A stretch of DNA of 34,205 nucleotides from NCBI GenBank assembly GCA_035561755.1, contig DATMXG010000020.1:1-34205 (forward strand). Reading direction: 5' to 3'. The stretch comes from Candidatus Methylomirabilis sp. (lineage in GTDB: Bacteria; Patescibacteriota; Patescibacteriia; 2-12-FULL-60-25). The notes under the pieces were generated by a model. It was not told where the DNA came from. It saw only the letters and a list, made by a program, of their open reading frames with translations, and did no database searches. The position numbers and the translations under genes were made by a program. Positions 1 to 34,205 of the stretch are shown piece by piece; within the stretch, counting starts at the first letter, position 1; each line of letters starts with the position of its first letter.

Positions 1-73
1 TGGATCATACGAAGATACGAATTACGAATAGCTTCGCAGAATGGTTTCGTAATTCGTATCTTCGTATGATCCA
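1..73. repeat. Perfect 28-bp inverted repeat built from TACGAA-like units
   Basis: 1-28 TGGATCATACGAAGATACGAATTACGAA is the exact reverse complement of 46-73. Confidence 0.85.
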
Positions 74-87
74 TTCGTAATTTGTAA

Positions 88-1485
<1,398 letters not shown>

Positions 1486-1502
1486 CGTATGAAATCTGAA
1501 AC

Positions 1503-1976
1503 ATGCCACTTCACTTCACATTAGTCACTCCAGAACGGACCCTCTTTGAAGAAGAGGTTTCTTCGGTGACCCTTCCCACGACCGAGGGCGAGATCACGAT
1601 CCTGCCGAAACACCTTCCTCTCGTAGCAACGTTGCAACCGGGAGTCGCGGAGCTTAAGCGACAGGACGGGACCGTGGAAGACATCGCGGTTTCCGGAGGG
1701 TTCATTCAGGTGATGGTGGGGGATCGGGTTACGGTTTTGGCCGACACAGCGGAACGCGGCGAAGAACTAACGCTGGACGCCATTGAGAAAGCCATGAAGC
1801 GGGGGGAGGAGCTCATGAAGCAGAAGAAGTTTGCAGACGAATCCTCGTTCGCTGAAGCCGCGGCCGCGCTCGAACGCGAACTCGCACGCTACAAAACGGT
1901 CGTGAAGCACCGCGCGCGCAAAGGGCTCCCCGCGATTGAACAAGCAAGCCTACCGAAGGTCGACAACATGTCTTAG
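1503..1976 (+). CDS. atpC: F0F1 ATP synthase subunit epsilon
   Basis: LVTPER...GEITILPKHLP...VSGGF...VLADTAE motifs; directly follows atpD. Confidence 0.96.
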   Translation: MPLHFTLVTPERTLFEEEVSSVTLPTTEGEITILPKHLPLVATLQPGVAELKRQDGTVEDIAVSGGFIQVMVGDRVTVLADTAERGEELTLDAIEKAMKRGEELMKQKKFADESSFAEAAAALERELARYKTVVKHRARKGLPAIEQASLPKVDNMS

Positions 1977-1983
1977 ACAAGAA

Positions 1984-2121
1984 TACACGCGGGCAAACGA
2001 GCAGGAGCACGTGGACAGGTGAACGCGTGAACATGAGGGCAGGTGTGATTCACGCGACTCACCCGTTCACTCGTCCTCTTGTTCGCTTGTCCACCTGCTC
2101 CTGCTCGGTTGCCCGCGTGTA
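1984..2121. repeat. Long imperfect inverted repeat (41-bp arms) after the atp operon
   Basis: 1984-2024 pairs with 2081-2121 with 4 mismatches. Confidence 0.75.
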
Positions 2122-2150
2122 CACGTGTTACACGGCACTTTGCTCCATCC

Positions 2151-2681
2151 ATGCGCTGCTTCCTCTCCATCCCTATCCCCGATGACATCGTACGGGGCAT
2201 CACGTCTCTGCTCGAAACGCAGGAACTGCCTTCACGCGTTAGAGTCATCGGACGCGATCTGTGGCACGTGAGCCTTGTGTTCCTCGGCGATATCGCAGAA
2301 ACCGATCTGGACATTATTTCCGTCGCCTGCAGCCGTCACTCGGTATGTCCGGGGACATTGACCGTACGCGAACTCACCACGTTCCCGAACGGGAATCCAC
2401 GCCTCCTGGTGGCTGGCGGTTCAGCAAACCCAAAGCAGGCCTGGACGGATTTTATTGAGGATCTGCGCGTGGACATGATGCCGTACGCGCCAGCGCTCGA
2501 CAGGAAGCCGTGGATACCGCACATCACCGTAGGTCGTGGACCCAAGGATACGCTTCTGCCGCGCTGGTCTGTTCCGGCCGGCACCTGGACGTGGCAGCCG
2601 GGAGGGTTTAGCCTCATGCAAAGCGCGCTCGGACCCGACGGACCGACGTACACCCGTCTGCATGAATTCCCCTTCGTTTGA
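2151..2681 (+). CDS. thpR: RNA 2',3'-cyclic phosphodiesterase (2H phosphoesterase, 2'-5' RNA ligase family)
   Basis: MRCFLSI start, two HxS/T motifs (WHVSL, PHITV), GPTY near the C-terminus; start moved to ATG 2151. Confidence 0.88.
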   Translation: MRCFLSIPIPDDIVRGITSLLETQELPSRVRVIGRDLWHVSLVFLGDIAETDLDIISVACSRHSVCPGTLTVRELTTFPNGNPRLLVAGGSANPKQAWTDFIEDLRVDMMPYAPALDRKPWIPHITVGRGPKDTLLPRWSVPAGTWTWQPGGFSLMQSALGPDGPTYTRLHEFPFV

Positions 2682-3429
2682 TTGCTTCGGCGTCCGCATA
2701 GACGGTTTGGATGCGGGCGATATTCTGCGACGCGCAGACGAGGCTCCGGCGTTGTCGTTCCCGTTGTGGATTGTTACGACGAACCCGGAAATTCTGCTTT
2801 ACGCTCGGGCTAATACGCAGTACCGCGACGCAATACATCTCGCGGATTTGAGGATCGTCGACGGGTTCGGCCTGCAGCTCGCTGGCCTCCTCCGCGGCCG
2901 CCGCCTTCGGCGCACTGCCGGCGTAGACCTCGCACAGCGTCTCGTTGATCGAGCCGCGGAGCGCGGAGATACGGTCGCGTTCGTAGGCGGTGGTCCCGGG
3001 GTCGCGTCACAAGCCCTCGAGCGACAGCGTGAACGACATCCGGCGCTCAAAGGCTACGCGTTCGAAGGAGGTCGCGTGAACAACGCGGGGGAAGGGGATA
3101 CGCAGAGCGAAGAAATGCGACATCAGGTATCCATCGCCGGACCGGATGTTTTGTTTGTCGCATTTGGTCATCCGAAACAGGAAATGTGGATCGCACGATA
3201 TCTCCACGAATTCCCGTCCGTGCGCATCGTCATGGGCGTAGGCGGTACGTTCGATTATTGGTCGGGACGCACCCCGCGTGCGCCACGCTGGATGCGCTCG
3301 CATGGACTCGAATGGATGTACCGCCTTTTCCGCCAGCCAGGACGAATCAAGCGCATCCTGCAGGCCGTTTTCATATTTCCGTTCTTCTTTTTGATCGACT
3401 TGTTTCGCTCTTCGACACATCTACGATAA
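2662..3429 (+). CDS. WecB/TagA/CpsF family glycosyltransferase
   Basis: TTNPE, DGFG, VAFGHPKQE, GVGGTFD, RAP..GLEWMYRLFRQP motifs; start moved to ATG 2662. Confidence 0.93.
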   Translation: MNSPSFDCFGVRIDGLDAGDILRRADEAPALSFPLWIVTTNPEILLYARANTQYRDAIHLADLRIVDGFGLQLAGLLRGRRLRRTAGVDLAQRLVDRAAERGDTVAFVGGGPGVASQALERQRERHPALKGYAFEGGRVNNAGEGDTQSEEMRHQVSIAGPDVLFVAFGHPKQEMWIARYLHEFPSVRIVMGVGGTFDYWSGRTPRAPRWMRSHGLEWMYRLFRQPGRIKRILQAVFIFPFFFLIDLFRSSTHLR

Positions 3430-3470
3430 ACAGGCTCGCTCCAACGATCCACGCTCGCGTACGGCCGAGC

Positions 3471-3731
3471 CCTCCCCTCCGTCATCCTGAGTGAGGGAGC
3501 CGCAACATGGTTGCAGGAGCGCAAGGCAGCTTGGCGACCGAGCGAATGGATCTCTTGGACATCTCAAACGTCCTATATCATTCTGATCTCTGTTCGAGAT
3601 ACTGACACTCGAATGGAATGCGTCTCGTATTGGGACTTGCCACACTACAAGGGATCCTTCGCTCGGTCGCCAAGTCGCTTTGCGCTCGTTCGAACGACCC
3701 GCGGCTCCCTTGCTCAGGATGACGGAGGGGA
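3471..3731. mobile_element. Non-autonomous (MITE/REP-like) element with about 85-bp inverted arms, same family as the GIY-YIG flanks
   Basis: CCCCTCCGTCATCCTGAG...GATCTCTTG (3471-3557) is inverted relative to CAAGGGATCC...CTCAGGATGACGGAGGGG (3648-3731); highly similar to 15362-15447. Confidence 0.75.
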
Positions 3732-3877
3732 TGGCGCGGCCGTGATGTCTACGAAGTATGATCTTCGCGTATACGGTCAGATCGAGCGCCAGACGCCGAA
3801 CAATGACTAAACCCCATCCAAGATTGGATGGGGTCGAGTGTGTGCTTGCGGAACGAGACGAAGAAAGGCGCTTCCCG

Positions 3878-4090
3878 TTAGTCGTACCCGAGACTCTCGA
3901 GGAGCGACATGAACACGTCGATGACGAACAGGATGACGAGAAACGCGACTGCGAATGGAAGCAGGATCGCGAGTATCACGCAGAACGCAGCTTCCACAAC
4001 CGGTTCTGCGACGAACGGCAGGACGATCTGCAGTCGGTCACGCGCGGCGAGCTGGGGATTACCGCTACGAAACGTGCGCTGTGTTTCCAA
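3878..4090 (-). CDS. Small hypothetical membrane protein
   Basis: TTG start with AAGGAG upstream, long hydrophobic segment, hairpin at about 3809-3834 downstream. Confidence 0.4.
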   Translation of the reverse strand: METQRTFRSGNPQLAARDRLQIVLPFVAEPVVEAAFCVILAILLPFAVAFLVILFVIDVFMSLLESLGYD

Positions 4091-4186
4091 GATGACGAAC
4101 TCCTTGTTGCAACACAGAAAGCTTCACTGAATGTCACGATTCGTCAATGGACATCCCCACAAAAACACCGTATTCTTGCGTGACGT

Positions 4187-5677
4187 ATGCCGCAATCCGC
4201 TCCGTCGAACATCCGCGTACGCTTTGCACCCAGTCCGACCGGTTTTCTCCACATCGGCGGGCTTCGAAGCGCGCTCTACAACGAGCTTTTGGCACGGCGC
4301 CACAGCGGAACATTTATCCTACGCATCGAAGACACAGACCAGGCGCGCCTTGTCCCGGGCGCAACAGAAGCGCTTGTCCGAACGCTGAAGGCGTGCGGCC
4401 TCGTTCCGGACGAAGGCGTGGTCCTGAAACCGAACGGCGAGGTGGGGGAAACTGGCGACGCCGGACCCTACATCCAAAGCAAACGGAAAGAGATTCATCG
4501 TGCGTACGCAGACAAGCTAATCGGCATGGGGAAGGCCTACTACTGTTTTTGCACCGAACGCGATCTTCAGAAAATGCGCGAGGAACAGCAGGCGGCAGCG
4601 CTTCCCACACGGTACAACCGCACCTGCCGCGCGTTGTCGCTTGAACAGGCCACACGGCGCGTAGACGCGGGCGATCCGTACGTGATCCGTCTTGCAATTC
4701 CTTTGAAGGGGTCTGTCGCGTTTGACGACGAAATTCGAAGCAATGTTGCGTTTGAGTGGAAGCAGGTGGACGACCAGGTGATCATCAAGTCCGACGGCAT
4801 GGCAACGTACCACCTCGCAAACACGTGCGATGATCACGACATGGGTATCACACACGTAATCCGCGGTGAAGAATGGATTTCATCCACGCCCAAGCACCTG
4901 TTCATCTATCAGGCGCTCGGCTGGACCCCGCCCGCATTTGCTCACCTACCCCTGCTCCTAAACGCGGACCGGACGAAGCTTTCAAAACGGCAGGGCGACG
5001 TGGCGGTCGAGGATTACCTCACGAACGGCTACCTCCCCGAAGCGCTCATAAACTTCGTGGCACTACTCGGCTGGAACCCAACCGGCGACCGTGAAATCTA
5101 CACGCACCACGAACTCGCACAAGCGTTCGACCTTACGAAGGTGAACAAAAGCGGCGCCGTAGTAAACGTCGAAAAGCTCGACTGGCTGAACGGCCATTAC
5201 GTGCGGACCATGGAGAGGGAACGATACCTCGAACTCGTCAGCCCCTCCCTGCAGGAACTCACCCAAGACACCTCGCTCATGGACCGCGTAGCTATGCTGA
5301 TCCGAGATCGAGTGGTGAAACTCACGGACGTACCGAATCTCGCCGGTCCATACTTGAAACTGGTCATTGAACCGGATCCGCTCATGCTACCGTGGAAATC
5401 GCAGACGAAAGAGGAGGCCGCGGACCGTCTGGACGCAATATTGAAGCTCCTCACCACGCTCGACCACGACGCGTGGCACTCCGTGGAATCGCTCGAACAA
5501 GCCATCAAGGCGCTTATCGAACAACGCGGCTGGTCGAACGGCGAAGCGCTCTGGCCTCTGCGCGTAGCTCTTTCCGGAGAACGACAATCACCGGGGCCGT
5601 TTGAGCTCTTGTACGCTCTCGGCCGTGAACGGAGCCTCACCCGCGTGGAACAGGCGCTTCACGCATTACACGGATGA
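4187..5677 (+). CDS. gltX: Glutamate--tRNA ligase
   Basis: RFAPSPTGFLHIGG, RIEDTD, KLSKR. Confidence 0.98.
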   Translation: MPQSAPSNIRVRFAPSPTGFLHIGGLRSALYNELLARRHSGTFILRIEDTDQARLVPGATEALVRTLKACGLVPDEGVVLKPNGEVGETGDAGPYIQSKRKEIHRAYADKLIGMGKAYYCFCTERDLQKMREEQQAAALPTRYNRTCRALSLEQATRRVDAGDPYVIRLAIPLKGSVAFDDEIRSNVAFEWKQVDDQVIIKSDGMATYHLANTCDDHDMGITHVIRGEEWISSTPKHLFIYQALGWTPPAFAHLPLLLNADRTKLSKRQGDVAVEDYLTNGYLPEALINFVALLGWNPTGDREIYTHHELAQAFDLTKVNKSGAVVNVEKLDWLNGHYVRTMERERYLELVSPSLQELTQDTSLMDRVAMLIRDRVVKLTDVPNLAGPYLKLVIEPDPLMLPWKSQTKEEAADRLDAILKLLTTLDHDAWHSVESLEQAIKALIEQRGWSNGEALWPLRVALSGERQSPGPFELLYALGRERSLTRVEQALHALHG

Positions 5678-6972
5678 CAAACAACAAACGCTTGATCACG
5701 ATTGCAGTCGGCGCGGCGCTGGCCGCATTCACGCTGGCTCCGATAGCGCCGGATCGCTTATTGCAGCCTGTTCATGCGGCCGTAAAGAATGACATCGATG
5801 ATTTAAGCGATGAAATCAAGAAACGACAAAGCCGCGTGAAGGAGCTCGATAGCATGATAGGCACGTACAAGGAGCGGATCGAACAAAAAAAGACGGAAAC
5901 CCAATCGCTCGAAAACCAGCTTGCACTCCTCGAGAACCGCATCAAGGAGAAGGAGCTGGCCGTGGAACGGGCAAAGGTGGAAATCGATTCGCTCACGCTC
6001 GAAATCAGGCTTATCGAACGGGAAATCGGCGTGCAGGAATCGCGTATCGCGAAGCAGCGGGGACTCATCGCGGACCTCGTGCGTGAGATCAACAAAGGGG
6101 ACGAAATATCCACGTTCGACGTGCTTCTGTCTGAACAATCGCTCTCCGGCTTTTTCTCGCGGCTCGAGGAGCTGAAGAAGCTCCAGCGTGACCTCGGGAA
6201 CATGCTGGAACGGGTAAAGTCCATCAAACACGGTCTCGAACAGAAGAAAACTGAACGCGAAAAGAAACAGAAAGATCTCGAACGTCAAAAGATGAAGTTG
6301 CGAAAGGAACAACTTGCCCTCGAAGCAGAACTCAACTACAAATCGTCGCTCGTGGACGAGACGAAACTTAAGGAGCAGGAGTTCGAACGTATCCTCTACG
6401 AACTGCGCCAGCAGCAACAGGTAACGGCAGAAGATATTTCGAGCCTCGAAGATAAACTGAAGGAGCAGCTAAACAGCGTAGACGAAGCGCTGGCGCGCGG
6501 GGACGTGCTTCTGAACTGGCCCGTGGATACGTCGCGCGGTATTACGGCCATTTTTCACGACCCCACGTACCCGTTCCGCTACCTCTTCGAGCATCCGGGC
6601 ACGGATATCCGCGCGTCCGTGGGCACGCCCGTAAAGAGTGCAGCCGGCGGGTATGTGGCCTGGAACAGGAAGGGGCGCATGTACGGCAACTACGTGATGG
6701 TGATCCATCCCGGGGGCATCGCGACCGTGTATGCGCACCTCTCGAAATTTGCCGCCAAACCCGATACGTATGTGGAACGCCAGGACGTGATCGGCTACTC
6801 GGGCGGACGCCCCGGAGATCCCGGCGCCGGATTGTCGTCCGGTCCGCACCTGCACTTCGAGGTGCGGCAGGACGGCGTACCCGTGGATCCCGAGAACTTC
6901 CTTCCTGAAATACCGTGCGAGGAGTACGACTACATCGAGGACTACAAGCGGTTGAAGCTGCGGTCGTGCTGA
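5674..6972 (+). CDS. Peptidoglycan DD-metalloendopeptidase (M23) with long coiled coil, EnvC-like
   Basis: Signal peptide, heptad coiled coil, HPGTD, YAHL, GPHLHFEVR. Confidence 0.93.
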   Translation: MTNNKRLITIAVGAALAAFTLAPIAPDRLLQPVHAAVKNDIDDLSDEIKKRQSRVKELDSMIGTYKERIEQKKTETQSLENQLALLENRIKEKELAVERAKVEIDSLTLEIRLIEREIGVQESRIAKQRGLIADLVREINKGDEISTFDVLLSEQSLSGFFSRLEELKKLQRDLGNMLERVKSIKHGLEQKKTEREKKQKDLERQKMKLRKEQLALEAELNYKSSLVDETKLKEQEFERILYELRQQQQVTAEDISSLEDKLKEQLNSVDEALARGDVLLNWPVDTSRGITAIFHDPTYPFRYLFEHPGTDIRASVGTPVKSAAGGYVAWNRKGRMYGNYVMVIHPGGIATVYAHLSKFAAKPDTYVERQDVIGYSGGRPGDPGAGLSSGPHLHFEVRQDGVPVDPENFLPEIPCEEYDYIEDYKRLKLRSC

Positions 6973-7016
6973 TCCATTACGGTCGCCTGGAAAAGACCGG
7001 CTGCCGTTCGTGCCGT

Positions 7017-7102
7017 ACGGGCGACCCAGCGGGTCGCCCCGTCACGAACATGACGATGCCTCGCAATATCCTGATCGGGGCGAACCAGCGGGTCGCCCCT
7101 AC
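7017..7102 (-). repeat. Two REP-like GC hairpins between convergent genes, one of GTAG type
   Basis: GGGCGACCCAGCGGGTCGCCC (about 7019-7040) and GGGGCGAACCAGCGGGTCGCCCCTAC (about 7077-7102). Confidence 0.65.
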
Positions 7103-8148
7103 CGGGGCTGCCGAATCCCGTCCAAAATCTCCTCTAATTCATCCAGCGTCGTCACACGCACGAGCTTGCCGCGCAACGCGGTGAAATCGATCCAGGGAAA
7201 CTGCGTGCGCAGTTCCTTTTTGAAATACCACGGCAGGTGCTTGCGAAGCTTCACGAGCCCGCGTTCACCGTAGCGAAAAACGTGCAGGCGCGCGTGCTCG
7301 CGGACCACGGCGATGCGTTCATCAAGCGAGGGGGGAACAGAATGCGGTGGCGGGGATTGGCGAGGCTTGTCGTACGGGCGGGTCTTAGACCCGCCCCTAC
7401 AGGACCCGCCATCCTGCCAATCCCCGAGCCCTGCCACAAGCTCGCGAAATATCCAGGGATTCCCGAGCGCACCGCGACCGATCAAGACTCCATCCGCTCC
7501 GGACCGTGATAGCGCCTCTTTTGCCGTGTCGACGGAGACAACGTCGCCGTTCACGAGGACAGGAAGCGAGGTGTTGCGGCGCGCTTCGCCGATGCGGTCC
7601 CAGTTCGCCTTACCGCTGTATCCCTGCTCCTTGGTCCGTCCATGAATGGAAATCAGGTCCGCACCCGCCGCCTCGAGAACCTTCACGAACTCGAGGATGT
7701 CCGTGTCCTTGGACCAACCGAGTCTCGTCTTCACCGATACGGGGACCGTCACCGCGTCTTTCATCGCCTTGACGATGGCGGTGGCGCGTTCGGGTTCCCT
7801 CATGAGAGAGGCTCCGTTGAAATTCGACACGATGTTGTACACCGGGCATCCCATGTTCACGTCGATCGCGTCGGGATGGAATCGCTCTTCAATGATACGC
7901 GCAGCCTCGGCCATGACCGCCGGTTCCGCGCCGAAAATCTGCTGGACGAGCGGTCGCTCGCGTTCGTCGAATCGCGCCATTTCAAGTGTCTTCTCATTCC
8001 CGCGCACCACAGCTTCGCTCGAAACCATCTCCCGGAACATGAGCGGCGCGCCATGGCTCTTGCAGATAAGACAAAAAGGCAGATCGGTCATATCTGCCAT
8101 GGGCGCGAGCGCCACGATCGGGCGGGGGAATGCCTTCCAATCAATCAT
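7099..8148 (-). CDS. dusB: tRNA-dihydrouridine synthase B
   Basis: LAPMA, DVNMGCP, VSVKTRLG, HGRT, NGDV, IGRGALGNPWIF, RKHLPWY. Confidence 0.95.
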   Translation of the reverse strand: MIDWKAFPRPIVALAPMADMTDLPFCLICKSHGAPLMFREMVSSEAVVRGNEKTLEMARFDERERPLVQQIFGAEPAVMAEAARIIEERFHPDAIDVNMGCPVYNIVSNFNGASLMREPERATAIVKAMKDAVTVPVSVKTRLGWSKDTDILEFVKVLEAAGADLISIHGRTKEQGYSGKANWDRIGEARRNTSLPVLVNGDVVSVDTAKEALSRSGADGVLIGRGALGNPWIFRELVAGLGDWQDGGSCRGGSKTRPYDKPRQSPPPHSVPPSLDERIAVVREHARLHVFRYGERGLVKLRKHLPWYFKKELRTQFPWIDFTALRGKLVRVTTLDELEEILDGIRQPR

Positions 8149-8315
8149 GTCGGCGGACGATAGCTGCTTTTGGAGGTCTGATCAAGCGTGACGAGAAAAG
8201 TGAGACTCGAGATTAGAGACTGGAGACTGGCATAAAAATCGGACGGTTCTGTTCTTTCCAGTCTCGAATCTCTCGTCTCTAGTCTCTTCTCGTCAGACGT
8301 GACAAAATACGAATC

Positions 8316-8852
8316 ATGCTCAATCGTCGCGTCCCGAAGAAACTCCAGAAACCGATAACATCGCAGATACACCCGATCCGCGCCCTGCGCATCATCCGGG
8401 TTCAGGCAAACGTCATCATTCTTCTCGTCATCGCGCTTGCGGCCACGTGGGTGTGGTTCGCGCGCATCAGGAATTCCATGGACTTCCACGTACTTTCGCA
8501 GGAATTCGACCCGCCGGTGCGGGTGACGATCGGTACGAAGGTGTACAGCGGAAACGACAACATCACGAACACGGGCATCGCAAAAACCCCGTTCATCGTT
8601 ATCTACGGGAACATCAAGGACTACGGCTTGCTCCGCGACGCCCTCCCGGACCTCGCGCTCACGATTCGCGGCACGCGGGTGAACGTCAAAACCGAGAGCG
8701 GTGAGTTTACCGAAAAGGTCATTCTCCAGCCCGGGAAGAACGTCATTGATCTGCTCGTATGGTGGGATGGCGTCTCAAGACACCGTCAGCACTACACGGT
8801 GACGTACATTCCCACAAGCAACAATCAGACATCAACGCCTCCGGCGCAATGA
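8316..8852 (+). CDS. Hypothetical membrane-anchored protein with Ig-like C-terminal region
   Basis: One TM helix followed by a beta-rich domain (LQPGKNVI); stop overlaps the uvrB ATG. Confidence 0.65.
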
Positions 8853-10957
8853 ACCACCGTTTCAAATTGATGCATCCTTACAAGCCCTCCGGCGACCAGC
8901 CGGAGGCGATTGTGAACCTCGTGAAAGGCGTGAAACGCGGCGAAAGGTACCAAACCCTTCTCGGTGCGACCGGAACCGGGAAAACGTATACGATCGCGAA
9001 CCTCATCCAGACCGTGGAACGGCCCACGCTGGTGATCGCTCATAACAAGACGCTTGCCGCTCAGCTTTGTAACGAATTCCGCGAGTTCTTTCCCGATAAC
9101 GCCGTCGAATATTTCGTCTCCTACTACGACTACTACCAGCCCGAGGCATACATGCCAAAGAGCGACACGTACATCGAGAAGGAGGCGATGATCAACGAGG
9201 AGATCGACCGGCTCCGTCACAGCGCGACGCAGGCACTTTTAACGCGACGAGACGTGATCATCTGCGCGTCCGTCTCCTGCATCTACGGCCTTGGCGCGCC
9301 TGAAGCATATGAAAAGACCGTACTCCATGTTGCGAAAGGACAAGACATGACCAGGACGGACGTGCTCGCGCGCTTAATCGAGATGCAGTTCACGCGCACG
9401 AACGCGGACCTGCTTCGGGGGACGTTCCGGATCCGCGGCGGCATCCTGGAACTCATGCCTGTGAACGAAGAGGCGATGTACCGGATCGAAGCTCCCAAAG
9501 GCACGATCGAAGCGATCATGAAGATCGATCCGACCACGCGCAATGTCATACGTGAACAAGACGACGTGTGGGTGTTCCCGGCCAAGCACTTTATTACCCT
9601 TGGACCAGATCGCGAACGCGCGATCAAAGCAATCCGCCTCGAACTGAAAGACCGGCTGAAGGTCTTTGAGAAGCAGGGGAAACTGCTCGAGGCGGAGAGA
9701 CTGGAGCGGCGCACGAAATTCGATCTCGAGATGATCGAGAACCTCGGCTACTGCAACGGCATCGAGAACTATTCGCGCCACTTGAGTGGCCGCGGGCCCG
9801 GAGAACCGCCGGACACGCTCTTGTCGTACTTCCCGAACGACGCGCTTTTCGTGATCGACGAATCGCATGTGACAGTGCCGCAGATCGGAGGCATGTACGA
9901 AGGCGACCGGTCGCGCAAACAAACTCTCATCGAGTACGGTTTCCGTCTGCCCTCGGCCGCGGACAACCGCCCCCTCACTTTTCACGAGGTTGAAGAACGA
10001 TGGACACAGGTAGTGTTCGTGAGCGCAACTCCCGGGCCTTTTGAGTTAAAATCCTCGAATACCATCGTTGAACAAATCATCCGCCCCACCGGTCTCATTG
10101 ATCCGGAAGTGATCATTCGCCCCGTAACACCTCAACGATCGACGAACCACGATCGACGAACCTCCCCCTCTCAAATCGACGACGTCATCTCCCGCATCGC
10201 CCTCGTCACCAAGCGCGGCGACCGCGTGCTCGTGACAACGTTGACCAAGAAGATGGCGGAAGACCTGTCGGAATATCTCGCGGAAAAGAAGATCAAAGCC
10301 CGTTACATCCACTCAGACATCAAGACCATCGAGCGGCTTGAGATTCTCTCGGACTTCCGAAGAGGGGACTACGACGTCTTAGTCGGCGTAAACCTCCTCC
10401 GCGAAGGCTTGGACCTGCCAGAAGTCGCGCTTGTGGCGATACTCGACGCTGACAAGGAAGGATTCCTCCGGTCCGAGACCTCGCTCATCCAGACCATCGG
10501 GCGCGCGGCGCGCAACGTCCGCGGCCAGGTGGTGCTCTATGCCGACGTGATGACCGGTTCCATGAAACGCGCCATCAAGGAAACGGACCGCCGCCGCGCC
10601 AAGCAGGTCGCGTACAACGCGGAGCACGGCATCACCCCGCAGACCATCATCAAGGCCGTGACAGACATCCGCGGCGTCCTCGGCCTGTCGGTGGACAAGA
10701 AAGACATCAAACAGATCCTGAAACTCGAACTGTCAGCCGAGACACACGACCTGAAGGCCGTCTTGAAGACGAAAGAAGCCGAGATGAAACAGGCCGCCAA
10801 AGACCTCGAATTCGAACTCGCCGCCATCCTTCGCGACGAAACGAGCGAGATCGTCAAAGAAATCAAGAAACGTGATGTAGGGGCGCACGGCGTGCGCCCC
10901 GATCAGGTTGGTGGACGTCCGCGCGTGAAACGACTGCGACACGGAAGAACGCGTTAA
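8849..10957 (+). CDS. uvrB: Excinuclease ABC subunit B
   Basis: [42 protein letters not shown]-terminal UVR domain; start moved to ATG 8849. Confidence 0.99.
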
Positions 10958-11002
10958 CCCCGCACCAGTATTTTCGCAAAGCGAAAATACTGGTGCGGGG
11001 TT
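10956..11002. terminator. Perfect 22-bp hairpin separating uvrB from the array
   Basis: AACCCCGCACCAGTATTTTCGC-AAA-GCGAAAATACTGGTGCGGGGTT. Confidence 0.7.
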
Positions 11003-11029
11003 GACCGAACGCAAAACTTCTGCTTGAAT
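11001..11029 (+). promoter_or_regulatory. Putative sigma70 promoter for the upstream array
   Basis: TTGACC-17 bp-TTGAAT with extended -10 TG; predicted start about 11036, where unit 1 begins. Confidence 0.45.
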
Positions 11030-11035
11030 GCCCAT

Positions 11036-12036
11036 TCGGCGGCTTAAGATGCGGTGTTCATACAACTATACGAAGTCTGCCGCCGATATTTCTCGTGAGA
11101 GGACTTTGCGTGGAACGTCAAATGACTGTAGTAGTGGTGTCCTCTCCCTCTGCCCCGCCTGCATGCAGGCGGGGCCCCTTCCTTGCTCCGAACGCAAATT
11201 CGTGGCAGAGAAGGGGTGACTACCGATTACGCGTCTTCGACTACGTGATGTATGTCACTCCGCTCATTCAGAGGCCGTTCGACGGCCTGCGCGGCTGATG
11301 GAAAGTTGTCGAATGACTACTGGGCTGCTGCCGCGCCTACCGTTCCTGCGTGAAGTCCGGATCGTATAGGGGAGACTACATCCTGATTGTCGTAAGACTA
11401 TATGTCACGTGTTCTCCCCGCTTCTTCACAAGTTGTTTGATGACTCGAGCGGCTTCCCATGAACTGTCAAAATACTAGCCGTTCTCTGCCGCTCGACTTT
11501 CGTGAGAGGACTACTCGTCCGCTGTCGAAACACTGGAAGTACTCAGCCTCTCTCTGCCTCATCCCAACGATTTCCGACGGGATGAGGCCCCCTTCCTTGC
11601 TCCGAATGCGAATTCGTGGCAGAGAAGGGAATGGCTGTTGGAGTGTTGTCATGCGACTCGTTGGGTGCTGCCATTCCCGCCACTTCCACGTGACTTATGG
11701 AGGCGCGTCGCAAGACTAGAGATACAGAGTCACGCTTACTTTTCCGCGAGAGGTCTAAGCACTGGCTGTCGAAAGACTGAGGCGGCTTTGACCTTTCACT
11801 CGTCCTGCCGTTCGCGAACGGCGGGGTCCCTTCCCTGCTCCGACCAAGAGTTCGAGGCAGAGAAGGGGTGACTTTTGTAGATGTGTCTACAACTAGACGG
11901 ACAATGTCGCCCCGCTCCTTATCACCGTGGCCTTACTCGATCTGTCGAAGGACTGGTGGTACCGTGCCACAATTCTCGAGCGAGAGGACTCATGTGCTGC
12001 TGTTTACAGATTCACAGGAAGCTGTCCTCTCGCTTG
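11036..12036 (+). ncRNA. Upstream dual-spacer stem-loop guide-RNA array (TIGR-like), 13 units
   Basis: Units start at 11036, 11097, 11213, 11289, 11369, 11445, 11504, 11627, 11689, 11748, 11865, 11927, 11977; consensus stem-T-N10-TGTC-loop-GACT-N10-T-stem. Confidence 0.85.
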
Positions 12037-12073
12037 TCCCGCCCCGGTGTCACACCGAGGCGGGGCTTTTTTT
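12036..12073 (+). terminator. Intrinsic terminator ending the upstream array
   Basis: GC hairpin GTCCCGCCCCGGTG-TCA-CACCGAGGCGGGGC followed by T7. Confidence 0.85.
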
Positions 12074-12121
12074 ATGTCTAAAATCAGCCAAAAATTGCTA
12101 CAGAGTTTCTGTTTACTACGC

Positions 12122-12150
12122 TTGACAATATCCCAGTTTTCAGCTATGTT
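12122..12150 (+). promoter_or_regulatory. sigma70 promoter of the IS110/Nop-domain gene
   Basis: TTGACA-17 bp-TATGTT. Confidence 0.7.
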
Positions 12151-12230
12151 CGCGGGTCCGTTTGTCGAAAGACTGCACCGGACCTGTCCGCCATATCGGC
12201 GGAGAGCGCACATCGAAAAGGACAGAGACG

Positions 12231-13856
12231 ATGAGATATGCCATCAGCCACGCACTGCTCGGCACGAGTTACGTCGCCACGCTCCACGACGATCCCTCGG
12301 TGATACCGGACGTCACGCGCTTGCGCGACGACGCGTCCAAGGAGGAGTTCCTCCTCGTGACGCTCAAGCCCGGCGACACGCTCTTCACGGATTTGGGCGG
12401 CGCCACCGACAAGGTCGCGCTCGTGGCAACGGTCCGCGGAGCGGAAGTCCACCGCATCCCCACGTTCCGCCTCGGCAACAAGGCATCGTACGCGAAGGAC
12501 GCGGAGGCCAGGGGCTGGACGATCGAAGACGAACCCTCACACGGCAATGAGACGAGCGACGAGCTCACCGTGCGCAAGGCGCGCGCCATTGCCACCGCGA
12601 TCGCCGCGGTCGAAAGGACGGGCGACTTCGTGCACCAGCGCGACGAGGACCAGACGCTCCTGCTCGTAAAGCAGGAGTACCGTTCCTTCCGCATGATGCA
12701 GAAGGTGCTCCTCGCCAACACCCAGCGCCTGCTCTCCACGTACAACGACCGCTACCTCCTCGAGCTCGCGCGCGAGGTGAAGCCCGAAGACGCAGCCGGG
12801 CTGCTCTCCGGAAACAAGGTGAGCACGAAGGCCGCGAAGAAGGCCATCGAGGCGCTGCTCGTGGACATCCCCGAGCACGAGCGCGGCGCGTTCATGCAGA
12901 AGCTGGGGCTCGACAAGCTCGAGGCGAAGAAGATGATCCCGCGCACGGCCGTGAAGGGCATGTTCGCAAAGATCATCGAGGCGCTCCTCGAGGCCGGTCC
13001 CATGAGCCCGTTCATGACGGCCATGAAGGAGACCGAGAAGAGCATCCAGAAGCGACTGAAGGGCCACGCGGTATTCTGCACGGTCTTCGAGCCGATCCCC
13101 GGCTGCGGTCCGCGCATCGCCGCGCGCATGCTGGCCGCGATCGTGGACATCCGGCGGTTCGAGAGCATTCCCGCGCTCAAGGCCTACGCCGGCTACCACC
13201 ACTTCGAAGACGGCTCGCGCGCACGCAGGCGCGCCGGCAAAGTGTCGAACTGGAACACGGAGCTGAAGCAGGCCGTGTTCCTCTGGACCGAGCAGACGCT
13301 CAAGATGCCGGCCTCGCCCTGGCGCGAGAAGCTCGACAGGCGACGCGCCTACGAGCTCTACAAGATCCTGAAGGATCGGCAGAGCAAGGCCGTAGCGGAC
13401 GGTCTCGGCTACGAGATCATGCCGGTCGAGTTCACGACCCGCTCAATCGCGTGCGTGAACGACGTCACGGTGGCGGACCTCGCGATCCTGAACGCCCATG
13501 TGGACGCGCTCCGCAAGGCAGCAGGCATCAAGCCGCAGAAGACCGACGAGGAGAGCGAGGAGGGCGAAGGCGAGGACTCCGAGGCTGCCATCGCTGCCAA
13601 GGATCCCAAGCTCGCGCGTCTCGTGCGCGGCGTGAAGATGCAGGGGCTCCTGAAGGCCAAGCGTTGGCTCGGCCAGCAGCTCCTGAAGCACATCTTCAGG
13701 TCGTGGCGCGCCACGCTCGGCCTGCCCGAGTTCCCGGCCACAGTGAAGTCGGCTCCGACCGCAGGCGCAGGCAACGCGACTCCCTCGCCGGAGGCGAGTG
13801 CGCCTTTGGCGCAGAAGGCTCTGACCGAAGCCCCGGCTCCCGCTCCTGCGGAGTGA
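12231..13856 (+). CDS. IS110/IS116-related Nop-domain RNA-guided protein (Tas-like) with degenerate RuvC-like N-terminus
   Basis: IPGCGPRIAARMLAAIVDIRRFESIPALKAYAGY..DGSRARRRAGKVSNWNTELK resembles the Transposase_20/Nop domain; coiled coil precedes it; ATG 12231 has AAGGA upstream and lies downstream of the promoter (541 aa). Confidence 0.8.
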   Translation: MRYAISHALLGTSYVATLHDDPSVIPDVTRLRDDASKEEFLLVTLKPGDTLFTDLGGATDKVALVATVRGAEVHRIPTFRLGNKASYAKDAEARGWTIEDEPSHGNETSDELTVRKARAIATAIAAVERTGDFVHQRDEDQTLLLVKQEYRSFRMMQKVLLANTQRLLSTYNDRYLLELAREVKPEDAAGLLSGNKVSTKAAKKAIEALLVDIPEHERGAFMQKLGLDKLEAKKMIPRTAVKGMFAKIIEALLEAGPMSPFMTAMKETEKSIQKRLKGHAVFCTVFEPIPGCGPRIAARMLAAIVDIRRFESIPALKAYAGYHHFEDGSRARRRAGKVSNWNTELKQAVFLWTEQTLKMPASPWREKLDRRRAYELYKILKDRQSKAVADGLGYEIMPVEFTTRSIACVNDVTVADLAILNAHVDALRKAAGIKPQKTDEESEEGEGEDSEAAIAAKDPKLARLVRGVKMQGLLKAKRWLGQQLLKHIFRSWRATLGLPEFPATVKSAPTAGAGNATPSPEASAPLAQKALTEAPAPAPAE

Positions 13857-13863
13857 TCAGTCT

Positions 13864-14627
13864 CGGGTTGGCGACTAGAGGACGCCTAGTCTTAGCGACT
13901 TTCCGGCTACTGTCGCCAACCCGTTCGTTCGTTCTTGTGAGGACTGTACTGGGCCTGTCTGCAAGACTGCGGGATGGCTGTCCTCACTCCTGTCCCGTCC
14001 TATCTTGAAAAAGGTGGGACGGGATCTCTTTCACACGCATGATCTATTCTCGTGCGCGTAAAAGGGAGAGAACTGCTTGATGTGTGTTAATAACTCATGG
14101 TTGAGTGTCCTTTCCCGTCTCTTCAGCGCGGCTCATGCAGGCGTGTCGACAGACTCCCAGGCCTGTGCCGCGCACACTTTTCCGCGAGAGGATTCATGGA
14201 GCGGTGTCGGAAGACAAGGTTGCCAGTATCCTCTCGCTCCTTCCTTGCTCCGACCACGAGTTCGAAGCAGAGAAGGGGTGACTTTTCGAGTCGCGTTTCA
14301 CGACTTCGCGAGCGCTGTCATCCCGCACATTTGAGAGGACTCGATTGCCCCTGTTAATCAACTGGATCTCCGGTGTCCTCTCTCTTCTATAAATGGGCCT
14401 AGATGTGGATTGTCGCGTTTGTGCGACTTAAGCTCGTCTGGCCCTCTGCCCCGCCTGCATGCAGGCGGGGCCACTTTCATGTTTCATGACTTGTTCGTGG
14501 ATCGCGAAGGGGAGGACTAGGTGTGCGGTGTCGATAGTCCACTGAGGGATTGTCCTCCCCACACTTTTTCTTCGCGAGAGGGCTTTGGAAGAGCTGTCGA
14601 AAGACTATCAGTGCGTTGTCCTCTCGC
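13864..14627 (+). ncRNA. Downstream dual-spacer stem-loop guide-RNA array (TIGR-like), 10 units
   Basis: Units start at 13864, 13937, 14064, 14126, 14184, 14275, 14333, 14395, 14509, 14574; same architecture as the upstream array. Confidence 0.85.
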
Positions 14628-14630
14628 TCG

Positions 14631-14664
14631 CCCCGTCCCGCAATGCGGGACGGGGTTTCCTTTT
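14631..14664 (+). terminator. Intrinsic terminator ending the downstream array
   Basis: CCCCGTCCCGC-AAT-GCGGGACGGGG followed by TTTCCTTTT. Confidence 0.8.
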
Positions 14665-14711
14665 CTATACGAAATCAGCCGCCCCGTGAGGTACGGGACG
14701 GCTGTTGCGTT

Positions 14712-15203
14712 TTAGACCGACAAGGGGGGAGGGAGGCTCTGCTCGCGGACGTCCGCGAGAAACGCGGGAAGGAACTCCTTGAGTTGCCGGATGGCGTCTT
14801 CGTGGTCCGTGAACGGAATCTCGTGCCACACCGACGGGTTGCCGCGCACGAGGCGCGACACGCGGCGCTGGTCCATACGCTCCTTCTCGAACAGGAGTAC
14901 CACGGGCTTGTACGCATGAAACGCCATCTCGATTTCGATTCCCACGCCTAACGACGGCATACCCACGTAGGCGATCACGAGGTACGACAGCGTCACGGCC
15001 GTCCGGTCGATACGGTCCACGTCCTGCGGCGACTTATTCCGGTGCAACGCCGGATCGCTGAACCTGTGAGGAAGGTACGCGCTGAATCCGTACTCCTCGC
15101 ATACGGCGCCTACCCACTCGTAGAACATGCGGAGCCTTGCGCGTTCCGTGTCTTCCATGTCCGAAAGCGCGCCAGAAATGTACACCATCCGTTTCTCGCT
15201 CAT
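14712..15203 (-). CDS. Nucleoside 2-deoxyribosyltransferase / dNMP N-glycosidase-like protein
   Basis: VYISGAL, YLPH, D..AV, PSLGVGIEIEMA..KPVVLL motifs. Confidence 0.8.
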   Translation of the reverse strand: MSEKRMVYISGALSDMEDTERARLRMFYEWVGAVCEEYGFSAYLPHRFSDPALHRNKSPQDVDRIDRTAVTLSYLVIAYVGMPSLGVGIEIEMAFHAYKPVVLLFEKERMDQRRVSRLVRGNPSVWHEIPFTDHEDAIRQLKEFLPAFLADVREQSLPPPLSV

Positions 15204-15361
15204 GTAACACTCTCCGTGTGTAACCCGCGGTGCGCGGGGGAGGGTACGGGCGGGTCATAAACCTTCCCGTACGGCGCCACGGTACATGAGGTACGCACAG
15301 GGTCAAATAGACGTCCGGAGTCCACCCTTCTGTCATTCGACGCTCGTACCCAATACGCCCT

Positions 15362-15964
15362 CCTCCCCTCCGTCATCCTGAGCGAGGTCGCCGCGACATG
15401 GTGACAGAAGCGCAAGGCAGCTTGGCGGCCGAACGAAGGATCTCTTGTGTACCACAACGTCACCCGAACCTATTCATCCAAACGAGCCGCTATGTCCTAT
15501 TTCCTGCTGCGTTGCGATTGGTTTTGATACGCCGTTTCCCGTATTTCATCCACGGCGTACCATCCACGTGCAAGATCAGCCCACGTGGGGTTCTTCTGTC
15601 TGATCAAGCGAAGTTTCTTTTCTCGTAACCATCCCTTGAGTTCCTTTTCCCGAGCAATCGCCTGTGCCATGTCGTCATATTGTTCGACGTACACGAGCTT
15701 GTGACATTGATAGCGCCATGTGAAACCAGCGTGAAAATTCGTTTTATGCTCGAAGACCCGACTGAATAGGTCGTTCGTCACGCCAATGTATATCGTTCCC
15801 CATCTATTCGCCATGATGTATACGGCATTCATTCCATCCTCGAGCATAGGTGGTGATTAAGGGTAAGTGCATGCTGTACAAGAGATCCTTCGTTCGGTCG
15901 ACGAGGAACTACGTCTTTCTTCCAATCTCTCGCGTCGACCTCGCTCAGGATGACGGAGGGGGAG
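15362..15964. mobile_element. GIY-YIG gene cassette bounded by long inverted repeats
   Basis: 15362-15447 (CCCTCCGTCATCCTGAGCGAGGTCG...CGAACGAAGGATCTCTTG) is inverted relative to 15878-15964. Confidence 0.7.
15497..15847 (-). CDS. GIY-YIG nuclease family protein
   Basis: VYIMAN..TIYIGVTNDL..RVFEH..FT.RY....LVYVE..AIAREKELKGW.R.KK; real start may be 15832. Confidence 0.93.
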   Translation of the reverse strand: MLEDGMNAVYIMANRWGTIYIGVTNDLFSRVFEHKTNFHAGFTWRYQCHKLVYVEQYDDMAQAIAREKELKGWLREKKLRLIRQKNPTWADLARGWYAVDEIRETAYQNQSQRSRK

Positions 15965-16099
15965 CGTAACCCTGAACGCACGTGAGTCATGTGTGACGTC
16001 CAGACGAAAGAATGCTGGGCGGTGGGAGGGGATATACTATTCAGTCTCAAACCGCACGCCGCTTGTCAATGGCGATAACAAAGCGTAAAACTGACGCAC

Positions 16100-17914
16100 A
16101 TGGACGCCGCGCAGGAGGTGAAATCGAAACTGGATGTTGCCGACATCGTCGGTGAATATTTAACGCTCAAGCCGGCCGGAAGCGGGAGTTTCAGGGCGCT
16201 TTGTCCGTTCCATCAGGAGAAGACGCCAAGCTTTTATGTGAACCGGCCGCGGCAGTCCTGGCACTGCTTCGGGTGCGACACGGGCGGGGATCTCATCTCG
16301 TTCGTGATGCGGATGGAGGGAATGGAGTTTCCGGAAGCGCTCGAACACCTGGCCACCAAAGCCGGCGTGCAGCTCCCCGCATTCGATCCGCAGAAGTCCG
16401 GCGAACGGAAACGGCTGTTCGAAGTGAACGACCTGGCCGCGAAATTCTTCCGCGCCGTGCTCCTGTCATCGCCGGACGCGGAGCACGCGCGGCAGTACGC
16501 GGCGTCCCGTCACATCGACGACCTCACGGGCGACCTTTTCCGGATCGGCTACGCGCCGCAGAGTTGGGACGCCCTGTCCGTCGCGCTCCGATCCAGGGGT
16601 ATAACAGACGACGAGATGCTGAAGGCCGGTCTCGTTGCAAAAAGCGAACGCAAAGAAGGTGTCTACGACCGGTTCCGCGACCGGCTCATGTTCGCGATCC
16701 AGGACGTGCACGGAAACGTGGTTGGTTTCACGGGCCGTCTGCTCGCCGTAGACGCGAAAGAAGCGAAGTACGTAAACACGCCAGAGACCGCCGTCTACCG
16801 AAAATCCGCAGTGCTGTACGGACTCGACAAGGCGAAAGGCGACATCAAGCAGAAGGACCTCGCGGTGATTGTGGAGGGCAACATGGACGTGGTGTCGAGC
16901 CATCGCGCAGGCATCACGAACGTGATCTGCTCGAGCGGCACGGCGTTGACCGAGGAACAGCTCAAACTCGTGTCACGCTTTACGAAGCATCTCGCGATCG
17001 CGTTCGACGCGGATGCGGCAGGGGGCGCCGCCACGCTGCGCGGCTTGGACCTAGCGCGCACACAGGACTTCAGCGTGAAGATCATCACGTTGCCGCCCGA
17101 GGCGGGGAAAGATCCCGACGATGCGGTCACGAAAGACCCGAACCTGTGGCGGCACGCCATCGCCGACGCAACGGACGTTATGGACTGGGTGTTTCGGAAC
17201 GCATTCAAGAACCGCAACCTGTCGGTTCCGGACGACAAGAAACGGATCGCCGCAGACATCCTCCCGGAAATCCGCCGCATCGCCGACCCCATCGTGCGAG
17301 ACCACTGGGTGAAAAAACTGGCGGACGCGCTCGGAGTGGGGGAGGAAGCGTTGAGGGAAGCATTGGGAAAGGTGCGGACGCTCACGGGTGTCGGGACCCC
17401 CCTCGGCTTCGCTCGGGGCAAGCTACCGACAGCCGATACCCGACACCCGAATTCTGTTGCCTTCAACGCCCCAGACCGTGCCCGCGACCTATCAGAGCGC
17501 ATCCTTGCGATCCTCCTGAAGCACCCGGAACTTGGCTCAACCATCACGTCGGATATCGCCGGAATCCTGCCGGAAGACTTATCCACCCTTTACACTGCGC
17601 TTGAACGCGCGTACAATCTGGCCGAGCAAAACGAGTCTAGGGATCCATCCGCATTCCTCGCGCGTCTCTCGGATGGACTGAATGAAACGCAACGCGGCCT
17701 TGTAGACGTTCTCGTGATCCGCGTCGATCGCGACTTCGAAGATCAAACGCTCACGACTCTGGGTCATGAACTCCTGAACGGTATCGCGCACCTCCGAAAT
17801 CTGGTGAAATCGACGGAGCGGAAACAGCTCGAAGAAGACATGCGCCAGGCCGAGCTCGCAGACGACCGCGAACGTATCCATGAACTTGAGCGACGCTTTA
17901 AAGAACTGACGTAA
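16100..17914 (+). CDS. dnaG: DNA primase
   Basis: CPFH..EKTPSF..CFGC zinc finger, DRFRDR, KYVNTPET, TOPRIM VEG.MD and FDADAAG, KDPD. Confidence 0.98.
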   Translation: MDAAQEVKSKLDVADIVGEYLTLKPAGSGSFRALCPFHQEKTPSFYVNRPRQSWHCFGCDTGGDLISFVMRMEGMEFPEALEHLATKAGVQLPAFDPQKSGERKRLFEVNDLAAKFFRAVLLSSPDAEHARQYAASRHIDDLTGDLFRIGYAPQSWDALSVALRSRGITDDEMLKAGLVAKSERKEGVYDRFRDRLMFAIQDVHGNVVGFTGRLLAVDAKEAKYVNTPETAVYRKSAVLYGLDKAKGDIKQKDLAVIVEGNMDVVSSHRAGITNVICSSGTALTEEQLKLVSRFTKHLAIAFDADAAGGAATLRGLDLARTQDFSVKIITLPPEAGKDPDDAVTKDPNLWRHAIADATDVMDWVFRNAFKNRNLSVPDDKKRIAADILPEIRRIADPIVRDHWVKKLADALGVGEEALREALGKVRTLTGVGTPLGFARGKLPTADTRHPNSVAFNAPDRARDLSERILAILLKHPELGSTITSDIAGILPEDLSTLYTALERAYNLAEQNESRDPSAFLARLSDGLNETQRGLVDVLVIRVDRDFEDQTLTTLGHELLNGIAHLRNLVKSTERKQLEEDMRQAELADDRERIHELERRFKELT

Positions 17915-17986
17915 GTTTGCAGGTTTGAACGCCTGTCGTCCTCGAGCGCCGAGCACCGTGAGGTGCAACGGGTAGTCCCGATGACG

Positions 17987-18016
17987 ACGAACGTACGAAC
18001 GTACGAACATACGAAC
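17987..18016 (+). repeat. Short tandem repeat of ACGAACGT (about 3.7 copies)
   Basis: ACGAACGTACGAACGTACGAACATACGAAC between dnaG and rpoD. Confidence 0.6.
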
Positions 18017-18095
18017 CTGACCGGTCTGATACCGGGGCTATGGTGATCCCGCCAACGGCGGGACACTCCAGCTCGCGCCCAGACTGCCAGAACCC

Positions 18096-19373
18096 ATGTC
18101 ATCCCTCGCAAAGAAAAAGAAGATCGCCTCCGTACAGGCGAAATCCCGAATGTTGGCGAATGCCCGCCGCATCGCAAAAAAGTCGCTCAAGCGACCGGCG
18201 CCCGTGCAGAGATCGAAGTCGAAAGGCAAGCAGTTGCCGAAGGGGAAGCAGCAATTCAAGAAACCGGCGTACGTGAAGGTGCCGCCGCCAGCTGCCGAGA
18301 CGCTCGACAAGCTGTTCGACAAAGCGCGCACGCGTAATTTTATTACGGACCAGGAGCTCATCTACGCATTCCCGTACATCGAAGACTATATCCCGGTGTA
18401 TGAATCGTTCATCGACCGTTTGGACGCTGCCGGGGTAGGGGTCATCGAGCAGAAGGAGGGGATTCTCGGTCGCCAGCCAGAACGGCACGATATCCTCACA
18501 AAAATGCACAGCGCGGACGAGGCCCGCATGAAAGTGGATCCGTTCGAGCTCACGGCTGACTCCATCCAGATGTACCTGCGCGAGATCGGAAAAATTCCGC
18601 TTCTCACGGCCGAAGAGGAAGTAGCGCTCGCGAAACGCAAGGAGAAGGGAGAGAAGGACGCCGAGAAAAAGCTTATCGAGGCCAACCTGCGCCTCGTGGT
18701 TTCGATCGCGAAGAAGTTCATCGGCAAGTCGCTCTCGCTGCTTGACCTGATCCAGGAAGGGAACATCGGCTTGTTTCGCGCCGTAAAAAAATTCGAGTAC
18801 CGCAAAGGGTACAAGTTTTCCACGTACGCTACCTGGTGGATCCGTCAGGCGATCACGCGCGCGCTCGCGGACCAGAGCCGCACCATTCGTATCCCCGTGC
18901 ACATGGTGGAGACGATCAACAAGTTCCAGCAGGTGGAGCGCCAGCTCATCCAGGACCTCGGCCGTGAGCCGCTTCCCGAAGAAATTGCCGCGGAAATGGG
19001 CGAGGAAGTGGATAAAGTTCGCCACATTATCAAGATCTCGCAGGACACCGTGAGCCTCGAGACCTCTGTCGGCGAGGACGACGAGGACTCCACGCTGGAA
19101 GACTTCATTGAAGATGTAAAGAACGTGGCGCCCGATCGCGCGGCCGCGCTCCAGCTACTCAAAGACTACGTGTGCGACATCATCAAAGATCTGAACCCAC
19201 GCGAGCAGAAGATCCTCGAGATGCGCTTCGGCCTCGTGGACGGCGTCTCGCACACCCTCGAAGAAGTCGGTAAGGAATTCGACGTCACGCGCGAGCGCAT
19301 CCGCCAGATTGAAGCCAAGGCCCTCGAGAAGATACAGCAGCACCCCATGATCAAACGCCTCGTGGATTACTAA
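18096..19373 (+). CDS. rpoD: Primary RNA polymerase sigma factor RpoD/SigA
   Basis: [47 protein letters not shown]; follows dnaG. Confidence 0.98.
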
Positions 19374-19375
19374 CT

Positions 19376-19420
19376 CGTCACCCTGAGCGAGTCCCGCCGT
19401 AGGCGGGACGAGCCGAAGGC
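19376..19420. repeat. Short REP-like element right after rpoD, related to the GTCATCCTGAGC family
   Basis: CGTCACCCTGAGCGAGTCCCGCCGTAGGCGGGACGAGCCGAAGG with internal hairpin. Confidence 0.55.
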
Positions 19421-19773
19421 AGCAGCACACGATGTTCAAGTGGTTGGTGGATTATTGAGCTTTCATTCTAAGAGAGTCCCGTGATTGGCGGGACTCGCAG
19501 AACAACGACAGATCCCGACACTGTAGAGACTTCCGGATCACGAACGTCGTCATTTCGTGAGTCTCAACCATGCCTCGCCGTTACGTTTGAGAAGCAATGG
19601 CCCGGTAGGGGCATGGTGTCATCGCGCCCTGAGCCAACGGCATTGTCTTCAGATGCCAAATTGTTTACTGAGCTGATGTCACGAAACCAGTGCGAGGTTT
19701 GACGCATACCATTCGCCGTGTTAGAGCATGTGTGGGTATTCCCGCACATTTTCACGCTGGAAAGGTTCAACCA

Positions 19774-20346
19774 GTGCCGAATATCGTTCTCGCACGCCAC
19801 TGCCAGACGGATTGGAACGTAGAGCAGCGCATACAGGGACAGAGCGACCGGCCACTCAACACGGACGGCCTTCATCAAGCCGGGCAACTCGCAAAATGTC
19901 TGCGCGACGACACGAACATCCGTATCAAGGCCATCGTCACATCGGATCTCCGACGAGCGCATGAAACCGCGCTCATCATCGGAGAAACGATTCAAGTCCC
20001 GCGCGCTGCCATCCACAGCGATTGCCGTTACCGGGAATGCCATTACGGCGCTCTCGAAGGTCTCACGCGCAACGAAGTGCTCGAGAGGCTGAGCGGTCGG
20101 GATCCGTACGAGGATACGTTCGAAAAAACGTATGATTACTCACCATTCGGCGGTGAAGACCGTTCACGAGTCCTTGCGAGAAACCTCGAGGCACTTCAGG
20201 AGCACTGCGCGTCGCTCGTCGAGCAGGCGGACGCGCACCTCCTCGTGATCGGCCATGGACGTTCGCTCGGAACGCTCCTCAGCCACTTCGGACTGCCGTT
20301 TCGCCTCGACCAGGGAACATACCAGGTGCTGAACGTCACCATCTGA
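19774..20346 (+). CDS. Histidine phosphatase family protein
   Basis: LARHCQTDWN (RHG variant), QGQSD.PL, SDLRRA.ET, E..YG.LEG, GHG; GTG start 19774. Confidence 0.88.
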   Translation: MPNIVLARHCQTDWNVEQRIQGQSDRPLNTDGLHQAGQLAKCLRDDTNIRIKAIVTSDLRRAHETALIIGETIQVPRAAIHSDCRYRECHYGALEGLTRNEVLERLSGRDPYEDTFEKTYDYSPFGGEDRSRVLARNLEALQEHCASLVEQADAHLLVIGHGRSLGTLLSHFGLPFRLDQGTYQVLNVTI

Positions 20347-20421
20347 CAGAGCTCACGGCCGGAAACGCGTCACCGCGATTCCGGCCATGTTTATTGCATG
20401 CATATGGCGACAGTGTGCAGA

Positions 20422-20823
20422 TTATGCATCTTTCTCCAGTTGCAACGAACACGAGTTGATGCAGAATCGTTTGCCTGCGGCACCCGGCCCGTCATCGAAC
20501 ACATGACCGAGATGCGAGCCGCACCGTTTACAGATCACTTCCGTGCGGATCATACCGCCGCTCCGATCCTCTCGCAGTTCGACATGTTGTAGATTCGCAG
20601 GCTCTGAAAAACTTGGCCACCCGGTGCCGGAATCGAACTTCGCAGCAGACGAAAAGAGCTCAGCGCCGCAAGCCGCGCACCGATACATCCCTTTGGCGTG
20701 TTCGTTGACATACTCGCCGGTAAACGGCGCCTCGGTCCCTTTCATGCGGAGGACTTCGTACTGTGCGGGCGTGAGACGGTATTTCCATTCTTCGTCCGTC
20801 TTGGGCATATTGTCCGAATCCAT
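20422..20823 (-). CDS. msrB: Peptide-methionine (R)-S-oxide reductase
   Basis: GTEAPFTG, KFDSGTGWPSF, HLGHVFDDGP, RFCINS. Confidence 0.97.
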   Translation of the reverse strand: MDSDNMPKTDEEWKYRLTPAQYEVLRMKGTEAPFTGEYVNEHAKGMYRCAACGAELFSSAAKFDSGTGWPSFSEPANLQHVELREDRSGGMIRTEVICKRCGSHLGHVFDDGPGAAGKRFCINSCSLQLEKDA

Positions 20824-20830
20824 AAAGTAT

Positions 20831-22000
20831 CTAATTGATCAGCTCGCCGTTTTCATACACGAGCAGCTTCTTTTTCTTCAACCGCTTGAAAAAGGGCTTG
20901 ACCGGAACCACGGCCTCCGGCGCGTAGCTCCCGCGCTTCACGATCTCCCCGTATTTAATCATCTGCGCGATGAGAGACGCGGGGAATCCGGTATCAACGT
21001 TGCATCCGGCCTGCTCCCACCCCTTGATCGGCGGGACGATGCACTCCATGAGGATCTTCACTTTTTTCCGGCTCTTCCTGCCGGTGACCTCCACCCACAG
21101 GTTCTCCCACTCAATATACCCCCTCGGATGGCGAAGACGCTTCAAGAACTGTCCGAGGTAGTGCGGTCCCGTAATATCAATGCCGTCGATGTGCGCAGGT
21201 CGAGAATCGCTGAATCCGAGATCGATCAGCGTCTCAATGACTCGCACCGAATGGTCCGGAAATCCGGCCCAGAACCGGACGTTCTTCACGCCCCATGGCT
21301 TGAAGTAATGGTAAAAAGTAAACACCTCCGGGTGGTCGGCGAGAAAAATCCGCTGGTTGCCCACACTCCGAAGATATCTCACCGTCGCGTTTTCCTGCGG
21401 GTGTTTTTTTCGCCATCGCCGGTTTTCGATGACCGGAGCCGGAAGGGTGAACTCCTCCAGAATGCTCTCCATGGAAAATGGAACGACAAAAAGTTTCTGG
21501 TTCGAGTCCCATGCGAACCCCGCCTCGATCGTTTCGATGGAATCCAGTTTACCTGCCGCATGCTTTAGCATCACGCTTCCGATCCCGGGAACCGATCCGC
21601 ATCCCGTAATGGCCGTCTTTCTGATGCGTTTGAACTGCATGTGCATCTTGATCTGCTCCCGGGTCATGTCTGTACGCGAACCAAGATCGATCACATTCAC
21701 CTGAACATCGATGCACGCACGATACACGTTGATGTTCCAATCTCCCTCCGCGCAGTTGATCACGACGTCCGCCCCGGCATGCTGGATAAGGTGCACGATC
21801 TCCTCCTGATCGCGGAGATCCACATACGCGAACATGGCCTGTTTCGGATATTTCGATTGGAGCGATTTCACCCGCACGTCGTACAAGTCCGCGAGGTACA
21901 CATGGTACCCGCTTTCCAACAGGTCGCGAGCCACAATGCTTCCTTGCATCCCGTCGGCGCCCAAAACGAGAAAATCATACGACGATGCAGCTTCGCTCAT
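20831..22000 (-). CDS. Saccharopine dehydrogenase family oxidoreductase
   Basis: VLGADGMQG Rossmann motif, VVINC, GCGSVPG, HPE, TGFPA, G..APE; start moved to ATG 22000. Confidence 0.85.
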   Translation of the reverse strand: MSEAASSYDFLVLGADGMQGSIVARDLLESGYHVYLADLYDVRVKSLQSKYPKQAMFAYVDLRDQEEIVHLIQHAGADVVINCAEGDWNINVYRACIDVQVNVIDLGSRTDMTREQIKMHMQFKRIRKTAITGCGSVPGIGSVMLKHAAGKLDSIETIEAGFAWDSNQKLFVVPFSMESILEEFTLPAPVIENRRWRKKHPQENATVRYLRSVGNQRIFLADHPEVFTFYHYFKPWGVKNVRFWAGFPDHSVRVIETLIDLGFSDSRPAHIDGIDITGPHYLGQFLKRLRHPRGYIEWENLWVEVTGRKSRKKVKILMECIVPPIKGWEQAGCNVDTGFPASLIAQMIKYGEIVKRGSYAPEAVVPVKPFFKRLKKKKLLVYENGELIN

Positions 22001-22059
22001 AGGCGGGAGAATTGATACATAGCTGATAATGAAGGTAGTATACACGCATCGTTCACGAT

Positions 22060-22587
22060 ATGAAGTCATGTATTACCCCGAAGGCGGAGGTCCGCAAGAA
22101 TTTTGCAGGCCACGGCGTGTTCGCAAAAGAAGCGATCGCCGAAGGAGAAATCGTGGCGGATTTCAGCCACGGCACCGGGCAACACGTGAAGTCGGAAGAA
22201 GCAGACAAACTCTACGAGCAGGGGTTTGATTATATGTTGCAAACGGGCGAAGACGAATTCTTTGCGGCAACCACTACGGAAGAGCTGGAAGAAGGGGACT
22301 ATCTCAACCACTCATGTGATCCCAACCTTGGGTTCCACGGGACGCTCCGCCTCGTGGCGATGCGTGACATCGCGACGAATGAAGAACTGACGTTCGACTA
22401 CGCTATGTCGGAATCATCGGACTACCGGATGGATTGCCGATGCGGCGCCCCAAACTGCCGTCAGGTTATTACGGGAGACGACTGGAAGCGCCCTGATTTG
22501 CAAAAAAAATTCGATGGGTATTTTTCCGAATACCTTCAACGCAAGATTCGAGCCGTTCACGCTGTGCGTAGTGCGACTCTAACGTAG
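22060..22587 (+). CDS. SET domain protein-lysine methyltransferase with post-SET motif
   Basis: GHGVFA, NHSCDPN, ELTFDY, CRCGAPNCR. Confidence 0.93.
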   Translation: MKSCITPKAEVRKNFAGHGVFAKEAIAEGEIVADFSHGTGQHVKSEEADKLYEQGFDYMLQTGEDEFFAATTTEELEEGDYLNHSCDPNLGFHGTLRLVAMRDIATNEELTFDYAMSESSDYRMDCRCGAPNCRQVITGDDWKRPDLQKKFDGYFSEYLQRKIRAVHAVRSATLT

Positions 22588-22689
22588 TCAGTGATTTTCT
22601 GAGTGACAATACGACATTCTTGAAATTTTCGTTAGGACGGTGGGACTATGCGGTTGGACACGAGACCCGTCTGCACCTTTCACAAACGC

Positions 22690-23736
22690 TCATTTCCGTC
22701 GGGGAGCACGAACGAACCACACGAGGATCAGCGTACCTGCAAGCCCAGCCAATAGCGCCAACCGCGCATCGCTGATGCCCGGGATTGTCGAGGTCGCGAG
22801 AACGTCATGCGTTGGCGTGGCCGCTTTCACAAAACCAATGTCGATCGGATCAGGTTCTATGGGCTCAGGTTGTCCTAGCCCTTCCTCTGTTGAGATCAAT
22901 TGATACCCGGCTTGCACCAGCACTGTCGTCTTCCCTTGTGGATCAGATGCCTCCACACTGCCCTCGAGGACCTGTAACAGAGTGGAGTCCCGAGTTTCAT
23001 TCATGATAAATTCAGTCCCCCGAATTGATACCGATACAGGTCGACCATGAATTTTGTACCTTCGCCCGTCCTTTACTTGTTTAAGAAAGAAATAAAAGTC
23101 GCCATTCAGAAGTCGGAACTGATCTCGTTCAGCGACCTGAAATGATGACCCGGGAGCGAGTTCAATGACATCCGAGGAACCTTTAAATACAATTTTCACC
23201 CGTTCAAATGGTCCCGCGGTTACGATCTCTCCTGGTTTCAGGTCTTCAAACTTCATCTCCCTATCTCTGATCTCACCAGAGAAATACTTGAATGGCTTGA
23301 ATACCGGCCGTATCATTTTTTCAATTTTTTTCTCATCATCCTGGTCGGGAACCAGCTGGATATCGCCCTCGTCGTCAGCATCCGGAGCGACATTGTTCGT
23401 GCCGTGATCTTCCGTGAGGATCATCCAATACGTCTTCTCGTCCACTTGGACGGGAGACGGTTCAACGGGCTGGTCACCACCATCATCTACGACGTCGTCT
23501 GGAACGACGATCTGATCGTCGCCCGTGTCGTCATGATCGAGAAGGGGACACCCCTCCGCACAGCGCTCAATCGATTCATCACAACGGGTTCCGTCCGCGT
23601 GTTTCCAGGCGCACACTTGCGCCAGAGCGTTTTCCGCTCGTCCCACAACAAACAATCCAACGAATAGTGCGCACGTACAAATAATCGCGACTGTGGCGCG
23701 TTCTCGATGGAACACATTTCGTATGAGAATCTTCAT
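22690..23736 (-). CDS. FecR-domain surface protein
   Basis: Signal peptide, acidic linker, SIRGTEF..VLEGSV, C-terminal TM followed by RRK; ATG 23736 overlaps the upstream stop. Confidence 0.75.
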   Translation of the reverse strand: MKILIRNVFHRERATVAIICTCALFVGLFVVGRAENALAQVCAWKHADGTRCDESIERCAEGCPLLDHDDTGDDQIVVPDDVVDDGGDQPVEPSPVQVDEKTYWMILTEDHGTNNVAPDADDEGDIQLVPDQDDEKKIEKMIRPVFKPFKYFSGEIRDREMKFEDLKPGEIVTAGPFERVKIVFKGSSDVIELAPGSSFQVAERDQFRLLNGDFYFFLKQVKDGRRYKIHGRPVSVSIRGTEFIMNETRDSTLLQVLEGSVEASDPQGKTTVLVQAGYQLISTEEGLGQPEPIEPDPIDIGFVKAATPTHDVLATSTIPGISDARLALLAGLAGTLILVWFVRAPRRK

Positions 23737-24632
23737 CTGCAATAGATGCCACTGATCCGCATGGTAGTGGTTTTCCCGCCGGTGACGGTCACCCTCCGGG
23801 CCCAACACACTTTTCCTGTGCTCGGTGCGACGGCGTAGACGGTGTACACCCCGGCATAAAGTTTAATGACTCGATTGTTACGTCCAATATATCCTTTCCC
23901 CAGAATATAGAGGTAGCCCTCTGATGAAATACTCAACGTGCCAATGCGACTGGTTGATTTCGGCGGAGGAGTCGTATTCTTCGTGGTATCCGTTGATCCG
24001 GTATCCGTCGACGCGGTGTTATTGACGGTAACGGTGACAGACGCGGTTCCGTCCACGCCCTTCAGGCGGGCTCTTGCGGTAATCGTATGCGACCCGTTCG
24101 CCACGCGCGTGGTATCCCACAACACGAAGAAGCAGGACACATCGCATTTCCCGCTCAATTCATCTCCCCACGTGGCGATCTCACCGCTGATCGGTTGATC
24201 GTCCACTGAAAATTGAACGTATTCCGCCGTCGAACTGAAGGCGCCATACGAACGGACCCGTACTTTGACCGTTCCGCTTACGACGGATTGGTTGAAAGGC
24301 TCCATCCATCGAACGGTCGGCGGAGAAGGGTTTTGATTCGGATCGATGAACCGCGGTCCGCCTTCACCTCCCCCTGTCACCGGTGGCGGGGTTGGAGTAG
24401 GCGTCGGGGTTGAAGTCGGCACCGTCGAATCGCTTGAAGGAACCTCGCCCGGGACGGATACCGGCGGCATGCCAGTGGAGCGTGCGGCAGCGAGTACCGT
24501 TGTCGATTCGCTCGAGGGAACGGCCACCGTAGATGATCGCGAGCTGGCGAACGCAAACGCGGTGCCGAAGGTGACAACGATAGCGGCCAACGCCACTGCG
24601 CCATACAGGTCGATGAATTCACGCGTACGCAT
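23733..24632 (-). CDS. Secreted protein with bacterial Ig-like domain and PEGA-like C-terminus
   Basis: TM/signal, PT-rich linker, VSGTV..VQFSVD..WDTTRVANGSHTITARA. Confidence 0.75.
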   Translation of the reverse strand: MRTREFIDLYGAVALAAIVVTFGTAFAFASSRSSTVAVPSSESTTVLAAARSTGMPPVSVPGEVPSSDSTVPTSTPTPTPTPPPVTGGGEGGPRFIDPNQNPSPPTVRWMEPFNQSVVSGTVKVRVRSYGAFSSTAEYVQFSVDDQPISGEIATWGDELSGKCDVSCFFVLWDTTRVANGSHTITARARLKGVDGTASVTVTVNNTASTDTGSTDTTKNTTPPPKSTSRIGTLSISSEGYLYILGKGYIGRNNRVIKLYAGVYTVYAVAPSTGKVCWARRVTVTGGKTTTMRISGIYCR

Positions 24633-24677
24633 ATCTATCTCCTCGAAAAGGGGGCCTACTTAGTATAGCACAGCCGC

Positions 24678-24706
24678 TTGACCGTCGCTGCGCAAAACGA
24701 TACCAT
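24678..24706 (+). promoter_or_regulatory. Putative sigma70 promoter for tRNA-Asn
   Basis: TTGACC-17 bp-TACCAT, 11 nt before the tRNA. Confidence 0.55.
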
Positions 24707-24717
24707 CTTGCCGCCCT

Positions 24718-24792
24718 TCCGAGGTAGCTCAGCGGTAGAGCAGTGGACTGTTAATCCATTGGTCGTGGGTTCGAATCCCACCCTCGGAGCCA
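24718..24792 (+). tRNA. tRNA-Asn(GTT)
   Basis: Cloverleaf: TCCGAGG/CCTCGGA acceptor stem, CTGTTAA anticodon loop, GTTCGAATC T-loop, encoded CCA. Confidence 0.97.
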
Positions 24793-24910
24793 AGATGAAA
24801 GCGTCGTCAAAACATCGACGCTTTTTTCTACTCTAAACCTCTCAAAGAGAAGTGGGATGAAAAGCCCGCCTTGAGCGACCCCGCCTGCATGCATGCGTGG
24901 GTACCGAAAG

Positions 24911-24930
24911 GAATCCCACCCTCGGAGCCA
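24911..24930 (+). repeat. 20-bp direct repeat of the tRNA-Asn 3' end (att-like)
   Basis: GAATCCCACCCTCGGAGCCA identical to 24773-24792. Confidence 0.85.
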
Positions 24931-25027
24931 TGAACGGACGTGTGCGACCACCTGTATGCGTCTGATCAATAGCCCGTCCCGAAAGGGGCGGATTTTTGAT
25001 ACAGTGTAATGCAACGAAATCTACTAT

Positions 25028-26275
25028 ATGCTCACCTACATCATTTTTCAGCTGCTCGCTGGCGTGATCGGCGTTATTGCAGCGATTTTCGTGGCCAAGG
25101 CGCTGTTCCTGATCAGGAAAAGGACGGAGAGAGGCACGAGGATAACTCTTGACATCGGTGTCTCCATGCTTGTCGTAGCGGCCGTCATCTACATCCTGGC
25201 TGCGATTCCTCTCCCGTTACATTTTGCGATGCCGCCGACGATGCATGCGATGACTACGGACAAACAACCGGCATCGCTTCCATTCGTTACTGCGTTTGAT
25301 TTTTTGCTCAAAAGGAACCGGTTTGAAAAAGTCGCGGACATCGGCCGCGATCCAAATGAGGTTCCACAGCCGCTCGGGCGGAACGAGTCGAAGACCGTGA
25401 AGATCTCCGTGCATGCGAAAGAAGTCATAGCGGAAGTAGCCCCGGGCATCTATTTCAATTACTGGACGTATGACGGTAAAGTTCCTGGACCGATGTACCG
25501 TGTTCGCGTAGGCGACACGATTGAACTAACCCTTTCGAATGACAAGACGAGTCTCCATCATCACAATATCGACTTACACGCGGTCAACGGACCGGGCGGA
25601 GGAGCGGCTGTCACGATGGTAGAACCCGGCGAAAGCAAAACGTTCCGCTGGCTCGCAATGAACCCCGGCCTGTACGAATACCACTGCGCCGCACCCAACG
25701 TCAGCACGCACAATTCACATGGCCAATACGGGCTTATCCTCGTTGAGCCGGAAGGCGGGCTGCCGCCGGTCGACAAAGAATTCTACTTGATGCAAGGCGA
25801 GCTCTATACGATGGGCGGTATCGGAAAGAGGGGACTTATGGCGTTCGATACGAAGGGTCTCATAAACGGAACTCCAACCTACGTCACCTTCAACGGCAAG
25901 GTGGAGCAGGCGCCGCGCATGCACGCCAAGGTGGGTGACCGCATCCGCATGTTCGTCGGTGGTGGCGGAGTAAACCTGATCTCGTCCTTTCACGTGATTG
26001 GCGAGATATTTGACGTCGTATATCCCGAGGGCGCTATCGGCGAGGGTTCGGCGGTTCTCAAGAACGTACAGACGACAGCGGTGCTCCCCGGAGGCGCGGC
26101 AATCGTTGAATTCACTCTCGACGTTCCCGGCAAATACGTGATCGTGGATCATGCCCTTGCTCGGATGAACAAGGGCGCATGGGCCATACTCGACGTTACG
26201 GGCGATCCGCAGCCAAACGTGTACGAAGCGCTATCTCCTCCATCCGACATGAAAGGACACATGACGGACGAGTAA
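25028..26275 (+). CDS. nirK: Copper-containing nitrite reductase with N-terminal membrane anchor
   Basis: VPGPMYRVRVGD, HNIDLHAV, YHCA..H, QGELY, SSFHVIGEIFD, VDH. Confidence 0.9.
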   Translation: MLTYIIFQLLAGVIGVIAAIFVAKALFLIRKRTERGTRITLDIGVSMLVVAAVIYILAAIPLPLHFAMPPTMHAMTTDKQPASLPFVTAFDFLLKRNRFEKVADIGRDPNEVPQPLGRNESKTVKISVHAKEVIAEVAPGIYFNYWTYDGKVPGPMYRVRVGDTIELTLSNDKTSLHHHNIDLHAVNGPGGGAAVTMVEPGESKTFRWLAMNPGLYEYHCAAPNVSTHNSHGQYGLILVEPEGGLPPVDKEFYLMQGELYTMGGIGKRGLMAFDTKGLINGTPTYVTFNGKVEQAPRMHAKVGDRIRMFVGGGGVNLISSFHVIGEIFDVVYPEGAIGEGSAVLKNVQTTAVLPGGAAIVEFTLDVPGKYVIVDHALARMNKGAWAILDVTGDPQPNVYEALSPPSDMKGHMTDE

Positions 26276-26597
26276 TTCGTACGGTCTTATACTGAAAAAT
26301 TTCTGCATGAGGCTGCATGCACCAGACGATCTCGAAGATTTTCTCTGGAACGCTCTGCACGCATGCAGTACCCAAAATACCGGAGCCGGATACTGATCAT
26401 GCGTAACAACGTCGACATGACATCAAAACAGTTATTGTCTCTTCGTCTAACATATCAAAATCGCCGTATAACTTGCCTCTCAACGGAACCTGAAGAATCC
26501 TCGTGAAGATCCGCGACCGAACAGCCATATGCGAGAGGGTGACGAATGAAGCGTGCGTGCTATGATACACACTCAACGAATACAGACCCGTTTCTCT

Positions 26598-27962
26598 ATG
26601 AGCCACCCAATGCGTATTTCCATTGCGGCCTTCCTTGCCGTGATATCAACAGTAGTTTCCGTACCTGCGTACGCCTACAACATCAAAAGCGACTACTGCG
26701 GCGTAGTCGTCAATTTTAAGTACTGCAAGTGCGCGTTCCATAACCAATATTGCAAAGATATCAAGATGTCGCAGGCAGCTGCGAATACGTACGTCCAAAA
26801 CGGATTCGACGCTTGGGTGAAAGAAAAGGAATGCGCAAAAAACGGCGGTGCATGGCTGAAGGACACGAAGACGTGTCGCATGCCCGAAGTCGAGAAGCCC
26901 GAAGAAACAACTCCACTGCAAACACAAACGGACGACGCCGAAACGGGTACAGACCACGAACAGACGGGCGAAGAAACGAGCAAGAATAGCGCGACGTCTT
27001 GCGATTCCGCAAATCATGAAACCGAAAACAAAGACGGCCAATGCGAATGCGCTCCGCTCTACGGCAAAAGCGACGACGGTTCGTGCGCCTTCCAAGGCGC
27101 GCGCGGTGTACCGTTCGACGCGGAAAGCGCAACGTCGTTTCAAGACGCCATCGAGGGATTGGGGAAAGGGGAAGGAAAGATCTTCGAAGGAACAAACTTG
27201 AAAGGAGAGTCGATCAAGATCGGAATTCTTCGGCTGCCGGACGGTTCCTTCGTATTCACCGCGAACGGCCTGAACTGGTTCGATGATGCGAAGGACGCCG
27301 TTCGCCCCGGATTGCTTACCAAAATCGGGACTGGGTGGGGGAATATGTGGCGGACGATCGGGATGTGGGTTGGCATCGGAAAATACACAGGCAAGGACAC
27401 GGCCGGGAATGCAGAAGCACAACGCGACGGTCAGGCCATGCTTGATGCCGCGTTGAACGCATTCGAGTCGCTCAAGGCCACGACAAAGGACCCTGATGAG
27501 CAATACAGCGTGGCACGTGAGGCGATCGACACGTGGCTTGACCGCGCGAAAAACCTGCTCGACGAAAATGGCAAAGCGCTCGTGCATGATGGGTTGAGTT
27601 CGGCGACCGGTCTCGACACGAAACTTATCGAAAACATTTCCGATCGCAACTGGGACGACATCGCGGACGACGCGCTTGATTCCGCGAAGAAAACCCTCTA
27701 TGCCGTTCCCGCAGAAACTATCAAAATCCTTAGCAAGGAACTCACGAAGAATGATTTTGCGAACAGTGCTCGAGCCTATGCGGAAGAACGAAAAAACGGA
27801 AAGAAGCCCGAAGAAATACTCGCGGGTCTCATCCGCGGCGATGAACCGATTCTCGAAGCGCTGCAGCTGAAGGGAACCGGAAACATCTACACAAAAACTG
27901 CGCTCTTCATGGCATACGAGGAAGCATACCAGCGGTATCTCATCAGAACATCATTCGACTAA
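26598..27962 (+). CDS. Secreted cysteine-rich hypothetical protein
   Basis: Signal peptide, about 10 Cys in the N-terminal half, long ORF; start uncertain (26598 or 26610). Confidence 0.7.
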   Translation: MSHPMRISIAAFLAVISTVVSVPAYAYNIKSDYCGVVVNFKYCKCAFHNQYCKDIKMSQAAANTYVQNGFDAWVKEKECAKNGGAWLKDTKTCRMPEVEKPEETTPLQTQTDDAETGTDHEQTGEETSKNSATSCDSANHETENKDGQCECAPLYGKSDDGSCAFQGARGVPFDAESATSFQDAIEGLGKGEGKIFEGTNLKGESIKIGILRLPDGSFVFTANGLNWFDDAKDAVRPGLLTKIGTGWGNMWRTIGMWVGIGKYTGKDTAGNAEAQRDGQAMLDAALNAFESLKATTKDPDEQYSVAREAIDTWLDRAKNLLDENGKALVHDGLSSATGLDTKLIENISDRNWDDIADDALDSAKKTLYAVPAETIKILSKELTKNDFANSARAYAEERKNGKKPEEILAGLIRGDEPILEALQLKGTGNIYTKTALFMAYEEAYQRYLIRTSFD

Positions 27963-28017
27963 CGCGCACGGTATCGCACAACCCGTTTCTCCGCAGACCG
28001 CGCCACCGGAGCCAACC

Positions 28018-28045
28018 AAAAAGACCTCCATTCAGGGAGGTCTTT
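28018..28045 (-). terminator. Intrinsic terminator after the cold-shock gene (possibly bidirectional)
   Basis: AAAAAGACCTCC-ATTCAG-GGAGGTCTTT. Confidence 0.7.
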
Positions 28046-28062
28046 CCGGTTCAAACGCACTC

Positions 28063-28260
28063 TTACGCGCGCTTCACGTTGACGGCGGACGGACCCCGTT
28101 CACCGTTCTCGACGTCGAAGCTCACTGCGTCGCCTTCGCGAAGCTCTTCGTACGTCACACCGACAAGCGACTTGCTGTGGAAGAACAGGTCCTTCGCCTG
28201 GCCATCCGCTCCGATGAAGCCGAAGCCGCGATCGGTGAGTTTCTTGATAGTGCCATTCAT
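28063..28260 (-). CDS. cspA: Cold-shock protein
   Basis: MNGTIKKL..RGFGFI..DLFFH..GPSAVNV; start moved to ATG 28260. Confidence 0.93.
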   Translation of the reverse strand: MNGTIKKLTDRGFGFIGADGQAKDLFFHSKSLVGVTYEELREGDAVSFDVENGERGPSAVNVKRA

Positions 28261-28512
28261 AGATGTCTCTATTAAGAATAAAATTGCAGAGTTAGAGATA
28301 TATATGAAAAACGACGACTTTTCACAATATCGCAATTTTATTGACGGAAGTATAGCTGATTTGTCAAATATTGTCAATATATTGGAACATGGCCCTTCAG
28401 GGCGGATTTCAGTATCAATGTTGGACTGTGGGTTGCGGATCTCTCCACCTCCCATTATCCTCTGTAGCATCCTCACGAGCACACATCCTCAATACATCAC
28501 TCTCACCCCTCT

Positions 28513-28893
28513 ATGGATCACGTCGTTCACTTTGAGATCCCAGCGGACAACGAAGACCGAGCGCAACAGTTCTACGAGACCGTTTTCGACTGGAAGGTGA
28601 TGAGATCGCCAATCCCGAATTGGGATTACCGAACGGTGAACACTGTCGAAACGGATGAGAGGGGAACGCCGCTCTCGGCGGGAGCCATCAACGGGGGGAT
28701 CATGAAGCGCGGAGACACCTCACCGCAGCCCGTTGTCGTCATTAAGGTCGCCAATCTGGAAGACTCCCTGAAGAAGGCTGTTGCCGCTGGCGCGAAAGTC
28801 GTTATGGAAGCGAGGCCCGTCGGCGAAATCGGAACGTACGCCCGTATCACGGACACCGAAGGAAACATCATCGGCGTGTGGCAGGATTTATAA
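28513..28893 (+). CDS. VOC/glyoxalase family protein
   Basis: VVHFEIPAD..RAQQFY..FDW, INGG, DTEGNIIGVW. Confidence 0.92.
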   Translation: MDHVVHFEIPADNEDRAQQFYETVFDWKVMRSPIPNWDYRTVNTVETDERGTPLSAGAINGGIMKRGDTSPQPVVVIKVANLEDSLKKAVAAGAKVVMEARPVGEIGTYARITDTEGNIIGVWQDL

Positions 28894-29414
28894 TGACGGG
28901 TCAACTTGCATCGCACTCGTCTGAACACATGTAAGCCCCGCGAAGTGATCGCGGGGCGCATTATTACAGGGCCATCAATCCTAACCGGTCTCGTCGGACT
29001 GGGCTTTTGATCGCGCAAGCGCGATGATCTGAGCGCAGACAGCCGTGAGGATCACGGTAACCGGTTCACCCGTTTTCGTTTTGAACATCTTCGCACTGGG
29101 GAGCATTCGGATAACGCCGAACGCAGTGACAATCAGCACGATCCCGAGACCGTCTCGTGAAACATGCGTCACGCGCAACACGTGCATGACAGAAACCTCT
29201 GGAACAACTGGATTTCTATCGATACACATCGTTACGATCAATGTGGCGGTTCCCGAATCCGCCCGAACGACGACATGATCAGAACGCGCGCCGGGGATAA
29301 TTGATTTGAAACCATTGACGCGTCTTTCAACGCGTGCTAACTTATTGCCCCGTTTGACGAATGGTTCGTCAAACCAAACGCACTTTTCCACCAGAACGGA
29401 ACAAATGCATCGCG

Positions 29415-30767
29415 ATGGAAAATCTAGCACCGCCGTGTTCATACCCGCCCATCACGGTTGAAATCGACAGTTCCGCGTACCCCGGAGTCATCCAAAACTT
29501 CCTCCGACAGAACCGCGCCGACAGCGACCGGTTCGTGCGGGAAGCGACAGATCGACAACGCTGGCTCCAGAATCACGCATTCCGCGTCACCGCGGACCTG
29601 TGCATCGACGGCCGCGTGAGCGACTTCTCCGAGGCGCTTGGCCTGTCGACTGGCCTCCTCGAAATGTATCGCTCCGGTGGAGCGATGGACTTCGTGGATT
29701 CGTGGCGCTACGCGCGTCTCGGCCTGGACGGCAACCGCAAGCTCCGGCAGCTTCCGGTAGGCGGCGTGTTCATTAAGGAGATGGCGGAAATGCGGTTCGT
29801 TGTCGTCCACCACTCCGCATCCCGTCCAAACGACGCCTCGTGTGCGGCCTGGAAACACAACACGAAGGCCGCAGTGGAAGGCATGCGCCGTCACGCCGAC
29901 GTACTGAACGAAAGCTTCCGCGGCCACATGGCGGCCATCGTCGCGCTCGTGGATACGGACTTCGACGCCATTACCGTCGTCGGTCCCAACGGCAAGCTGT
30001 GTACCGCGGAGCTCGCACAAGCTCCGGTGGCACTGGATCGCACGGCCCAACAGATGCTCGAAGACAGGCTCCGCGACATCTACCCGATCGACTGGACGCC
30101 GATCAAGAACCTTTCGTCGCCGCTCTTCGCGAACGCATTCTTTACCGAACTCGCCGGCCACCTCCTGGCCAATGCGGCCTTCGTACGCGAGGTGATCGAA
30201 TCGAAGCGCCCGATCGAACTCCTAGACCATCAGGAACGGCTGATCTTCGTGGGTCGCCCGCTCGAAACCCGCGACCACAACGCGGCGTTCCTGATCGGAG
30301 ATACGGAAAACCTCCTCTTCTTCAGGCGGGAGGATCGACTGGAAGAAATTCTCGCCTCGTTGAAGTGCGGCGTGCTCCAGCGTGATGTTGAAGACGTGGT
30401 CGGCGAGCTGGAGATGGGATCGGACTTTGGGATCGCCTTCCGAATCGTGCTCGGCAACATCGTTGATGACGTGATCAGAGAAGGAAACAGGGATTTTCAG
30501 ATCCCCGTCCTCATCAGCATCCCGCACGATGAAGACGACCGCGTCTGGACCTCGCATTACGCGCTCGCGCTCAAGGCAAGACTCTTGGCAGGTGTCCGGC
30601 GAATCCGCCGCGTGGCCGTACAGAAACTCCTCACGTCGGGCAGGCTGAACGGAAAACGATACTGCCCGGAATGGCTCCCGTCCGAACTCGACCGGCTCGA
30701 GGAACACGTGGCGTTCTGCACCACGGTCCACGACCGCCGTACGCGTCTGTTCGTTCCGTGCGACTGA
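29415..30767 (+). CDS. CsoSCA-like (beta-class) carbonic anhydrase homologue
   Basis: CIDGR, HHS...SCAAW, VDTDFDAI, HQERLIFVG motifs in the order recalled for carboxysome shell carbonic anhydrase. Confidence 0.6.
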   Translation: MENLAPPCSYPPITVEIDSSAYPGVIQNFLRQNRADSDRFVREATDRQRWLQNHAFRVTADLCIDGRVSDFSEALGLSTGLLEMYRSGGAMDFVDSWRYARLGLDGNRKLRQLPVGGVFIKEMAEMRFVVVHHSASRPNDASCAAWKHNTKAAVEGMRRHADVLNESFRGHMAAIVALVDTDFDAITVVGPNGKLCTAELAQAPVALDRTAQQMLEDRLRDIYPIDWTPIKNLSSPLFANAFFTELAGHLLANAAFVREVIESKRPIELLDHQERLIFVGRPLETRDHNAAFLIGDTENLLFFRREDRLEEILASLKCGVLQRDVEDVVGELEMGSDFGIAFRIVLGNIVDDVIREGNRDFQIPVLISIPHDEDDRVWTSHYALALKARLLAGVRRIRRVAVQKLLTSGRLNGKRYCPEWLPSELDRLEEHVAFCTTVHDRRTRLFVPCD

Positions 30768-30992
30768 CAGGGAGAATGGTTGCTACTGCTGCTGTTCGGG
30801 CGGGTCTAAGACCCGCCCGCACGACCCGCCCGTACGCCCGTCCGTGCAGACCCTTGCATGGACCCGCCCCTCCGACACGCCCATCCCGATCCGCGGGATG
30901 GGCGTTTTCAGTTCCGATCGTACTGTTACCCATTCATCATGGCCAATTTGTCTCCCTTGATGCAGGACGCAAATCAGTACACACTGGGTCGC

Positions 30993-31355
30993 ATGGGACT
31001 AAAACTCACTGTCTCTCTCATATCCGTCGGCTTAACCCTCACGGCGTTTTGTCCTTCCGCTCTCGCAGCTACCCATACACCCGGAATAATCGACCGCCAT
31101 TCGAGCATGAGCCTCGCGGAACACGTGCGCGAGTTTATGTCATCCTGCGGCATGGCGGAAAGCGCCCCGATCGAATACGACGTGCGCCCGTCGCTCATCG
31201 CGCCGCCGCGGTCCGATCCCCATGCCACGCCAACCGTCACGATCGCGGCATTCGTTTCACTCCAAACGTCGCTGATACGCAAGCGGCCAATGAGGAGACG
31301 CATTCGCGCCCCTGATCCGAAATTTGAATCGTACAGCACCGCCAAACGAGAATAG
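30993..31355 (+). CDS. Hypothetical small exported protein
   Basis: Signal-like N-terminus, His/Met-containing segment, directly upstream of the copper genes. Confidence 0.35.
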   Translation: MGLKLTVSLISVGLTLTAFCPSALAATHTPGIIDRHSSMSLAEHVREFMSSCGMAESAPIEYDVRPSLIAPPRSDPHATPTVTIAAFVSLQTSLIRKRPMRRRIRAPDPKFESYSTAKRE

Positions 31356-31406
31356 GCCTTGTGAATGAGGGTCTGTGAGATTACTCTTATTTACGGTTGA
31401 TTCCCT

Positions 31407-32819
31407 ATGTCTCGCATCATCACGTGGAACGTGACGGGCATGACCTGTCACTCGTGCGAAAAAATGATCGGGAGCGTCTTGAACGACATCCCTGGGGTGG
31501 AAGAATCCGAGGTTTCCCTGAAGCAGGGGAGAGCCGGCGTGAGCATGCGCGATGAAGCGGCTGATCCGGACATCGCGCTCTTGAACGCGAGGCTCGGCGC
31601 GCACGGATATGCGCTCATCCCCGAACACACTCGGCGAGACCAAGCGACTGATACCCGACCCGCGCCTCTCGTTTCAGCTCAGGACAGATCACGCCAAGAG
31701 GTCTGTCGTCTGCCCACGGGCGTACGGGACCGCTTCAGTACCCGTCTGCGCCGCGCTCTCGTTGCGCTCTTCGCCGTAGGCGTGGCATCCGTCTTCATCC
31801 TGGGACCGCTCCGCAGCCTTGTACCGAACGTGTCGGCGAGCGCATCCATCGGCGCCATGATCGCGTTCGGTCTCGTGGCATCGGTTTCCACCTGTCTCTC
31901 AACGACAGGAGGATTTCTCATGGCATACAATGGCGCGTCACGAACAAAGCGCCAGCTCATCGCGGTTCATCTTGGCCGCCTGTCATCGTTTCTCGCGGGT
32001 GGCGCGCTCCTGGGTTTTATCGGCCGCACACTCCCCGGCGTGTCCGAGAACCTCTACGGCCTCCTCGCCCTCGTGCTCGGAACCGTACTCCTCCTCATGG
32101 GACTCCACATGCTTGATCTCTCCCCGTCTCTGGCCAAACTCGGTCTCACGCTTCCACGCAGCGCCTCGAAACTCGCTGACCGCGTCTCGTCTTCCGATCA
32201 CACGATCACCCCGTATTTCGTAGGCGCCGTCACGTTCATGCTGCCGTGCGGTTTCACGCAGACGGCGCAGGCGCTGGCGCTCGCGTCCGATTCACCGGTT
32301 TCAGGCATGCTCCTCATGGGCGCATTTGCGCTCGGCACCCTTCCGGTCCTCGCCGGAATATCGACATTCGGATCCGCGCGCGTACTACAATACCGCACCG
32401 TCAAACTCGCAACCGGTGCCGTCCTCTCATTCTTCGCCTTCGGCCAGATCGACGGAGGCCTCACCGTCATGGGAGCACCGGTGACGCCGGGATCGCTTCT
32501 CACGGGTTGGACGTCGCAAGCGGCCCAACAGGCGATCCCCGCCGCAAATGCGCAGGAACAGGTGGTGCGCATGACGGTCGCATCCGGAACATACGCTCCC
32601 AAAGTCCTCACGGTAAAAAAAGGAGTACCCGTGCGGTGGGAGATCGACGGGCAGGACGTGGGAGGCTGCGCGAGTTCGCTCGTAATGCCGACGTACGGCA
32701 TCCGTCGGAACCTCACGCCCGGCCTGAATATCATTCAATTCACCCCGAAGAGCGCGGGAGCCGTTCCCTTCAGCTGCGGCATGGGCATGATCCGCGGTTC
32801 ATTTAACGTTACCGACTGA
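31407..32819 (+). CDS. Heavy-metal-associated domain + DsbD_2/sulfite-exporter-like membrane domain + cupredoxin fusion
   Basis: GMTCHSC, STC, LPCGFTQ, FALGTLP, GC and [10 protein letters not shown]. Confidence 0.88.
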
Positions 32820-32820
32820 T

Positions 32821-34205
32821 ATGCAACGGAAGACGATACCGATCCGCGGGATGCATTGCGCATCCTGCGCCGTAACGATCGAACACGCGCTGAAGAAGGT
32901 TCCGGGGGTGAAACATGCGAGCGCGAATTTCGCCATGGAACGCGCCTCCGTGGAATACGACGAAACAAAAACAGGGCCGGATCAGCTGGCGCAGGCGATC
33001 AGGGACAATGGCTACGACCCTGTCATGGGAACCCCGCCGGAGCAGACATCGTACATGGCGCATGGAACCGCGTCCGAAACGGAACTGTCCGAGGCCTCAC
33101 ACATGACGCATAGCGGATACATACACACGAAAGGGATCATCCTCGCGTTCACCCTAACGATCCCGCTCGTGGCGAGCATGGCGGTGACCCTGGACATTGG
33201 GACGCTCTTCGGGCGTCCGGCAATCGAAGTCATGAACCTTGTCGTCGCCTGGATCCTCGTGGCCTGGCTTGGCAGGGGATTCCACAAGGGCACGTGGAAC
33301 GAACTCAAGCACCGGCGGGCGAACATGGATACGCTCGTAACGGTGGGGACGGGCGCCGCGCTTCTCTGGAGCACGTACGCATTCTTCGCCGGCGGTGACG
33401 TGTACTTTGAAGTGGCGGGTATTATCATCGTCTTCCTCCTGCTCGGCAAGTACCTCGAAGCACGTCAGCGCATGCGTGCGGGCGAAGCCATTCAGGCGCT
33501 CCTCGGACTCCACGCCAAACTCGCCCATCGAGTAGCGTCGGACGGCGGCATGGAAGACGTTGATCCCAGCGGTCTGAAGCCCGGTGACACGTGCCGCGTG
33601 AAACCGGGGGAGCGCATCCCGATGGACGGGGTAATTCTGGAAGGAGACTCGAGCATCGACGAATCCATGCTCACCGGAGAACCGATACCCGTGGAAAAAC
33701 ATAAGGGCGACCTTGTGTACGGCGCCACCGTGAACGGAACCGGATCGTTCCTCATGAGCGTCACGGTGGAACCCGGAAAATCCGCTCTGGACGCGATCGT
33801 GGCGACGGTTGAACACGCGCTCTCCACCAAATCGCCGGTCGAGAAGCTCGTGGATCGAATCTCCTCAGTGTTCGTACCCACCGTCATCGTCGCAGCCATC
33901 GTGACGTTCGCCGTGTGGCTTGTCTTGTCGGGAAACCCTGGTGAAGCTGTCCGTCACGCGGTCGCGGTCCTGATCGTGGCCTGCCCGTGCGCCCTGGGCC
34001 TCGCCACTCCCGCTGCCATCATGGTCGGCACGGGCGCAGGAGCGAAGAAGGGAATACTCGTGAAGGACGGTTCGGCGCTTGAAGCGGCGCGCGACATCTC
34101 GATCGTGGTATTCGACAAGACTGGCACGCTCACCGAGGGCAAACCCACGGTCACGGACATCATCGAAAACCGCGCTGCCGGGGTGGAGCCGCTTGAGGTG
34201 ATGAA
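32821..34205 (+). CDS. copA: Copper-translocating P1B-type ATPase (truncated by the window end)
   Basis: Translated by hand from ATG 32821: [49 protein letters not shown]. Confidence 0.92.

Follow-up and report, generated by a model that had tools for sequence, protein, structure and literature searches.

The open reading frame at 12231..13856 of the window, the whole stretch of 34,205 nucleotides that was analysed, encodes a protein of 541 residues which, judged by its sequence and its structural model, is a CPR TasR with a dead RuvC domain, belonging to the stem-loop type of TIGR-Tas systems. Lacking three of the four catalytic acids, it would bind DNA under RNA guidance and block transcription without cutting, a reading which leans on experiments with related proteins and to which we assign a probability of roughly 0.8. 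The earlier note on this DNA had proposed a programmable DNA-binding repressor or a recruiter; its main guess is right, but the class had already been published (Faure et al., Science 2025; Xu et al., 2026 preprint). The protein adds a member and not a concept, the subclade to which it belongs having a distinct, charge-reversed pocket. The gene and the domains of its product are as follows.

12231..13856, + strand: tasR gene, nuclease-dead TIGR effector of 541 aa (Pfam, profile and fold matches)
12231..12635, + strand: RuvC-fold domain, residues 1-135 (6s16 match)
12636..13061, + strand: coiled-coil region with a long helical tip insertion, residues 136-277 (secondary structure of the model)
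13062..13385, + strand: Nop-type RNA-binding core with wedge loop, D327 being at 13209-13211 (Pfam, profile and alignment)

Fold of the protein and its relation to known systems

The sole Pfam match of the 541-aa protein (P0001) is PF02371, at residues 284-359. When its sequence profile was compared with the PDB, the best match was the TIGR TasR 9MTY with an E-value of 6.8e-24, while IS621 reached 6.9e-4. An AlphaFold2 model was built on a 63-row alignment, that is, on 63 of the 71 homolog matches after eight partial, divergent or insertion-bearing homologs were left out; its mean pLDDT is 86.7, and every 10-residue block of residues 1-160 lies above 90. With the whole chain, the top fold match is again 9MTY (Z 19.9, rmsd 5.0, 286 residues aligned), followed by IS621 (Z 15.9, rmsd 6.3, 289 aligned) and then by TasH, and Foldseek agrees with this top order in placing TasR 9MTY ahead of IS621. 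Residues 1-135 align with the RuvC resolvase 6s16 with a Z of 10.6 and an rmsd of 3.2 over 122 aligned residues. The N-terminal motifs picked out by the earlier note are present in the translation of 12231-13853, and the model bears out their placement, with strands at residues 2-6, 50-55 and 72-77 and a helix at 109-128. That note had taken the IS110 layout as its reference, of which the RuvC-type fold holds, whereas TIGR TasR is the better frame by profile and by fold. The comparison with TasR and IS621 which it had proposed, made here in fold and in sequence register, places the protein closer to TasR, with an acidic tetrad that is not intact.

By sequence profile and model, the Nop-type RNA-binding domain is closest to that of Tas proteins, and the coiled-coil region probably serves as a dimer scaffold, as in the TasR structures. 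Two large clade-specific insertions are seen in the model at about residues 170-258 and 386-465. The C-terminal tail has low pLDDT and contains no Tyr or His past residue 492; according to Xu et al. (bioRxiv 10.64898/2026.09.09.750476), a C-terminal Y/H processing loop is not expected in stem-loop Tas proteins. Three family members (P0035, P0062 and L067) carry an additional insertion of ~100 residues directly before the wedge loop.

TaTasR (9MTY; PMC12045711) is the best solved match across the RuvC, coiled-coil and Nop parts, and as described it likewise has no Ser at the IS110 position; it differs in being an active nuclease with four acids, in its dual-repeat guides of 36 nt and in its CCA/UG boxes. 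Faure et al. (Science 2025, PMC12045711) described TasR proteins of a CPR clade in which RuvC is inactive, the Nop part has large insertions and the arrays are stem arrays, and the structures of PateTasR and CsTasR, neither of which cleaved, were reported by Xu et al. (bioRxiv 10.64898/2026.09.09.750476). These two proteins were compared with ours by their published description. CsTasR (Ca. Staskawiczbacteria, 547 aa) is described as resembling our protein in its CPR host, its similar size, its dead RuvC and Nop core with large insertions, the stem-loop units on either side of its gene, the 10-nt spacers with a hairpin between them, and its lack of a Y/H tail. However, its first two catalytic positions hold R8 and V126, and it has an 80-residue insertion between RuvC strands 3 and 4, while the TasR here has S6, D54, RxxR and a long coiled-coil tip and lacks that insertion: in the model, strand 27-31, helix 34-44 and strand 50-55 follow one another directly, so that the features of the CsTasR subclade are absent. 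Most likely, the CsTasR pattern corresponds to a sister group whose proteins start with G-I-R-H, and the TasR here stands outside that subclade; judged from the alignment, it appears to be a new member of a sister subclade of CsTasR, with substitutions of its own. PateTasR (Patescibacteria, 329 aa) shares an inactive RuvC whose pocket contains an Arg (R91), CUU/UG-type boxes and stem-loop guides in the published account, but is compact and without the two large insertions.

The IS110 bridge recombinases (IS621, ISCro4) share the common fold, as the Z of 15.9 for IS621 indicates, and PF02371. Unlike them, the protein here has no DEDD tetrad, no catalytic Ser and no PF01548 match, occurs in a single copy, and is accompanied by an array of 23 units in place of one bridge RNA. 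An IS110 recombinase was considered and rejected as its identity, given the S-D-R-R tetrad, D327 in place of Ser, the 23-unit array, the single copy and the stable neighbours. Among the 25 Pfam families listed for the 63 members, the DEDD-domain family (PF01548) does not appear, and a profile-profile comparison with three IS110 proteins aligned the C-terminal part alone.

Catalytic positions of the RuvC domain

The catalytic register was taken from a sequence alignment of 200 proteins, comprising 197 of the 208 stored proteins (at least 300 aa) and three IS110 proteins, of the same class. D11, E59, D104 and S240 of the IS110 protein L023 fall on S6, D54, R118 and D327, and the register rests on L023, the other two IS110 references (L024 and L025) being misaligned. 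L023 is gapped at the third acid. In the partial 9MTY sequence the DxxD motif is followed by a Pro 12 residues on and by a Phe 15 residues on, and by eye the same distances are counted from R118; because of this equal spacing, R115 was assigned to the third-acid position. The D-E-D-D positions then read S6-D54-R115-R118, with three of the four acids lost in this alignment. The earlier statement that most catalytic acids are replaced is borne out to this extent, the second position being still acidic and the last two reversed in charge.

12246..12248, + strand: S6, first catalytic Asp position, lost (alignment)
12390..12392, + strand: D54, catalytic Glu position, acid kept (alignment)
12573..12584, + strand: R115-x-x-R118 replacing D-x-x-D, charge reversed (alignment; R115 register from spacing)

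None of the 63 close homologs has Asp at position 6, 60 of the 63 are acidic at position 54, and R115, R118 and D327 are each found in 63/63 members of the family alignment. In the tree which FastTree built from the Nop core, the S-D-R-R tetrad is fixed in a clade of 67 tips with a support of 1.0: no tip has Asp at position 6, and Arg stands at 115 in 66 tips and at 118 likewise in 66. The RuvC domain is under purifying selection, with a dN/dS of 0.26 against the 88%-identical relative (L001). Since the substitutions are fixed across 63 homologs, the loss of the catalytic acids is, on the alignment, a clade trait and not decay. The loss of the IS110 catalytic Ser, also claimed before, is confirmed throughout these homologs: D327 occupies the position of the catalytic Ser of IS621 and of L023, and S329 aligns with the residue that follows the Gly. 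A loop particular to this clade, which precedes the Arg helix (window 12531-12551), contains two further conserved acidic residues, E101 (63/63) and E107 (61/63).

Shorter relatives start with Y-A-V-D-Y where the TasR here has Y-A-I-S-H, and the Asp is kept in 25 of the 200 aligned proteins. Four of the shorter relatives (P0082, P0088, P0145 and P0171) retain the D, the E and the last D of the tetrad, and may possibly be active nucleases near the dead CPR clade.

Guide arrays, leader element and targets

The gene is flanked by two arrays on its own strand, and the elements predicted around it are listed below.

11033..12040, + strand: upstream stem-loop TIGR array of 13 units, 11041-12026 (unit scan)
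12122..12150, + strand: sigma-70-like tas promoter with 10/12 consensus matches (promoter scan)
12149..12190, + strand: conserved half-guide hairpin in the predicted tas mRNA leader (motif search across loci)
13862..14630, + strand: downstream stem-loop TIGR array of 10 units, 13873-14620 (unit scan)
14630..14666, + strand: intrinsic-terminator-like hairpin ending the downstream array (terminator scan)

Each unit consists of a stem, CT, 10 nt, TG, a loop hairpin, CT, 10 nt, TG and the closing strand of the stem, one spacer being of 11 nt; this is the stem-loop TIGR layout described by Faure et al. (PMC12045711). In all, 23 full units and one truncated unit in the leader are predicted, in agreement with the "about 23 targets" counted before. 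A stricter scanner recovered 17 of the 23 and 0 on the opposite strand, and at all 16 loci scanned (the window included, L037 being a duplicate of L032) it was found that there are 3-33 candidate units on the gene strand versus 0-2 on the other. Units are also present at four of five further loci, with none within 1.5 kb at L064. No two of the 23 spacer pairs of the window are alike, and the 88%-identical relative shares just 2 spacers with it exactly. Of the 172 A spacers 119 begin with A or T, as do 117 of the 172 B spacers; this bias fits a CTN box C with 9 paired bases, the arrangement reported for CsTasR (Xu et al., bioRxiv 10.64898/2026.09.09.750476). At 12038-12073, in the stretch that separates the upstream array from the tas promoter, a hairpin followed by a T run was noticed by eye where the terminator scan had missed it; it suggests that the array and the tas gene are separate transcripts. 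A 48-nt linker between array units is repeated at 11177, 11591, 11829 and 14239, and a 22-nt palindrome occurs at 11153, 14449 and 24879, the last outside the tas locus. An Rfam search gave four weak matches, all under the gathering scores.

The truncated unit, or half-guide, consists of one box D, a hairpin and box C, with a short closing stem in place of the spacers. All 13 loci inspected, several of which are interrelated and hence non-independent, have TTGAC at a comparable position, and the half-guide motif, expected about 0.008 times per 150 nt from the genome, is present in 10 of the 13 loci with upstream DNA, 41 nt past TTGAC in eight and at 44 and 50 nt in two. Outside these 13 loci, the motif lies at 41 nt in L062, L065 carries a variant at 41 nt in which both sides of the hairpin are changed as judged by eye, L067 has a half-guide at another spacing, and L066 repeats L044; the leaders with a half-guide are those of the window, L001, L032, L035, L038, L040, L042, L043, L044, L045, L062 and L065. 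The closing stem is 81% paired, its covariation score was reached by 9 of 500 shuffles, and a slid control gave more two-sided changes. Because the element is kept while the real spacers vary freely, it appears to be a cis-acting site, and plausibly it is a candidate autoregulation site bound by guide-free TasR on its own mRNA, which bears on the matching of Tas levels to the guide supply. Alternatively, it could be a relic first unit. Autoregulation by L7Ae is known in box C/D systems. No mention of a leader half-guide was found in the main text of Xu et al. (bioRxiv 10.64898/2026.09.09.750476), whose supplements could hold one, or in the text available for 10.64898/2026.08.11.744272.

The natural targets of such TasR proteins are described as mostly unknown by Xu et al. 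(bioRxiv 10.64898/2026.09.09.750476), and the host assembly at hand allowed the guides to be checked against the host. All 23 guides were searched as spacer A joined to the reverse complement of spacer B, with gaps of -1 to +2 and under two trimming rules, and none of the 23 matches the own assembly (G000) with at most 1 mismatch in 18. Under the first-9 rule, self matches at 2 mismatches numbered 13 versus 6.6 for shuffled pairs, and under the last-9 rule 6 versus 11.4; the counts at 2-3 mismatches lie near the shuffled-pair control, the two trimming rules giving no consistent signal. Given the fast turnover of the guides and the lack of any match to the host assembly at fewer than 2 mismatches, the targets are most likely foreign DNA, of phages or other mobile elements.

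Across 172 guides from 15 loci one pair stood out, that of window guide 11870 and L042:2312, which agree at 16 of 19 nt and in reading frame, an equal score class being reached in one of 10 permutations. The guide in question (11870-11908) is alone among the window guides in being largely preserved in the close relative (L001:3654). An exact 18-mer search of viral sequences covered two of the 23 window guides (11870 and 14191) and the L042 guide; the latter two had no viral match, and guide 11870 matches 18/18 in a tailed-phage record (G301, L047:1501-1518), in a frame suggested beforehand by the L042 guide. This match is at chance level and serves as a lead only, exact 18-mers matching about once per variant by chance: in the control, a pattern of eight variants had 9 matches in five or six unrelated proteins. 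In the same phage record a second window guide matches at 2 mismatches, both at third codon positions, so that at gap 0 one of the 22 other window guides is found versus 0 of 135 guides from unrelated loci. In four records related to G301, only the homologous site of the first match was present, and unrelated guides twice reached 2 mismatches.

Mode of action, rival explanations and genomic setting

The fold, the substitutions and the 23 dual-spacer units are observed in the window, while processing, binding and repression are inferred from the relatives of the protein. Following the published TasR structures and assays, a TasR dimer would bind each array unit after its excision as a single tigRNA, and the two DNA strands would pair with different spacers, one with A and the other with B, along some 18 bp. 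The dead RuvC domain may hold the DNA through the two invariant Arg which stand where metal-binding Asp were, and the bound TasR-guide complex would stop RNA polymerase. CsTasR and a TasA are reported to repress in E. coli in a guide-dependent and reversible manner (Xu et al., bioRxiv 10.64898/2026.09.09.750476). The earlier statement that the protein is neither a transposase nor a nuclease accords with the residues, the array and the experiments on related CPR dead TasR proteins. What speaks against repression by binding is that D54 is kept, that E101 and E107 are conserved near the last RuvC helix, and that the experimentally tested CsTasR carries other substitutions than the TasR here. A more specific picture, in which the change from DxxD to RxxR created a pocket that grips DNA, fast-turnover guides silence phage genes, and the half-guide in the mRNA is a self-limiting decoy, is put forward tentatively as possible but rather doubtful as a whole; if true, the leader decoy would be the first autoregulatory element in a TIGR system, in parallel with L7Ae.

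A dead RuvC domain may also serve to recruit other proteins, as that of Nop5 recruits fibrillarin and dead Cas12k recruits a transposase. The TasR here could in the same way recruit a partner enzyme encoded elsewhere through the insertions at the coiled-coil tip and in the C-terminal part, which are large and clade-specific, the first lying in a well conserved region (dN/dS 0.09 over residues 136-277); a snoRNP parallel was raised for the CPR group by Faure et al. (PMC12045711). We consider this unlikely, since the neighbours of tas at 11 related loci, named by eye from their translations, are housekeeping genes which vary from locus to locus and include no accessory gene common to them, related proteins repress alone in E. 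coli, and the insertions of related TasR proteins touch tigRNA or DNA (both Xu et al., bioRxiv 10.64898/2026.09.09.750476). Of the two roles named in the earlier note, that of a repressor is favoured by the residues, the array and the work on relatives, whereas that of a recruiter finds no support at the loci compared, which have no shared accessory gene beside tas.

In nucleases of the RNase H fold, the Asp of the first strand is required. Its absence in 63 of 63 homologs makes it very improbable that cryptic nuclease or nickase activity resides in a rearranged site using D54 together with E101 and E107, even though the acid at position 54 (D or E) and the two Glu are strongly conserved and the four shorter relatives with D, E and last D place the lineage near possibly active enzymes. 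TaTasR is killed by D11A (Faure et al., PMC12045711), and the two other Asp positions here hold an invariant Arg, a residue that in the inactive PateTasR obstructs the pocket (Xu et al., bioRxiv 10.64898/2026.09.09.750476); the conserved Glu could simply pair with the Arg. Regulation of host genes, by way of imperfect matches on the chromosome that carries the system, is likewise hardly to be expected. The locus is chromosomal and single-copy, its position between uvrB and dnaG is common to the window, L001 and L035, and TasR tolerates partial pairing of one spacer (Faure et al., PMC12045711); however, matches at 0-1 mismatch are absent, those at 2-3 mismatches are near the shuffled-pair control, and the spacers differ between close relatives, whereas fixed host targets would need conservation. 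Repression of foreign DNA by binding is the reading we prefer.

The nearest named relative of the TasR is from Ca. Uhrbacteria (CPR, Patescibacteria), with 88-90% identity, and the host is an ultra-small bacterium. The own assembly, 91% complete, contains one copy of tasR, and the gene is patchy among kin: 2 of the 10 other genomes in the genus carry it, as do 7 of 36 in the family. The tas neighbours are kept the same at 49% protein identity, while at the loci other than the window, L001 and L035 different neighbours are found. Adjoining the downstream array, an ORF on the minus strand (14712-15203) weakly resembles nucleoside 2-deoxyribosyltransferases (PF05014, E 0.0011, below the cut-off); it is present in L001 and was not seen in L035 or L039. 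Further on, a GIY-YIG gene (15497-15847, minus strand) lies inside inverted repeats (15362-15961), related repeats being found at 3461-3743, and together with its repeats it looks like a small mobile unit.
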